The notes beneath the pieces are model-generated. The model had not been told where the DNA came from. It searched no databases and saw only the letters and a program-made list of their open reading frames with translations. Shown in pieces: positions 1 through 64,000 of a DNA stretch of 64,000 bases; position 1 is the stretch's first letter; each line of letters starts with the position of its first letter. Where the stretch lies: NCBI GenBank assembly GCA_035535875.1, contig DATLPF010000053.1:681-64680 (forward strand). Reading direction: 5' to 3'. Source of the stretch: Propionibacteriaceae bacterium. Its GTDB lineage: Bacteria; Actinomycetota; Actinomycetes; Propionibacteriales; Propionibacteriaceae. Both the position numbers and the translations under genes were made by a program.

Positions 1-700
1 AGCAGTCCTCCGAGTGGGAATCCCACCAGCACATTTGCTCGTGACAGCGCGAGGTCCTTGACGGTCCAGCCCTCCTCAACAGCGCCCGATGAGAAGAAGA
101 AGACCTCGTACGGCGTCATCGCTGCGCCGAACAGCGCAACCGCATAGAACCAATACGTCGAGATGTGCTCAGTGCTCGTGGCGACACCTTAGACGGCTGT
201 CGCCCTAGTTCGGCCCAGTCCGGCCCGAGCAGGAAGAGCGCCACCGCGAAGCCGATCAAGCAGAGCCCGACAAGGCCGGCGACGTTCTCCATGATCGAGA
301 ACTTCACGCGCCAGATCACCAGCCAGACCGCCACAGCGGCGAACGGTACCCAGAGTAGATAGGAAACGCTGCTGGCCAGCTGGAGCGCCAGGGCCACGCC
401 ACCAATCTCCGCGGTCAGGGTCATTAAGTTGATCATGAAGGAGGCGCCGAGGTTCAGTACCGCGAGCCGGGGGCCAAGCCGCTCACGGATCAGCTCGAAC
501 GTCGCACGGCCGCTCACGGCCGCCACCCTGCCCGACATCTGCGCAAAGATGCAGATGCCGATCACTCCGACCACCACGGCCCAACCGAGTGAGAGCCCGA
601 ACCGCGAGCCAACGACCGCGTTAATCACCAAATCTCCGATATCAAGGAACCCGCCAATTGCGGTCAGGATGCCGAGAGCGAGGCCGAGGACCTTCTTCAT
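1..700 (-). pseudogene. NRAMP-like divalent metal transporter, frameshifted near 190-200, runs off the window edge
   Basis: N-terminus GILTAIGGFLDIGDL plus TM helices. The transporter-like continuation (STYWFYAVALFGAAMTPYEVFFFSSGAVEEGW) lies in a different frame, after a TAA. Confidence 0.75.
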
Positions 701-1130
701 CGGCTGCTTCTGAGCTCGTCCAGCAACCCATCCACCTCGTGAGCGGCCGATTCCAGGTCCGCAGTGCTGTCGACGGCGCCATGCTGCTCCAGCTGGTCGC
801 GACTCGTCAGCCTGGCAGCCACGCCGGCGTGGACTGCAGCCAGCGCGGCATCGCGGTCCGACTCGGTCTGCTCACTGTCGATGCTGACGGGTTCCGGTGC
901 GCGCTCGGCATCCACGATCTGCTCGGCCATGTCGCCGAGCAACATCTCAGTCGCAGCTCGCGTCGATCTCTGCTGGTCGTACAGCAGGATGCCGAGGATG
1001 CTGCTCGCGATGGCGATGTGAGCTTCGCTCAAAGCGTGAATCAGATCCTCTGTGGCTCAGCCTGCTGGCTACACCCGCAAAGCAGGCCAATCGAGAGGAT
1101 CAGCCCGGCTGCCCGCCCCGACACCCGCAC
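697..1130 (-). pseudogene. Putative lipoprotein, frameshifted near 1045-1055
   Basis: AGGAGGGG RBS, then GTG at 1130 and signal peptide ending in lipobox LLCGC, then TGA. A shifted frame continues EDLIHALSEAHIA into the 697..1032 ORF, whose stop overlaps the NRAMP start. Confidence 0.6.
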
Positions 1131-1198
1131 CGATTCCCCTCCTATCGCCCACGGCTGGCCGCGCGGGCTGTCCAAGCGCCGGCCGGAGCACTAGCTAA

Positions 1199-1471
1199 TC
1201 AGTGATTACGCAGCATCGATATCAGTTCGGACTTCTTCTTACCCGAGTAGCCCGAGATGCCGAGTTCCTTGGCCCGCTTGCGCAAGTCTTCGACCTTCCA
1301 GTCGTCGTACGAGCCGGACTTGCCACCCTTCTTACCAACCGAGGATCGGCTGCGCGCCGCCGATGCGTTGGCGATCCGAGCCGCCTTCTCCTTAGACCCG
1401 CCTTGATCACGAATCGCCTCGTATACCTTGTCGTCCTTGACGCTCGGGCCTGGCTTCTTCTTGCCTGGCAT
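1199..1471 (-). CDS. Small basic protein with C-terminal Rho-N-like domain
   Basis: PGPSVKD..YEA.R..G.SKEKAARIAN and W.V.DLRKRAKELGI.GYSGKKKSELI; AAGGAG RBS. Confidence 0.85.
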   Translation of the reverse strand: MPGKKKPGPSVKDDKVYEAIRDQGGSKEKAARIANASAARSRSSVGKKGGKSGSYDDWKVEDLRKRAKELGISGYSGKKKSELISMLRNH

Positions 1472-1483
1472 GATCGTCTCCTT

Positions 1484-2020
1484 TCAGCTGATCTCGCTTT
1501 GACCGTCTGCTGAATGCGTGGACCGGTTGGATCGCAGGATGGGCGGCAGCACGGCAAGGATGATCACGACGAGCAGCATGACACCCGCAGCGACGAGCGC
1601 CGCAGTACGATCCACCACCAGATCGAAGATCAACAGCACCGTCCCGATCAGCATGACTGCTACGCCCGCCAGTGTGATGCGCATGATGATGTGCGCGGTC
1701 TGCACGATGGTCACCTTTGCGCCCCTGCGGAACAAGCCCCGATGCAGGTTCACCGGCGCCAATCCGCATGCGGTCGTCAGCACGGCGGCGATCACGAGAA
1801 CGAGATAGACCCGAATCTGGAAGGTCGTCAGCTCGCCGAACCTCGTCTGGAATGCGATGGTGAGCAAGAATCCTGTGAAGATCTGCGTACCGGTCTGGGT
1901 AACCCGCAACTCCTGCAGGATCTCGTTCCAGTTCCGGTCCATCCGCTCGTTCAGGGACTCGTCGCGGCCGTCCGTCTCGTCGATGTCATCGCTGGCATTC
2001 ACCGGTCGGTTGTCGGTCAT
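1484..2020 (-). CDS. DUF6328-type membrane protein
   Basis: RDES..ER.DRNW.E.LQELRVTQTG.QI.TGFLLT.AF motif followed by TM helices. Confidence 0.85.
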   Translation of the reverse strand: MTDNRPVNASDDIDETDGRDESLNERMDRNWNEILQELRVTQTGTQIFTGFLLTIAFQTRFGELTTFQIRVYLVLVIAAVLTTACGLAPVNLHRGLFRRGAKVTIVQTAHIIMRITLAGVAVMLIGTVLLIFDLVVDRTAALVAAGVMLLVVIILAVLPPILRSNRSTHSADGQSEIS

Positions 2021-2204
2021 TTCACGTCATCACCCCTGCACGGTTGCCAGTTACAGTGTTAAAACCCCGCCGGAGTATTACCCAAACAGGCTTGGGCTGC
2101 CACCTCGGCTACCCCCGGCGCCATCGCTCATACCTCACTCGTGGCATGCTCAGCCCTGGCCCATCTGTCCTCGTCAGACTGGTGGGCCGCCATTTCTCTC
2201 TGCG

Positions 2205-2290
2205 GCTGCTCGCGCATCGCGCAGTGTTGATTGCTCGCTACCGCTCGCTGCGATGTTGGCTTGTTGCCGCCGATTCCCGACGCTCGCAGC
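2205..2290 (+). repeat. Dispersed repeat family A, copy 1
   Basis: Ends GCTGCTCGCGCATCGCGC...CGATTCCCGACGCTCGCAGC match copies at 31328 and 35496; internal module shared with 32874 and 32995. Confidence 0.85.
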
Positions 2291-2301
2291 CGGCACACCA
2301 G

Positions 2302-2703
2302 TCAGGAGTTGCCGACGATGTGCTCGATGATCGCGGTCGTCGAGACCGACGGCGTACGCGGCAGGTACACCACCTGACAGATGTCGTTGAGGTAGTCGAA
2401 CTTGCCTCTCCAGTCATCGCCCATCACCAAGATGTCGGCCTGGTGCTCCAGCACGTAGTCACGTTTCTGCTCGAGGCTTTCCTCGATGAAGACCGCGTCG
2501 ACAGCCTTGACATTGGCAACGATCTCGAGGCGTTCCTCCTGACTGAAGACCGGATTACGACCCTTCTTGGAAAAGTTCAGCCTGTCCGAGGAAACACCCA
2601 CGATGAGCCGGTCACCGAGAGCAGCCGACCGGTTGAGCACGCGTACGTGGCCGACGTGGAATACGTCGAATGTGCCGAAGGTGATGACGGTCTTGCCCGC
2701 CAC
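2302..2703 (-). CDS. Glycerol-3-phosphate cytidylyltransferase-like (TagD family)
   Basis: TFGTFDVFHVGH (HxGH), MGDDW, RTPSVSTT motifs. Confidence 0.9.
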   Translation of the reverse strand: MAGKTVITFGTFDVFHVGHVRVLNRSAALGDRLIVGVSSDRLNFSKKGRNPVFSQEERLEIVANVKAVDAVFIEESLEQKRDYVLEHQADILVMGDDWRGKFDYLNDICQVVYLPRTPSVSTTAIIEHIVGNS

Positions 2704-2812
2704 GGCAACTCCTCCTCTACGCCAGGCCTGTTTCCGCCAACCCTACGGGCACAACGGCCCGTCACTTGAGATCGCTCGCTGACTGAGGCTGCGGAATTTC
2801 AGCCGCAGAAGC

Positions 2813-3478
2813 TCAGTCTGGAGGGCGGGTAAAGACGGCTCGCCAGTGATGCATCCCGGGCGGATCGCGGACCTCTTCCGCGCTCATCAGCTCCAGACCT
2901 TCTACGGCAAACGACTCAATGTCGGTACGGCTGAGTGGCCATGGCGGCCCATCGACCGGTTCATCACCCGCGCCTGCGACGGCTAGCACCACCAGCGTGC
3001 CTCCCGGCGCGACGAAGCGGCCAATGTGGAGGGTGACGGTTGGACGCAGGCGCACGGGCAGCGACTGCGTGGTGTAGGTCTCCACCACAAGATCGAAACG
3101 CTGACGCCACTCCGCCGGCGGATTCAGCAGATCGGCGACCCGGAAATCCACCGGGCTCATTGGGAAGCGGCGCCGTGCCGATTCGATCGCGGATTTCGAG
3201 ATGTCGAAGGCGATCACACGGTATCCATGAGCCGCGAGGAACGCCGCGTCATCGCCCAGTCCCGAACCCACCACCAGCGTGCGGCACCCCGACTTGGTCG
3301 GTTGCTGCTTGACCCACTCGACCAGCAGCGGGTGGGGTGCCCGGCGATCCCACGGCACGATCGCCTGCCCCTGCGCAGCGTCAGCGTAGAGCTGTTCAAA
3401 CCAGCCGGTCGGGTCGCCGTCCCGCAAGGCCTCCCCTGACCGTCGGCGCGCGTCGGCGTCCGGATCCTGTGCCGTCAT
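2813..3478 (-). CDS. Class I SAM-dependent methyltransferase (TPMT-like)
   Basis: VVGSGLGDDA motif I, FDISKSAI, GPPWPLSR; ATG at 3478 chosen as start. Confidence 0.85.
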   Translation of the reverse strand: MTAQDPDADARRRSGEALRDGDPTGWFEQLYADAAQGQAIVPWDRRAPHPLLVEWVKQQPTKSGCRTLVVGSGLGDDAAFLAAHGYRVIAFDISKSAIESARRRFPMSPVDFRVADLLNPPAEWRQRFDLVVETYTTQSLPVRLRPTVTLHIGRFVAPGGTLVVLAVAGAGDEPVDGPPWPLSRTDIESFAVEGLELMSAEEVRDPPGMHHWRAVFTRPPD

Positions 3479-3562
3479 GCCCCTATCCTGGCGGACCACG
3501 GCACAGGCCGAGTGCGCCGGAGCCCGACATTCACCTGTTGCCGGACTTGTCGGCAAGCGAGG

Positions 3563-4792
3563 CTAGCTGAGGTCGTGCAGCGTCAGTTCGAGTTGGTCGA
3601 GACCGTGATCGAGCTGCGCTTCGCTGATCACCAGGGGCGGGGCCAGCCGGAGCGTGGAGCCGTGCGTGTCCTTGGCCAGCACACGGCGCCGGGCCAGCGC
3701 CTCACAGACGTCACGACCGGTGCCGAGACGGGGATCGACGTCAACGCCGGCCCACAAGCCGCGTGAGCGGACCGCGACCACGCCGCGTCCGACCATGCGA
3801 TCCAGCCGCTCCCGCAGCTGAAGGCCTAACTCGGCTGCGCGCTGCTGATAACTGCCGGTCTCCAGCAGCCGGACGACGGCGAGCCCGATCGCGCAGGCGA
3901 GCGCGTTCCCACCGAAGGTGCTGCCGTGCTGGCCCGGTTGCAGTACACCGAGCACGTCATGATCAGCAACGACCGCTGACACCGGCACGAGGCCACCGCC
4001 CAGCGCCTTGCCCAGCAGGTAGACGTCAGCGATGACATTCTCATGCTCCAACGCGAGAGTGCGGCCCGTACGCCCGAGCCCGGACTGGATCTCGTCGGCG
4101 ATGAACAGCACCCGATGCTGACTCGTCAGCTCGCGCACTCCAGCCATGTACCCCGGGGGCGGGATCCGTACGCCTGACTCCCCCTGGATCGGCTCCAGCA
4201 GGACTGCGACGACATCATCGGTGATCGCGTCGCGGAGCGCCTCAAGATCACCGTAAGGCACCGAGACGAAACCCGGGGTGTACGGCCCGAAATGATCATG
4301 CGCCAATGGATCGTCGGAGAAGCTGATGATCGTCGTCGTACGGCCATGGAAGTTGCCGGAGGCAACTATGATCACAGCCCGACCATCTGGCACACCCTTG
4401 ACCTCATAACCCCACTTGCGCGCGACCTTGATCGCGGATTCCACAGCCTCGGCGCCGGTGTTCATCGGCAGTACCATTTCCTTGCCGAGCAACGCAGCCA
4501 GGCTTTCCGCAAAGGGAGCCAGCTGATCATGGTGGAAGGCACGTGACGTCAGCGTGAGTCGCTCGAGCTGCTCCTTGGCGGCGGCTACCAGTGCCGGGTG
4601 ACGGTGTCCGAAGTTCGCAGCCGAGTACGCCGCGAGGAAATCCAGGTACTGCTCACCGTCGGTGTCGGTGAGCACCGCGCCGGATCCGCTTGCTACCACA
4701 ACGTCCAGCGGGTGGTAGTTGTGAGCGACGTGCTCATCCTCGAGATGAAGCAAGTGGCTGGCATGCGTAAGGGTGTGGTCTGTGGTGATCAC
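3563..4792 (-). CDS. rocD: Ornithine aminotransferase
   Basis: AHNYHPL, PMNTGAEAVESAIK, NFHGRT, DEIQSGLGRTG, LGKALGGG, HGSTFGGN. Confidence 0.95.
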   Translation of the reverse strand: MITTDHTLTHASHLLHLEDEHVAHNYHPLDVVVASGSGAVLTDTDGEQYLDFLAAYSAANFGHRHPALVAAAKEQLERLTLTSRAFHHDQLAPFAESLAALLGKEMVLPMNTGAEAVESAIKVARKWGYEVKGVPDGRAVIIVASGNFHGRTTTIISFSDDPLAHDHFGPYTPGFVSVPYGDLEALRDAITDDVVAVLLEPIQGESGVRIPPPGYMAGVRELTSQHRVLFIADEIQSGLGRTGRTLALEHENVIADVYLLGKALGGGLVPVSAVVADHDVLGVLQPGQHGSTFGGNALACAIGLAVVRLLETGSYQQRAAELGLQLRERLDRMVGRGVVAVRSRGLWAGVDVDPRLGTGRDVCEALARRRVLAKDTHGSTLRLAPPLVISEAQLDHGLDQLELTLHDLS

Positions 4793-5811
4793 GATGATGC
4801 TCCTGCCCTTCTTATGTGGTGCTCTTCGCGCACGTCGCGCTGGAAGCTGCTGTCTTCCTCACTCGCTCGCAGGCGGAAAGGCGCTGGCCGCTCGACTCGC
4901 TCGTCGGGCAGCAGCGGCGCGAGTCCGACGCTCGTCGCACGAGTGTTGCGCGCAGGCCTGATCTCCTGGGTGCAACACTTCACGCCGCCACCGCCCTTGA
5001 TCAGCTCGCTGAGATCGACCGAAATCGGCCAGTACCCGGCGGCAGCAAGTCCTTCGCGCAGCTGACGTGCACCCGCAGGGATGAACACGTGCAGCCCGTC
5101 GCTGACCGTATTGAGTCCGAAGGCGTACGCGTCAAGTTCGCTCGCGATGAGAGCATCGGGGAACAGTCCAGCCAGCAGCCGACGACTCCCCTTACTGAAT
5201 GCGTCCGGATAGTACGCAATGTGATCACGCTCGTCATCGAGCACGGCCAGAGCAAGATCGAGATGGAAGAGCCGCGGGTCCACCAGCTCAAGGCTGATCA
5301 CTTCGCGACCCGTCAGCGTGGCAAGCTCACGATGAGCTTCTGGGGTTGTTCGGAAGCCGTAGCCGGCGAGGATGCTCCTCGACAGCACGGCGAAGTCGCC
5401 CTCGGCCTCATTGACGGCGACCGCCGGCTGCGCAGCTCCGCCGCCGTACAAGATGCCGTTCCGCTGATGCCACGCCGCGTGTATCGCGGCTTCTGCCTCG
5501 CGTTCCGGGTTGGCGAATTTGGCCGGCAATGTGCGGCCATCCACCACTGTTGCGCCGTTCGCAGCGAAGACCATGTCTGGCAGGCCGGGCAGCGGCTCCA
5601 AAAGGTCAACTCGATGGCCTGTCGAGCGGTAAGCGTCAACAAGCCCTGACCATTGCCGGACGGCCAGGGCATGGTCTATATGCCCGCTCGGATCCATCCA
5701 CGGGTTGATCGAATAGGCCACGTCGAAATAGGTCGGCGGGCACATCAGATAGTGCCGAAGTTTCGCCCGTCGTACCGGGTGCCCGGCGTGGTTCAGCACT
5801 GTGGTTGTCAC
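4789..5811 (-). CDS. ddaH: Dimethylargininase/amidinotransferase family protein with repeat-derived C-terminal tail
   Basis: YLMCPPTYFDV.YSINPWM, PDMVFAANG, FHLD, KGGGGVKCCT; GTGA overlap with rocD; TACCCT 6 nt before GTG at 5811. Confidence 0.9.
   Translation of the reverse strand: MTTTVLNHAGHPVRRAKLRHYLMCPPTYFDVAYSINPWMDPSGHIDHALAVRQWSGLVDAYRSTGHRVDLLEPLPGLPDMVFAANGATVVDGRTLPAKFANPEREAEAAIHAAWHQRNGILYGGGAAQPAVAVNEAEGDFAVLSRSILAGYGFRTTPEAHRELATLTGREVISLELVDPRLFHLDLALAVLDDERDHIAYYPDAFSKGSRRLLAGLFPDALIASELDAYAFGLNTVSDGLHVFIPAGARQLREGLAAAGYWPISVDLSELIKGGGGVKCCTQEIRPARNTRATSVGLAPLLPDERVERPAPFRLRASEEDSSFQRDVREEHHIRRAGASS
4821..4938 (+). repeat. Degenerate family A repeat inside the ddaH 3' coding region
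   Basis: GCTCTTCGCGCACGTCGCGC...TCGCTCGCAGGCGGAAAG..CCGCTCG...GCGCGAGTCCGACGCTCG is colinear with the reverse complement of 31328..31441. Confidence 0.7.
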
Positions 5812-5875
5812 TCTTGAAGGGTAGGGTCCGAAAGGGCGCAAGTCAGATAGTGTGATCAATGAAACCGAGGAGACT

Positions 5876-6304
5876 GTGTTGCGTCTTGACGAGATCGATC
5901 ACAAGATTCTTGCGCGGCTGACAGACCACGGTCGGGAAAGCTTCGCCATGCTCGGGCATCATGTTGGGCTGTCCACAGCGGCCACCAAGCGACGCGTTGA
6001 CCGGCTCCGGTTAAGCGGTGTGATCCGGCGATTCACGGCCGACATTGAGCCTGCGGCTCTGGGTTGGACGATTGAGGCCTTTGTCGAGGTCTACTGCGAG
6101 GGCCGAGTGCCGCCGGACCGGATGCGCGAAATGGTGAGCACTATCCCCGAAGTTGTTGAGGCGTACACCGTCACCGGCGAAGCAGACGGGATCCTCCGGG
6201 TACGAGCCGCCGACACGGACCACTTCGAGAAGGTGCTCGGTATCATCCGCAACCATCCGGGTGTCTCTCGTACCCGATCTTCGCTGGTTCTCTCCCGACT
6301 CTGA
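5876..6304 (+). CDS. Lrp/AsnC family transcriptional regulator
   Basis: LDEIDHKIL..L...GR, VGLS..A.KRRVDRL, TVTGEAD; divergent from ddaH-rocD; GAGGAG RBS before GTG/TTG. Confidence 0.92.
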   Translation: MLRLDEIDHKILARLTDHGRESFAMLGHHVGLSTAATKRRVDRLRLSGVIRRFTADIEPAALGWTIEAFVEVYCEGRVPPDRMREMVSTIPEVVEAYTVTGEADGILRVRAADTDHFEKVLGIIRNHPGVSRTRSSLVLSRL

Positions 6305-6320
6305 GAACAGTTTCGGATAA

Positions 6321-6388
6321 CGGGGCGGGTTATGCCGCGACTACTATGCGGCACAATCCGCCCCGCCGCTACCAAGCGGCACAATCCG
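6321..6388. repeat. Hairpin repeat family C with an extra arm
   Basis: CGGGGCGGGTTATGCCGC / GCGGCACAATCCGCCCCG stem; GCGGCACAATCCG recurs at 6376 and 53287. Confidence 0.7.
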
Positions 6389-6466
6389 GCACCGTCTTCG
6401 CGTGTCCGGGACGAGACCCGCGGTGTGGAGTGATGCGTTAGGTTCAGCAGATGTGAGGCTGAAGCA

Positions 6467-7348
6467 GTGACCGATACCAGTCCTCCTCTTGAGTCAGGCC
6501 GCCCGGGGGCGGCGGCGCCGGTGCGCAGGATCCGCATCACCGACTTCTACAACGCAAAGCGCCAACACGAGCGCTGGGCCATGCTGACCAGCTACGACCA
6601 GTACACCGCCGAGCTGTTTGACGAGGCCGGCGTCTGGGCATTGCTGGTCGGTGACTCCGCGGCCAACAATGTCTACGCCTACGAAACCACGCTGCCCGTC
6701 ACGGTTGAGGAGCTGCTGCCACTGGTGCGCGCCGTGGTGAAGTCCACGAAACGAGCTTTCGTCATCGCCGACCTGCCCTTCGGTTCGTACGAGGACGGCC
6801 CTTCGCAGGCTCTGGAGACCTCGATCCGCTTCATGAAGGAGGGCGGCTGCCACGCTGTGAAGTTCGAGGGTGGGCGACGCGTAGCTGAGCAGATCCGCAA
6901 GGTGACCGGCGCTGGCATCCCGGTGATGGCGCACATCGGGTTCACTCCTCAGAGCGAACACCAGCTCGGCGGCTATCGGGTGCAAGGCCGCGGCGATGAC
7001 GCGCGGCGGCTGCTGACCGACGCGCACGCCGTCGCGGATGCGGGTGCGTTCGGCGTCGTCTTGGAGATGGTGCCCGGTGACCTGGCTCGACAAGTCACAG
7101 CTGAACTCGACATCCCAACGGTCGGCATCGGTGCCGGCCCGGACTGCGACTCACAAGTCCTCGTCTGGCAAGACATGGCCGGGCTGCGGCGCGGCCGGAT
7201 GCAGCGTTTTGTAAAGCAGTACGCTGATCTGGCCAAGATCATCGGCGACGCGGCCGCCGCGTACGTCGATGATGTCAAGGACGGCACGTTCCCAAGCGAG
7301 CAGCACACGTTCGCTTCAACGATTCCTAGTCTCGAGGGCAGGTCATGA
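6467..7348 (+). CDS. panB: 3-methyl-2-oxobutanoate hydroxymethyltransferase
   Basis: [40 protein letters not shown]-like motif. Confidence 0.96.
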
Positions 7349-8208
7349 AGATCGCTCGTAGTGTTGCCGAGTACGCCGCGCTCCGCGGCACCCTCGAGGG
7401 GTCCACAGCCCGACGAGTTGCCTACGTGGCCACGATGGGCGCTCTGCACGACGGACATCGCTCGCTTATCAGGCTGGCCAAGACGCTGGGCGATGTCGTT
7501 GTAATCAGCATCTTCGTCAACCCGCTGCAATTCGGACCGGGCGAGGACTATGCCCGCTACCCACGACCCCTCGAGGACGATCTTCGCGTCTGCGAGGCTG
7601 ACGGCGTCGACATCGTCTTCGTGCCGAGCGTCAGGGATCTATACCCCCCTGGCCGCCAGGTCAGCCTGGACGCCGGCACCCTCGGGTCGGTGCTCGAGGG
7701 ACACTCCCGGCCCGGCCACTTCAACGGAATGCTCACGGTCGTCCTGAAGTTGTTCAACATCATCCGCCCGCACGTCACCGTCTTCGGCGAGAAGGACGCG
7801 CAGCAACTCGCCTGCATTCAGCGAATGGTGACCGACCTGAACATCGCAATAGAGATCATCGGCGCACCGATCGTCCGAGAGCCTGACGGGTTGGCACTGT
7901 CCAGTCGGAATGTCTTCCTCACCGCTAACGAACGCGCCGTGGCGCGAAGCCTTTCCGCCGCGTTGGAGAAAGCGGCAACCCAAAGCTCGGTTCCTGCGGC
8001 CCGAGCGGCGGCGTACGAGGTCTTGGATCGGGCCGAGGCTGAGCCGTGTTTTGAACTGGACTACGCCACAATCGTCAATCCGGCCACGTTCGCTGAAGTG
8101 CCAGATGATCACGTTGGGCTTGCTAGCTTCGTAGTGGCGGCTCGCGTCGGCGAAACGCGCTTGATCGATAACACGACGATCAACTTCGCACCCGCCCTGT
8201 GGGCTTGA
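7345..8208 (+). CDS. panC: Pantoate--beta-alanine ligase
   Basis: [44 protein letters not shown]; ATGA overlap with panB. Confidence 0.96.
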
Positions 8209-8226
8209 CGTACTTGGCGCCGCCCC

Positions 8227-9087
8227 GTGGATCTGGAGACTGCAGCCAACGAGCTCTACGCCCGCTCTCCCGATGAGTTCGTCGAGCGACGGCAACAGCT
8301 CGTTGCGGAGGCCCGACAGGCGGGGGATCGCCAGCTCGCGACGCAGATCGGCAAGCTGCGGCGACCCACCCGCAGTGCTTGGCTGATCAACCTGCTCGCT
8401 CGTGAGGAACCGAACGAGGTCAGCGCGCTCCTCGAACTCGGAGCCGCCCTTCAGGACGCGCAGCAGCGGATGGCCGGGGATGAACTGCGCCAGCTCTCCA
8501 CGCAACGTCGTAAGGCGGTTGACGCGCTGGCGCGGCGGGCAATCGAGCTAGGCCGTGAGCATGGCTACAGTCCGCCGGACGGAGCGGTACAAGAAGCCAG
8601 CCAGACGTTGCAAACAGCGCTAGGCGACCCCGAAATTGCTGAGCTCGTACGCAACGGACGGCTGAGCCAGGCCGTTACGTACGGGGGTTTCGGGCCGACT
8701 GATCTGGCGTCCGCTTTTGGTGCGCCGCCCCCGCCGAAGGCGCCTAGCCGGCCGGCGAAGCAGGCGCCCGCCGAGCCGGCACACGCACTGGATCCGAAGC
8801 AGCGTCGCGCAGCCGAGAAAGCAGCGGCCGAGGCACGGGAACGGGCCGCGACCGCACGTCAAGCCGCTGAGTCAGCGGAGGCGCAGGCAGAAGCGGCCAC
8901 CCAGCACGCGGATGAACAGGCCGACCAGGTCGAGTCGCTCCGCAGCCAACTGCGCCAAGCCGAAGCCGCCGAGCGGGAGGCTCGTGAGGCGGCGCGAGCC
9001 GCGAGGAAGCACTACCAAGAACTCCGCCAAGCCGCCCTCTCAGCCGAGCAGGCGGCAGCTGCTGCGGAACAGGCCCTTGAGGAGTAG
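8227..9087 (+). CDS. Conserved actinobacterial hypothetical protein with C-terminal coiled coil
   Basis: ELY..SPDEFV..R, LRRPT.SAWL.NLL motif; Ala/Glu/Gln-rich helical tail. Confidence 0.8.
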   Translation: MDLETAANELYARSPDEFVERRQQLVAEARQAGDRQLATQIGKLRRPTRSAWLINLLAREEPNEVSALLELGAALQDAQQRMAGDELRQLSTQRRKAVDALARRAIELGREHGYSPPDGAVQEASQTLQTALGDPEIAELVRNGRLSQAVTYGGFGPTDLASAFGAPPPPKAPSRPAKQAPAEPAHALDPKQRRAAEKAAAEARERAATARQAAESAEAQAEAATQHADEQADQVESLRSQLRQAEAAEREAREAARAARKHYQELRQAALSAEQAAAAAEQALEE

Positions 9088-9102
9088 CGGCAAATCACAC
9101 GC

Positions 9103-11205
9103 CTAGGCGACTGATTGGAGATGCAGCAGCAGCGCCGAGCCGCGGCGCGCCGGCGGCAAGGGGATGCCGGCCGCGCCGAGCGCCTGGCCCGTCAGTACCG
9201 GAGCACCTGACGCCCACGACGGTGTAACGGTCTGCGCCTCGCCGGGGCGAGCCCCGATCACTTCGATCCGGTACGACGTGGCTGGGTCGAGTCCGTCGAT
9301 GCGGATCCGCCGGCTGACCAGCGTCCGTTCCAGCCAAACCAGAGCGAACAGCGCCTCGTCGCGATCAGCGGCCACCACGCCGTGGGCCAGGAAGCCCCGA
9401 TCGCTTTCGTCTGAGCGCACCGTGGTTCCGGAGTGCAGCAACGCCCGAAACTTCTTATAGAGCCCCAGCCATCGATGGATGGCGCGCAAGTTGCCCGGAG
9501 CTTGCTTCCGAAGATCGATTCCCAGACCGAGCCGGCCGAAGAAGGTTGAGATCGCCCGGTACGCCGAGGAGGTCGCGTCGTCGGGCTCGTCCAGCGCTGG
9601 CTGCCACACCAGCCCTGGCGGCAGCAGCTGCACGAGGCCGGCAAAGTCGGCATGCCGTGCAGTGGAGTCACCAGACAGATCAGCGCCGACAGCCCTGGTG
9701 GCCATCGCCAGGTCGAGGCTCGTCGTCTGAATGGTGAGCTGCGGATAACGCTCACGCAGCGCATCGAGCAGCCGGTACGCCGCCAGTGTGCTTTTGTGCT
9801 GGGCCGGGGTGGCTCCCGGCCGGTGTGCACCTTGTGGCGGCGACCAGCTCAGCAACGACACGTGGTGGCGGTCAAGGAGCTTGGTCAGCCTTTCCCACAC
9901 GTGCACCATCGCCGGGCGCACCGACAGATCGAGCACCTGTCGCCTCACCCCATCGCGCTCCACAGTCAGCAGCCAGTCCGGATGATCACGGGCAGTGGCG
10001 GGGTCCGCCTCGAACAGCTCAAGTTCGATCACGAATCCGACTTCAAGATCAAAGTTGCGGATCCGCGTCAGCAGCCCATCAAGATCGGCTGACGATCCCG
10101 TGTCGGTCAAGCCGGCACTGTCGGCGTACGGGTCGAGGCCGGCGCGCGAGCACCAACCGATGTCCAGCAGGAACGTCTCGGCACCGACAGCCGCGGCGTA
10201 CTCGGCGAGGCTCAGCATTGCCTGCCGATCATGGTGAGCGAACGCGGGAGCGCCGGCGTCGAAGATGATGCGGTTGTCGCGGGGCGCTTCCTGCTGCAGG
10301 TGCCGGTGCAGGCGCGCGGCTGCTGCATCGAGCCCGTCGCCCCAAGCCCACACGACCCACGGGGAGTGGTAGGCCTCACCGATGCCCAGCACGATCTCCC
10401 CCGCCTGCAAGAACTCCCCGCCACCGAGATAGGTCCTGCCGTAGGCCGTGCGCTCCACCCGATGCTGGACAGCACCACTGAAAGCAACATGCACTTGCCA
10501 TACCTGACCGCGACGAAAGCCGGTTCCTGCCTCCGCCAGAGCTAGCTGGGCTGGCCGGTCGTCAAACCCAACATGATCAACAGACCAGGAGCCAGACCGC
10601 AACGCCGCGGTAGACAACGCGGGTCCGTCGAACTCGATTCGGTGCGTGGCCAGATCACTGACCGGTAGGAAAAGCTCCAGGGCTTCAAGCCGGTAGTCGG
10701 CGACATTCTTGTTGGTGACCCCAGCACGACAGCGGACTAGACCATTGTCCGTGAGCTGGATGGCGAGGTCGAGGCTCAGCCTGTTCACTCGATCCTCAGC
10801 TTCGATGATCACGGTGTCGGCACCGACCTCGGTGAGCCCGGGTAGTACTGGCGTGTCGCTGATCAACCGTGCCTGGCTCCGGGTGAAGGACGCCGCGGAT
10901 GTGTAGCCATCGTGAGATCCCGCCAATGCCGCGCGCGAGCTCCAACCAGCCGAAAGCTCCGGTACCAGCGAGGACATCATCGACGGCAGCGGATCGAGGC
11001 CAGTCGGGCCGAAGGCGGCGAGCAGTGCATCCGCCGATAGCCCATCAAGATCACCAAGATCAGCGCCCCAATGCAAGATCACCGGAAGGCCGGTCGGCTT
11101 TAGCTGCAAGAGGAGGCTGACACCCTGGACACGCATATGGAGAAGCGAAGCCACGGCATCATGCTCGACCGGGAACACGGTCGCCTCAGCATCCTCTACC
11201 GACAT
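9103..11205 (-). CDS. GH36 alpha-galactosidase-like protein, catalytic motifs degenerate
   Basis: Colinear with 19412..21664 (HWGADLG, GGGE.L, LDP..RYRI-like), but KWDHNR is replaced by SWSPPQ and DDGW by DIGW; GGGGAG RBS before ATG at 11205. Confidence 0.85.
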   Translation of the reverse strand: MSVEDAEATVFPVEHDAVASLLHMRVQGVSLLLQLKPTGLPVILHWGADLGDLDGLSADALLAAFGPTGLDPLPSMMSSLVPELSAGWSSRAALAGSHDGYTSAASFTRSQARLISDTPVLPGLTEVGADTVIIEAEDRVNRLSLDLAIQLTDNGLVRCRAGVTNKNVADYRLEALELFLPVSDLATHRIEFDGPALSTAALRSGSWSVDHVGFDDRPAQLALAEAGTGFRRGQVWQVHVAFSGAVQHRVERTAYGRTYLGGGEFLQAGEIVLGIGEAYHSPWVVWAWGDGLDAAAARLHRHLQQEAPRDNRIIFDAGAPAFAHHDRQAMLSLAEYAAAVGAETFLLDIGWCSRAGLDPYADSAGLTDTGSSADLDGLLTRIRNFDLEVGFVIELELFEADPATARDHPDWLLTVERDGVRRQVLDLSVRPAMVHVWERLTKLLDRHHVSLLSWSPPQGAHRPGATPAQHKSTLAAYRLLDALRERYPQLTIQTTSLDLAMATRAVGADLSGDSTARHADFAGLVQLLPPGLVWQPALDEPDDATSSAYRAISTFFGRLGLGIDLRKQAPGNLRAIHRWLGLYKKFRALLHSGTTVRSDESDRGFLAHGVVAADRDEALFALVWLERTLVSRRIRIDGLDPATSYRIEVIGARPGEAQTVTPSWASGAPVLTGQALGAAGIPLPPARRGSALLLHLQSVA

Positions 11206-11471
11206 GGGATTCTCCCCAAGAACAAGATCTCTCCGCCGAGCGCAAAAGCTTCCTCCTCGACAAGGTGCTCGGGTCTGTCGGTATTGGAACATCGAGAAAT
11301 CCCGCGCCTCGACGCCGCCATCGCGCGATCGGCACCATCGTAGATGGCACGCTTGTCACCACTACACGACGCGGCGCCGCGTGTCGGCGGCTTTTTGAAG
11401 GCGGCTTGTGGATGTGGTCGAGAGGCTGGGTTGAGACACGCAATATCTCAACCGGTATTGGGTATCTGGTC

Positions 11472-11496
11472 GATCGGCTGATCGGCTGATCGGCTG
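11472..11496 (+). repeat. Short tandem repeat (GATCGGCT)x3
   Basis: Direct reading of the sequence. Confidence 0.8.
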
Positions 11497-11526
11497 GCAC
11501 GGATCTGAGCGAAAGGGGGCGCCCTT

Positions 11527-12432
11527 GTGAATGGGCCCTCAGAGCGGCGCTGCGCGGTGGTCTATAACCCGATCAAGACATCCAATGAGCTCCGCCAGGC
11601 GATCGCTCGGCACGCCACAGCGACCGGCTGGGACGACGCCATCTGGCTGGCGACCCCAGCAGACAATCCGGGCCCGGCGATCACCGATCAAGTGGTCTCG
11701 GCGAGAGTGGATCGCGTCATCGCTGTCGGCGGCGATGGAACGGTGCGAGTCGTTGCCGACCGACTGGCGCAATCCGGTATCCCGATGGCAGTGGTGCCGC
11801 TTGGCACTGCAAACCTGCTCGCCCGCAACCTCGATATCCCACTGTCGGAGGCGGAGGCTCTCGAGGTCGCATTCGGGGATCACACGTCGACCATCGATTT
11901 GATCAAGGTCACTATCGACGGGAGGCCGGGCGAGCACTTCGCCGTCATCGCGGGCTTGGGTGTCGATGCCATGATCATGGATGAGACGAGGCCGGAGCTC
12001 AAGGACACGATCGGTGCAGGGGCGTACTTCATTGCCGCCGCGAAGGCCATGGGGCGTACGCCGATTGACATGCGGATTGCCGTTGATGGTCATCGTCCCC
12101 GTCACCGCAATGCGATGATTTGCGCGATTGGCAATGTCGGCAAGCTGGCCGGCAATCTCACCTTGATCCCGAGCGCGCGGCCTGACGACGGCCGGCTCGA
12201 TGTGTATGTGGCGTCGCCGCATCGCCTCTCTCACTGGATACGTGTCTTCCTCCGCCTGATCACGCTGCGCCCGCGCACCGATGATCACGTGGACCTATGG
12301 CAAGCCCGTCAGGTCGAGGTACACCTCAGGCACCCAGACCCCTATCAACTGGACGGTGATGTGATGGGAGATTGCAGCAGCCTGCGGGCCGAGGTGTCTC
12401 CTGGCGCTCTAACGGTCTGCGTCCCCGGCTGA
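11527..12432 (+). CDS. Diacylglycerol/lipid kinase family protein
   Basis: YNP, GGDGT, PLGTANLLARNL, DDGRLD, QLDGD. Confidence 0.92.
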   Translation: MNGPSERRCAVVYNPIKTSNELRQAIARHATATGWDDAIWLATPADNPGPAITDQVVSARVDRVIAVGGDGTVRVVADRLAQSGIPMAVVPLGTANLLARNLDIPLSEAEALEVAFGDHTSTIDLIKVTIDGRPGEHFAVIAGLGVDAMIMDETRPELKDTIGAGAYFIAAAKAMGRTPIDMRIAVDGHRPRHRNAMICAIGNVGKLAGNLTLIPSARPDDGRLDVYVASPHRLSHWIRVFLRLITLRPRTDDHVDLWQARQVEVHLRHPDPYQLDGDVMGDCSSLRAEVSPGALTVCVPG

Positions 12433-12437
12433 ATACA

Positions 12438-12487
12438 GACTTGTCAGCGTCTCAGCGAGTCCTAGCACTCTGAGACTCTGACAAGTC
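12438..12487. terminator. Long hairpin between convergent genes (putative bidirectional terminator)
   Basis: GACTTGTCAGCGTCTCAG...CTGAGACTCTGACAAGTC. Confidence 0.65.
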
Positions 12488-12493
12488 GGCAAA

Positions 12494-12712
12494 TCAGACG
12501 ACTGGCGGAGAACCGTCGTAGCGATTCTCTTGCACGTGCCGAGTCCGACTGCGCTGCGCCTGCATCACCAGCGCCAGGATCAGCGCCAAGGCACCAGCCA
12601 CGATGAGGATGATGCCGAGCGTGTCGTCGGACACGAACGGAAGGTTGATGTTGAGCGCAAAGAGCAGGATCGCACCGATCACGATCAAGACAATGCCAAC
12701 TCCGATACCCAT
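12494..12712 (-). CDS. DUF6458-like small membrane protein
   Basis: MGIG.GI.LI.IGAIL.FA with two TM helices; AGGAGG RBS. Confidence 0.85.
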   Translation of the reverse strand: MGIGVGIVLIVIGAILLFALNINLPFVSDDTLGIILIVAGALALILALVMQAQRSRTRHVQENRYDGSPPVV

Positions 12713-12746
12713 GTGTTCCTCCTACCTGTTCCCCCGAGTGAGCAGG

Positions 12747-13685
12747 TCAACTGGCCTTCTTGGCTGACTTCGCTGTCGTTGCCTTCTTCGCCGATGCCTT
12801 CCTAGCCGGGGCTTTCTTGGCCGCCGACTTCTTAGCCGGGGCCTTCTTCGCCGCAGCCTTCTTGGCTGAGGGCTTGGTCTCCGCCGCCTTCCTGGCAGCG
12901 CGGTTCTGCTCGACGCTGCGTCGCAGTGCCTCCATCAGGTCGACCACTTCCCCACGGTCGGCCTGCTCTTCGCCTTCCTCGCCGAAGGTGGCGGCCGTGT
13001 CGACGGCATCCCCCTTCTCCAGCTTGGCAGCGATCAGTTGACGCAATTGATCTTGGTACTCATCGCTGAACTTGTCGGGGGTGAAGTCGGCGGCCATGTT
13101 GTCGATCAGTGACGACGCCATCTTGAGCTCCTGAGGCGAGACCCCTACGTCCTCCTTGAGGATCGAGAAATCAGCCTCCCGCACCTCGTCATCCCACAGC
13201 AGTGACTGCAGCATCAGCACCTTTCCGCGGGACCGCAGCGCTCCAAGCCGGGTCTTCTGCCGGAGCGAAAACTGCACCACCGCTGTCCGATCAGTCTCTT
13301 CCAGGGCGCGCCGAAGGAGAGCGTACGCCTTGCCGGCTGGCTTCTCCGGCTCCAAGAAGTAGCTGCGATCGAACATGATCGGATCGATTTGCTCCGATGG
13401 CACGAACTCCACGACCTCGATCTCCTTGCTGCGCTCCTCCGGCAGCGACTTGAGGTCGTCTTCGGTCAGGACCACAGTGGTCTTGCCGTCCGCGTACGCC
13501 TTGTCGATGTGGGCGTACTCGACCACCTTGCCGCACACCTCACACCGCCGTTCGTAGCGGATCCGTCCGCCATCGGCATCGTGTACCTGATGGAGGCCGA
13601 CGTCGTGGTCCTCGGTCGCGGCGTAGAGCTTGATCGGCACATTCACCAGGCCAAATGTGATGGCTCCCTTCCAGAGGGCTCTCAT
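12747..13685 (-). CDS. ku: NHEJ Ku protein with AKKA-repeat basic tail
   Basis: [33 protein letters not shown]; divergent from ligD. Confidence 0.96.
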
Positions 13686-13769
13686 GCCCTGGTACTACCC
13701 ACTCCGACTGATCGGAATCCGCCCGCCCGGGAGTTTTGCCGCCCAGATTGACAAGTCGATACTGGCTCT

Positions 13770-16205
13770 ATGGGCAAGGCGTCGCGTGACCAGGTAGTGA
13801 CCATCGAGGGTCGGACGATCAAGCTCAGCAACCTCGACAAGGTGCTCTATCCCCAGACGCAGACCACCAAGGCCGATGTTTTGTCCTATTACGCGCAAGT
13901 CGGTACAACGATGTTGCCGCATCTGCGTGATCGGCCGGCGACGCGGAAACGTTGGCCTGACGGCGTCGGCGACGTGAAGGGAAAGCGGCCGACCGTCTTT
14001 TTCAACAAAGATCTGGGCGCAGGCACCCCGGATTGGGTAGAGCGCCGGACGATCGCGCACAGAGATCACGACAACGACTATCCGGTGATCAATGATCTTG
14101 CGACTCTTGCCTGGCTGGCGCAGCTGGCCGCCCTCGAAATTCATGTGCCGCAGTGGCGTTTCGGGCCGGACGGGAAGCCTCAAAATCCTGACCGGTTGGT
14201 CCTTGATCTTGATCCCGGTCCTGGCGTGAGCCTGGCGCAGTGCGCCTGGACTGCGATGCTCGTACGGGACATCCTGCGCGACATCGGGCACGATCCGGTA
14301 CCAGTCACCAGCGGAAGTAAGGGCATCCATCTGTACGCGCCGCTGGATCGCTCGCAGACCTCGGAGCAGGCCACCGAGGTGGCGCGTGAACTCGCGCTCG
14401 CGCTGGAGTCTGATCATCCTGACCTCGTGATCAGCAGCATGAAACGCTCGGAGCGGGACGGCAAGGTGTTCATCGACTGGAGTCAGAACAACGGCGCCAA
14501 GACCACCGTTTCGCCCTACTCGCTGCGCGGCCGGGAGCGGCCCTGGATTGCCGCGCCGCGGACCTGGGATGAACTGGAGGATCCGGATCTGCGGCAGCTT
14601 GAGTACGAAGAAGTGATCACAAGAGTGGCCGATCTTGGTGACCTACTCGCCCCACTGGCTCCGGACGCCGGCCGGGATCGGCTCGCTACATACCGCAGCA
14701 TGCGCGATCCAGCGAAGACACCAGAGCCGGTGCCCGGAGGGCCCACGGATGGGCAGCGAGACGGCTTCAGATTCGTCATCCAGGAACACCATGCCCGCCG
14801 GCTGCACTACGACGTTCGGCTGGAACACGACGGTGTGCTGGCCAGCTGGGCAGTGCCCAAGGCACCGCCCACCGACCCGAAGATCAACCACCTCGCGGTG
14901 CGGACCGAAGATCATCCGATGGAGTACCTCACCTTCCACGGGAGCATCCCCAAGGGTCAGTACGGCGCGGGCGCGATGCGAATTTGGGACACCGGCACCT
15001 ATCGCCTGCACAAGTGGCGTGAGGGCAAAGAAGTTATCGTCACGCTCTTCGGCCAGCCGGATGGCGGACTTGGCGGGGTGCGCAAGTTCGCCCTGATCCA
15101 CACCGGCAGTGGAGATTCGCAGCCGGAGAAGAACTGGCTGATGCACCTGATGGACACCGATCCCGAAGACCTGGCAGCGCGCGGTGATCATGTCGAAGAG
15201 CGAGGTTCCGTTGAAGAAGCCGATTTTCCCGAGCAGGTAGAGCCCATGCTGGCGACCCTGACCGACGCCGCCCACTTTGGCGATGAGTCCGGCTGGGCAT
15301 TCGAGATGAAATGGGACGGCGTCCGCGCCGTTGCCTATCTAGCCGCCGGGCGTGTCAAGCTGCTCAGCCGAAAGGGCCGTGACGACACCAAGGCCTATTT
15401 CGACGTTGCCGACGAGCTCCCCAAGATCAACGCCAAGACGGCGATCTTGGACGGTGAGGTGGTGGTGACTGATGCTGCCGGACGACCCAACTTCGGCCTG
15501 CTGCAGCATCGGATCAACCTCACCAAGCCGGCTGACATCGAGCGCACTGCCAAGACCTACCCGGCACAGTTGATGCTCTTCGACATCCTCGAGTTGAACG
15601 GCCAGTCATTGATCAAGAAGACGTACCAGGAACGCCGAGAGATCCTGGAAAACCTGATACCCCCGGAGCCCGGATCACGGATCCAGGTACCACCGATTTT
15701 CGAAGGCGATCTGCGGGCGGCATTGGAGACAGCTGATCAACTTCGACTCGAGGGTGTGGTCGCCAAACGCCGTAACTCGATCTACCAGCCGGGACGACGT
15801 ACACACATCTGGCTCAAGATCAAACTACACCGTGCCCAGGAGGTTGTGATCGGTGGCTGGCGAGAGGGTCAGGGCCGCCGTGGCGGCGGAGTCGGGTCGC
15901 TGCTGATGGGACTGCCGACCGAGGCCGGCCTGCACTACGTAGGCCGTGTCGGATCGGGGTTCAACGACCGCCAGCTCGACGACATCCAGGCCAAGCTGGA
16001 GAAGCTGATGCGCAAGACCTCGCCGTTCATCGACGTGCCGCGGGAGGACGCTCGGGACGCGCATTGGGTCACGCCGTCTCTGGTTGGCGAGGTGACGTAC
16101 GGCGAGCTCACGGAGCCAGGGCGGCTACGCCACCCGGTCTGGCGTGGACTGCGGCCGGACAAGTCGCCTGATGAGGTGGTCTGGGAGCGTCCGCCCGAAA
16201 CCTGA
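13770..16205 (+). CDS. ligD: NHEJ DNA ligase D (polymerase-phosphoesterase-ligase)
   Basis: DLDPG and SGSKGIH (Pol); QEHHARRLHYD (PE); EMKWDG, EGVVAK, LRHP (ligase). Confidence 0.96.
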   Translation: MGKASRDQVVTIEGRTIKLSNLDKVLYPQTQTTKADVLSYYAQVGTTMLPHLRDRPATRKRWPDGVGDVKGKRPTVFFNKDLGAGTPDWVERRTIAHRDHDNDYPVINDLATLAWLAQLAALEIHVPQWRFGPDGKPQNPDRLVLDLDPGPGVSLAQCAWTAMLVRDILRDIGHDPVPVTSGSKGIHLYAPLDRSQTSEQATEVARELALALESDHPDLVISSMKRSERDGKVFIDWSQNNGAKTTVSPYSLRGRERPWIAAPRTWDELEDPDLRQLEYEEVITRVADLGDLLAPLAPDAGRDRLATYRSMRDPAKTPEPVPGGPTDGQRDGFRFVIQEHHARRLHYDVRLEHDGVLASWAVPKAPPTDPKINHLAVRTEDHPMEYLTFHGSIPKGQYGAGAMRIWDTGTYRLHKWREGKEVIVTLFGQPDGGLGGVRKFALIHTGSGDSQPEKNWLMHLMDTDPEDLAARGDHVEERGSVEEADFPEQVEPMLATLTDAAHFGDESGWAFEMKWDGVRAVAYLAAGRVKLLSRKGRDDTKAYFDVADELPKINAKTAILDGEVVVTDAAGRPNFGLLQHRINLTKPADIERTAKTYPAQLMLFDILELNGQSLIKKTYQERREILENLIPPEPGSRIQVPPIFEGDLRAALETADQLRLEGVVAKRRNSIYQPGRRTHIWLKIKLHRAQEVVIGGWREGQGRRGGGVGSLLMGLPTEAGLHYVGRVGSGFNDRQLDDIQAKLEKLMRKTSPFIDVPREDARDAHWVTPSLVGEVTYGELTEPGRLRHPVWRGLRPDKSPDEVVWERPPET

Positions 16206-16227
16206 CGGCCCCGACCGACGGACCCTT

Positions 16228-16809
16228 TTACTGACCGCGTCCTTCCAAGGCGGTGATGGCCTTGTGGATGTGGGCAGCCCGGGTCTTGGGAGTACGGGCC
16301 GTCACGACGTCGAGGATGACGGCATATTGGTTCGTTTTGCTGAGCGATTCGAAGGCCGAAGCCGCCACAGGGCTCGCCGCCAGGGCGGCGGCAAGATCGG
16401 GCGGGACAGTGGCCTCCTTCTGAGACTCGTACGCGGCGTCCCAACGTCCGTCGGCCTTGGCAGCCTCCACCTCGGCGAGGCCGGGCGGTCGCATCCGCCC
16501 CATGGCCATGAGCTCCTCGACCTTGCGCACGTTCACCTGCGACCAGCGGCTCCGTGGCCGGCGCGGGACGTATTTCTGCAGGTAGTACGTCTTGTCCAGC
16601 GCCTTGCGCTGGCCGGAGATCCAGCCATAACACAAGCCGACGTCAACCGCCTCGTCATCGGTCAGCGACCCGACGCCGGAACCCTTCTTTGCGATCTTGA
16701 GCCATACTCCGGCGCTCCGGTCTACATGCTCCGCCAGCCATGCCTCGAACTCGGCGGCGTCGCGAAATGCGATCACCTCGGCCGCGTCTGCTTCGGGTTT
16801 ACGTGCCAT
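16228..16809 (-). CDS. YdeI/OmpD-associated family protein
   Basis: FEAWL, LCYGWISG, PRRPRSRWS..N, VPPDLAAAL. Confidence 0.9.
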   Translation of the reverse strand: MARKPEADAAEVIAFRDAAEFEAWLAEHVDRSAGVWLKIAKKGSGVGSLTDDEAVDVGLCYGWISGQRKALDKTYYLQKYVPRRPRSRWSQVNVRKVEELMAMGRMRPPGLAEVEAAKADGRWDAAYESQKEATVPPDLAAALAASPVAASAFESLSKTNQYAVILDVVTARTPKTRAAHIHKAITALEGRGQ

Positions 16810-17024
16810 GAGCGGACACTAACGATGCCCTTGTCAGGCGACGGACGGCGGCCGCAATGAGCAGCCACCGCCCGGCCCGAGGACTGGCGGCCTTGCCCAG
16901 CTCGACCCACGTCGCCTCGGCAAGTCCAGTCGTCCAACGCGGGACGTCCGATGGGACTCCTGCCCCGGCCGTCATGTGCCGAGGTCATTGGATCGAAGGC
17001 CGGCTGGTCGGCCTGACATGATCA

Positions 17025-18146
17025 TCATTCCTCAACGATCCCCGCAAGCTGGAGGCCACGGTGCGCCGCCAGCCGCTCGGCTTCAATCTCCAACTGGCTG
17101 CGGATCCGCTTCGAAAGGGCGGTCCAGAGGGATAGGCGGAGCGTGAACGCGCGGCTGGTCGCCTTTGGTCGCCAGGTGCCGACAATGTCTGTGCCATGGA
17201 GCACAGCTCCGGGCCGGCCGAGAATCGGCCAGAGCTCCTTGTGCCTACTGACATCGGGCACGATCAAATCTCGATCCTTCCCCTGCAGGAAGAGATCGAA
17301 CCCGCCAAGCAGCCGCAGCAGTTCTTGATCTTGCTCGATGTCGCCTACCTCGCCCAGCGCCCAAGCCTGCCGGCCAGCAACGGGGACTTCCTCCGCATCC
17401 TTAGGCCAGTGCGCCTTGATCTCGGCGACCGGCGAATCGAGGAACGCGGCGACGTCGCTCGGTGTGGCTGGGCCGAGGAACCTGAGGTAATTGCGAATCG
17501 GTTGCAGCGACTTCGGCGCGGCCAGTGGGTCCGGAGCAGGTCCAGGCGTACGTCTCGACCAGCCCGGAATGCGACGCAGCACAGGTGGTGAGGTGCCGGG
17601 CTCCAGCTCAAGCCCGGCGTAGAGGGCACCAATGCGGAAAGGTACTTCCCATGAATGTGTCGCTTTGCAGGCCCCGCAGTACCGGAGGTAGGGAGGATCC
17701 AGGAGCGCCGTGAGTTGGGTGGACACTTCGCCCTTGTCCAATGTCCGGGTTACCACGTGGCGCATCTGAGTAGCGACCTCGGTAAGACCCGCGAGGGTGG
17801 GAATTCCGGCCTCCTTGAGCGGCTTGTCAGCACCGATCACTCGTTTGGCCGCATCCCGATCCGACAGCGGCGAGGTCGCCACGAGAACCTCAGGCAGCTC
17901 GGTGCGCCGGTAGTAATGGGGCGCGCCCCGCAGGGTCCATACCAACGCCACGTCCGGGCTGGCTTCGAGCTCCGTCGCATCCCGTACCGGAACACCGCGG
18001 TTGGCCAGCGCCCAGCTCGCGCCGTCCCGACCGGTGTCTTGCACACCGAAGTCGAAGATGGCTGCATCGGTGATCGCTCGCGCGGCTTCCGGGCGGTCGA
18101 GCTGCTGTGCATGGATGCGGTACGCCAGCACCTGAGATCGCTTCAT
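17025..18146 (-). CDS. AlkZ-like (HTH_42) winged-helix DNA glycosylase family protein
   Basis: GVQDT, WTLRGAPH, YLRFLGPAT..D.A.F, LL..FD.FLQ, G.IVGTWR; AGGAG RBS. Confidence 0.8.
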   Translation of the reverse strand: MKRSQVLAYRIHAQQLDRPEAARAITDAAIFDFGVQDTGRDGASWALANRGVPVRDATELEASPDVALVWTLRGAPHYYRRTELPEVLVATSPLSDRDAAKRVIGADKPLKEAGIPTLAGLTEVATQMRHVVTRTLDKGEVSTQLTALLDPPYLRYCGACKATHSWEVPFRIGALYAGLELEPGTSPPVLRRIPGWSRRTPGPAPDPLAAPKSLQPIRNYLRFLGPATPSDVAAFLDSPVAEIKAHWPKDAEEVPVAGRQAWALGEVGDIEQDQELLRLLGGFDLFLQGKDRDLIVPDVSRHKELWPILGRPGAVLHGTDIVGTWRPKATSRAFTLRLSLWTALSKRIRSQLEIEAERLAAHRGLQLAGIVEE

Positions 18147-18223
18147 CACACTCCTGATGGCAGCGCCATAGGGCGCGCGTCCATAACGCATAAAGACGAT
18201 ATGTCCAGCCGCAGACACATGTG

Positions 18224-18315
18224 TCCCGCAGAATCACACCTCAGCCATCGGCAACAAGCCGCGCCCAAGCGTGATCCCAGGGATGTGGCGCCACCTGAAG
18301 TGTGATTTCGCGGGA
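18224..18315. repeat. 92-bp element with 21-bp imperfect terminal inverted repeats (family B, left copy)
   Basis: TCCCGCAGAATCACACCTCAG...CTGAAGTGTGATTTCGCGGGA, 18/21 complementary, 50-bp spacer. Confidence 0.85.
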
Positions 18316-18370
18316 AAAAAGATCTGCCCAACCGTTAACATCCGCCCCTGTTTTGAGGCCTTCACTAGAT

Positions 18371-19246
18371 GTGAAGACTTCTCATCTCGATATCCAGGCC
18401 ATGCTTGCTCAAGATGGCGTAATCACTCTCCGCCAACATCCCGAGCTCGCCGGTGCTATCCGCTGGCTCGCGAGACGTGGCGACCTGCAGACGGTCCTGC
18501 CAGGGGTCTACGCTCCGCCGCACACGGCCACTGCAATCGACACGCGAATTCGGGCCCTGATGGCGTGGGACCCGAACACAGTGCTGGTGGAAGGGGCCGC
18601 AGCTCGAGTCTCCTTCTTGCCCACAATTCGAGTTCCCTTGATCACTTGCGCGCTCAAGCACCATCGCCAGGCGCAAGATGGATTCCGCTTCAGCCGCCGA
18701 CAGCTACCAGCTGAACTTGTCGTCAGAAGGGCTGGTCTGCGCTTTACCTCCCCGGCACTGACCGCGCTGGACTTGTGCGATTCCCTTGGCGGCGACGCCA
18801 TCGATGAGGCGCTTCGGGCCCGAGCCACCACGCTGAGGCACCTGCACCGGGCGCTGGACTTGACGAGGGCCCGAGTCGGAAACCCGGAGCGACGCCGCCT
18901 CCTCCTCGACTCGAAGGATGAGCCGTGGTCAGCACCGGAGCGGAAGTTTCACCGACTGCTACGAGCTGCCGGAATCACCGCCTGGAAGGCGAACCGGCCC
19001 TTAGTGATCGGTGGCTCGTTGTTCTTCATCGACGTCGCTTTCCGCCACGTCAAGTTAGCCATCGAGATCGACGGCCGGCTCTACCACAACGACTCGGAGG
19101 TCTTTGAGACCGATCGTTGGCGTCAGAATCTGCTCATCCTGGACGGCTGGTGTGTGCTGCGCTTCACCCGGGCGATGATCGACGATCGGCCTGAGGAAGT
19201 CATCTCGATGGTGCGCAACGCATTGCAGATGCTGGGTGCCGCTTGA
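18371..19246 (+). CDS. AbiEi-like N-terminus plus DUF559 (Vsr-like PD-(D/E)XK) nuclease
   Basis: GDL..VLPGVY, TSPALTALDL, WSAPE, IDVAF, IEIDG..YH, DRWRQN.L...GW.VLRFT; start uncertain (GTG 18371 or ATG 18401). Confidence 0.88.
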   Translation: MKTSHLDIQAMLAQDGVITLRQHPELAGAIRWLARRGDLQTVLPGVYAPPHTATAIDTRIRALMAWDPNTVLVEGAAARVSFLPTIRVPLITCALKHHRQAQDGFRFSRRQLPAELVVRRAGLRFTSPALTALDLCDSLGGDAIDEALRARATTLRHLHRALDLTRARVGNPERRRLLLDSKDEPWSAPERKFHRLLRAAGITAWKANRPLVIGGSLFFIDVAFRHVKLAIEIDGRLYHNDSEVFETDRWRQNLLILDGWCVLRFTRAMIDDRPEEVISMVRNALQMLGAA

Positions 19247-19247
19247 C

Positions 19248-19339
19248 TCCCGCAGAATCGCACGCGAGGCGACGCTACGATCGCAGTGCCACGCACGAAT
19301 CTCGCGGGCGGACGGCTGCTCGAGTGAGGTTCTGCGGAA
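19248..19339. repeat. 92-bp element with 21-bp imperfect terminal inverted repeats (family B, right copy)
   Basis: TCCCGCAGAATCGCACGCGAG...CTCGAGTGAGGTTCTGCGGAA, 17/21 complementary, 50-bp spacer; separated from the DUF559 stop codon by 1 nt. Confidence 0.85.
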
Positions 19340-19411
19340 GTTGCAGGAGGGTTTACCTGGCGTGAGTAGGGTAGGCCGCTCGGAATCGCGCTCGAGCGGA
19401 AGGACGAAACC

Positions 19412-21664
19412 ATGGTCGAGCGTGCTAACTGCGTGATCGCCCTTCGGTCGGAGGGCGTCTCGCTTCTGCTCGACGTCTCAGGCGGGCAGCTGCCCGCAAT
19501 CGTGCACTGGGGTGCGGACCTGGGGACTCTCGAACTCGCCGACGCTGAGGCGCTCATCCTTTCCAACATTGACCCCGGTGGCGCAAACGTCGTCGACGAG
19601 CCGGTCCGTCTCGCAATCTTGCCTGAGCACTGGACGGGCTGGGTGGGTCGCCCGGGCCTGAGCGGGTCTAGAGGCGGCCGAGCATGGTCCCCCAAGTTCA
19701 CCTCGACGGAGGTCCGGGTCGACGGCAAACCGGTGATCGCCACGGACGGCCCGGCTACGGTGATCAACGCGGGGATGGCATCGGTGGAGGTGGAGGCGGC
19801 CGACGAGGTGGCCCGGCTTTGGCTACATATCACCATCGAGCTGACGACGGGTGGGCTGATCAGGGCACGCGCCGAAGTGATCAACACCGGCGATGATCCG
19901 TACGCCGTAGGCGATTGTGTGCTCGCGTTCCCGATCCCGCAGAATGCCCAGGAAATCCTGGATTTCGCCGGGCATTGGGGCAAGGAGCGAGTACCGCAAC
20001 GGCGACTGCTTACTGTAGGCGCGCATGTACGTGAGGGGCGAAAGGGCCGGACAGGACCGGACGCAGCCACCCTGCTCCATGTCGGGGTACCGGGATTCAC
20101 ATTCGCCGACGGAGAGATCTGGGCCGTGCATACCGCGTGGAGCGGAAACCACACGCACTATGCGGAGAGGCTTTTCACCGGCGCGCAGGTGATCGGCGGT
20201 GGGGAACTGCTGTTGCCCGGGGAAGTGATCCTGCAGGCTGGCCAGACCTACCGCACCCCATGGATCTACGGCTCGTACGCACGCGGGCTCGATGCGCTGG
20301 CTCGGCGTTTCCACCGCTTCCTCCGCTCCCGGGAGAACCACCCTTCGGCCACCCGTCCGGTGACACTGAACGTGTGGGAGGCGGTCTATTTCGATCATGA
20401 TCTGGACCACCTAGCTGAGCTTGCCGAGTGCGCTGCAGCCATTGGCGTGGAGCGCTATGTGCTGGATGATGGCTGGTTCGGGGCCCGCCGAGATGATCAT
20501 GCCGGGCTCGGTGACTGGACCGTCTCCACGGCGGTATGGCCGCATGGACTGCATCCCTTGGTGGACAAGGTGACCGGGCTGGGCATGGAGTTCGGTCTCT
20601 GGTTCGAGCCCGAGATGATCAACCTGGATTCTGCAATCGCTCGCGCCCATCCAGATTGGATCATGTCCACCGGTGACCGGCTGCCCGTCGAGTCCCGCCA
20701 TCAGCAAGTGATCAACTTGGGACTACCGGAGTGCTATGCCTACATCCGGGATGCGATGTTCGACATCCTCACCGAGTACAAGATCAGCTACATCAAATGG
20801 GATCACAATCGCGACTTGATCGATGCTGGCAGCGCCCCAGACGGCCGGCCCGGGGTCCACGAGCAGACCTTGGCCTTCTACCGGCTCGTTGACGAGATCA
20901 AGGCCGCGCATCCCGGACTGGAGATTGAGACCTGCTCCTCCGGCGGTGCCCGCGTTGATCTTGGTGTATTAGAACGGACCGACCGCATCTGGGTGAGCGA
21001 CTGCATCGATCCACTGGAGCGGCAGCAGATGAACCGCTGGACTTCGCAGCTGGTCCCGCTGGAGCTGCTGGGCTCGCATATCGCGTCGGGTCGCTCCCAC
21101 ACCACTGGCCGGGTGCACGACCTATCCTTCCGTGCCGCGACGGCGATCTTCGGGCACTTTGGGATGGAATGGGACATCTCGGCTGCGACAGCCCAAGAGC
21201 TGGCCCAGCTCAAGGAGTGGATCAGCTTCTACAAAGCCAACCGAGGGCTGCTGATGGGCGGCGACCTGGTGCGCCTCGACTTCCCAGACCCCAACCTCCT
21301 CGCGTACGGCGTGATCGCCCCCGATCGCTCGTCGGCGATCTACACCGTCGTCTCGATGGGTCGATCAGAGGTCATGCTGCCTGGCCGCCTCCGTTTCCCG
21401 GGTTTGGATCCAGACCGGCGCTACCGTATCCGTCCCATCCCGGTCGGAAGCCCACCATCGGGCTTGAATCCACCTCCATGGTGGCGGGCCATCACGACAG
21501 AGTTCGAGCCGTCAGGCGAACGCCGCGCGCTCGGCTGGGGTCTGCCCCCAGACGGGGGCGACGGCCTGGTGCTCTCTGGTGCTGCGTTGGCATCGACCGG
21601 AGTGATGGCCGCCGACATTCATCCCGAGCATGCGATCCTCTATCGCGTGGAGGCGCTTGACTGA
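19412..21664 (+). CDS. GH36 alpha-galactosidase
   Basis: NVWEAVYF, LDDGWF, FGLWFEPEM, YIKWDHNR, CSSGGARVD, WVSD all intact. Confidence 0.95.
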   Translation: MVERANCVIALRSEGVSLLLDVSGGQLPAIVHWGADLGTLELADAEALILSNIDPGGANVVDEPVRLAILPEHWTGWVGRPGLSGSRGGRAWSPKFTSTEVRVDGKPVIATDGPATVINAGMASVEVEAADEVARLWLHITIELTTGGLIRARAEVINTGDDPYAVGDCVLAFPIPQNAQEILDFAGHWGKERVPQRRLLTVGAHVREGRKGRTGPDAATLLHVGVPGFTFADGEIWAVHTAWSGNHTHYAERLFTGAQVIGGGELLLPGEVILQAGQTYRTPWIYGSYARGLDALARRFHRFLRSRENHPSATRPVTLNVWEAVYFDHDLDHLAELAECAAAIGVERYVLDDGWFGARRDDHAGLGDWTVSTAVWPHGLHPLVDKVTGLGMEFGLWFEPEMINLDSAIARAHPDWIMSTGDRLPVESRHQQVINLGLPECYAYIRDAMFDILTEYKISYIKWDHNRDLIDAGSAPDGRPGVHEQTLAFYRLVDEIKAAHPGLEIETCSSGGARVDLGVLERTDRIWVSDCIDPLERQQMNRWTSQLVPLELLGSHIASGRSHTTGRVHDLSFRAATAIFGHFGMEWDISAATAQELAQLKEWISFYKANRGLLMGGDLVRLDFPDPNLLAYGVIAPDRSSAIYTVVSMGRSEVMLPGRLRFPGLDPDRRYRIRPIPVGSPPSGLNPPPWWRAITTEFEPSGERRALGWGLPPDGGDGLVLSGAALASTGVMAADIHPEHAILYRVEALD

Positions 21665-22872
21665 TCCACGGCCAGGGCTGTTGCGATGCTCGGGGCGAGA
21701 GGCAATCGCGGGATCAATGTTGCCTGCACCGCGTGATACAGATCCGGCTTACCAGGCCAGACGGTCTCGATGACGTGATTGCTGGCGTCGAGCTGATGGT
21801 GCCAGGAGCCGTACGTCCGATCGAACAGGTAGCGCTCGGCGTACGCCCACCAGGTCGCGGCTAGGTTGGCATAGCGATCGTCGCCGGTCCGTCTCAGTAG
21901 CGCCGCGGCCGCGGCGATTGCCTCGGCGACCACCCAGTGCATCCGGTCTCGGACCATCGGCGTGCCTTCCCAATCGGTGGTGTAGATGAAGCCGTCCGCA
22001 CCATCGACCGCCCAGCCGTCGACTACCGCACGATCGAAGAGCGCCTCGGCGGCCGGCAGCAGCCAGTCCGGCGGGTCGGCCAGAGACGCCTCGAGATGCA
22101 GCAGCAATCTCGACCATTCCAGACCGTGTCCGACAGTGGCCCCGTATGGCTGAAACTGGTCGTCCGGGCGATCCCGGTTGTGCTCGAGCTGCGGCTCCCA
22201 ATTCGAATTGAAGTGTTCGGGAATCCGCCAGGAATGCGGCTGAGCGAACTCCAGCGCCACCCGGCGAGCAATTTCGAGAGCACGCGCGCGCCACACATGA
22301 TCACCAGTCACGTCCGCTGCGGCCAGCAAGGCTTCGACCGCATGCATGTTGCCATTGACCCCGCGGTAGTCGTCGAGGTGGGAGAAGTCGCGGTTCCAGG
22401 AGTCGACGAACATGCCGGCAGCGTCGTCGAAGAACCGTTGGTCCCAGATGTCGAGCGCTTTGGAGAGCAGATCGCGAGCGCCGGACAACCCAGCGACGGT
22501 GCCGGACGAGGCCGCCAGCACCACGAAGGCATGCGTGTAGCACGCCTTTTCGTCCGGACTCTGGCCTGTGGTGTCGATGCTGGTCACCCAGCCGCCGCTC
22601 GCGTTGTCCCGTAGCCGGCCGGTCAGACCAGCCAACGCCTGCGCCGCCAGATCCGCATTCCCGGATCGTCCGAGCAAATGACCGAGCACATAGACATGAA
22701 CCATCCGGGCGGTGATCCATGTGTAGACGGGCCGAGTCAGGTCCGGTTGGCCAGTTGCGTCGAGCCAGGCAGCGCCGCCGAGCGGGTGCGGAAAGTGGCC
22801 GCCGAAGTTGAGGAGTCGGTCGCATTCGGTGGCGAGCGCAGAGATAGGGATGCCGAGGTCTGGTGAGGACAT
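21640..22872 (-). CDS. AGE-family epimerase/isomerase (YihS/mannose isomerase-like)
   Basis: WITARMVH, YTHAFV, YRGVNGNMH.VE, PEHF, TVGHGLEW, WV.AE, SWHHQL, KPDLYH. Confidence 0.92.
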   Translation of the reverse strand: MSSPDLGIPISALATECDRLLNFGGHFPHPLGGAAWLDATGQPDLTRPVYTWITARMVHVYVLGHLLGRSGNADLAAQALAGLTGRLRDNASGGWVTSIDTTGQSPDEKACYTHAFVVLAASSGTVAGLSGARDLLSKALDIWDQRFFDDAAGMFVDSWNRDFSHLDDYRGVNGNMHAVEALLAAADVTGDHVWRARALEIARRVALEFAQPHSWRIPEHFNSNWEPQLEHNRDRPDDQFQPYGATVGHGLEWSRLLLHLEASLADPPDWLLPAAEALFDRAVVDGWAVDGADGFIYTTDWEGTPMVRDRMHWVVAEAIAAAAALLRRTGDDRYANLAATWWAYAERYLFDRTYGSWHHQLDASNHVIETVWPGKPDLYHAVQATLIPRLPLAPSIATALAVDQSSASTR

Positions 22873-22916
22873 GCCCTTAAGGTAGCGGCGGCGGCGTGGC
22901 TGACAAGATAACCGCT

Positions 22917-25388
22917 ATGACCCAGACCACAGCAGTTGATCATGAAGCAGAAGTCGCTGGCAGGCTGTCGCAGTTGAGCCTGGAGCAAAAAATTCGGCTG
23001 ATGACCGGCGCGGACATCTGGGCATTGCATCCGATCCCCGAGATTGGCCTGCGGCGTCTTGTCACCTCCGACGGGCCGGCGGGGGTTCGTGGCGAGACCT
23101 GGGACGAGCGAAGCCCGTCTGCGAATGTGCCCTCACCTACCGCATTGGCCGCGAGCTGGGATCCGGTCCGTGTCGAGCGGATGGGCCGACTGCTCGCCAG
23201 CGAGGCGCGCCGCAAGGGCGTCGATGCATTGCTGGCCCCCACCGTCAACCTGCATCGGACTCCGTTCGGCGGTCGGCACTTCGAGTGCTTCAGCGAGGAT
23301 CCCGAGCTCACGGCCATGATCGGCATCGCGTACGTCCAAGGGCTGCAGGCCGAAGGCGTGGCCGCCACTGTCAAGCACTTTGTAGCCAATGATTCCGAGA
23401 CCGATCGGTTCAGCGTCAACGCACTGGTCGACGAGCGGGTCTTGCGAGAGCTCTATCTCACGCCGTTCGAGCGCATTGTCGCTGCCGGGGTCTGGGCGGT
23501 CATGGCCGCGTACAACAAAGTCAACGGGACGACGATGACGGAGAACCCGCTGCAACGCGACTTGCTCAAGCGCGAGTGGGCGTTCGACGGCGTGATCATG
23601 TCCGACTGGTACGCCACCCGCTCGGTGGCAGCTGCTGGTGAGGACCTGCTGGATCTGGCGATGCCCGGACCCGAAAGTCCCTGGACCGAAGGACTGCTTG
23701 AGGCGGTTCGGTCTGGTCAGATCTCCGAATCTGCTGTGGACGGGCACGTACTGCGCATTCTGCGACTGGCGGCTCGGGTCGGCGCACTTGATGGGCTCGA
23801 ACCGGCGACGCCACCGGCGCGGCGCTGGAGCGAGGAGGAGTTGAGCTCCGAGCTGCGGGCAGCCTCGGCGGCCGGCATGGTGTTGATCAAGAACGACGGC
23901 ACACTTCCGCTCGGGGGGAATTCAGTCAAGCAAGTCGCTGTGATCGGGCCGAATGCGGCGACGGCGCGAACCCTGGGTGGTGGTAGTGCCACCGTTTTTC
24001 CGTCCTACGTCATCTCTCCGCTTGACGGGCTGCGTGACGCCCTCGGTGAAGGGATTGAGGTTGTCAACGCATTGGGCGTCCGCAGTAGTGAGCGCATCGA
24101 AATCGCCTCGAAGGAGCTGCTGCGGCTCCCGGATGGCAGCGGCCCTGGCGTCGAAGTGATCTTCTTCGATGCAGAGGACCGTGAGCTGGGTCGGGAGCAG
24201 CGACAGGCAGCCAGCATGATGTGGTGGGGTCGGGTGCAGGAGGGTCTGACCGCCGGTCAAATTGATCATCTACAGCTGACTACCCGGTTGCGAGTGCCCG
24301 AATCTGGTCGCTACAGCGTCGGCGCCTCCGGTCTAGGCGAATTCCGGCTGGTGATCGACGGCGAGGTTGTGGTCGACGAGGCGATTGAACTCCCCCCTGG
24401 TGCCGATGTGGTCGAAGGAATCATGAAGCCGCCACAGCAGCGCGCGATCGTGGAAATGGACGCTGGGCGGGAGGTGCCGGTCGAGCTCATCTATCGACCG
24501 ACGGGCGGAGCTGCGGTGCTGGGTGGTGCCGATGTGACGATGCTGACCGTGCAGCTCAATGTCGCGCCGGTACTTGACGAGCAGGAGGAGTTCGATCGCG
24601 CGATCGCCTTGGCAGGCGATTCGGATGTCGTCGTGGTCGTGGTCGGCACCAATGAGGAGGTAGAGAGCGAGGGCTTCGACCGGACCAGCCTGGAGCTGCC
24701 GGGCCGGCAAGACGAGCTGGTCAGCGCCGTCGCCGCTGTCAACCCGCGAACCGTCGTGGTGGTGAACGCAGGCGCGCCCGTGCTGCTGCCGTGGGCGAAC
24801 GAGGTGGCTGCTGTGTTGGTGTCGTGGTTCCCGGGGCAGGAGGCCGGCCAAGCCTTGGGCGACGTGCTGAGCGGGGCAGCCGAGCCGGGCGGACGGCTGC
24901 CGGTGACCTGGCCGAACACTGAGGAAGGGCTGCCGTCGGTGCAGCCGATGAGTGGCGAGCTGCCCTACGACGAGGGCTTGCTAATCGGCTACCGCTGGTA
25001 TCTCGCGACCGGCCGTACGCCGCTTTTCCCCTTCGGGCACGGGCTGGGTTACACCACGTGGGCCTACGAGGGAATGGCGGTCGATGGCGACACCGTGACG
25101 GTCAGCGTCCGCAACACTGGCAATCGGCCGGGTCGTGAGGTCATACAGCTGTACGCCAGCCGACCCGACAGTGCCGTGGAGCGGGCTCCGCGCTGGCTCG
25201 TCGGCTCGGCGGTTGTGGACGCGGCGGCCGGAGAGGTGGCGAACGCGGCCATCACCCTGGCTGACCGTAACTTCCGACACTGGGACAGCTCCGCCCACAC
25301 CTGGACGATCGAGCCCGGCACCTACCAGCTGCAAGCCGGCCACTCGGTCGTGGACCTGCCACTGACGAGCGAGATCTCCCGCGGCTAG
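22917..25388 (+). CDS. GH3 beta-glucosidase with PA14-like insert and Fn3 domain
   Basis: SDGPAGVRG, GRHFE.FSEDP, KHFVAND, MSDW, ESEGFDR, PFGHGLGY. Confidence 0.95.
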   Translation: MTQTTAVDHEAEVAGRLSQLSLEQKIRLMTGADIWALHPIPEIGLRRLVTSDGPAGVRGETWDERSPSANVPSPTALAASWDPVRVERMGRLLASEARRKGVDALLAPTVNLHRTPFGGRHFECFSEDPELTAMIGIAYVQGLQAEGVAATVKHFVANDSETDRFSVNALVDERVLRELYLTPFERIVAAGVWAVMAAYNKVNGTTMTENPLQRDLLKREWAFDGVIMSDWYATRSVAAAGEDLLDLAMPGPESPWTEGLLEAVRSGQISESAVDGHVLRILRLAARVGALDGLEPATPPARRWSEEELSSELRAASAAGMVLIKNDGTLPLGGNSVKQVAVIGPNAATARTLGGGSATVFPSYVISPLDGLRDALGEGIEVVNALGVRSSERIEIASKELLRLPDGSGPGVEVIFFDAEDRELGREQRQAASMMWWGRVQEGLTAGQIDHLQLTTRLRVPESGRYSVGASGLGEFRLVIDGEVVVDEAIELPPGADVVEGIMKPPQQRAIVEMDAGREVPVELIYRPTGGAAVLGGADVTMLTVQLNVAPVLDEQEEFDRAIALAGDSDVVVVVVGTNEEVESEGFDRTSLELPGRQDELVSAVAAVNPRTVVVVNAGAPVLLPWANEVAAVLVSWFPGQEAGQALGDVLSGAAEPGGRLPVTWPNTEEGLPSVQPMSGELPYDEGLLIGYRWYLATGRTPLFPFGHGLGYTTWAYEGMAVDGDTVTVSVRNTGNRPGREVIQLYASRPDSAVERAPRWLVGSAVVDAAAGEVANAAITLADRNFRHWDSSAHTWTIEPGTYQLQAGHSVVDLPLTSEISRG

Positions 25389-25444
25389 CCACAAGTCCTG
25401 CCCACGCAGAACTCGGTCGCGTACACCACGACTCGATCCCGGAG

Positions 25445-25532
25445 GAAACCTGGGTTAACCCACTCTTCGGACACTTCACACAGGTTGCGACATGTGCAAA
25501 GTGACTGCAACGTGGGTTAACCAGTTTCTGCG
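25445..25532. repeat. About 90-bp inverted-repeat element with GGTTAACCCAC arms (family D)
   Basis: GAAACCTGGGTTAACCCAC...GTGGGTTAACCAGTTTCTGCG between convergent genes; homologous partial copy at 59483. Confidence 0.8.
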
Positions 25533-25614
25533 CGAGAGAGCGACTCGAAGTTGTAAGCCCAACGGCCCCCGAGCGTCTCGAGGTCGGCCAAGGAGTTGGG
25601 CAGCGCAATGGCTC

Positions 25615-26361
25615 TCAGCGGAGCGGGGCGCGAAGCAGGATCTCGTTGGTGTCAGACTGACGAATCTCCAGGTCGGCAATCTGAGACACCTGCAACGGAG
25701 TTGTGCCGCTCGGTCGCATCTGCTTGTTGGGCGTGGCTGGCCATTCTTTGATTTCCGAAGCGGCACCCGACCGGTCGACGACGAAGATCGAATAGGTCTC
25801 ATGACTGCCACCGGGCCGCGGATCGTTAACTTCTGCGTACACGCATTCCACCTTGATCTGGGTGCCGTCCTGGACCGGGATGACATCAGCGATTGCAGTA
25901 ATCCCCGATGGGGCGACTGGTGAGAAGGCGACCCGATGCGGTTCCTCCGGTCCCAGGGGGAGCAGCCCGGTTCCGACCGCTATCCCGCCGATCAAGAGGA
26001 CAACGGCCGCCGCGATCCCCGCGGCTGCGGCCACGACCCGACGCCGTCGCGTCCGCACCGTCTTGATCATCTTCGGTAGCAGCGAGGGCGGCGGTCCCTG
26101 ATCGATCACATCGGCCTGGGCAGCACCCAACTCTGACGTTTCGGCGTACCCCGCGCTGTCATCCGCCAACGACAACATCGCTGCGTCCGCTGGTGAGATC
26201 TGCGCCAGCAGGCCAGGAAGGGCAGCCAGTTCCGATACGGCCGCCTGGCAGGGGGGACAGCTGGCCAGATGCTCCTCGAACTCTCGTCGCTCGGCAGGAG
26301 AAAGGCCGCCCAGCACGTACGCGGCATCCCACTGCGCGAACTTGTCGGGGATTGCATTCAC
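25615..26361 (-). CDS. zf-HC2 (ZAS) membrane anti-sigma factor
   Basis: DAAYVLG.LSPAERREFEEHLASCPPC (Hx3Cx2C), TM helix; GTGA overlap with the sigma gene. Confidence 0.92.
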   Translation of the reverse strand: MNAIPDKFAQWDAAYVLGGLSPAERREFEEHLASCPPCQAAVSELAALPGLLAQISPADAAMLSLADDSAGYAETSELGAAQADVIDQGPPPSLLPKMIKTVRTRRRRVVAAAAGIAAAVVLLIGGIAVGTGLLPLGPEEPHRVAFSPVAPSGITAIADVIPVQDGTQIKVECVYAEVNDPRPGGSHETYSIFVVDRSGAASEIKEWPATPNKQMRPSGTTPLQVSQIADLEIRQSDTNEILLRAPLR

Positions 26362-26945
26362 GGCCGAGTCACTCCTTTCTCCTGTAGTGCCAACCTGAGA
26401 GTTCTGAGTCCGTAGTGCAGCCGGGACTTGACGGTGCCTTCTGGGATTCGGAGGCGGGCGGAGATCTCGGCCACCGATCTGCCCTCGTAATAGGCGGCGT
26501 TGATCACGGAGCGATGCTCCAGGGACAGGCTGCCAAGCGCCTCCGCGATCAACCATCGGTCGAGTACGACACTGGTCGCGTCGCCGGCGCTTTCCTCTGG
26601 CGGATCCTCCATCCGTTGCTCGTGCCGCGACGCCGCACTACGCCAGCGGTCGATGATCAGGTTCCGGGACGCCGTGAACAACCAGGCGCGCGCTGCAGCA
26701 TCGTCGCGCTGCCCGAGGTTGGGATCCTTCCACGCCTTGAGCAGCACCTCCTGGACGACGTCCTCGGATAGCTGGCGATCCCGGGTCAGCCGCATGGCGA
26801 AACGCCACAGCTCGCTCGCGTGTCGGTCGTGCAACTCCTGCAGCGCGGCCTCACGCTGTCCGCCGACCACCGAGCCTCCCTCTGACCTCACGCCCGCTGT
26901 CGTCCGCAGGCTCACTGCCATAGCCACTCTTTGCCCTGCCCTCAT
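26358..26945 (-). CDS. ECF RNA polymerase sigma factor (SigL-like)
   Basis: EDVVQE.LLKAW, AWLF..SRNL.ID.WR, GTVKSRLHYGLR; exact start uncertain. Confidence 0.93.
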   Translation of the reverse strand: MRAGQRVAMAVSLRTTAGVRSEGGSVVGGQREAALQELHDRHASELWRFAMRLTRDRQLSEDVVQEVLLKAWKDPNLGQRDDAAARAWLFTASRNLIIDRWRSAASRHEQRMEDPPEESAGDATSVVLDRWLIAEALGSLSLEHRSVINAAYYEGRSVAEISARLRIPEGTVKSRLHYGLRTLRLALQEKGVTRP

Positions 26946-26959
26946 CTTTCACCGATGAG

Positions 26960-26985
26960 GACGACAGCGGCGTGTTCTCAGTTCA
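26960..26985 (-). promoter_or_regulatory. Putative autoregulatory ECF promoter TGAACT-N16-CGTC
   Basis: Matches the actinobacterial SigL-type TGAAC..CGT pattern directly upstream of the sigma gene. Confidence 0.6.
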
Positions 26986-27113
26986 ACCCTGCTCAATCCG
27001 GACAAGGTCGTCTGAAACTTGTAACCGGTCGGAATCTAGACCATAGGTGGCCGCATTCGATCTCGAAAAATCCGCAATGGTCGGAAATTGAGCTCTGTGC
27101 GAGGGCAGTTAGC

Positions 27114-29438
27114 TCAGCCAACCTCGGCTCGTACGCTGGGCCGGTCAGCAGCCTGTGGGTGGGCGACGGCCAGGTGGTCACCCGGACACAGCACCAGGAG
27201 CGACTTGCCCTCATGCGGTTCGAGGGAGATGGAGAAGGTGTGCAGGTCGTCGACCTCACCCACCTCCTGATCGGTAAACATGTCGACCAGCGCGCTGCCT
27301 GGCACGAGATGTTCCGAACGGACGCTGCCGGAAATCGGATGTGCCGAGAAGTTCAGCACTGTGACCTGCTCGGCGTCGGTGAGCTGATGCACCATCACCA
27401 GCATGGCCTTGTTGGACGGCTGCGGCACATCTAGCTGGACGCTGGTCGCAATCCCGTACCGCTTGCGAACGGCCAGAATTTCGGCCAGACGGCGGGCGAA
27501 CGACGAGCTGTCCTGCAACTGGTCGCGCAGCGAGCCGTAGAGGCTGACGCCACGGGGCATCTTGGACAGCGACTCGTGAGCATGGGGCCGGTAGCCCATA
27601 AGGTCGTACGCCGCGCGGTGGATCCAGCGAGTGTCGCCATCTGCGAGGAGGCGGCTGACCTGCTTACGGTCCAGGGTGAGCATCCCGCATAGGTCCCAAC
27701 CAGACAGTGCGAAAACCCCTGGCTGCAGTGCGTTGAACATTGCGAGCAACAGGTGCGCCTGTTTGATCTGCTCCACCTGTTCTTCAGTGAGCTTGGCGAT
27801 GCTGGGGATGTCCAGCGAGGCGGCGATGATCGTCGCAGTGGTCGACGCGATGCCGTTCTCGGTGAAGGTTGCGTTGTACGGCGCTGCATCTCCGGTCAGA
27901 TGATCAAGAAGATCCTCACGGATGGTGACAGCAAGCTGGTGACCGGTGAGCTGCTGGCTGCGGAAAGTGAACAGATCTCGCGCATGCAGGGTTTCGAAGT
28001 GCACCAGCTCGTAGGTCATCTCGTCGTGGTTCTGTAGCGCGTGCACCAGCGAGGCGGCCTCTACGCCGTGCTCCATCGCGAGGTTGAGGGTGAGGCGTAC
28101 GAACTCGGTATCCGCGGTCGCGAGCGCGTGGTGATAGGCGGGACGGTTGACGAAGTCGTAGGAAAGATCGGCCCCACGCTCGGCGGAACTCTGGATGTCG
28201 TCGATGGTGAGGTTGAGTTCTTGGAAGGTGAAGCCGCCGACCTTGCGGACCATGCTGGCGATCAGCTGGTTGGCGGCTTCGGAAAGTGGATGGCCTTCCG
28301 ACCAGGCAGGCGAGTCCTCGGCACTCTTCTCCACACCAAGGAAGCCGTTGGCGTCGAGCCGCAGCGCGCCGCTACCAAGATCACCAAGTGAATGCAGCGC
28401 GTCGCCGATCACCAGTCGCATGCCGGCGAAACTCGGATCCAGCCAGTTGATCGACGGCTGGCCCTCCTTGAAGTAGTGCAGATAGACCCAACGGCGCTCC
28501 GCACCATCCGGTCCGCGTACCAGCGCTGTAGCGCTCCAGTTTGTGTCCTTGAAACCGGGCTCGTAGAAGATCACCCGCTGCATCCGCCCGATGATGTAGC
28601 CGTGCTTGGCCAGTTGATCTTCGGCCTCAAGATCGAGATTGATCGAATCGCCCTTGGACACCGTGGGTAGCAGATGCCAGTCCTCGGGGTCGATCTCGAC
28701 CATGTGGTAGATCCCCGGATAGTCGCCCACCTTCATTTCAGCCAGCCGGAAATCCGCGCCTTTGCCGGTGTGGCCCGGCACGATGTCGTCAATTACCATC
28801 CCGAGGTGGCCAGCCGCCACCTCGCACATCGACCGGAACTCTTCCTCGGTCCCAAATGCCTCGTCGATCTGTGTGCTGATCCGGTCAAAATGCCCATCGA
28901 CGCTCGGCGTGGAGTCCCAGCCCACTAGACCGCCAGCCTTCTTGACCGGACCGGTGTGTACGCCGTCGATGCCGATCGCCTCGAAAGCAGTCCACAGATC
29001 GTCGTCGCCAAGGGTGCCCAGGAATGAGGTGCCAGGTTTGGTGATCATGGAAATCGGATACGCCGTGAACCACACCGACGCCTTCTCGATGGCCGCCCGC
29101 GGATCCGGGTTGGCAAAGGGGTTCTGCCACATGCTGCCCTGGCCGGAGAACTGCCTGGCGAATGTCTTTGCGTCCTCGAGCATCGACTGCTCGATAAGCC
29201 AGTCGACGTACGCGGCATTGTCGCCACTCGGTTTTCCAACGCGCTCGACCTTCGGTTTCACCGAGAAGAGATCGCGCAGCCGACCCCTCGGTCGCAGCCG
29301 TTTGGGCCGTGCGGGATAGCGCTGCTCGTCGTAGCTGATCTCGCTTGCTGCGTGCACCAAAGGCGCCGCCTGGTCAGCGTTGGTCTCGCTTGCCTGCTGC
29401 GCTTCAGGTGCCGGTGGATCCGCGTCAATCTCACTCAT
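27114..29438 (-). CDS. treS: Maltose alpha-D-glucosyltransferase (P. stutzeri-type trehalose synthase, GH13)
   Basis: [44 protein letters not shown]. Confidence 0.9.
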
Positions 29439-29516
29439 TGGCCCCCCTGTTCGCGCCGGTCTGGTCGGGACACTGCCGACGCTGCTCAGGCTAGTGCACG
29501 GTCCTTATTGGCACTC

Positions 29517-29627
29517 TGACAAGCTGTTCGGACGCTCCGACTCCTTGGTCGCTTGCGCTCTACCACAGAACCCGACACGTGGCCGCAGCCGCAAGCTCCT
29601 GCAGGAGTCGGAGCGAACAGCTCGTCA
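29517..29627. repeat. 111-bp long intergenic hairpin
   Basis: TGACAAGCTGTTCG(GACG)CTCCGACTCCT pairs with AGGAGTCGGAGCGAACAGCTCGTCA; inner GCTTGCG/CGCAAGC stem. Confidence 0.75.
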
Positions 29628-29639
29628 TGGTGCACGGAG

Positions 29640-30302
29640 TCAGTGCTGGGCCTGCCAACTCGGGCTGCCCAGCTTCGCCTCGACCTGCTGGTCAAGATCA
29701 ACACCGAGCTGCCGTGCGAGGATTGCGGCTGCGATCACGACATCGGCCAGCTGACCGCCGACCTCATTGTTGGTGCGGAAGCCCAGGCCTTGACCCATGG
29801 CTCGCCGCAAGGTCTTGACGCTTTCGCCGGAACTCTCGACCAGCCGCAGCGCGCTATCGGTCAGGCAATCCTCGCCGTCCCGCTCACGAAGACCATCCGC
29901 GAGTGCCATGATCCTTGGATCAGTGGCCACCATCGCCAAATCCGGGTCAGGGTCGCCACCCAGGATGGCGAAGCGGTAGCCGATGATCTCTGCCCTGAAC
30001 CCTCGCTCACCGGGTCGCCGCTCACGCATCTCGCTGAATACCACGCCGGCTGCGCGGTGCAGCAAGAACAGCCCACTCAGCTCGTGCGGAGGCACATGGA
30101 TCAGGAATTCGACGCCGAGCCCACGCGGCACAACGTACGGGTCAGTCGGGGGCACCAGCTCGATCCGCGAATGGGCCAATGAGAGGCATGCCCGGGGTTG
30201 ATCCCCGTCTCGGGCGGACTCGTACTCCACCTTCCAGCCTGCCTGACTGAAGATCGACGCGGCGGCGTACGGATCCTCGGTTGCAAGCAGGGGGGCAAGC
30301 AT
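29640..30302 (-). CDS. Putative VOC/glyoxalase-like plus MazG-like fusion protein
   Basis: N-terminal LAPLL..EDP.AA..F...GW and ER..GERGF; C-terminal L.E..GE..K.LR and QLADV.I....LA..LGVDL...VEAKL. Confidence 0.7.
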   Translation of the reverse strand: MLAPLLATEDPYAAASIFSQAGWKVEYESARDGDQPRACLSLAHSRIELVPPTDPYVVPRGLGVEFLIHVPPHELSGLFLLHRAAGVVFSEMRERRPGERGFRAEIIGYRFAILGGDPDPDLAMVATDPRIMALADGLRERDGEDCLTDSALRLVESSGESVKTLRRAMGQGLGFRTNNEVGGQLADVVIAAAILARQLGVDLDQQVEAKLGSPSWQAQH

Positions 30303-30540
30303 TCGTGAACTCCAGAACAAGCGGTTGCGCCTTCCCTCACTCTTGCACAATTAGGACACTCTGGCGTGCGACGCGACCAAGCCAACTTGGCCGGATGTGG
30401 CGCATCACCGCCCGACGGAGCACAGCGCTAACGGCAGCCACACGGGCCACATGAGCCTCGAAGACACTGCCGTCGTCCGCGAGCATCCCACAGCTGCGTG
30501 GGATGTTGCGTGGCGGCGAAGCCTAGACTTCGGACCGATC

Positions 30541-30869
30541 ATGCCGAGGCATCAGAAGCGTACGGGCGGTGCGACCATTCCCCGGAAGCTGGCCAATCCC
30601 TGCTTGGTACTGCTGATGATGATCATGGTCGTGAGCTGCTCAAGTCCCGGACCGCCGGCTCCCACCGAAACGGTCCGCGAACTGAGCCGGAGCCGAATCG
30701 CGTTGCCCGAGTCGGTCGCGGCGTCCTCGCTGGCCTCGGCCTCCGCGGAGTTGCTCGTGGGAGGGCGCGCATCGCGAGCGGAGATCACCCGGTGCTCTTC
30801 GCCGTAGACACCTCCGGCTCCACCCGCTCGGTCAGAACCCAGTCGAGGTATCTCTCAACTGGGTTCTGA
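30541..30869 (+). pseudogene. Possible truncated and frameshifted lipoprotein remnant
   Basis: Hydrophobic stretch ending in lipobox VVSC followed by a Pro-rich linker; frame ends at 30807 with a plausible shifted continuation to 30869. Confidence 0.35.
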
Positions 30870-31310
30870 CAAGTCGGCCAGGGCGCGGAGCGCCAGCGGG
30901 TATCCGGCAACACCCAAGCCGACGATGATGCCGGCAGCAACCGGCGACACGTACGAGAGATGCCTGAACGGCTCACGGCGATGGACGTTAGAGATGTGCA
31001 GCTCGATCACCCGAGCTCCCGACCCGGCGATGGCGTCATGTAGTGCGACGCTGGTGTGGGTGTACGCCGCTGCGTTCAGCACGACGCCGACCGCGCCACC
31101 GGCCGACTGAGCTCGGCCAGCCTCCTGGATCCAATCGACGAGCTCGCCCTCCCGGTTGGTTTGACGGAACTCCAGAGTCCAGCCCAGCTCGTTCGCCACC
31201 TCGAGGCAGGAACGCTCGACATCGGCCAAGGTCGTCGTGCCGTAGATCTCTGGCTCACGCATCCCAAGCAAATTCAGATTCGGCCCGTTGAGGACGTACG
31301 CGGAGGTCAT
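30855..31310 (-). CDS. aroQ: Type II 3-dehydroquinate dehydratase
   Basis: [42 protein letters not shown]. Confidence 0.97.
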
Positions 31311-31327
31311 GGTGGTACTCCATCACA

Positions 31328-31441
31328 GCTGCGAGCGTCGGAAATCGCGCACCGCCGCACGGAGAAGGAGCGAGCGGAGGCGTTCTTTCCTCTGCGAGCG
31401 ACGACGACGGCGGCGGATCCAAAGCGCGATGCGCGAGCAGC
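31328..31441 (-). repeat. Dispersed repeat family A, copy 2 (complete core)
   Basis: Reverse complement reads GCTGCTCGCGCATCGCGC...GTCGTCGCTCGCAGAGG..CGCCTCCGCTCGCT...CGATTTCCGACGCTCGCAGC. Confidence 0.85.
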
Positions 31442-31463
31442 TCAAGAAATGGCTCCACTGGCC

Positions 31464-32237
31464 TTAGACGCGCGTCCCGACAAAGAACTCACGCGGCGGG
31501 CGGTTCTCGGTTGTCACCTCCGCAACCGAACGCGCGCGGAACCCGACATCAATCAGCACCCGGAGCCAGAGGGCACGCGGAAAGAGTCCGAATTCGTGCG
31601 TGTCGTGCACCACCTCCACAACGCCATCGGTCTCGCGAAGCAAGAAGGCGTAATCGGCGTGGGTGCGAGTATCAGTCGGGTCCGGATCGCTGGACCAGGA
31701 GAGGTAGCGCGCGCCGCGGCCGTCCGGCGCGTCCTGGCCGCCGTAATCGGTACTGGGCTCGAAGTTCTCGGCGATGTTGTCAGGCACGAGTACCGCGACA
31801 CCACCTTGCCGGCAGTGTTCGTACGCGGTGCCTGCCGCGTCCCGTAGATCGGCCTCCGTGATCATGTAGTCGATAGCGTCGTGGACGAAAACTGCATCGA
31901 AGCTCCGCCCGAGACGGAGCGTTCGCATATCTCCCCGCAGATGATCACAATCAGGATTGAGCTGCCGCGACACTCTCAGCATCTCGTCTGATAGGTCGAC
32001 CAGGGTCATCTCAAATTCGTTCTTGAGGTGGAAAGCGTTGTTACCGCCGCCGCTCCCTAGCTCCAGAACTGTGCGAGCCGGGGGGTTGGCGGTGCGTAGC
32101 AAGGAGGCCGCGAACGCTGCTTCCTCGGCGTACTCCTCAGGCGGGGAGATCAGCGGCCACCACGAGGCGAGTTCACCGTACAAGCGGTGCCTAGGATGCG
32201 CGACGCGATCACGGTCCTGGTCTGCGAGCTCAGTCAC
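31464..32237 (-). CDS. Class I SAM-dependent methyltransferase
   Basis: LELGSGGG, VDLS, GDMRTLRLGR.FDAV; TAGGCT 7 nt before GTG at 32237. Confidence 0.9.
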   Translation of the reverse strand: MTELADQDRDRVAHPRHRLYGELASWWPLISPPEEYAEEAAFAASLLRTANPPARTVLELGSGGGNNAFHLKNEFEMTLVDLSDEMLRVSRQLNPDCDHLRGDMRTLRLGRSFDAVFVHDAIDYMITEADLRDAAGTAYEHCRQGGVAVLVPDNIAENFEPSTDYGGQDAPDGRGARYLSWSSDPDPTDTRTHADYAFLLRETDGVVEVVHDTHEFGLFPRALWLRVLIDVGFRARSVAEVTTENRPPREFFVGTRV

Positions 32238-32286
32238 CTGCTCGAGCCTAATGCCGGGTTCAGCACCCGTTGACCTTGCGGCGACA

Positions 32287-32829
32287 CTAGCGATCGGCGG
32301 CGCCCGGTTGATGCCAGGCGCTGTCCCGCCGTTCAGCCAGGCCACGTACATAGGCAGCCTGACCCGCGTGCTGCATGGTGTCCCCGATCACGCTGACGAG
32401 CCTGACTGAGGCCGTCACCGGCGGGTCCCAGCGGGTATCGACGATGCGATCCAGCTCGGCTGCCGTGATGCCTTCCAGATAGCGCAGGGTGACGTCGTGA
32501 ACCGCCTGATGGTATCCGCTGAGGAGATCGCCGCTCACTCCGACAGCCGCTACGTCCTCGGGGCCTTGGCCCCAGCCGGTGGCCCACTTGCCAAAGGGCA
32601 GCCCAAACCTCTCCCGCCACTCCGGCCACACCTGCTCGACCTGCGCCACGCCGGCGACGTGATCGTCTTGAATCCGGCTTAGATGCCAGACCAACCACGC
32701 AATCGAGTTCGCCCCGGGATCGGGGCGATACGTGGCGATCTCATCAGTCAGCCCGTCGGTGAGATCGATCACCAGCTCGCGTATCCGCCCGAAAGCATCC
32801 ACCAGAATCTGCTTTGCATGATCAGTCAT
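32287..32829 (-). CDS. DinB superfamily / mycothiol S-transferase-like protein
   Basis: ANSIAWLVWHL.R.QD.H, WDPPVT..VRLVSV..D..QH.GQAAY. Confidence 0.9.
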   Translation of the reverse strand: MTDHAKQILVDAFGRIRELVIDLTDGLTDEIATYRPDPGANSIAWLVWHLSRIQDDHVAGVAQVEQVWPEWRERFGLPFGKWATGWGQGPEDVAAVGVSGDLLSGYHQAVHDVTLRYLEGITAAELDRIVDTRWDPPVTASVRLVSVIGDTMQHAGQAAYVRGLAERRDSAWHQPGAADR

Positions 32830-32859
32830 ATCACCGAACCCTAGCGGCAGATTTGATTG

Positions 32860-33047
32860 GAGCTGCTTGCGCTGTGTTTGATTGCTCGCTGCCGCTCGCG
32901 GCGGATCGCGCCAGGAGGCCGCCTACTTTGTCGTCGCTCGCAGAGGGAACTACGCCTCCGCTCGCTTCTCCGCAGCACGGTGGCGCGCGATCCGGTGTTT
33001 GATTGCTCGCTGCCGCTCGCGGCGATGTTCGCTGCGGCGCGAACATC
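32860..33047 (+). repeat. Dispersed repeat family A, composite copy 3
   Basis: Core similar to copy 2, interrupted by two identical 30-bp modules GTGTTTGATTGCTCGCTGCCGCTCGCGGCG (32874-32903, 32995-33024). Confidence 0.85.
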
Positions 33048-33068
33048 GAGAACCCGCCGCAGTGCGGA

Positions 33069-35426
33069 TCAGGACAAGTGGAACGGCTCAGGATCCTTCT
33101 TGTGATGATCATCGGCGCCCAGCGGCTCCTGGCCGCCGGCTTGTGTCGACTGCACTGTTCCTGGCCGCAGCAGCCGGATGATCACCGACTTCGAGGTGGG
33201 AGTGTTGCTCCCGACAGCCGTTGAGTCCAGCGGAACCAGTGGATTGGTTTCGGGGTAGTAAGCCGCCGCCGTGCCGCGCGGCGTCTGGTACGCGACGATC
33301 CGGAAGCCCCGCGCCCGGCGTACGTGATCATCACCTGCCCAGTGGGTGACCAGATCGACGATGTCGCCGTCGTGGAAACCGAGCTCCTCGATGTCGCGCG
33401 GGTTGACGAACACCACTCGCCGGCCGCCCTCGATGCCGCGGTAGCGATCGCTGAATCCGTAGATCGTCGTATTGAACTGATCATGACTGCGCAAGGTTTG
33501 CAAGATCAAATGACCTGGCGGAACCTGCAGCGCCTCAATCGTCGACACCGTGAACTCCGCACGCCCGGATTCGGTCTGGAAGGTACGCGTGTCTCGCGGC
33601 GGATGTGGCATCACGAAGCCGCCAGGCCGAGAGACGTTCACCTCATAGGTCTTGCAGCCGGGCACCACACGTGCGATGTACCAGCGGATCCGGCGGTAGT
33701 CGTCCCGCATACCTCGCCAGTCAATGCTGTAGCGATCACCCAATGTCGCCTCGGCAAGCCCGGTGACGATCGCCACCTCCGATCGCAGATGAGGACTGGC
33801 TGGAGACAACGGTCCTCGTGACGCGTGCACCGAGCACGTCGAGTCCTCCACCGAGACAAACTGCGGGCCGCTTGCCTGAATGTCAATCTCTGTACGCCCC
33901 AGGGTTGGCAAGATCAACGCCGTCGTGCCGCAAACCAGGTGCGACCTGTTGATCTTGGTCGACACGTGCACCGTAAGGTCCGCCCGGCGAAGTGCTGCAG
34001 CAGTGACCTCGGTGTCCGGAGCGGCCTGAACGAAGTTCCCGCCGAGCCCGATGAAGATCTTGGCCTGTCCGTCGCGGAGCGCGCGGATGGCATCCACAGT
34101 GTCATAGCCGTCCTCTCGCGGCGGCTGGAAACCGAACTCGGCCTGCAGCCGGTCGAGGAAATGGGCCGGCGGGCTCTCGCAGATGCCCATCGTGCGGTCG
34201 CCCTGCACGTTGGAGTGACCCCGTACGGGAAGAAGCCCCGCACCAGGCTTGCCAATGTTGCCCTGGGCCAGGGCTAGGTTCACGATCTCGGAGATTGTGG
34301 CTACCGCGTTGTGATGCTGGGTCAGCCCCATAGCCCAGCAAAACACCGTCCGATCGGAGTCGCGGAGCAGTCGAGCCGCCTCGGTGATCTGCTCGCGGGA
34401 CAGCCCCGTGGTCGCGACCACGAAGGCCCAGTCAATGGCCGACACATGCGCCCGCCAGCTCTCGAAACCGCGCGTATACCGCGCAATGAATTCATGATCA
34501 AGGGCATCCCACCCCAGAAGCAGAGCGCCCCATGCCTGGAAAAGAGCCAGATCGCCATTGATCCTGATCGGTAGGTACAGGTCTGCGAGGTCGGTACCTT
34601 TGCCGATAAGTCCGCGTGGCGTCTGCGGGTTGCGAAAGTTGATCAATCCCGCCTCGCGCAGCGGGTTGACGGCGATGATCTTGGCGCCGTGGCGTTTGGC
34701 GGTTTCCAGTGCGGACAACATCCGGGGGTGGTTGGTCCCCGGATTTTGGCCGGCCAAGATCAATAGCCTCGCGGCATGGACGTCGTCGAGAGTGACGCTC
34801 GCCTTGCCGATGCCGATGGTCTCGGCTAGCGCAACGCTCGTTGACTCGTGGCACATGTTGGAGCAGTCAGGCAGGTTGTTCGTGCCGTACGCCCGCACGA
34901 ACAGCTGGTAACAGAACGCCGCCTCGTTGGAGGTACGGCCCGAGGTGTAGAAGATCGCTTCGTCCGGACTCGCCAGCGCATTGAGCTGATCCGCGATCAA
35001 CCGGAATGCTTCGTTCCACTCGATCGGCTCATAGTGCGTCGCTCCCGGTCTCTTGATCAAGGGATGGGTGATCCGGCCCTGCTGCCCCAGCCAGTGCTCG
35101 TCGTGGCCGTCCAGATCGGCGATGCTGTGGTGAGCGAAGAACTCGGGCGTCGCCCGTGCCGTCGTGGCTTCTTCCGCGACGGCCTTGACGCCGTTTTCAC
35201 AGAACTCGGCCGTGTGGCGATGACCGGGATCGGGATTCGGCCAGGCACAACTCATGCAGTCAAAGCCTTCGGCCTGATTGAGCTTGAGCAGCGTACGCGC
35301 GGCCCGCCTGGGCCCCATCTTCTGTACTGAGCGTTTCAGCCCCACAGCTACGCCAGGAATCCCAGCAGCATGGTCGTCCGGCTCGGATATGCCGATCTTG
35401 GCTTCGTCCCCTCGCGCCTTGCGCAT
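33069..35426 (-). CDS. FdhF/YdeP family molybdopterin oxidoreductase
   Basis: GFDC.SCAWP, EFCENG.KA, FYTSGRTSNE, NNLPDCSNMCHES, RGHSNVQG, RSHDQFNTTIY. Confidence 0.95.
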   Translation of the reverse strand: MRKARGDEAKIGISEPDDHAAGIPGVAVGLKRSVQKMGPRRAARTLLKLNQAEGFDCMSCAWPNPDPGHRHTAEFCENGVKAVAEEATTARATPEFFAHHSIADLDGHDEHWLGQQGRITHPLIKRPGATHYEPIEWNEAFRLIADQLNALASPDEAIFYTSGRTSNEAAFCYQLFVRAYGTNNLPDCSNMCHESTSVALAETIGIGKASVTLDDVHAARLLILAGQNPGTNHPRMLSALETAKRHGAKIIAVNPLREAGLINFRNPQTPRGLIGKGTDLADLYLPIRINGDLALFQAWGALLLGWDALDHEFIARYTRGFESWRAHVSAIDWAFVVATTGLSREQITEAARLLRDSDRTVFCWAMGLTQHHNAVATISEIVNLALAQGNIGKPGAGLLPVRGHSNVQGDRTMGICESPPAHFLDRLQAEFGFQPPREDGYDTVDAIRALRDGQAKIFIGLGGNFVQAAPDTEVTAAALRRADLTVHVSTKINRSHLVCGTTALILPTLGRTEIDIQASGPQFVSVEDSTCSVHASRGPLSPASPHLRSEVAIVTGLAEATLGDRYSIDWRGMRDDYRRIRWYIARVVPGCKTYEVNVSRPGGFVMPHPPRDTRTFQTESGRAEFTVSTIEALQVPPGHLILQTLRSHDQFNTTIYGFSDRYRGIEGGRRVVFVNPRDIEELGFHDGDIVDLVTHWAGDDHVRRARGFRIVAYQTPRGTAAAYYPETNPLVPLDSTAVGSNTPTSKSVIIRLLRPGTVQSTQAGGQEPLGADDHHKKDPEPFHLS

Positions 35427-35495
35427 CTGCCCTCCATCGCCGTACCGCCGCCTTTGTCAATCTAGCTCTAGCTGTTCGATAACAGCTGTTTTGCA

Positions 35496-35556
35496 GCTGC
35501 TCGCGCATCGCGCTTGGGAATCAGCCGTCGTCGTCGCGATTTCCGACGCTCGCAGC
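35496..35556 (+). repeat. Dispersed repeat family A, internally deleted copy 4
   Basis: GCTGCTCGCGCATCGCGCTT...GCCGTCGTCGTCGCGATTTCCGACGCTCGCAGC. Confidence 0.85.
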
Positions 35557-35624
35557 TTGGTTTGGTTACCGGCGAGAAGCACAATGGAAGTTACTGAAAA
35601 GTAACTTGCCGCAGAAGGTGCCGG

Positions 35625-37490
35625 ATGAGCCATTACAAGTCCAATGTCCGGGATATTGAGTTCAATCTCTTCGAAGTGCTTGGGCGGGAAGAGATCCTAG
35701 GCACCGATCCATACGCCGACCTTGACCGGGCGACGGTTTCGGAAATCCTCGCTGAAGTCGATCACCTCGCTAGGACAAAGCTCGCCGAGTCGTTTTCCGA
35801 CGCGGGTCATAACGTGCCGATCTTCGACCCGAAGACGCATTCGGTGACGGTGCCCGAGGACATCAAGAAGTCTTTCCGTGCACTCATGGACTCCGGGACG
35901 TGGCAACTCGAGTTGCCGGCAGAGCTTGGCGGTCAGGCCACTCCGCCATCGGTTCAGTGGGCGGTCCACGAGCTCAACATCGGGGCGAATCCATCGACAG
36001 CTCTCTATTCAGCCGGCCCCAAGTTCGCGTACATGTTGTGGGCAACGGGCAACGAGCGTGATCGACGCATCGCCAAGATCATGATTGAGCGGCAGTGGGG
36101 CGCCACGATGGTGCTGACCGAGCCGGACGCGGGCTCCGACGTCGGCGCTGGGCGTACCCGAGCAATTCCCCAACCAGATGGCACGTGGCACATCCAGGGC
36201 GTCAAGCGTTTCATCACGTCGGCCGAACATGACTTGAGCGAGAACATCATCCATCTGGTACTGGCCCGACCGCAGGGCGCCGAGGGTGTCGGCAGACCGG
36301 GCACCAAGGGTCTGTCGCTGTTCATCGTGCCCAAGTTCGGTTTTGATCTTGAGACCGGTGAGCTGACCGGTGAGCGCAATGGTGTCTTTGCCACCAACCT
36401 TGAGAAGAAGATGGGTATCAAGGCCTCCACGACCTGCGAGCTGACCTTCGGCGAGGCAGACGTCCCTGCCAAGGGCTGGCTTCTGGGCGAGGTACACGAC
36501 GGCATTGCGCAAATGTTCCGCGTGATCGAACACGCCCGGATGCTGGTGGGCACGAAGGCGATCGCCACCTTGTCCACCGGCTATCTCAATGCCTTGGCAT
36601 ACGCCAAGACGCGAGTCCAAGGTCCTGATCTCACTCAGACTGCCGACAAGACCGCACCGCGAGTCGCGATCACTCACCATCCTGATGTGCGGCGCTCGTT
36701 GATGACACAGAAGTCCTTCACCGAGGGGTTGCGGGCTCTGCTGCTCTATGCCGCGACCATCCAGGACCGCAACGCCATCGCGAGGGCACACGGCACCACC
36801 GATGATGCGGCTGAGCGGCTGAACGATCTCCTGTTGCCTATCGTCAAGGGCTACGGCTCGGAACGCTCCTGGGTGCTGCTCGGAACAGAATCGCTGCAGA
36901 CCTTTGGGGGCTCAGGTTTCCTTACCGACTATCCGATCGAGCAGTATGTCCGCGATGCCAAGATCGACACTCTCTACGAGGGCACAACCGCCATACAGGG
37001 CCAGGATCTGTTCTTCCGCAAGATCGTCAAAGACCAAGGTCGCGCGCTTGGTGATCTTTCGGCGCAGATCAGTGAATGGGTTGTCGCCGAAGGCGGAAAT
37101 GGTCAGCTCAAAGAGGAACGCGCCCTGCTGCAGCAGGCCTTGGACGACGTCGGCGCAATCGTGGCGACCATGATCAACGATCTTGGTGTCTCACTGCCCG
37201 GGACACCTCGCAGCGATCCGCGTCATGTCTACAAGGTTGGCCTGAACACCACGCGACTGCTGATGGCGCTCGGCGACGTGATCTGTGCGTGGCTGCTGCT
37301 CCGCGGCGCTGAGGTGGCACTCGAGCGGCTCAATGAGGAGCTCTCGCCCCACGAGAAGTCCTTCTATGAGGGCAAGGTCGCCTCGGGCTGCTGGTTTGCG
37401 CGCACGGTGCTGCCCAAGCTGGCGGCCGAGCGTGCCATCGCAGAGGCGACTGATCTCGCCGTCATGGATCTGGACGAAGCCGCCTTCTGA
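35625..37490 (+). CDS. Acyl-CoA dehydrogenase (FadE5-like)
   Basis: [50 protein letters not shown]. Confidence 0.95.
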
Positions 37491-37550
37491 CCGCACAAAT
37501 CTTGGTGGGTCGATAGCGCATCAGAGCGGAGGGCGAGAGACGATTGGCGC

Positions 37551-38762
37551 ATGACTCAACCCGCCAGCTCGCAGCCGTCACGCATCGTCATTATCGGAGC
37601 CTCACTGGCGGGTGGCACGGCCGCCATCGCGCTTAGAGATCAGGGATACGAGGGCGAGCTGACGTTGATTGGTGAGGAGAGCCAACTCCCCTACGAGCGG
37701 CCGCCCCTATCTAAGGCTCTGCTGCTAGGGGAACGGGATGAACCGGACTGGGTCGCCGACGAGGCAACCTACGCTGACAAGGCCATTGGCCTTCGGCTCG
37801 GGACGACGGCTACCCGGATTGACCGCAGTCGCAAGGTCGTCGTCGCGAGTCGTCACGAGTATCCATATGACAAGTTGCTCATTGCCACCGGCTCGGCGCC
37901 CCGGCGGCTGGACGTACACGGCTCCGAATTGGACGGTCTACTCACGCTGCGGACGCTTGAAGAGTCGCTTGCGCTTCGAGAGCGGTTCACTGAGGGTGCC
38001 AGCGTAGTGATCGTAGGAGCCGGCTGGATCGGCTGCGAGGCCGCGGCGGCTGCACGGCAGCATGGGGCCAACGTGACGATTGTCGAGCCGCGGTCACAGC
38101 CTTTGCTCGGTGTCGTCGGTGAGCAGATCGGCGCCACATTCGCCGCGCTCCATCGTGATCATGGCGTGGACCTCCGGTTGGGTACCGGCGTCAAAGGTTT
38201 CGCTGGCGAGGGCACGGCCTCGTCGGTTCTGATCAAGGGCGGTCATTCCATCCCCGCAGACACGATATTGATCGGCGTAGGCGCTGCACCCAACATCGCC
38301 CTCGCCGACGCGGCCGGCCTCAAGCTGGCCGACGGCGGGATCGCCGTTGACGCAACCCTCCGGAGCTCCGATCCCGACATCTACGCCGCCGGCGATGTCG
38401 CGGCCCAGGACCATCCGAAGTATCGGCACCGGGTCCGTGTGGAGCACTGGGCCAATGCCAAGGATCAAGGTTCGCATGTGGCGGGCAACCTGCTGGGCGC
38501 CGAGGCACCGTATGAGTTGCGACCGTTCTTTTTCTCCGACCAGTACGACCTCGGCTGTGAATATCGCGGGCTCGCCGACCCGGCGAAGGACCGGCTCGTC
38601 GTACGAGGGGATTTGGCGTCTCGGGAGTTCACCGCGTTCTGGCTACGTGACGGCGCCGTGGCAGCTGCGATGAATGTGAATCAGTGGGACGACGGCGACG
38701 CCCTTCAAGAGCTCGTCGACTCCGGCCGCCAAGTCCCCGACAAAGAGCTCCTCGCAACCTGA
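37551..38762 (+). CDS. FAD/NAD(P)H-dependent ferredoxin reductase-like oxidoreductase
   Basis: GASLAG, PYERPPLSK, GAGWIGCE, AAGD, RVEHW.NA, FFSDQYD. Confidence 0.92.
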   Translation: MTQPASSQPSRIVIIGASLAGGTAAIALRDQGYEGELTLIGEESQLPYERPPLSKALLLGERDEPDWVADEATYADKAIGLRLGTTATRIDRSRKVVVASRHEYPYDKLLIATGSAPRRLDVHGSELDGLLTLRTLEESLALRERFTEGASVVIVGAGWIGCEAAAAARQHGANVTIVEPRSQPLLGVVGEQIGATFAALHRDHGVDLRLGTGVKGFAGEGTASSVLIKGGHSIPADTILIGVGAAPNIALADAAGLKLADGGIAVDATLRSSDPDIYAAGDVAAQDHPKYRHRVRVEHWANAKDQGSHVAGNLLGAEAPYELRPFFFSDQYDLGCEYRGLADPAKDRLVVRGDLASREFTAFWLRDGAVAAAMNVNQWDDGDALQELVDSGRQVPDKELLAT

Positions 38763-38807
38763 CTCCTCCTCTCCTATTACGCCGAGTTGTCAGCGTGGAT
38801 GAGGGCG

Positions 38808-40223
38808 TTAGAAGAGAAGGGCGAGGGCGGGGTCGCTGAGAATTGCGGCCACATCGGCGAGGAAGGTCGAACCCTGGGCGCCATCGGCGAGCCGATGATC
38901 GAATGAGACCGACAGGGTGGTCACCCAACGCGGTTCAATCCGCTCATCAGATCCGTCACCGACCACCCAGGGCCTCCGGGCGATCTGGCCAATGCACAAA
39001 ATGCCCGACTCTCCCGGATTGAGAATCGGGCTGCCGGCGTCGACGCCAAACACCCCGATATTTGTAATCGTGAACGTGCCGCCAGCCGTATCCGCCGGCT
39101 GAGTCTTGCCCTCGCGCGCCGTTGCCACGACCTCCTGCAGTGCTGCCGCCAGCTCGGCCAGGCTGAGTGACTCGGCGCCCTTGATGTTCGGGACGATGAG
39201 CCCGCGCGGGGTCGCGGTGGCGATCCCAAGATTGATCGAACTCTTGAGCACGATCTGCTGAGCCGACTCATCCCAGAACGAATTGAGCTCTGGCGTACGC
39301 CCAAGCGCCAGGCATACCGCCTTGGCGGCGATCAAGAGCGGGGAAACCCGAAGATCAGCAAACTCTCGCCGCGTCTTGAGCCGCTCCACCAGCCGCATCG
39401 TCGCGCTCACGTCGCAGTCCAGAAACACCGAGACGTGCGGCGCCGTGAACGCCGAGCGCACCATTGCGTCCGCCGTCGATTTGCGCACCCCCTTGATCGG
39501 GATCCGCACGTCCTCGCGCGGGGCTCGAGCTTCCACCCGAGGAGTGCCGATCTCCTCGACGGTCTCGACTCGCTTGCTCGCCGCGGTCACATCATCGCGG
39601 GTGATCATTCCACCCGGCCCGCTGCCAATCAGGCTCCCAAGATCAACGCCTAAATCCTTGGCCAGCTTGCGCACTGGCGGCTTCGCAAGTACTGCGCCAC
39701 CAGACGGTGTGGGCGCGGGCGCCGTCTCACCCGGCCCGGGCAGCGGGGCGCCGGTTGGCGCACCCTGCTCGGCCTGCAACGGCTCGCGGTCGTCGGCACG
39801 TCGCGATACCGGAGCATGGGTGGAGAATGTGTCCGCAACCTGGTCGTGCGCCTCCACAGGTCCATCCCCCGCGCCGCGCCGTGGGCGACGCTTGGCCGAC
39901 CCGGTTCGCGGCCCGTAACCGACCAGGTTTGGCACCTGAGCCTCGCCGCCGCCGTTGGTCTCCGCCGGTGATGTCTCCGCCACGCCATCCTCGATCGAGA
40001 TGATCGGCGTACCGACATCAACCGTGTCACCCTCGTTCACCAGCAGCTCGGTCACTGTGCCGGCGTACGGTGTCGGCAGCTCGACCAACGACTTGCTTGT
40101 CTCCACCTCGACCAGGATGTCGTTGATCTTGATCTGGTCGCCGACCGCAACCCGCCAAGTGACGATGTCTGCCTCGACCAGTCCCTCGCCCGGATCCGGC
40201 AGCCGGAATGTGTGCAGTGCCAT
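38808..40223 (-). CDS. 2-oxoacid dehydrogenase E2 (dihydrolipoamide acyltransferase)
   Basis: Lipoyl ETSKS, E3-binding AKPPVRKLAK..GSG.GG.I, catalytic DHRLADG. Confidence 0.95.
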   Translation of the reverse strand: MALHTFRLPDPGEGLVEADIVTWRVAVGDQIKINDILVEVETSKSLVELPTPYAGTVTELLVNEGDTVDVGTPIISIEDGVAETSPAETNGGGEAQVPNLVGYGPRTGSAKRRPRRGAGDGPVEAHDQVADTFSTHAPVSRRADDREPLQAEQGAPTGAPLPGPGETAPAPTPSGGAVLAKPPVRKLAKDLGVDLGSLIGSGPGGMITRDDVTAASKRVETVEEIGTPRVEARAPREDVRIPIKGVRKSTADAMVRSAFTAPHVSVFLDCDVSATMRLVERLKTRREFADLRVSPLLIAAKAVCLALGRTPELNSFWDESAQQIVLKSSINLGIATATPRGLIVPNIKGAESLSLAELAAALQEVVATAREGKTQPADTAGGTFTITNIGVFGVDAGSPILNPGESGILCIGQIARRPWVVGDGSDERIEPRWVTTLSVSFDHRLADGAQGSTFLADVAAILSDPALALLF

Positions 40224-40237
40224 GCTAGCCCTCCCCC

Positions 40238-41212
40238 TCAGTAGGCCAGCGAGCGATCGACCATATCGAGGACCCGATCAAGATCAGGAAGATACTCCTC
40301 CTCGACGCGGCTCGGCGGATACGGAATGTCAAAACCAGCAACCCGCAGCACCGGCGCCTCCAGGGAGTAGAAGCACTGCTCGGTGATCCGCGCTGCAAGC
40401 TCGGCACCCAGCCCGAGATTCAACTGAGCCTCGTGCACGGTGATCGCCCGGCCAGTCTTCTGTACCGACTCGTCCACCAGCGCCATGTCCAGCGGCGACA
40501 GCGTACGGAGATCGATCACTTCAAGATCATGACCTTCCTCGCTGGCCGCTTCGGCCGCGTCCAGGCAGGTCTTGACCATCGGCCCGTACGCGATCAAGGT
40601 GACGTCGGTTCCAGGTCGCGCCACCCGCGCGGAATGCAAGGGCGCCGGAGTGGCTGACTCGTCCACCTCGCCCCGCTCGTGATAGCGCCGCTTGGGCTCT
40701 AAGAAGATGATCGGGTCGTCCGAGGCGACGGCCTGCTGGATCATCCAGTACGCGTCGACCGGATTGGCGCAGGTCACCACTTTCAGCCCCGCGGTATGGC
40801 AGAAGTAGGCCTCGGGGGACTCGCTGTGGTGCTCGACGGCTCCGATGCCTCCGCCGTAGGGGATCCTGATCACGATCGGCATCCGCAGCAGCCCACGTGA
40901 GCGGTAATGGAGCCGCGCGGCCTGGCTGACGATCTGGTTGAACGCTGGGTAGACAAACCCGTCGAACTGGATCTCGCACACCGGACGGTAGCCGCGTAAC
41001 GCCATCCCCACGGCGGTGCCGACGATGCCGGATTCCGCAAGCGGCGAATCGATCACCCGATGCTCACCAAAGTCCTTCTGAAGGCCCTCGGTGACCCGGA
41101 AGACGCCACCGAGCTTGCCGACGTCTTCACCAGCGACCACCACCTTGGGATCGGCTTCCAGTGCTCTGCGAAGGCCGGCATTGAGCGCTTTAGCCATGGT
41201 CAGCATGGTCAT
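40238..41212 (-). CDS. 2-oxoacid (pyruvate/branched-chain) dehydrogenase E1 beta
   Basis: GEDVG.LGGVFR.T, EIQFDGF, EHHSES, EPKRRY. Confidence 0.95.
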   Translation of the reverse strand: MTMLTMAKALNAGLRRALEADPKVVVAGEDVGKLGGVFRVTEGLQKDFGEHRVIDSPLAESGIVGTAVGMALRGYRPVCEIQFDGFVYPAFNQIVSQAARLHYRSRGLLRMPIVIRIPYGGGIGAVEHHSESPEAYFCHTAGLKVVTCANPVDAYWMIQQAVASDDPIIFLEPKRRYHERGEVDESATPAPLHSARVARPGTDVTLIAYGPMVKTCLDAAEAASEEGHDLEVIDLRTLSPLDMALVDESVQKTGRAITVHEAQLNLGLGAELAARITEQCFYSLEAPVLRVAGFDIPYPPSRVEEEYLPDLDRVLDMVDRSLAY

Positions 41213-42375
41213 CAGACGCCTCCCCCGTATGCCGGCTCCGGCTGTCGCAACTCGTCGGAGGAGTCAGCGCCTTCAAAGGTTGCTAGGTATTCGGCGAAGT
41301 TGGCCTTCTGCTCGACCAGATATGGGGTCTGCTCGGCGTACACATAGTCAAAGCAGTCGAGGATCTGGGGGTCAGGCAGAGCGAGGCAGCGGGCTCGAAG
41401 GTCGGCAGCGTAGTCGGAAGCTTCGGCCTCCACCTCGGCGAAGAAGGCCTCATCGCCGCTGCCGCTGCGCGTCAGATACGCCTTGACCCGCTCGATCGGA
41501 TCCTTCAACCGCCAATGCTCAAGCTCGTCAGCGAGCCGGTACTTCGTCGGATCGTCGGAGGTGGTGTGGGCGCCCATGCGATAGGTGTAGGCCTCGATCA
41601 AGGATGGGCCGCTGCCCGTGCGCGCGCGATCGAGGGCCGCCGTAGTGGCCGCGTATACCGCGAGCACGTCGTTGCCGTCGACGCGCACGCCGGGGAAACC
41701 GAAGCCAGAAGCCCTGCGATACAAGGGAATTCGAGACTGCCGCTCGATCGGCTCGGAGATCGCCCACTGATTGTTCTGGCAGAAGAAGACGATGGGCGCG
41801 TTGTAGGAACTGGCGAAGATGAAAGCCTCGTTGACATCGCCCTGGCTGGTTGCGCCGTCACCGAAGTAACCCACCACTGCCATGTCGCGGTCGGGATCGC
41901 CGGTGCCGACCAGGCCATCGCGTTCTACCGCCATCGCATAGCCGGTGGCATGCAAGGTCTGCGCCCCAATGACGACCGTGTAGAGGTGGAAGCGGCTCTT
42001 CTGAGAGTCCCAGCCACCAAGATCAACTCCGCGGAACAGGGCCAGCAGGTGCAGTGGGTCGACACCCAGGCACCACGCCACGCCGTGCTCTCGATAGGTG
42101 GGAAAAACAAAGTCATGCTTGCCGAGCGCGCGGCCCGAGCCGACCTGGGCCGCCTCTTGGCCTAGACACGAAGCCCACAGTCCGAGTTCGCCCTGGCGCT
42201 GCAGGGCGGTCGCCTCGGAATCGACCCGGCGGGTCAGCACCATGTCGTGGTAGAAGCTCTTGATCTGATCGTCGTCGCCGCTGAAGGAGTACTCGGGATG
42301 TTCTAGTCGCTCACCCTCCGGTGTAAGCAGCTGGACCAGCTCGACCTCTCCGCTCGCACCGCTGGCGTCGCTCAT
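41212..42375 (-). CDS. 2-oxoacid (pyruvate/branched-chain) dehydrogenase E1 alpha
   Basis: LQRQG, GQEA.Q, TPP motif GDGA...NNQWAIS, YRMGAHTTSDD. Confidence 0.95.
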   Translation of the reverse strand: MSDASGASGEVELVQLLTPEGERLEHPEYSFSGDDDQIKSFYHDMVLTRRVDSEATALQRQGELGLWASCLGQEAAQVGSGRALGKHDFVFPTYREHGVAWCLGVDPLHLLALFRGVDLGGWDSQKSRFHLYTVVIGAQTLHATGYAMAVERDGLVGTGDPDRDMAVVGYFGDGATSQGDVNEAFIFASSYNAPIVFFCQNNQWAISEPIERQSRIPLYRRASGFGFPGVRVDGNDVLAVYAATTAALDRARTGSGPSLIEAYTYRMGAHTTSDDPTKYRLADELEHWRLKDPIERVKAYLTRSGSGDEAFFAEVEAEASDYAADLRARCLALPDPQILDCFDYVYAEQTPYLVEQKANFAEYLATFEGADSSDELRQPEPAYGGGV

Positions 42376-42521
42376 TGGTGCATCCTCTCGTCACCGGATG
42401 CGGTGGTTCCGCATCTCATCGGTCCCGGTGCGGGATCGCCGCGCTGGGTGGTACCACCACCCTCCGGGGCGTTGGTTTCGCTCCGGCTCGCCATGTCCAG
42501 CGAGCGGACTAGGACTGGCAC
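42372..42521 (-). CDS. Candidate 49-aa upstream ORF coupled to E1 alpha
   Basis: AAGGAG, 5 nt, then GTG at 42521; its TGA overlaps the E1a ATG (ATGA). Confidence 0.4.
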   Translation of the reverse strand: MPVLVRSLDMASRSETNAPEGGGTTQRGDPAPGPMRCGTTASGDERMHQ

Positions 42522-42694
42522 GGCGGCTCCTTGTGGGTGCACCGGGCCAGCCGCACCCCAACGTACCGCCTCGCTTTCCGAGGCGGGAAAACAACTTGTA
42601 TGTCCTACCTTTGATCGCCGGGTCGCCTGACGATTCCCTGGAAACCTCACGCCAGCCGCTCGCTATCGGCCCGACACGCCGAGTGGAAGCGCGG

Positions 42695-43882
42695 CTAGCG
42701 TGAGCTTTTGAGGGATTGCTGGAAGCGCAGAATGCGGATCAGGGCCGCTGCGACCGCCTCGGGGCCGGCGGCAAGAGAGACGCGGACGGCGGTACCACCG
42801 TCTCGTTGGTCGAAGTCGGTACCCGGAGTGAGCGCCACACCGTGTTCCTCCAGCAGCGCCTCGCACCACGACTCAGCGTCGGGATGCGGGCCGAGCTGGC
42901 CACCGATGCCCGCATACACATAGAAGGCGCCATCGGCAGGTGCGACGCCAGTCCAGCCAAGATCATCAACAGCCTGAAGCACAATCGTTCGGGCATCAGC
43001 AAAGGCTGAGACCGCGGCATCAGCTTCCCGGTAGGACTCCTCAGTGAAGGCAGCGATCGCCGCATGCTGGGCTGGTACTGGCGGGCACAGAGCGAAGTTC
43101 CCGGCCAGTGCGTCGAAGGACGCCACCAGATCGGCCGGCACCAGGCTCCATCCGAGCCGCCAGCCTGTCATTCCCCAGTACTTGGAGAAAGAGGAGATCA
43201 CGATGGCTTCACGATCATGCTCCCAGGCGCAGCTGGTTGCGACCGTATGGTCGGTGATTCCGTGGTAGATCTCGTCGCTCACCAGCCGAACTTCATGATC
43301 ACGACACCAGGCTGCGAGTTCCGCGAGATGATCAGGAGTGACCATAGTCCCCGTGGGATTGGCCGGAGAGCCGATCACCAAGCCGGCCAGAGGCGCGGCC
43401 GCGTGTGCCTGCTCCAGCATCTCCACCGTCGGCTGGAAGCGTTCCGCTGGACCGCAGGCCAGCTCGACTACCTGACATCCCAGCGAGGCCAGAATGTTCC
43501 GGTACGCCGGATAGCCCGGCCGGGTCAATGCCACCCGGTCACCATGATCAAAAGCGGCCAGGAAGCTAAGTAGGAAGGCGCCCGATGAACCCGTGGTCAA
43601 CGCGATTTGATCTTCATCGACGTTTAGCGAGTACCAGCGCCGGTAGTGTGCCGCGATCTCGCGTCGCAGCGGCTTGATGCCAAAGGTTTCGGTGTAGCCC
43701 AGCGGCGTACGGTCGACCATCAGCTCGGCGGCCCGACGCCGGACGTCTGCCGGGGCCCCTTGAGACGGCTCGCCAGCACAGAGTGAGATGACCTCCCGAC
43801 CCTGGGCACGCAATTGTGCCACGCGGTTGAGGATGCTCATGACCGCGAACGGCGGAACGGCGGCCCGGTGCGACGGTTTCAT
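42695..43882 (-). CDS. Class I/II PLP-dependent aminotransferase
   Basis: SPANPTG, SDEIYH, SFSKYWGMTGWRLG, DGAFY. Confidence 0.93.
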   Translation of the reverse strand: MKPSHRAAVPPFAVMSILNRVAQLRAQGREVISLCAGEPSQGAPADVRRRAAELMVDRTPLGYTETFGIKPLRREIAAHYRRWYSLNVDEDQIALTTGSSGAFLLSFLAAFDHGDRVALTRPGYPAYRNILASLGCQVVELACGPAERFQPTVEMLEQAHAAAPLAGLVIGSPANPTGTMVTPDHLAELAAWCRDHEVRLVSDEIYHGITDHTVATSCAWEHDREAIVISSFSKYWGMTGWRLGWSLVPADLVASFDALAGNFALCPPVPAQHAAIAAFTEESYREADAAVSAFADARTIVLQAVDDLGWTGVAPADGAFYVYAGIGGQLGPHPDAESWCEALLEEHGVALTPGTDFDQRDGGTAVRVSLAAGPEAVAAALIRILRFQQSLKSSR

Positions 43883-44430
43883 GCGTTCTGCAGGCGCTTG
43901 CGCGCGCGGTATGCGGCAACGTTGGTCCGGTTGCCGCAGTTGCCGGTATCGCAGTAGCGCTTCGAGGAGTTCTTGGAGAGATCGACCAGCACATCTTCAC
44001 AGTCCTCGGCGGCACAGATCCGCAGCCGGCCGAGCTCGTCGGCTCTGATCAGATCCAGGAAGGCCATCGCAGCCTCGGCCGCGATCCGGTCGGCAAGCGG
44101 CGCGTCTGGGCGGGTGACGTGCAGGTGCCAGTCCCACTCGTCGTGGCGGGCCAGGTAAGGCCGGGCCTCGGCCTCCTCGAGGATCTGGTTGACCAGAGCG
44201 GCTGCCTCGTCGCGATCTTTGATTGTCCAGAATCTGCGGAGTCGGGGACGCAGGACACGTACTGATTCGAGCTCCTCATAGTTCCGGCGAACGACACCCG
44301 AGTAGGGACTGCGGGCCAGGAAGTCGTCGAAATCAGCCAAGGTGACCAGCGTGTCACCCTCGAGCCCCACAGTGTTCACCAGGGCCGCGGCCTCAGCAAG
44401 AGCGCGCTCGCTGTCATGACTAAAAAGCAT
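43879..44430 (-). CDS. ABATE/CGNR zinc-finger domain protein
   Basis: C..EDC...VDLSKNSSKRYC...CGNR; AGGAG RBS before ATG at 44430. Confidence 0.92.
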   Translation of the reverse strand: MLFSHDSERALAEAAALVNTVGLEGDTLVTLADFDDFLARSPYSGVVRRNYEELESVRVLRPRLRRFWTIKDRDEAAALVNQILEEAEARPYLARHDEWDWHLHVTRPDAPLADRIAAEAAMAFLDLIRADELGRLRICAAEDCEDVLVDLSKNSSKRYCDTGNCGNRTNVAAYRARKRLQNA

Positions 44431-44490
44431 CTTGACTCCTGACATGATGTGCTCTAGTGTCATTAGTGTACTCGATTTTGGTCATGACAG
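44411..44490. promoter_or_regulatory. Inverted repeat spanning the divergent CGNR/EamA promoter (candidate operator)
   Basis: CTGTCATGACTAAAA...TTTTGGTCATGACAG, 14/15 complementary; each arm contains the palindrome GTCATGAC. Confidence 0.6.
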
Positions 44491-44523
44491 GGATATGGCG
44501 GGCAAGCTGAGGAGGAGAGGGAG

Positions 44524-45477
44524 ATGACGACCGTTGCTCGGGAAGAAGCCCGAACGGTCGCCGACCGGAGCTATGGCGCGGGACTGACCCTTGCGCTCGT
44601 CTCGGCGTCATTCTTTGGACTCTCTGGCTCGCTCGCCCGCTCGTTGCTGGATCTGGGCTGGTCGCCCGCGGCGGTCGTCGCGACTCGTGTTGGAGGCGCA
44701 TTCCTCATCCTTCTCATACCATGCCTGGCCCTACTCCGCCGGATTGGACTGCCAACCCGTGGGCAGTCGCTGCGGATGCTGGCGTACGGGGTGGTCGCAA
44801 TCGCGTTGGCGCAGCTCTGCTACTTCAGCGCCGTGCAGTACCTCTCCGTCGGCGTCGCTCTACTGCTGGAATACCTGGCGCCGGTCATGTTGATCGGCTG
44901 GCACTGGGCACGGACCCACCGCCGGCCCACCTGGTCAGTGCTTGTGGGAGCTGGTCTGTCAATCGTCGGCCTGGCCTTCGTCCTCGACCTTCGCGAGGGA
45001 CTGACGCTCAGCCCGATCGGCGTCGCCTGGGCTCTAGGTGCGGCTCTGTGCCTCTGCGCCTACTTCCTTCTCAGTGAAGACAACGGAAGCGATGCACCGA
45101 TCCACCCGCTGCTGCTGACGACGGCCGGTACCGGGATCGGAGCGGGCGTCCTGCTGGCTGCCGCAGCAGCCGGCATCCTGCCGCTCACCGCGTCTGGCGG
45201 GGTCACGATCTTGGCCGACCAGTCTGTCGGCTGGTGGCTCCCGGTCATGGTGTTGATCTTGATCAGCGCCGTGCTGGCCTATCCGGCTGGCATCGTTGGG
45301 GTACGTCGCCTCGGCAGTTCACTGGCATCGTTCGTCTCCTTGACCGAGGTCATCTTCGCGGTGATTTTTGCCTTCGTGCTGCTCGGCCAGCGTCCTGGAC
45401 TCATGCAGCTGCTGGGCGGCGCGTTGATCTTGGCCGGGATCGCCCTCGTGCAGCGGCCTGCTAGGCCGCAAGACTGA
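44524..45477 (+). CDS. EamA/DMT family transporter
   Basis: About ten TM segments, YFSAV..L.VGVALLLEY.AP, L.EV.FA; AGGAG RBS. Confidence 0.92.
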   Translation: MTTVAREEARTVADRSYGAGLTLALVSASFFGLSGSLARSLLDLGWSPAAVVATRVGGAFLILLIPCLALLRRIGLPTRGQSLRMLAYGVVAIALAQLCYFSAVQYLSVGVALLLEYLAPVMLIGWHWARTHRRPTWSVLVGAGLSIVGLAFVLDLREGLTLSPIGVAWALGAALCLCAYFLLSEDNGSDAPIHPLLLTTAGTGIGAGVLLAAAAAGILPLTASGGVTILADQSVGWWLPVMVLILISAVLAYPAGIVGVRRLGSSLASFVSLTEVIFAVIFAFVLLGQRPGLMQLLGGALILAGIALVQRPARPQD

Positions 45478-45483
45478 GCTCAG

Positions 45484-46377
45484 TCAGGATCTGCCGAAGT
45501 CGGTGACCAACCAGACCTTGCCGTGTACCGAGTCGTTGATCACGTCGATTCCGACATCAACGTAGGTCTTGCTCAAGATGTTGCGGCGGTGGCCGTCGTT
45601 GGGCGGTTTCTCGTTGTACATCGCCTTCTGCACGGCGAGAACGCCGCCTTGCGAACGGCTGCTGTTGTAGGCGATGTTCTCCCCGACAGCGCTCCAGCGG
45701 TATCCGGCAGCCGAGACCCGCGAACCGAGGGCCGCCTCGCCGCTCAGCTGGTGGCTCAGTTTGTTGGCTTTGGCCATAGCCAGGTTGTGGGTGTGCGCGG
45801 ACGAGACGAGCTTGCTGTTGAGCTTCAAGGCTGACAGTCCATGGTTCGCACGCTCGGCATTGAGTTCCGCGAGCACTGCCTTCGCCCAGTCGGAGCGCGT
45901 CGCGTAGCCGGAAGCGCTGCTGGACGCCGTCTTGGCAGGCGCCGACGTTGCGGCCTGGGTCGGCTTCCTGGTGGGAGTCGACTTCTTCTTAGGAGTCGGC
46001 TTGGCGTGATGGGTCGGAGTGGCGGTCGCTGCCCGCCGCTTAGCGGCCGTCGATATGGTGCCGGGACTCTTGGTCGACCGTCCAACTGGCGTTGCAGTCC
46101 GACGCTGCTTCAGCTCATGACATACGGCAGGCTTCTCGTCTCGCTGGCACTTTGGCCGAGAGTGCGCGCGGGCTCTAGGCGCACGGCTGCTGCCGCTCGA
46201 TGTGACCGTGGAAAACGCCGACGGAGTGGCCGGAGCGGCCACGAGTCGCTGATCCTGGTCCGCGGGCGCACCGGGGTCGCCGATTACCGAGCCGCCGAAT
46301 AGGGCAGCTCCAGCAACCGCCGCACTGACGATCACCGCAGCACTCGCAGAGGCGATTCGTAGTCCTGTGCTGGTCAC
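45484..46377 (-). CDS. Secreted CAP (SCP) domain protein with Thr/Pro/Lys-rich linker
   Basis: N-terminal hydrophobic segment, LN.ERA.HGL, GENIA, GHRRNIL. Confidence 0.88.
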   Translation of the reverse strand: MTSTGLRIASASAAVIVSAAVAGAALFGGSVIGDPGAPADQDQRLVAAPATPSAFSTVTSSGSSRAPRARAHSRPKCQRDEKPAVCHELKQRRTATPVGRSTKSPGTISTAAKRRAATATPTHHAKPTPKKKSTPTRKPTQAATSAPAKTASSSASGYATRSDWAKAVLAELNAERANHGLSALKLNSKLVSSAHTHNLAMAKANKLSHQLSGEAALGSRVSAAGYRWSAVGENIAYNSSRSQGGVLAVQKAMYNEKPPNDGHRRNILSKTYVDVGIDVINDSVHGKVWLVTDFGRS

Positions 46378-46492
46378 GTTGCCTTCATCGCGCACGACAG
46401 CCCCCGAACTGGTCACGCTTAAATAACGACTAGATAACGACCCGAGCAAGCCAAACATAGTCGGACCGGTTCTAGCAAGCGCCGGTCGTCAT

Positions 46493-47992
46493 GTGGACAC
46501 GCCGTACACTGCGCCGGTGGGCAGCGACACCGGTGAGTCGAGCGGCGTCCTGATAGCGGGCACCTCCTCCGACGCGGGAAAGTCGCTGGTAGTCACCGGG
46601 TTGTGCCGGGCTCTCGCGCGCCGGGGCATCGCGGTCGCTCCCTTCAAGGCCCAGAACATGTCGAACAACTCCTGCGTCTGCGGCGACGGCGCCGAGATCG
46701 GTCGTGCGCAATACCTGCAGGCGCAAGCCGCTAACCTCGCCCCTGAATCGGCTATGAACCCCGTGCTCCTGAAACCTGGCTCCGATCGCCGGGCGCACAT
46801 CGTGCTCCGGGGCCGACCCAGCGGCACGTTGGAATCGGGCGAGTACGTGAGCGGGCGCGGCCATCTGGCGGCCGCAGCGTTCGCGGCGTACGACGAACTC
46901 GCGAGTCGCTTCGAGTTGATCATCTGCGAGGGCGCCGGATCCCCTGCGGAGATCAACTTGCGGGCGGGTGACTACGTCAACCTTGGGCTGGCGCGGGCCA
47001 AGAGGCTGCCGGTCGTCGTGATCGGGGACATTGATCGCGGGGGAGTCTTTGCTTCGCTCTATGGAACGGTGGCGCTGCTCGATGACGAGGACCGGCAGTT
47101 GATCACCGCCTTCTTGATCAATAAGTTCCGGGGAGATGTCCAGGTACTCCAGCCAGGGCTGGACGAGCTCGCCCGCCGGACCGGCGTGCCGTTCGCGGGA
47201 GTGCTGCCGTGGCTTCCCGATGTCTGGTTGGATGCGGAAGACACCCTCGCGGTGGCGGCCTGGCGGCGTCAGGGTGAAGTGGCGGGGGCACTCCGAGTGG
47301 CGGTGGTGAGACTGCCGCGGCTGTCGAACGGTACCGATGTGGAGGCTCTGGCGGCTGAGTCGGGCGTAGACGTACTCGTCACAACGGATGTGCATTCAGT
47401 TGCTGATGCTGATCTTGTAGTACTGCCGGGCACTCGGTCCACCATCAGCGATCTGGACTGGTTGCGCCGGACCGGGCTTGCGGAGGTGATCGAAGATCGC
47501 GTACGACGTGGCGCGCCGGTACTGGGGATCTGCGGCGGATACCAGATGCTGGCGCGAGTGATCGATGACTCGATCGAGTCCGCTTATGGGAGAGTCGCAG
47601 GGCTCGGCGTGCTGCCTATCAAGATCAGGTTCGCTGCCGAGAAGGTGCTCCGGCGACCGACCGGCAGGTGGCATGGGCAACAGGTCGAGGCGTATGAGAT
47701 CCACCACGGGATTGCCGAGCTCGAGGGCGACGCTGAACCATTCCTCGACGGCTGGCGCCGAGATCAGGTATGGGGAACCATGTGGCACGGGGCGTGGGAG
47801 AACGACGGATTTCGGCGGGCCTGGCTGGCTGAGATCGCCGCAGCCGCTGGATCGCCGTGGCGTCCCGATCCTGACGCACCGACGTATCGGGTGCGACGAG
47901 AAACCATGATCAATACACTGGCGGACGCAGTAGACCAGCATGTCGATCTTGGTGTACTGCTGACAGGCACCCGCGCGGCTGGACGGCTGTGA
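46493..47992 (+). CDS. cobQ: Cobyric acid synthase
   Basis: GTSSDAGKS, PFKAQNMSNN, EGAGSPAEINL, DIDRGG, GICGGYQML, YEIH; exact start uncertain. Confidence 0.95.
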   Translation: MDTPYTAPVGSDTGESSGVLIAGTSSDAGKSLVVTGLCRALARRGIAVAPFKAQNMSNNSCVCGDGAEIGRAQYLQAQAANLAPESAMNPVLLKPGSDRRAHIVLRGRPSGTLESGEYVSGRGHLAAAAFAAYDELASRFELIICEGAGSPAEINLRAGDYVNLGLARAKRLPVVVIGDIDRGGVFASLYGTVALLDDEDRQLITAFLINKFRGDVQVLQPGLDELARRTGVPFAGVLPWLPDVWLDAEDTLAVAAWRRQGEVAGALRVAVVRLPRLSNGTDVEALAAESGVDVLVTTDVHSVADADLVVLPGTRSTISDLDWLRRTGLAEVIEDRVRRGAPVLGICGGYQMLARVIDDSIESAYGRVAGLGVLPIKIRFAAEKVLRRPTGRWHGQQVEAYEIHHGIAELEGDAEPFLDGWRRDQVWGTMWHGAWENDGFRRAWLAEIAAAAGSPWRPDPDAPTYRVRRETMINTLADAVDQHVDLGVLLTGTRAAGRL

Positions 47993-48780
47993 CGAATCAG
48001 GCCCTGGTCATCGGCATTGGAAGCGGAAACCCCGATCATCTGACCCGCGAAGCCGTGGCGGCTCTGAACCGGGTAAACGTGTTTCTGGTGGCCGACAAGG
48101 GAGCAGCGAAGCACGATCTGGTCGAGCTACGCGAAGAGCTTTGCCGGACGGTGATCACTCATGATCACTATCGTTTCGTCGAGGTGCCAGACCCGGAGCG
48201 CGGACCCGATCGGGAGCGCGATGCCGCGGACTATCGGGCTGGTGTGGCGGCCTGGCATGATGCCAGAGCTCAGCGGTATGCCGAGATCATCAGCGCCGAG
48301 GTGGGCGATGGAGGCACGATCGGTTTCCTGGTGTGGGGCGATCCGGCCTTCTACGACTCCACAATCCGCATCGTCGGGTCGATCGCTGATCTTGGAGTTG
48401 ATCTTGACCTGACGGTCATCCCCGGCATCAGCAGCATCCAACTGCTCGCCGCGCGGCACAAGATCATCCTGAATAGCGTCGGCCAACCCATCCATGTGAC
48501 GACTGGGCGGCGGCTACTCGATGAGTACACCCCCGCCCTCGGCGACGTGGTCGTCATGCTCGATGGTGAGCTGGCGTGCGGCGGCCTGGTTGCTCGGTTC
48601 GGTGATCTCATGATCTTCTGGGGTGCCCAACTGGGGCTCCCCGATGAAGCGCTCGTCTCCGGGCGGTTGAGCGAGGTCATCGACGAGATCCGAGCCAAGC
48701 GCGCCGCCGTACGCGAGGCTCGCGGCTGGGTGATGGACACCTACCTGCTGCGTCCACCCCTACTGACGAGAGTGAGTTGA
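47989..48780 (+). CDS. cobF: Precorrin-6A synthase (deacetylating)
   Basis: IGIG.GNPDHLT, LVWGDP.FYDST, PGISS.Q.L.ARH, GWVMDTYLLR. Confidence 0.93.
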   Translation: MTNQALVIGIGSGNPDHLTREAVAALNRVNVFLVADKGAAKHDLVELREELCRTVITHDHYRFVEVPDPERGPDRERDAADYRAGVAAWHDARAQRYAEIISAEVGDGGTIGFLVWGDPAFYDSTIRIVGSIADLGVDLDLTVIPGISSIQLLAARHKIILNSVGQPIHVTTGRRLLDEYTPALGDVVVMLDGELACGGLVARFGDLMIFWGAQLGLPDEALVSGRLSEVIDEIRAKRAAVREARGWVMDTYLLRPPLLTRVS

Positions 48781-48829
48781 TCGAGTTTGGGCACCGCTTC
48801 GTGGAGCGATAGACAAGGTGCGGGACCCG

Positions 48830-49240
48830 TCAGAAGCCGTAGGGATTCACGACTTGCAGTCCACAATCATCGAAGTCACGGCTGTTCCTCGTTGCGAGAG
48901 TCGCGCGATGAACCCACGCAATGCTGGCGATGATCGCGTCGGCCACTGAGATTGGTCGGCCTGCAAGCTCGCGCGCGGCGACAAGTTCGCCATAGCGATC
49001 AGCTGCCTTGGCGTCGAAAGTCAGGAGGCGCTCCTCGGTCTCGCTGAACAAAGCATCAGCTTCGTCAGTGAGGCGGCTGCGGCGTCTACCTGCCTGGAGT
49101 CGCGAGAGGCCGTAGCGAATCTCTGCTCGAGTCATGACCGTCGTATAGAGCTCGTGCCGCGGGACGGTTGCAAGCCAGGGGTCGATGTCCGCTCCATTGG
49201 CCATCAGGGCCGCCACGATATTTGTGTCGAGAACGATCAT
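48830..49240 (-). CDS. vapC: VapC/FitB PIN-domain toxin
   Basis: IVLDTN, AEIRYG, DAIIA, ATRN.RDF; ATGA overlap with the antitoxin. Confidence 0.92.
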   Translation of the reverse strand: MIVLDTNIVAALMANGADIDPWLATVPRHELYTTVMTRAEIRYGLSRLQAGRRRSRLTDEADALFSETEERLLTFDAKAADRYGELVAARELAGRPISVADAIIASIAWVHRATLATRNSRDFDDCGLQVVNPYGF

Positions 49241-49482
49241 GAGCCAAACGTGATGGGCCGCTGCATCGCGCTCTTGCGGTCGGGCAGCTCGAGTTGAAGC
49301 CCAGTGCCCGCAAAATGCTGACGAATGCTTGCCACGAGGTCCACCGGTTCGTCCACCGCCTCTACCGCCGCCGCAAGAATCAGTCGCGCCTCGGCCTCCA
49401 TTGAGCGACCATGGCGAGCCGCCCGTCGACGCAGTTTTTCTTTTACTTCGGGATCGAGATCGCGAACCGTGAGCATGCTCAT
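49237..49482 (-). CDS. FitA-like ribbon-helix-helix antitoxin
   Basis: LTVRDLD..VK.KLR.RAARHGRSMEAEAR.IL. Confidence 0.92.
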   Translation of the reverse strand: MSMLTVRDLDPEVKEKLRRRAARHGRSMEAEARLILAAAVEAVDEPVDLVASIRQHFAGTGLQLELPDRKSAMQRPITFGS

Positions 49483-49581
49483 AGCGAATCACCTCTGGGT
49501 GACAAGACTAGTCCACGTGCATTCATTGCATGCATGCTGGTGAGAGCCGCAACCCTTGGGCGACTCCTCGAGTCAGGCGCC

Positions 49582-50511
49582 TCAGTTGGCCCGCTCGAAC
49601 CCATTGAGCAGATAAAGGAGCCCGGCCTCGAACAACTCATCGAGATCCAAGTTGAAGCCGTGCAGCTCAAACGAATCCAAAACGGAGCGAAACGCCGGCA
49701 ACTCCCGATCGGCCAGCACTGCCTCCAGCGCCGGCTTCTGAACATCCATCCACTCGTCCGCGGTCACTCCCGTGTCGGCCTCCGCCGTAGCCTCCATCTC
49801 CAAGCTCGTCGCAAACCCCCGGACGAAGTTGAACAAGATCAAGTGCATGGAAAACGCTGTCGTCGGCTGGAGCCCGCGATCAAGCAACGCTGCAAGCACA
49901 CGCTCGGTGTACGCCAGGCCGCTGGGCACGACCAACGGCCGGGTTAGCGAGTACGCCGGTGCGAGCCAAAGATGCCGGCGGAAGATCTGCCATAGCTCGC
50001 GAGCGGCCTCGGTGAGAAGCTCCTGCCAACCCGCACCAGATCTCGGCGACGGCGCCTGCCACTCGCCGAATGCCGCGTCCACCATGGCAGTGAGCAGGTC
50101 GTCCTTGTCCCGGACGTGGCGGTAGAGCGACATGGTCGCAACGTCAAGCTCCACCGCCACCCGGCGCATCGACAGCGCGCCCAGACCCTCCTTGTCGGCG
50201 ACCGCGATCGCGACTGCCACAATGCTTTCTCTGGTCAACGTTGCTTCGGCGTCGCGAGCCCGGGCGGGGCCTCTCGGCCGCGATGAGCTGGTTCCAGCGA
50301 CCACCGTGCCAACGCCCGGCCGCGCATGGACAAGTCCTTCTTCCTTCAGCGTCGCTAGCACCTTGGAGGCTGTCGCCATGGCAACACCCCAGCGCCGGGT
50401 GATCTCCCTGGTCGAGGGAACCCGTTCGCCGGCCACCAGCTCACCGGACCGGATCTGGCCGCCTATCTCAGCGGCGATTCGGGTAGACACTGGGCCAGCC
50501 AGATCATTCAT
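49582..50511 (-). CDS. GntR-HTH plus TetR fusion transcriptional regulator
   Basis: GERVPSTR...WGVAMATASK...PGVGT, then EGL.ALSMRRVA.EL....MSLYRHV. Confidence 0.92.
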   Translation of the reverse strand: MNDLAGPVSTRIAAEIGGQIRSGELVAGERVPSTREITRRWGVAMATASKVLATLKEEGLVHARPGVGTVVAGTSSSRPRGPARARDAEATLTRESIVAVAIAVADKEGLGALSMRRVAVELDVATMSLYRHVRDKDDLLTAMVDAAFGEWQAPSPRSGAGWQELLTEAARELWQIFRRHLWLAPAYSLTRPLVVPSGLAYTERVLAALLDRGLQPTTAFSMHLILFNFVRGFATSLEMEATAEADTGVTADEWMDVQKPALEAVLADRELPAFRSVLDSFELHGFNLDLDELFEAGLLYLLNGFERAN

Positions 50512-50520
50512 CTGCTCTCC

Positions 50521-50602
50521 TGCACTAGTGCACTAGTTTCGACTTAGGTTACTCGCTGGGGCGAGCCGGAATGGGGCCATCGACGGGCAGCGCACTAGTG
50601 CA
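50521..50602. promoter_or_regulatory. Two GCACTAGTGC palindromes (candidate operators)
   Basis: TGCACTAGTGCA at 50521 and GCACTAGTGCA at 50592 in the divergent intergenic region. Confidence 0.65.
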
Positions 50603-50664
50603 TTCTTCAGATTTGGTCCAACTCCCGCTGGTTTAGAGCATTGCGTACGACGTACTATAGTTCT

Positions 50665-51918
50665 GTGACTACTCATGAAATCCTTGTCTCGGGCGCCGGC
50701 ATAGCAGGTGCGACTGCTGCGTACTGGTTACGCGAAGCTGGCTTCTCGGTTACCGTCGTCGAGCGTGCGCCGGCTCCACGCCCGGGCGGGCAGACTGTTG
50801 ATCTTCGCGGTGCTGGGCGCACTGTGGTGGAGCGGATGGGCTTGCTGGGCCAGATCCGCGCCAGGACCGTGACCCAGCGAGGCATTGCCTGGGTCGACGC
50901 ATTTGGACGGCACCGCGCCGAAATGCCGGTCGACGCTTTCGGTGGACGAGGCATTGTGTCGGCCGACGAAATTCTCCGCGGCGATCTTGGAGCAATCCTC
51001 TATGACGTGAGCCGTCCGGGCGTGAGCTATCTGTTCGACGACACGATCACGGATCTGAAACAGGACACAGACGGCGTGCTGGTCAGTTTCGAGAAGGCTG
51101 ATGCCCGCCGCTTCGATGTGGTGGTCGGGGCCGATGGACTGCAGTCCGCGGTGCGCCGGCTGGGCTTCGGACAACAGCAAACCGCCCTCCATCCGCTAGG
51201 TCTGATCAATGCCTGGTTCACGATTCCCGCCGACGTCGACCTGGCTGACTGGTACCTCATGCACAACGCGCCCGCAGGTCGCGTGGTCTCCATCCGGCCC
51301 GGCAGGCTCCCCGGCGAGCAGAAGGCCGCACTCAGCGTGCGATCGACCGAGGCGTTCGATCGAGGAGACATCGGTTCCCAACTCGAGCTGCTTGAACGCC
51401 ACTTCGCCAATGTCGGTTGGGAGGCGCCGCGATTGCTGCGAGCTGCCCGAACCGCGCCCGACTTCTACCTCGACTCGATGGGACAAGTCCGGCTGGACCG
51501 ATGGTCACGAGGCCGGGTGGTGCTGCTGGGTGATGCCGGCTACTGCCCCAGTCCGCTTACTGGCCTCGGCACCAGCCTCGCCCTGGTGGGCGCATACATC
51601 TTGGCCGGCGAGCTCGCCGCCGCCTCGGCGGACCCAACGGCTGCGACCGAGTTGCAGGCTATGCAAGGCGCCTTCGACCGCTACGAGATCCGGATGCGGC
51701 CGTACGTCGAGCAGAGCCAGGAGCTGCCTCCGGGCGGCGTGGACGGGTACGCCCCGATGGGCAGGCTCCGCATCGTCCTCGGCTGGGCCTCGATGCGCTG
51801 GTCGCAGCGCTGGCCGATGCGACCCATGATGGAGCACGTCTTCAGCAAGGCTGATGCCATCGACCTGCCCGAGTACACGATCACCAAGAGCACCGCCGCG
51901 AAGCCGACTGCCGGATGA
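50665..51918 (+). CDS. FAD-dependent monooxygenase/oxidoreductase
   Basis: SGAGIAG, GGQTVD, VGADG, GDAGYCPSPLTGLG; TACTAT 6 nt before GTG. Confidence 0.92.
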   Translation: MTTHEILVSGAGIAGATAAYWLREAGFSVTVVERAPAPRPGGQTVDLRGAGRTVVERMGLLGQIRARTVTQRGIAWVDAFGRHRAEMPVDAFGGRGIVSADEILRGDLGAILYDVSRPGVSYLFDDTITDLKQDTDGVLVSFEKADARRFDVVVGADGLQSAVRRLGFGQQQTALHPLGLINAWFTIPADVDLADWYLMHNAPAGRVVSIRPGRLPGEQKAALSVRSTEAFDRGDIGSQLELLERHFANVGWEAPRLLRAARTAPDFYLDSMGQVRLDRWSRGRVVLLGDAGYCPSPLTGLGTSLALVGAYILAGELAAASADPTAATELQAMQGAFDRYEIRMRPYVEQSQELPPGGVDGYAPMGRLRIVLGWASMRWSQRWPMRPMMEHVFSKADAIDLPEYTITKSTAAKPTAG

Positions 51919-51931
51919 TGCATCGGGAACA

Positions 51932-53149
51932 TTAGCGCAGCCCACCATCCAGCGGATCGAGGGCGCCCACCGCCTCCAAGATTGCTTCTGGACCCTGACG
52001 CCGCGGCTTGCTAATCGTTTCCCGATACTCGTACTCATACAAGTCGATCGCGTCCAGAGCCTCGGTTGTCAGCTCCTCGGCCACGCCGACCTCGCCATGC
52101 ACGAACCGCACGAAGTCGCGCAGCACGATCGGCATACGCCGCAGATACCGTTGGTCCGCGACGATCTTGCGGGGATACCAGTCGAGCATCAAGATCTCAA
52201 TCGCAGTGGGACTCCAGCGGAGCGGATCTCCATACCCGTAGTCGGCGCGATACCAGATGAGGTTGCCCGCGATCGACCGGTCGTCCTGCTGGTCCAGAGC
52301 CGCCCCGTACGAGCTGGCCAGGAAGCGCTCCGCCAGCGCCTCGCGATCCGCGTCAGACCACTCGGGGCGTATGAAACCTGTCCCGCCCTCCGGTATCTGT
52401 CGCAGGATCCACTCCAGCAATGGCCGGCTGGCCGGCCAGTCCTCGGCCTCCACTGGGGGCCAGGTCCTAGCCCCGACCTCGATCGCGTCGCTGATCCTGG
52501 CGCGTGCATCGGCGGGTGACAGCGCTTCGAGAGCGGTGTGCCGGGTATCGGCGTGCTCACGCCAAACCTCATTGAAGCTTTCGAGCGGCTTGTCGGACAC
52601 GAAGTTGTCCTTGACGAGCATGCCGAGATTGAAGTCGATGAACGTCACAATCGTCAGGTCGTGGCCGGCCAGCCGCGCATGAATGACAATGTCGTATCCG
52701 TCACGGACTGTGTCTGCCACCTGCTCCGCGGCGACAATCTCGACCGTGTTCAGCTGATGCATCCAGGATGGCAGTAGGAAGCTTCGAGGCCCAAGATCAC
52801 GTACGACGCGGGCCCGCAGCACCTCGTCTCCGCTCAGATGGGCCATGGTCCAGGCCAGTGCAGCTGCGGCCGGGGCGCCGCCAGCGAGGAGCGCGGTCAG
52901 CAGGTCGGGCAGTGGCACTTCTTCGCGCTGCGACGAGCGATCAAACGGATCATCGTGGCGCGGATCCACGACGTTGAGCACGGCGCTGGCCGTCTGCAGC
53001 ATTGCCAACGGGTGGTTTGCCGCCAGGGCAACGTCGACCTCGTCGAGCAGATCCCACTCGTCCGCAGCATGCTGTCGCGGGGAGCGGCGGACTGGATGAC
53101 TCGAGCGTCGGGACGAGTGCTTCGATGAGCGGTGCTTCCTTTTGGACAC
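51932..53149 (-). CDS. Conserved hypothetical protein
   Basis: Long ORF with high-GC codon bias; ID.NLG..VKD and GDPLRWSP...DW.PRK motifs; TACCGT 7 nt before GTG at 53149. Confidence 0.75.
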   Translation of the reverse strand: MSKRKHRSSKHSSRRSSHPVRRSPRQHAADEWDLLDEVDVALAANHPLAMLQTASAVLNVVDPRHDDPFDRSSQREEVPLPDLLTALLAGGAPAAAALAWTMAHLSGDEVLRARVVRDLGPRSFLLPSWMHQLNTVEIVAAEQVADTVRDGYDIVIHARLAGHDLTIVTFIDFNLGMLVKDNFVSDKPLESFNEVWREHADTRHTALEALSPADARARISDAIEVGARTWPPVEAEDWPASRPLLEWILRQIPEGGTGFIRPEWSDADREALAERFLASSYGAALDQQDDRSIAGNLIWYRADYGYGDPLRWSPTAIEILMLDWYPRKIVADQRYLRRMPIVLRDFVRFVHGEVGVAEELTTEALDAIDLYEYEYRETISKPRRQGPEAILEAVGALDPLDGGLR

Positions 53150-53265
53150 CCGCCCCACGGTAGTTTGCTCCCTTGCTTCAGGAGTTGCGCCCACCCGAAA
53201 TCCCACAAATCGCGACTGGCCTGCGACGTGAGGAGCGTCCGCCGCCGCCGATACCTCAATATCAG

Positions 53266-53301
53266 GGCGGATCACGCCGCGAGTATGCGGCACAATCCGC
53301 C
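53266..53301. repeat. Hairpin repeat family C, second copy
   Basis: GGCGGATCACGCCGC-GAGTAT-GCGGCACAATCCGCC, matching 6324..6362. Confidence 0.7.
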
Positions 53302-53350
53302 ATTGTGATGGGCTCGGGACGCGCTCATGCCTAAAACGTCCCGCCGGCTC

Positions 53351-53549
53351 AAGGTGATACCCGACCGTGCGAGGACTGAGGAAGAGTTGCCCCGCGATCT
53401 CACGGTTGGTGGCGCCGGTGGCCGCCAGGCGGACGACCTGGAGTTCCTGAGGCGTGAGCCGGCGTGAGCCGGCGGAACCGATCGGCGCTCGTACGCCACG
53501 CGGCGATTTCACTCGCCGCCCGCAGCTCATTGCGCGTACGGTCGGCCTG
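53351..53549 (-). pseudogene. Remnant C-terminus of a LuxR-family regulator
   Basis: ADRTRNELRAA and LTPQELQVVRLAATGATNREIAGQLFLSPRTVGYHL lie in different frames, split by a 10-bp tandem duplication GGCGTGAGCC (53451-53470). Confidence 0.8.
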
Positions 53550-53600
53550 GACGCCCTGCCGCTGGCAGGCACCTCCTCCCGATAGCCATAGCATCAGAGG

Positions 53601-56189
53601 GTGGCGCGACGCCTGCTGGAGCGTGATCAAGAGCTGGCCACCCTCATGGATGCGGCTCGTGAAGCTGCGGCCGGGACCGGGTCGGTTGTGCTGCTGCATG
53701 GCGAGGCCGGCATCGGCAAGAGCAGCCTGGTGTCAGCAATTCGATCGCAGCTGCCCGACGGGACGCGGATGCTGGTCGGCTCCTGTGATGCGCTCAGTAC
53801 ACCTCGGACACTTGGCCCGTTTCGCGACCTGACGGCCGCAGTTGGGCCGCGTCTGGCCCAGGCGCTGCAATCAGGCGAGCGCGATCAGGTCATGGACGCC
53901 CTGCTTGAGGAGTTGCAGGGGCCGCCGCCAAGCACGCTGGTGATCGAGGATGTCCACTGGGCCGACGAGGCTACGGTCGACACCCTGCGCTTCCTGGTAC
54001 GCCGGATCGCTCAGCTGCCAGTCGTCTTGCTACTCACCTACCGCGACGATGAGATCACCCGAGATCACGCCCTGACCCAGCTGCTCGGTGACGCCTCGCA
54101 CGCCGAGCAGGTGCGTCACCTCAGCCCGCAACGACTCACTGAGCCGGCCGTACGCACACTTGTCGCCGGCAGCTCGCTGGACGCTGACGAGATCTACGCC
54201 CTCAGCGACGGAAACCCATACTTCGTCAGCGAGCTGGTCGCCTCGGCCGTGGACTCCAGCGTGCCGCCGACGGTCGTCGATGCCGTACTGGGCCGACTTC
54301 GTCGCCTTGCCCCCGCACATCAGGAGACTGTCGAACTGCTCGCCGTAGTGCCGTCTGCCCTCGACCGTCAGCTTGTCGACGCTCTCGCGAGCGACCGCTC
54401 CGCAATCAGGGCTGCCGAAGAGCGAGGGCTGCTCTCTGTCCACCCCGAGCAGGTTTTGTTTCGTCACGAGCTCACCCGCCGGGCCATCGTGGATGCCCTG
54501 CCAGTGGCGCGGCGCCTAGAGCTCAACGCCCGCGTGCTGGCCGCGCTGGAAGACCTCGGCATCTCCGACGCGGGCCGGCTGGTCCATCACGCCTCCGAGG
54601 CGGGCGACGTCGACGCCCTCGTACGGTATGCGCCAGTGGCGGCCCGGGACGCCGCCACATCTGGTGCCCATCGAGAAGCCGCCGCCCACTACGCACTCGC
54701 GTTGGCGCATGAGGACCGCTTCACACCAGCGGAGCTGGCCGACCTGTTCGAGGAGTGTGCCGTCGAGCGATACACCATCGGGGCTGCCGCTGACGCCGTC
54801 ACTGCTCAACGGCGTGCCGTCGCTTTACGCCGGCAGCTGCAGGACCGCCGCGCGCTCGGGCTCAGCCTGCGCTGGTTGTCCAGGATCATGTGGTTCGACG
54901 GGAAGCGAGCGAGCGCAGACAAGGCAGCTGAAGAAGCCACCGCCATTCTCGGAGAGGTCGGAGATGAAGGCCTGTTCGCGTTCGCGCTGAGCAACCAATC
55001 GCAGCTGGCGATGCTGGCGCACCGCACAGAGGAGGGTGCAGCCCTGGCTCGCCGGGCCATCGCGCTGGCAACGGCTGCGGGTGCCACTCCCGTGCTGTCC
55101 CACGCGCTGACGAATCTCGGTCTCTCCAGGTGGCAGAGCGGGGACCGCGGCGGCCACGAGGATCTGCGGGAAGCCGTGCGCGTTGCGCTATCCATTGATG
55201 ATGTTGAGGACGCATGTCGGGCGTACGTAGGACTGGTCTGGAGTCTGCTTGACGAGTTTCGTCTCGATGAGGCCGAGCCGTTCATGATCGCGGCGTTGGC
55301 GTTGGCCGAACAAGCCGAATTCATCGGCTTTCACGCCTATTTACAGGCATGCCGGGGGCGGCTTGAGCTTGCCCGCAGTCATTGGGAGGCCGCAGTCGCG
55401 GCCGCGGAGCCGCCGTCGAAGTCACAGCCGGCCTCTCGCTGCGCCGCATTGACAGTCCTGGCGACGGTGCGAATCCGGCGTGGCGAGACAGGTGCCACCG
55501 AGCTCCTCGAGGAAGCGCGGCGGCTGGCCGAGCAGATCGATGAGCTGCAGCGGATCGGCCCGGTGGCCGCCGCGCGGTGCGAACAAGCCGCCTTGCGGGG
55601 TGACTCGGCAACGGTCATCGAGATCGCCCAGCCGGTGTTTGCCGAAGCCTTAGGGCTGGGTGATCTGAACCTGCTGGCGGAATTGGCCTACCGATTGCGG
55701 CAGGCCGGGCACGCCATCGATCCACCCGATGTTGATCATCCTTTCGCCTTGCAGGCCCGAGGTGACTGGCAAGCCGCGGCCAGCGCTTGGGAGGAGCGGG
55801 GTTGTCCGTACCACCAGGCCGGGGCGCTGGCCGACAGTCAGGATCCAGCCGCGCTACTCCAAGCGTTGTCGATCTTGGATTCGCTGGGGGCGACCCCTCT
55901 GGCACGACAGGTCAGGGCAGCGCTTCGCCAGCTCAGAGTGCCGAACGTGCCACGCGGGCCGATGGCCGGCACCCGGGAGAATCCCGCCGGCCTCACCGAT
56001 CGGCAACTCGAGGTGCTGCGCCTCCTCGCTGGCGGCTTGACCAATGGAGAGATCGCGACGGAGCTCGTGCTCTCGGTACGCACGGTCGACCGTCACGTCG
56101 CCGAGATTTTGGCCAAGCTGGGTGTGACATCTCGCCGCCAGGCTGCTGCGCAGGCTGAAGCGCTGGGGATTTCAGTACCACGCGGCTAA
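53601..56189 (+). CDS. Large ATP-binding LuxR-family (AAA/STAND) regulator
   Basis: Walker A GEAGIGKS, Walker B IEDVHWAD, GNP.F, C-terminal LT.RQ.EVL.LLA.GLTN.EIA..L.LS.RTV. Confidence 0.95.
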   Translation: MARRLLERDQELATLMDAAREAAAGTGSVVLLHGEAGIGKSSLVSAIRSQLPDGTRMLVGSCDALSTPRTLGPFRDLTAAVGPRLAQALQSGERDQVMDALLEELQGPPPSTLVIEDVHWADEATVDTLRFLVRRIAQLPVVLLLTYRDDEITRDHALTQLLGDASHAEQVRHLSPQRLTEPAVRTLVAGSSLDADEIYALSDGNPYFVSELVASAVDSSVPPTVVDAVLGRLRRLAPAHQETVELLAVVPSALDRQLVDALASDRSAIRAAEERGLLSVHPEQVLFRHELTRRAIVDALPVARRLELNARVLAALEDLGISDAGRLVHHASEAGDVDALVRYAPVAARDAATSGAHREAAAHYALALAHEDRFTPAELADLFEECAVERYTIGAAADAVTAQRRAVALRRQLQDRRALGLSLRWLSRIMWFDGKRASADKAAEEATAILGEVGDEGLFAFALSNQSQLAMLAHRTEEGAALARRAIALATAAGATPVLSHALTNLGLSRWQSGDRGGHEDLREAVRVALSIDDVEDACRAYVGLVWSLLDEFRLDEAEPFMIAALALAEQAEFIGFHAYLQACRGRLELARSHWEAAVAAAEPPSKSQPASRCAALTVLATVRIRRGETGATELLEEARRLAEQIDELQRIGPVAAARCEQAALRGDSATVIEIAQPVFAEALGLGDLNLLAELAYRLRQAGHAIDPPDVDHPFALQARGDWQAAASAWEERGCPYHQAGALADSQDPAALLQALSILDSLGATPLARQVRAALRQLRVPNVPRGPMAGTRENPAGLTDRQLEVLRLLAGGLTNGEIATELVLSVRTVDRHVAEILAKLGVTSRRQAAAQAEALGISVPRG

Positions 56190-56229
56190 CGAACAGTCGG
56201 CGAATTACCCATATGGGCCCAGCCGCAGT

Positions 56230-56268
56230 GCCTCGATCTGGGTAGTCCATCGCCTCGATTTCGGTAGT
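56230..56268 (+). promoter_or_regulatory. 17-bp direct repeats with 22-bp period (candidate LuxR binding sites)
   Basis: GCCTCGATCTGGGTAGT and GCCTCGATTTCGGTAGT upstream of the monooxygenase. Confidence 0.6.
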
Positions 56269-56337
56269 GCTTGCCGATGATCTTGCATGCCCGGGCGCGT
56301 AGAAATTGATCAAGGCAGAGATCCATCGGAGGACATC

Positions 56338-57456
56338 ATGATCATCAACCCAGCTTCCAGGCCAGAAACCGGACGACGCGTACTCATCGCCGGTGCTGGC
56401 ATCGCCGGACTGAGCCTGGCCCGAGCCCTCAAGGACGCCGGTCACGAGCCGGCGGTCATTGAGCGCAGCCAGGATTGGCCGACGACGGCGGACATCGCAC
56501 ACTATCTCCCGGCCAACGCCATACGAGCCCTAGATCAACTTGGTCTCGGAGAGGCGGTCGCCGCGGTTGCTCACCCGATTAGCCGCCAACGGGTCACCGG
56601 AGCTACCGGGCGGACCCTGGTCGATCTTCCGGTGGCGAGCATTTGGGGCGAGGACGCCAGCTGCGCGGCAATCCGTCACAGCAGCCTGCACGAGGTGCTG
56701 CGTGCGGCAACCTCGGACCTTTCCATCCGCCTCGGAACCACGATCGCCGCCCGTCTCCGCGATGGCGAAATCAAGCTCAGCGACGGGTCGGTTCAGCCTT
56801 ACGACGTGTTGGTCGGCGCCGACGGCGTTGACTCCGTGGTGCGCACCGCCGGCATTGGTGGTGGCGATTCGAGGCCGACTGGCCGCTGGTGCTGGCGTTT
56901 CATCGCCGAAGGCTGGGATGGCGAGGGCGACACGTGGCACGCTCGACTGGCCTCAGGTCGCAGCCTGCTCACCATTCCGCTCGGCGAAGGAGCCGTCTAC
57001 TGCTATGCCGAAATCGCGAGCGGGAACGGCCGACCGCCGGCCGACTGGCGCGACTACTTCGACGGCTTCGGAGAGCCGATCAGCGACCTGCTGGATCAGG
57101 CCTGCCCGGCATACGGCACCCCGATCACCGAAGTTGATCAGCCGTACGCGTTCCTCGGTCGGACCGTGTTGATCGGCGACGCCGCGCATGCGATGTCGCA
57201 GTCGATGGCCCAGGGTGTTGCACTTGCTCTGGAGGACGTACTGGTGCTCACCGAGACGCTTAGCAGTCTTCCGGTCAGAGAGGCGCTTCCCGCGTACGAG
57301 CAACGGCGGGCTCCGCGGATTGCCTGGGTTCGCGCGCAAAACCATCGCCGCGACAGCGCTGGAGGCCTGACGCCGGCAGTACGGGACAGCGTGCTACGGC
57401 TAACGGGGCGCCGATTGGTGCTGGCCCGGCAACGAGCTCTGCTCGCCATCCCGTGA
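56338..57456 (+). CDS. FAD-dependent monooxygenase (group A aromatic hydroxylase-like)
   Basis: GAGIAG, VGADG..S.VR, IGDAAH; GGAGG RBS. Confidence 0.88.
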   Translation: MIINPASRPETGRRVLIAGAGIAGLSLARALKDAGHEPAVIERSQDWPTTADIAHYLPANAIRALDQLGLGEAVAAVAHPISRQRVTGATGRTLVDLPVASIWGEDASCAAIRHSSLHEVLRAATSDLSIRLGTTIAARLRDGEIKLSDGSVQPYDVLVGADGVDSVVRTAGIGGGDSRPTGRWCWRFIAEGWDGEGDTWHARLASGRSLLTIPLGEGAVYCYAEIASGNGRPPADWRDYFDGFGEPISDLLDQACPAYGTPITEVDQPYAFLGRTVLIGDAAHAMSQSMAQGVALALEDVLVLTETLSSLPVREALPAYEQRRAPRIAWVRAQNHRRDSAGGLTPAVRDSVLRLTGRRLVLARQRALLAIP

Positions 57457-57537
57457 CGCGAGCGGCAGTGGCCCAGACTTCTCGCTCCTCGTAGGTGCTT
57501 GACGCGGGCCCAGAGGCTTGGATTGACTTGCCGCCAA

Positions 57538-58056
57538 ATGACCACCAATGAAGGCCGCCCCGCGGCGCCCAAGGTGGCACGTGAACGCGACCCACTTGGG
57601 ATGATCAACGGCGAGGGTGTGATCACGGGCACCGTGGTGTCCGCTGCAGTCATCGCTGCGGCAGCTGGGCATCTGGAAGAGACGCGGATCGTTCTCGCCA
57701 TTCTGGGCACCGCGTTCATCTACTGGTTGGCGCACCTCCACGCTCGGACCCTCGGTGAGGCCGTCAAACACCGCACCCATCCCATGGACGCACTGAAAGA
57801 GGCGCTCGCAGAGACGTGGCCCATCCTCGCGGCGGCCCTTGTGCCCGCCGCCATCTTGCTGGTCACCCAGCTCGTTGGGGTCCAGATCCGTACCGGTGCC
57901 TGGATTGCCGTGATCGCCAGCACCGTGTTGTTGACCGTCTACAGCTTCCTGGCGGGCCGTCGCGGCGGCCTCGGCCTCGGAGGCAGCCTGATAAGCGCAG
58001 CGATCGGCGCGGGGCTCGGACTCTTGGTCGTCGGGCTAAAAGCTAGCCTGCACTGA
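57538..58056 (+). CDS. Hypothetical membrane protein
   Basis: About five hydrophobic helices, YWLAH motif. Confidence 0.8.
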   Translation: MTTNEGRPAAPKVARERDPLGMINGEGVITGTVVSAAVIAAAAGHLEETRIVLAILGTAFIYWLAHLHARTLGEAVKHRTHPMDALKEALAETWPILAAALVPAAILLVTQLVGVQIRTGAWIAVIASTVLLTVYSFLAGRRGGLGLGGSLISAAIGAGLGLLVVGLKASLH

Positions 58057-58058
58057 CG

Positions 58059-59441
58059 TCAGCCGGCACGAACCTCGGCGAGCACCCGGCGTACGGCGGC
58101 AAGGGTCCGGTCCACGTCTTCCTCTGTGGTTCGCCAGTTCGAAACCGAGATCCGGAGTACAGCTTGTCCATGCCAGGTCGACGGGGTCATCCACCCGGTG
58201 CCGTCCTTCAGCAGTCGCGCGGCCACCTCACGCGTCACCTCGTCCGAACCGAATGACACGCAGACCTGGGTGTACACCACATCGTTCACGACGCGTACGC
58301 CATCCATCTCGGATAATCCCGCCGCGAAGCGACGAGCATGCGCGCAGAACCGCTCAACCATCTCGGCCACGCCGCGGCGACCCAGCGCCCGCAGCGCGGC
58401 CCAGACGGTGAAGCCGCGGGCGCGTCGAGAGAACTCGGGGACCGTCGAAAATGGGTCCGGTCGCTCGTCTTGGATCATGTACGCGGCGTGGGCACCCATT
58501 GCGGCGTACATCGCCTCGGCGTTGGCTACGATCGCGATCCCGTTGTCATAAGGCACATTAAGGGTCTTGTGGGCATCGGTAGCCCAGGAATCGGCCCGTT
58601 CTGCGCCAGTGACCAGCGTGCGGTACTGGCGCGACGCGGCCGCCCATAGGCCGAACGCGCCATCAATGTGGACCCAGGCCCCGTTCCGATGGGCAAGATC
58701 AACAGCATCGCCGATCGGATCGAACGCTCCACTGTGAACGTTGCCTGCCTGCAGGCACACGATCAACGGGTTGCCGTTGGCCGGCGCGAGCGCGTCTGCC
58801 AGCGCGTCGAGCCGGATCCGACCTTGATCATCAGCCGGAACGGCGATGCTGCGAGCCTCGCCGAGGCCAAGGAACCGCAAGGCCACGTCGACGGTTTCGT
58901 GGCGCTCCTCGCCAACGACGACCGTCACCTCCGGCGCGCCGTGCAAACCGTCCCGCTCGACATTCCAGCCGACCCGGCGTAACACCTCGTGGCGAGCCGC
59001 CGCGAGACACGTGAAGTTGGCGACCATCGCGCCGGTGACGAAGCCGACCGCGGAGTTGCTGGGCAGGCCCAACAGGTCGAGCAGCCACTCACTGGCCACC
59101 CGTTCCGCGCCCGCGGCGGCCGGCGACATCACGATCAGGCCCGCATTCTGGTCCCACGCCGAGGTCAGCCAGTCGGCGGCCAGTGCGGCAGGGAGTGTGC
59201 CGCCGATCACCCAGCCGAAGAACCGGCCGGACGGCATCGCCACGAGCCCCGGCCCAGCGCCGGCGATCAGCTCCTCGATGACCTCCAGCGGCTCCGCACC
59301 CTCCTCGGCTAAGGGGCGCCGCAAGGCGGCCGCCACGCCGTCAACGTCGGTACGCGCCGCGACCTGCCGCTCAGGCAGGCCGTCGAGAAACCCCGTGGCC
59401 TCCTCGAGCACACGCTGCAAGATCTTTCGATCCTCCGTCAT
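58059..59441 (-). CDS. Group II PLP-dependent decarboxylase
   Basis: FFGWVIGG, AWDQN, HIDGAFG, DSWATDAHK.LN.PYD.G, SRRARG. Confidence 0.92.
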   Translation of the reverse strand: MTEDRKILQRVLEEATGFLDGLPERQVAARTDVDGVAAALRRPLAEEGAEPLEVIEELIAGAGPGLVAMPSGRFFGWVIGGTLPAALAADWLTSAWDQNAGLIVMSPAAAGAERVASEWLLDLLGLPSNSAVGFVTGAMVANFTCLAAARHEVLRRVGWNVERDGLHGAPEVTVVVGEERHETVDVALRFLGLGEARSIAVPADDQGRIRLDALADALAPANGNPLIVCLQAGNVHSGAFDPIGDAVDLAHRNGAWVHIDGAFGLWAAASRQYRTLVTGAERADSWATDAHKTLNVPYDNGIAIVANAEAMYAAMGAHAAYMIQDERPDPFSTVPEFSRRARGFTVWAALRALGRRGVAEMVERFCAHARRFAAGLSEMDGVRVVNDVVYTQVCVSFGSDEVTREVAARLLKDGTGWMTPSTWHGQAVLRISVSNWRTTEEDVDRTLAAVRRVLAEVRAG

Positions 59442-59482
59442 CGCTCACTCCCTCTTCGCAGCCGACTCCGGCCCACCTGTTG

Positions 59483-59530
59483 GAAACTGGGTTAACCCAC
59501 GTTCCACTTGCCTCACACATGTTGCAACCT
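59483..59530. repeat. Partial family D repeat
   Basis: GAAACTGGGTTAACCCACGTT...CACATGTTGCAACCT matches the reverse complement of 25481..25528. Confidence 0.75.
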
Positions 59531-59600
59531 ATGCAGTGCGCAAGGAAGCTGTGCAGAGCTCGAGTCTCAGAGCGGCGCTGCGGTGATTGGGAGGAGAGTC

Positions 59601-60422
59601 ATGGACCACTTCGTACGCCCCGGGCTGCGATTCGACGTTGTCGACTCGGGACCTGCGAACGCACCGGTTGTCGTGCTGCTGCACGGATTCCCACAGCAGC
59701 CGTCCAGCTTCGAGGCGGTCGCGAGTCGGCTGAACGCGGCAGGGCTCCGAGCGCTCACTCCGAGTCAGCGCGGTTACACCCGAGCCGCGCGACCCACGCG
59801 GCGCCGGGATTATCGAACCGCCGCGACTGCCTCCGACGTCGTGGCGCTGCTGGACACCGCGGGCGTTGCCCAAGCCCATCTTGTTGGTCATGACTGGGGC
59901 GGCAACCAAGCCTGGGGAGCGGCCGGCTGGTACCCAGACCGCGTCGCCTCGCTGACGGTGCTGTCGACGCCGCACCCTGTCGCGTTCGCCAAGTCGCTGT
60001 GGACCAGCAAGCAGGGATTGCTCTCGTGGTACATGGCGCTCTTCCAGTTGCCGGCGCTTCCGGAGGCGGTCGCTCGGCGTACGCTCGCGAAGTCACTGCA
60101 GGACAATGGTCTTCCGGCCAACTTTGCCGATCGCTACGCCGACGCAATGGCCGAGCCTGGGGCCCTCACCGGCGCCCTCAACTGGTACCGCGGCCTTCCC
60201 TTCTCCATGCGGCCGCCGCTCGGGTCGATCAAGGTGCCTACCAGCTACATCTGGGGGCGGGATGACTTTGCTCTCGCCCGAGCTGCCGTCGAGCTGACCG
60301 CCGACTATGTCGTGGGCCCGTACGAGGTTGTCGAGCTGGACGCTGGCCATTGGCTGCCCGAGACTCAGCCTGAAGCGGTGGCCGACGCCATCCTGTCTCG
60401 AGTGCGGTCTATCGGAAGTTAG
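59601..60422 (+). CDS. Alpha/beta hydrolase (epoxide hydrolase-like)
   Basis: LLHGFP, QRGY, GHDWG, NWYR, GHWLPE; GGAGG RBS. Confidence 0.92.
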   Translation: MDHFVRPGLRFDVVDSGPANAPVVVLLHGFPQQPSSFEAVASRLNAAGLRALTPSQRGYTRAARPTRRRDYRTAATASDVVALLDTAGVAQAHLVGHDWGGNQAWGAAGWYPDRVASLTVLSTPHPVAFAKSLWTSKQGLLSWYMALFQLPALPEAVARRTLAKSLQDNGLPANFADRYADAMAEPGALTGALNWYRGLPFSMRPPLGSIKVPTSYIWGRDDFALARAAVELTADYVVGPYEVVELDAGHWLPETQPEAVADAILSRVRSIGS

Positions 60423-63400
60423 TTCACGACATCCTCGAGATCGCCCTCGACATCGAGGTAGACCTGCTGAAGCTGAGTGATCAACTCCGGATCCGGCTCT
60501 TGCCACAGCCCGCGATCAACAGCCTCACTGAGCTTCTCGATGATGCCGCGCAGCGCCCAGGGGTTGGCGTGCTTCATGAAGTCTTGGTTGTCCTTGTCCA
60601 GCACGTAACTCTCAGCCAGCTGCGCATACATCCAGTCCGTCACCACACCGGCGGTCGCGTCAAAGCCGAAGAGATAGTCAACTGTCGCTGCCAGCTCGAA
60701 CGCGCCCTTGTAGCCGTGCCGCTGCATCGCCGCAATCCAGCGTGGGTTGATCACCCGGGCCCGGAACACCCGGGCCGTCTCTTCGGTCAGCGAACGGGTC
60801 CGGACACTGTCTGGAGTCGTCGAGTCGCCGACGTACGCCTTCGGTTCGGCGCCGGTCAGCGCGCGAACGGTCGCCACCATGCCGCCGTGATATTGGAAAT
60901 AGTCATCTGAATCGGCGATGTCATGCTCTCGGGTGTCCACATTCTTGGCAGCCACCGCGATCCGCCGATAGTTGGCTTCCATATCCTGGCGAGCCGGGAT
61001 CCCGTCAAGATCACGACCGTACGCGAAACCACCCCAGGCGGAATAGACCTCGGCAAGATCATGATCATTACGCCAGTTGCCTGCCTCGATCAGCGGCAGT
61101 ATCCCTGCTCCGTACGAACCAGGCTTGGAGCCGAAGATCCGGGTAGTGGCCCGCCGCTGGTCACCGTGCGCTGCCAGATCATCTTGCGTATGGCGTCTGA
61201 CGAAGTTGAGATGGCTCGGCTCGTCGCAAGTGGCTACCAGGCGTACCGCATCATCCAGCATCGCCACTACGTGCGGGAACGCGTCGCGGAAGAAGCCAGA
61301 AATCCGGACTGTTACGTCGATCCGCGGACGGCCCAGCTCACTGAGATCGATCGCCTCGAGTCCTACTACGCGGCGAGACGCGTCGTCCCAGACAGGCATC
61401 ACCCCGAGCAGGGCCAATACTTCGGCAATGTCATCTCCGCTGGTCCGCATCGCCGACGTGCCCCAGACAGACAGCCCCACCGACTGCGGATACTCTCCCG
61501 CCTCGTCAAGATGCCGTTGCAGCAAGGATTCGGCCATTGCCTGGCCGGTCTGGTACGCCAGGCGGGAAGGGATCGCCTTGGGATCGACGGAGTAGAAGTT
61601 GCGGCCAGTCGGCAGCACGTTGATCAACCCGCGCAGCGGCGACCCGGACGGCCCCGCCGGCACGTAACCTCCGTCGAGGGCGTGCAAGATCGCGCTGATC
61701 TCCTCGCTGGTGCGTGAGAGCCGCGGTACCACTTCCTGGCATGCGAAACGCAGTGCCGTAGAGACCGCCTCGTTCGGCGCTCCCACGATGCGTTCCACGA
61801 TCTCGGGGACAGCGTCGGCGGACCACCTCGCTGCGGCGAGCGCAGCAACTAGCTCACGCGCCTGCGCCTCAACGGCGTCCACCTCGGAAAGTGATGCCTC
61901 TTCTTCGAGCCCGAGCGCCGTCCGCAACCCCGACACTCCGTTGACCTGGCCGCCGAAGATCTGAGATGACCGCAGCACCGCCAGCACCAGGTTGATCAAC
62001 CCATCGCCCTCAGGCACCTGCCCGAGGACGTGCAACCCGTCGCGAATCTGCGCATCCTTGATCTCGCACAGCCAGCCGTCGACATGGAGGACGAACTCGT
62101 CGAAAACCTCCTCGTCGGGAGCTGCATCTAGGCCGAGATCGTGATCCAGTTGGGCGGCCTGGATCAGTGTCCAGATCTCTCCACGTAACGCGGGCGCCTT
62201 GGCCGGGTCCATCGCATTGACCTGTGCGTACTCGTCCAGCAGTTGCTCCAGCCGCGCGATGTCGCCGTAGGTCTCGGCGCGCGCCATCGGTGGCACAAGA
62301 TGATCAACGATCGTGGCATGCGCGCGTCGCTTGGCCTGGGCCCCCTCACCCGGATCGTTGACCAGGAAGGGATAGATCAGTGGCAGCGAGCCGATCGCCG
62401 CATCCGTGCCGCAGGAGGCGGACATGCCCAGATTCTTGCCAGGCAGCCATTCCAGGTTCCCGTGCTTGCCGACGTGAATCACGGCGTGCGCGCCGAACTC
62501 CCGCTCCAGCCAGTGATACACCGCCAAGTAGTGGTGCGACGGAGCAAGATCAGGATCGTGATAGATCGCAATCGGATTCTCCCCGAAACCCCGCGGTGGC
62601 TGCACCAAGATCACCACGTTGCCTGCCTGGAGAGTCGCGGCGACGATCTCACCTTCTGGATCCCTGCTGCTGTCCACGAACAGTTCGCCCGGTGCCTCGC
62701 CCCACGCATCGGTGACCGCCCCCACCAGATCGGCAGGGAGCTCGGCCAGCCAGCGGCGGTAGGTCCGCGCCGGAATGCGGACCGGCTGGCCAGACAGCTG
62801 CTCGGCCGTGAGCCACTCGGGATCCTGCCCACCGGCCGCGATCAGCGCGTGGATCAGCGCATTGCCCGCGGTGGTGTCCGGATGCTCTCCCTCGACCGGA
62901 TCGAGTGGACCGGTTCCCGGAATCTCACCCGGCGCACCCAGGTCGTACCCGACCGCCCGCATCGCTCGCAGTAGCTTGATCACGGATACGGGTGTGTCCA
63001 GCCCGACGGCGTTGCCGATCCGCGCATGCTTCGTCGGATACGCCGACAGCGCGATTGCGATGCGCCGCTGCTCGGCCGGAATGTGCCGTAAGCGGGCGTG
63101 GTTGACGGCGATCTCGGCGACCCGCCGACAGCGCTCATGATCAGCAACGTAGACCGGCAGGCCATCGGCATCGGTTTCCTTGAAGGAGAAGGGCACCGTG
63201 ATGATGCGGCCGTCGAACTCCGGGATCGCTACCTGAGTGGCCACGTCGAGCGGAGTCATGCCTTCGTCGGAGGCAGCCCATGACGCCCGGTCCCAGGTCA
63301 GACATAGGCCTTGCAGCATGGGGATGTCGAGGGCCGCCAAGGCGCGTACGTCCCACGCCTCGTCGTCCCCGCCGGCGGACGCGGCCGCCGGTTTGGTGCC

Positions 63401-64000
63401 ACCCGCCGCAAGCACCGTGGTGATCAACGCGTCGCAGCTGCCCAGATACTCGAGCAGGTCCGAAGGAGCATCGCGCAATGAGGTGGCGAAGATCGGTACG
63501 CCGATGCCGCCGGCAGCGTCGACGGCGTCGGCGAGCGCCTCCACGTACGCGCTGTTCCCGGCGGCGTACTGGGCGCGATAGAACAGGATGCCGATGCGTG
63601 GGCGGGACTCTCCGTCAGGCAGTGGGCGCGGCAGCACGCCCCAGGCCGGCTGCTCGAGGGGCGCCTCGAAGCCGAGACCGGTCAGCAGCACGGTGTCGCA
63701 GAGAAAGGCGTGCAGCTGGCGCAGATTGCCCGGCCCACCATGGGCGAGGTAGAGGTGGGCATCCGCAGCGAGCCTGATCGGAACAGTTGACAGCTCCATC
63801 AGCGCGGCGTCCGGCGCCTGCTCGCCGCCGAGCACAACCATCGGTTTGCCGGTCCCACGGAACCGCTCGAAGCCGCTGCACAGCAACTGCGGTGAGCCGA
63901 GGATCCGCGCCACGATCAGATCACAGGCCTCGAGCACCTCGCCAAGCTCCGCATGCGTCGATCTCGCCGGGTTGGCCACGACATAGTCGGCGCCGCTCCC
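60419..64000 (-). CDS. cobN: Cobaltochelatase subunit CobN (5' end beyond the window)
   Basis: PEFDG, QPPRG, HVGKHGNLEWLPGK, LPTGRNFY, SGFFRD; frame is open to the window edge. Confidence 0.96.
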   Translation of the reverse strand, partial: GSGADYVVANPARSTHAELGEVLEACDLIVARILGSPQLLCSGFERFRGTGKPMVVLGGEQAPDAALMELSTVPIRLAADAHLYLAHGGPGNLRQLHAFLCDTVLLTGLGFEAPLEQPAWGVLPRPLPDGESRPRIGILFYRAQYAAGNSAYVEALADAVDAAGGIGVPIFATSLRDAPSDLLEYLGSCDALITTVLAAGGTKPAAASAGGDDEAWDVRALAALDIPMLQGLCLTWDRASWAASDEGMTPLDVATQVAIPEFDGRIITVPFSFKETDADGLPVYVADHERCRRVAEIAVNHARLRHIPAEQRRIAIALSAYPTKHARIGNAVGLDTPVSVIKLLRAMRAVGYDLGAPGEIPGTGPLDPVEGEHPDTTAGNALIHALIAAGGQDPEWLTAEQLSGQPVRIPARTYRRWLAELPADLVGAVTDAWGEAPGELFVDSSRDPEGEIVAATLQAGNVVILVQPPRGFGENPIAIYHDPDLAPSHHYLAVYHWLEREFGAHAVIHVGKHGNLEWLPGKNLGMSASCGTDAAIGSLPLIYPFLVNDPGEGAQAKRRAHATIVDHLVPPMARAETYGDIARLEQLLDEYAQVNAMDPAKAPALRGEIWTLIQAAQLDHDLGLDAAPDEEVFDEFVLHVDGWLCEIKDAQIRDGLHVLGQVPEGDGLINLVLAVLRSSQIFGGQVNGVSGLRTALGLEEEASLSEVDAVEAQARELVAALAAARWSADAVPEIVERIVGAPNEAVSTALRFACQEVVPRLSRTSEEISAILHALDGGYVPAGPSGSPLRGLINVLPTGRNFYSVDPKAIPSRLAYQTGQAMAESLLQRHLDEAGEYPQSVGLSVWGTSAMRTSGDDIAEVLALLGVMPVWDDASRRVVGLEAIDLSELGRPRIDVTVRISGFFRDAFPHVVAMLDDAVRLVATCDEPSHLNFVRRHTQDDLAAHGDQRRATTRIFGSKPGSYGAGILPLIEAGNWRNDHDLAEVYSAWGGFAYGRDLDGIPARQDMEANYRRIAVAAKNVDTREHDIADSDDYFQYHGGMVATVRALTGAEPKAYVGDSTTPDSVRTRSLTEETARVFRARVINPRWIAAMQRHGYKGAFELAATVDYLFGFDATAGVVTDWMYAQLAESYVLDKDNQDFMKHANPWALRGIIEKLSEAVDRGLWQEPDPELITQLQQVYLDVEGDLEDVVN

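Follow-up and report, generated by a model that had tools for sequence, protein, structure and literature searches.

AbiEi-Vsr nuclease genes and their flanking palindromic repeats in a soil actinobacterium: a candidate REPIN/RAYT-like system

Why should a nuclease gene standing between two host genes be bracketed by palindromic elements of exactly the same length? This question is raised by a locus of Propionibacteriaceae bacterium, a soil actinobacterium with a genome of 3.77 Mb (64% GC, 82% complete). The locus lies in a stretch of 64,000 nucleotides, which as a whole we call the window. An earlier note, made from the letters of the window, had suggested a module analogous to the RAYT genes with their REPINs. 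We consider a REPIN/RAYT-like system built on an unrelated enzyme to be the best reading; binding, cutting and mobilisation by this enzyme are predicted. The AbiEi-Vsr protein is, in our judgment, probably a resident and mostly vertically inherited enzyme that copies a family of 92-bp palindromes to new sites.

The locus and its product

The two 92-bp elements, with arms of 21 nt and spacers of 50 nt, were confirmed where the earlier note had placed them (Table 1). The arms of the left element are 86% complementary over 21 nt; those of the right element extend to 19246-19268/19319-19341 (23 nt, 83% complementary), with 21 nt inside the tabulated ends. The shared start of the elements also held up, with 15 of the first 16 nt identical, as did the position of the right element 1 nt past the stop codon, which ends at 19246. 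Between the end of the left element and the likely start codon there are 55 bp. A longer frame of 314 aa starting at 18302 was rejected: the database protein has 291 aa and matches the GTG at 18371.

Table 1. Coordinates of the features of the locus, the window and the repeat families 3 and 12.
Feature	Position	Strand	Details
Left palindromic element, family 7, 92 bp	18224..18315		arms 18224-18244 and 18295-18315, spacer 50 bp
Centre of left element, 10-bp pseudo-palindrome	18265..18274		degenerate match to motif TCACGCGTGA, minus strand better
Nuclease gene, 291-aa AbiEi-like + Vsr/EDxHD (DUF559) protein	18371..19246	+	open frame back to 18302
Residues 3-182, predicted AbiEi-type winged helix and AbiEi C-terminal domain	18377..18916	+	structure match
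Residues 185-290, predicted Vsr-like nuclease with E190, D221, E232, H239, D248	18923..19240	+	structure/profile match
Right palindromic element, family 7, 92 bp	19248..19339		arms 19248-19268 and 19319-19339; centre 19289-19298
Solo family-7 element, shortened to 83 bp	42634..42716		same window
AlkZ-like glycosylase, left neighbour	17025..18218	-	host gene outside unit
GH36 alpha-galactosidase, right neighbour	19412..21664	+	host gene outside unit
Eight solo elements of families 16, 0, 1, 6 and 2	6316-6368, 12436-12490, 25445-25525, 27055-27090, 29509-29634, 30831-30878, 53258-53301, 59482-59555		in the window
Family 3/12 elements	C2:26691, C46:10540, C91:89716, C91:149227, C157:1361, C158:1422, C77:31334, C153:1164, C171:33836		genome-wide scan

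Three of the four element strands fold better than shuffled sequence because of the arms, and an Rfam search of 17800-19800 (E up to 1) returned zero matches. With up to two mismatches, the left 16-nt arm occurs 7 times in the 3.77-Mb genome, and 5 of these occurrences fall in three such elements. Joints skipping the cassette were not found in the contigs of four sequencing runs, and two DNA runs span the cassette intact. Position 18618 has G instead of T in both runs X7 and X14. Contigs of two RNA runs cover both neighbours but the nuclease gene little or not at all, an absence of cover that carries no weight. RNA contigs from two studies (X15, X16) end at 19303, within the right element, which is a weak hint of a transcript boundary.

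For the protein, Pfam gave DUF559 at E 9e-10 and AbiEi_4 at E 0.034, below the cut-off. A structure model from a 140-row alignment reached pLDDT 95, compared to 38 for a single-sequence fold. In this model, residues 3-182 match the whole of S. agalactiae AbiEi (6Y8Q; Z 10.2, rmsd 5.0, 174 aligned), with 1ZEL as their best Foldseek match (E 1.4e-3). Residues 185-290 match NGO0050 (3HRL, Z 13.8), I-Bth0305I (3R3P, Z 13.6) and Vsr (1CW0, Z 11.6); a profile search against the PDB returned 3HRL (E 3e-11) and 3R3P (E 3e-5). Foldseek agrees on the AbiEi and Vsr-type matches, yet none of them was below E 0.001. The earlier naming of the gene as AbiEi-DUF559 is carried by Pfam for DUF559 and by the predicted structure for the AbiEi fold. 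By prediction, a complete AbiEi fold is joined in this protein to a Vsr/EDxHD nuclease, a fusion that would apparently have originated by addition of a nuclease to an antitoxin repressor.

The catalytic motif, earlier described as intact, is kept: among 140 homologs E190 is present in 140, D221 in 138, E232 in 139, H239 in 125 and D248 in 137. H239 and D248 align opposite H213 and D222 of I-Bth0305I in the profile alignment (numbering after PMC3239194), and E190 and D221 would belong to the catalytic set by motif order. Against three orthologs dN/dS was 0.27, 0.13 and 0.15, and the gene is, as judged from its codons, evidently under purifying selection. The homodimer prediction scored 0.44, as did one control. 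The family is very large, with 8355 clusters at 50% identity (E up to 0.001), and of 301 genomes sampled across the phylum 58 have a match at E up to 1e-12; the gene's own relatives belong to Propionibacteriaceae and to uncultured Actinomycetota.

Repeat families and their cognate genes

We surveyed the flanks of homologous genes at 76 loci, a set from which a duplicate of the window and five loci that were short or partial had been excluded beforehand. Two were dropped at contig ends, so that 74 had both flanks; one of these (L168) comes from the unpublished genome G150, and none of our conclusions rests on it. An inverted repeat scoring at least 12 was present in a flank of 49 of the 74 loci, compared to 15 of 432 mostly coding control windows, and 25 loci had no repeat of this score in either flank. 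A locus had its own upstream and downstream flanks alike (score of at least 14) in 31 of 74 cases versus 86 of 5402 mismatched pairs; the window's own pair, at 13.5, is slightly short of the mark. Since the 74 loci include kin and the window itself, we claim no p-value, and since many of the loci are kin, the counts overstate independence. Among 2130 crude genes of the window's genome, 285 had a repeat in a flank, 16 had repeats in both flanks and 45 had flanks alike; three of the top eight alike-flank genes are paralogs of the nuclease gene. Both comparisons, with the control windows and with the genome background, agree with the proposed enrichment of elements near DUF559 genes. Two homologs lie between the genes of ribosomal proteins L1 and L10 (L154 in G283 and L168 in G150).

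In the genome at large there are 88 inverted repeats scoring at least 16, compared to 1 per Mb in a 5th-order Markov null, and a genome-wide scan produced 276 elements in 21 clusters. The window elements belong to cluster 7, whose profile matches 15 places, two of which look like a single element at overlapping contig ends. Contig C171 carries a third, solitary copy of 92 bp whose arms are near-perfect. This copy and the two window elements were added to the profile by hand, the remaining members having been clustered without them, so their own scores are circular. Across the genus, the strict arm pattern occurs in 24 of 126 genomes and its reversed control in 0. Cluster 15 (C24:22911-22973, C160:42092-42147) looks like CIRCE heat-shock operators, which we take to be an ordinary regulatory palindrome. 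Profile 9 (157 matches) is probably over-merged and was excluded from use.

The anatomy of family 7 was derived from 66 elements picked by a fixed-length arm pattern from the window's genome and its relatives. Before this selection, the core length was 76 bp in 21 of 31 elements and within 2 bp above that in 26 of 31. The geometry of the unit is fixed: arm, 20 bp, central pseudo-palindrome, 20 bp, arm. The pseudo-palindrome (TCACGCGTGA and one-sided variants) is conserved exactly midway in the 66 elements and lies outside the selecting pattern. Also outside this pattern, the outer positions of the two arms change in concert (paired 0.88 vs 0.48 expected, 0.77 vs 0.52, 0.76 vs 0.47), whereas inner variable positions do not (0.53 vs 0.52 expected, 0.55 vs 0.56), and no pairing is seen between the two 20-bp halves of the spacer (0.29 vs 0.34 expected). 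The claim that pairing, not sequence, is conserved therefore stands for the outer arm positions and falls for the inner ones and the spacer. The spacers, earlier called dissimilar, turn out to share the central 10-bp pseudo-palindrome and a weak consensus across the 66 members. Once oriented, they carry 12.1 bits of information compared to 1.7 when shuffled, so that whole units must have been copied, descending from one unit.

What is conserved is the length, the arms and the centre, and not a full hairpin. Given the fixed length, the unpaired spacer and the conserved centre, a double-stranded binding site fits at least as well, and the earlier emphasis on hairpins and cruciforms is doubtful. 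Read by eye, the centre motif in orthologs points to a face-to-face orientation of the left and right copies. Target-site duplication was not seen, the flanking direct repeats of the 66 elements being equal to the null.

Four intact paralogs, on contigs C53, C60, C239 and C33, are bracketed by families 7, 0, 14 and 16, respectively, which have 15, 52, 14 and 6 matches in the window's genome. Any two of these paralogs share 23-33% identity in local alignments. On C22 there is a fifth with a single weak repeat upstream, and broken ones are present on C219 (family 7 upstream) and C230; PF13338 matches at C77 and C94 are not paralogs. The broken copy at C219:9833-10988 has a stop, frameshifts and an insert of ~180 bp, with the orthologs of relatives intact, and most family-7 solos are closer to its arm type than to that of the window gene.

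In relatives, the paralog set comprised 60 loci of the 78 listed matches in seven genomes, 43 of them intact, and flanks were alike in 32 of these 43. The strongest test was predictive: families 1, 4 and 10, defined in the window's genome without a gene, turned out to bracket AbiEi-Vsr genes of relatives, next to which family 6 occurs on one side only. These four families (1, 4, 6 and 10) persist in the window's genome with 54, 15, 18 and 15 matches, and their cognate gene was not found in this 82% complete assembly. A second family-7 subclade has the upstream copy only. On the protein tree, families 0, 16 and 1 form starred clades, families 7 and 4 need two changes, and the family labels as a whole take 9 changes versus 22.7 when shuffled. 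What the inferred tree shows is clustering, not co-evolution by independent contrasts. The expectation that each clade has its own flanking element is in agreement with these data, as the repeat families follow protein clades both in the window's genome and in the relatives.

None of the 60 paralog loci had an element of family 2, 3, 5, 8, 9, 11 or 12 in its flanks; families 2, 5, 8, 9 and 11 may have other partner enzymes. Elements of families 3 and 12 are ~125-135 bp long, with long, well-paired arms that vary by copy and a conserved one-sided motif at the loop end. For neither family did the 60 loci reveal a partner gene, and the arms may be made by copying. Among the 126 genomes of the genus, 17 had an element and a close gene, 7 an element only and 6 a gene only, all counts being confounded by descent. 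In one genome (G142, 94% complete) no paralog was found with a broad profile; its close relatives have 5-17 matches.

Could the gene be an orphan AbiE antitoxin or Vsr repair gene, with flanks that are an operator and a terminator, or chance REP-like repeats? The upstream repeat is like an AbiEi operator in arm length, and the genome is rich in intergenic palindromes (the 285 genes above). Repeats on both sides are found, however, at just 16 genes, and neither a sigma-70 promoter nor an intrinsic terminator was found in 18100-19450. The gene of Vsr very-short-patch repair is linked to a DNA cytosine methylase. Here, no DNA-methylase family was found in 128 neighbouring frames (E up to 1e-8), and the AbiEii toxin, said earlier not to be adjacent, was present in 0 of the 128. 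These frames are ordinary host genes, and no partner recurs beyond orthologous sites. In the window's genome, 82% complete, neither the AbiEii toxin (PF08843) nor a Y1/HUH transposase (PF01797) was found. As the families match protein clades, the cognate gene-repeat pairing largely refutes the orphan-gene explanation, which we consider highly improbable.

Gain, loss and copying of elements

At the alkZ-GH36 junction we read 29 other loci by eye. The gene was present in whole or part in 6, remnants in 8 (two of them collapsed left-right element hybrids) and a family-6-like element instead in 4; little trace was visible in 4, and 7 were rearranged or cut by a contig end. Solo elements and empty orthologous sites were both found among the genome and its relatives. 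The dS of the nuclease gene (18371-19243) versus L001 (G140) is 0.22, compared to 0.40-0.44 for both neighbours; versus two other relatives it is above that of the neighbours. This pattern hints at allele exchange at the alkZ-GH36 site.

The solo element of family 7 in the window has its orthologous site filled in 5 of 6 aligned relatives, with the copy in G114 degraded or replaced. The solo at C171:28856 is filled in G126 and missing in 4 of 5 relatives, one of them with a remnant; that at C157:61606 is missing in 3 of 5, and G026 differs there from the window's genome by ~91 bp. Other repeat families replace each other at single orthologous sites. Several of the eight further window solos (Table 1) are absent or family-swapped at the orthologous sites of relatives. 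A second family-7 gene, ~63% identical and broken in the window's genome, occupies another conserved site in at least 8 relatives, with an element upstream only. The gene loci are syntenic across species, with two conserved loci in the clade; plasmid records match in 6 of 72,556 cases (1 of these over 80% of the protein length) and phage records in 0 of 50,697.

The direction of copying could be read in one case. In G100, a 117-bp copy at an unrelated site is identical at 115 of 117 positions (98.3%) to the element upstream of the nuclease gene. It includes ~20 bp from the tail of the gene upstream of the donor element, so the direction was out of the gene-adjacent element. The copy has taken the place of ~100 bp of a gene whose G078 counterpart is intact; one junction has two bases of microhomology, and no target duplication was found at the junctions. 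At least one recent copy thus originated from an element beside the gene, its ends ragged and the target not duplicated, though this is one event, seen in a metagenome-assembled genome, and an assembly chimera could account for it. Among the family-7 copies of the window's genome no pair is at least 86% identical, compared to 116 such pairs in family 0; therefore, family 7 is not visibly active now.

The same data bear on the idea that the gene and its two elements make up an autonomous slow cassette, with the solos as scars of recombination between flanks, similar to solo LTRs. It would account for the collapsed hybrids at the alkZ-GH36 junction in G124 and G116, for partial deletions at six more loci and for the dozens of unrelated contexts of paralogs; in G012, moreover, the alignment of a paralog pair (74% identical) begins exactly at the left element. 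We nevertheless find this explanation unlikely. The hybrids are 121-125 bp long, not 92, families with some 50 solos would require equally many cassette insertions, and the loci are syntenic across species. The G100 copy consists of one element and the donor's left flank only. Of six within-genome paralog pairs, five are 66-74% identical or match in part. The one close pair (93%, in G109) has a match extending at least 1 kb beyond the gene, and it may be a strain mixture. An identical pair in G120 was rejected as a recent duplicate, being a contig overlap.

The protein may also be a host factor (a repressor or a recombination/repair nuclease) that uses the palindromes as sites, the repeats being spread passively or by another enzyme and kept by selection. 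In favour of such a role, the N-terminal 180 residues are predicted to have the fold of AbiEi, an inverted-repeat-binding repressor (PMC7319586). Between orthologous sites the arms have changed less than the spacer (3 of 42 vs 14 of 50 differences), and dN/dS is near that of the neighbours. In the main text of PMC11893778, Ssn/SRM modulates transformation, transposition not being shown there. A regulon, however, leaves unexplained the spacer consensus and the second copy at the stop codon, the frequent cassette decay and family swaps at one intergenic site, and a number of matches that ranges from zero found in G142 to as many as 17 in other genomes. Also, no other HUH-type mobiliser was found in the window's genome (82% complete). 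A host factor of this kind therefore seems to us rather improbable.

For the preferred reading, a resident enzyme that copies its own palindromes, the following steps can be proposed. A pair of subunits would use their AbiEi parts to bind both arms in double-stranded form; such duplex binding is expected from the repeat gaps of AbiEi and Rv2827c and from the I-Bth0305I dimer on its central pseudo-palindrome. The 50-bp spacer would be long enough for the two nuclease domains to come together at the central pseudo-palindrome, by analogy with I-Bth0305I. The upstream copy would act as an operator that keeps expression low through self-repression. A rare cut would then be made either in the element that is bound or in another duplex engaged by the complex, and repair by template switching or end joining would leave a copy of the element with a few flanking bases in place of target DNA. 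This last step, from cut to copy, is the weakest part of the mechanism, and a central cut alone does not explain copying. Two kb from the cassette there is a gene pair that we take, from translations, to be Ku-like (12747-13685, minus strand) and LigD-like (13770-16205, plus strand). End joining is one possible route for capturing ragged copies, and the closeness of the pair may be chance.

Significance and comparison with known systems

The arrangement is real and general and apparently undescribed: the full-text literature covered here, which includes few subscription journals, shows no link of DUF559 or AbiEi-Vsr genes to palindromic repeats. As to the earlier proposal of a RAYT-analogous module, the gene-repeat association, the clade-specific families, the solos and the empty sites speak for it, and its emphasis on hairpins or cruciforms does not share in this support. 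We also regard it as possible, if short of probable, that a large actinobacterial AbiEi-Vsr family reads, cuts and copies its own sites by break repair, and so makes up a third independent class of enzyme-plus-palindrome replicators. If this is true, each paralog would read its own long symmetric double-stranded site with no transposase chemistry, and the missing mobiliser of many actinobacterial intergenic repeats would be at hand. The REPIN lifestyle would in that case have had three or more origins, on the HUH, GIY-YIG and Vsr folds, and the family would be a natural library of long-site endonucleases with targets readable from the flanks. The genes are common in Actinomycetota, annotated as 'DUF559' or 'very-short-patch-repair endonuclease', and they are candidate mobilisers for many intergenic palindromes where no RAYT is found. 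Since the flanks give a predicted substrate for each protein, this long-uncharacterised family becomes directly testable, and thousands of protein-site pairs could supply rare-cutting nucleases.

By its model, the protein has in residues 3-182 the two-domain fold of the AbiEi and Rv2827c antitoxins (6Y8Q, 1ZEL), and it shares with these the upstream inverted repeat with arms of ~21-23 bp (PMC7319586). The 23-bp inverted repeats bound by AbiEi are separated by 3 bp and those of the larger Rv2827c by 13 bp (PMC7319586), compared to an arm gap of 50 bp here. Such a wide gap around a symmetric centre would suit subunits that each carry an additional nuclease domain. Unlike in these systems, no AbiEii toxin adjoins the gene, a nuclease domain is fused, and there is a second copy downstream as well as solos elsewhere.

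The catalytic domain is, as predicted, similar to the Vsr-like one of I-Bth0305I (3R3P; Z 13.6, rmsd 2.0, 95 aligned). I-Bth0305I acts as a dimer that covers ~60 bp and cuts a central pseudo-palindrome (PMC3239194), so an N-terminal DNA-binding part and a long symmetric site with a central pseudo-palindrome are common to both. NUMOD repeats there correspond to the AbiEi module here, and the presumed site here is gene-flanking and dispersed, not an empty allele. In contrast to EDxHD homing endonucleases, the gene is free-standing between intact genes and not in an intron or intein. A MITE of a DDE insertion sequence differs in that no target-site duplication was found in the 66 elements or the G100 copy. 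The AbiE pair, the intron-homing gene and the DDE MITE were ruled out by the absence of AbiEii, the free-standing gene and the lack of target duplication, respectively.

Closer in organisation are the Ssn nucleases with NTS/SRM repeats (PMC11893778). There too, the gene of a non-transposase nuclease has its own palindromic repeat on both sides, and the repeats are dispersed in the genome and homolog-specific. With 94 aa, Ssn is a single-domain GIY-YIG protein whose substrates are single-stranded hairpins of 20-50 nt (PMC11893778; the word 'Vsr' is absent from its main text). The protein here has 291 aa and is predicted to combine a Vsr fold with a module that binds double-stranded DNA.

The RAYT/REPIN systems differ in their enzyme, an HUH Y1 transposase compared to the predicted AbiEi and Vsr/EDxHD fusion. 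Their GTAG tag is absent from both window elements and from the 66-member profile, and here the spacer is unpaired with a conserved centre, the host is actinobacterial and matches number up to ~17 per genome. On the other hand, as in RAYT/REPIN, REPtrons and TIRtrons (PMC3116915, PMC3733652), an enzyme gene is flanked by its cognate repeat, with inverted arms around a less conserved spacer and many solo extragenic copies. RAYTs are syntenic and nearly absent from plasmids (bioRxiv 10.1101/2021.07.10.451892), and the same synteny and near-absence are seen here. Repeat-specific paralogs within one genome, and the presence or absence of dispersed inverted doublets between relatives, are likewise shared by the two systems.
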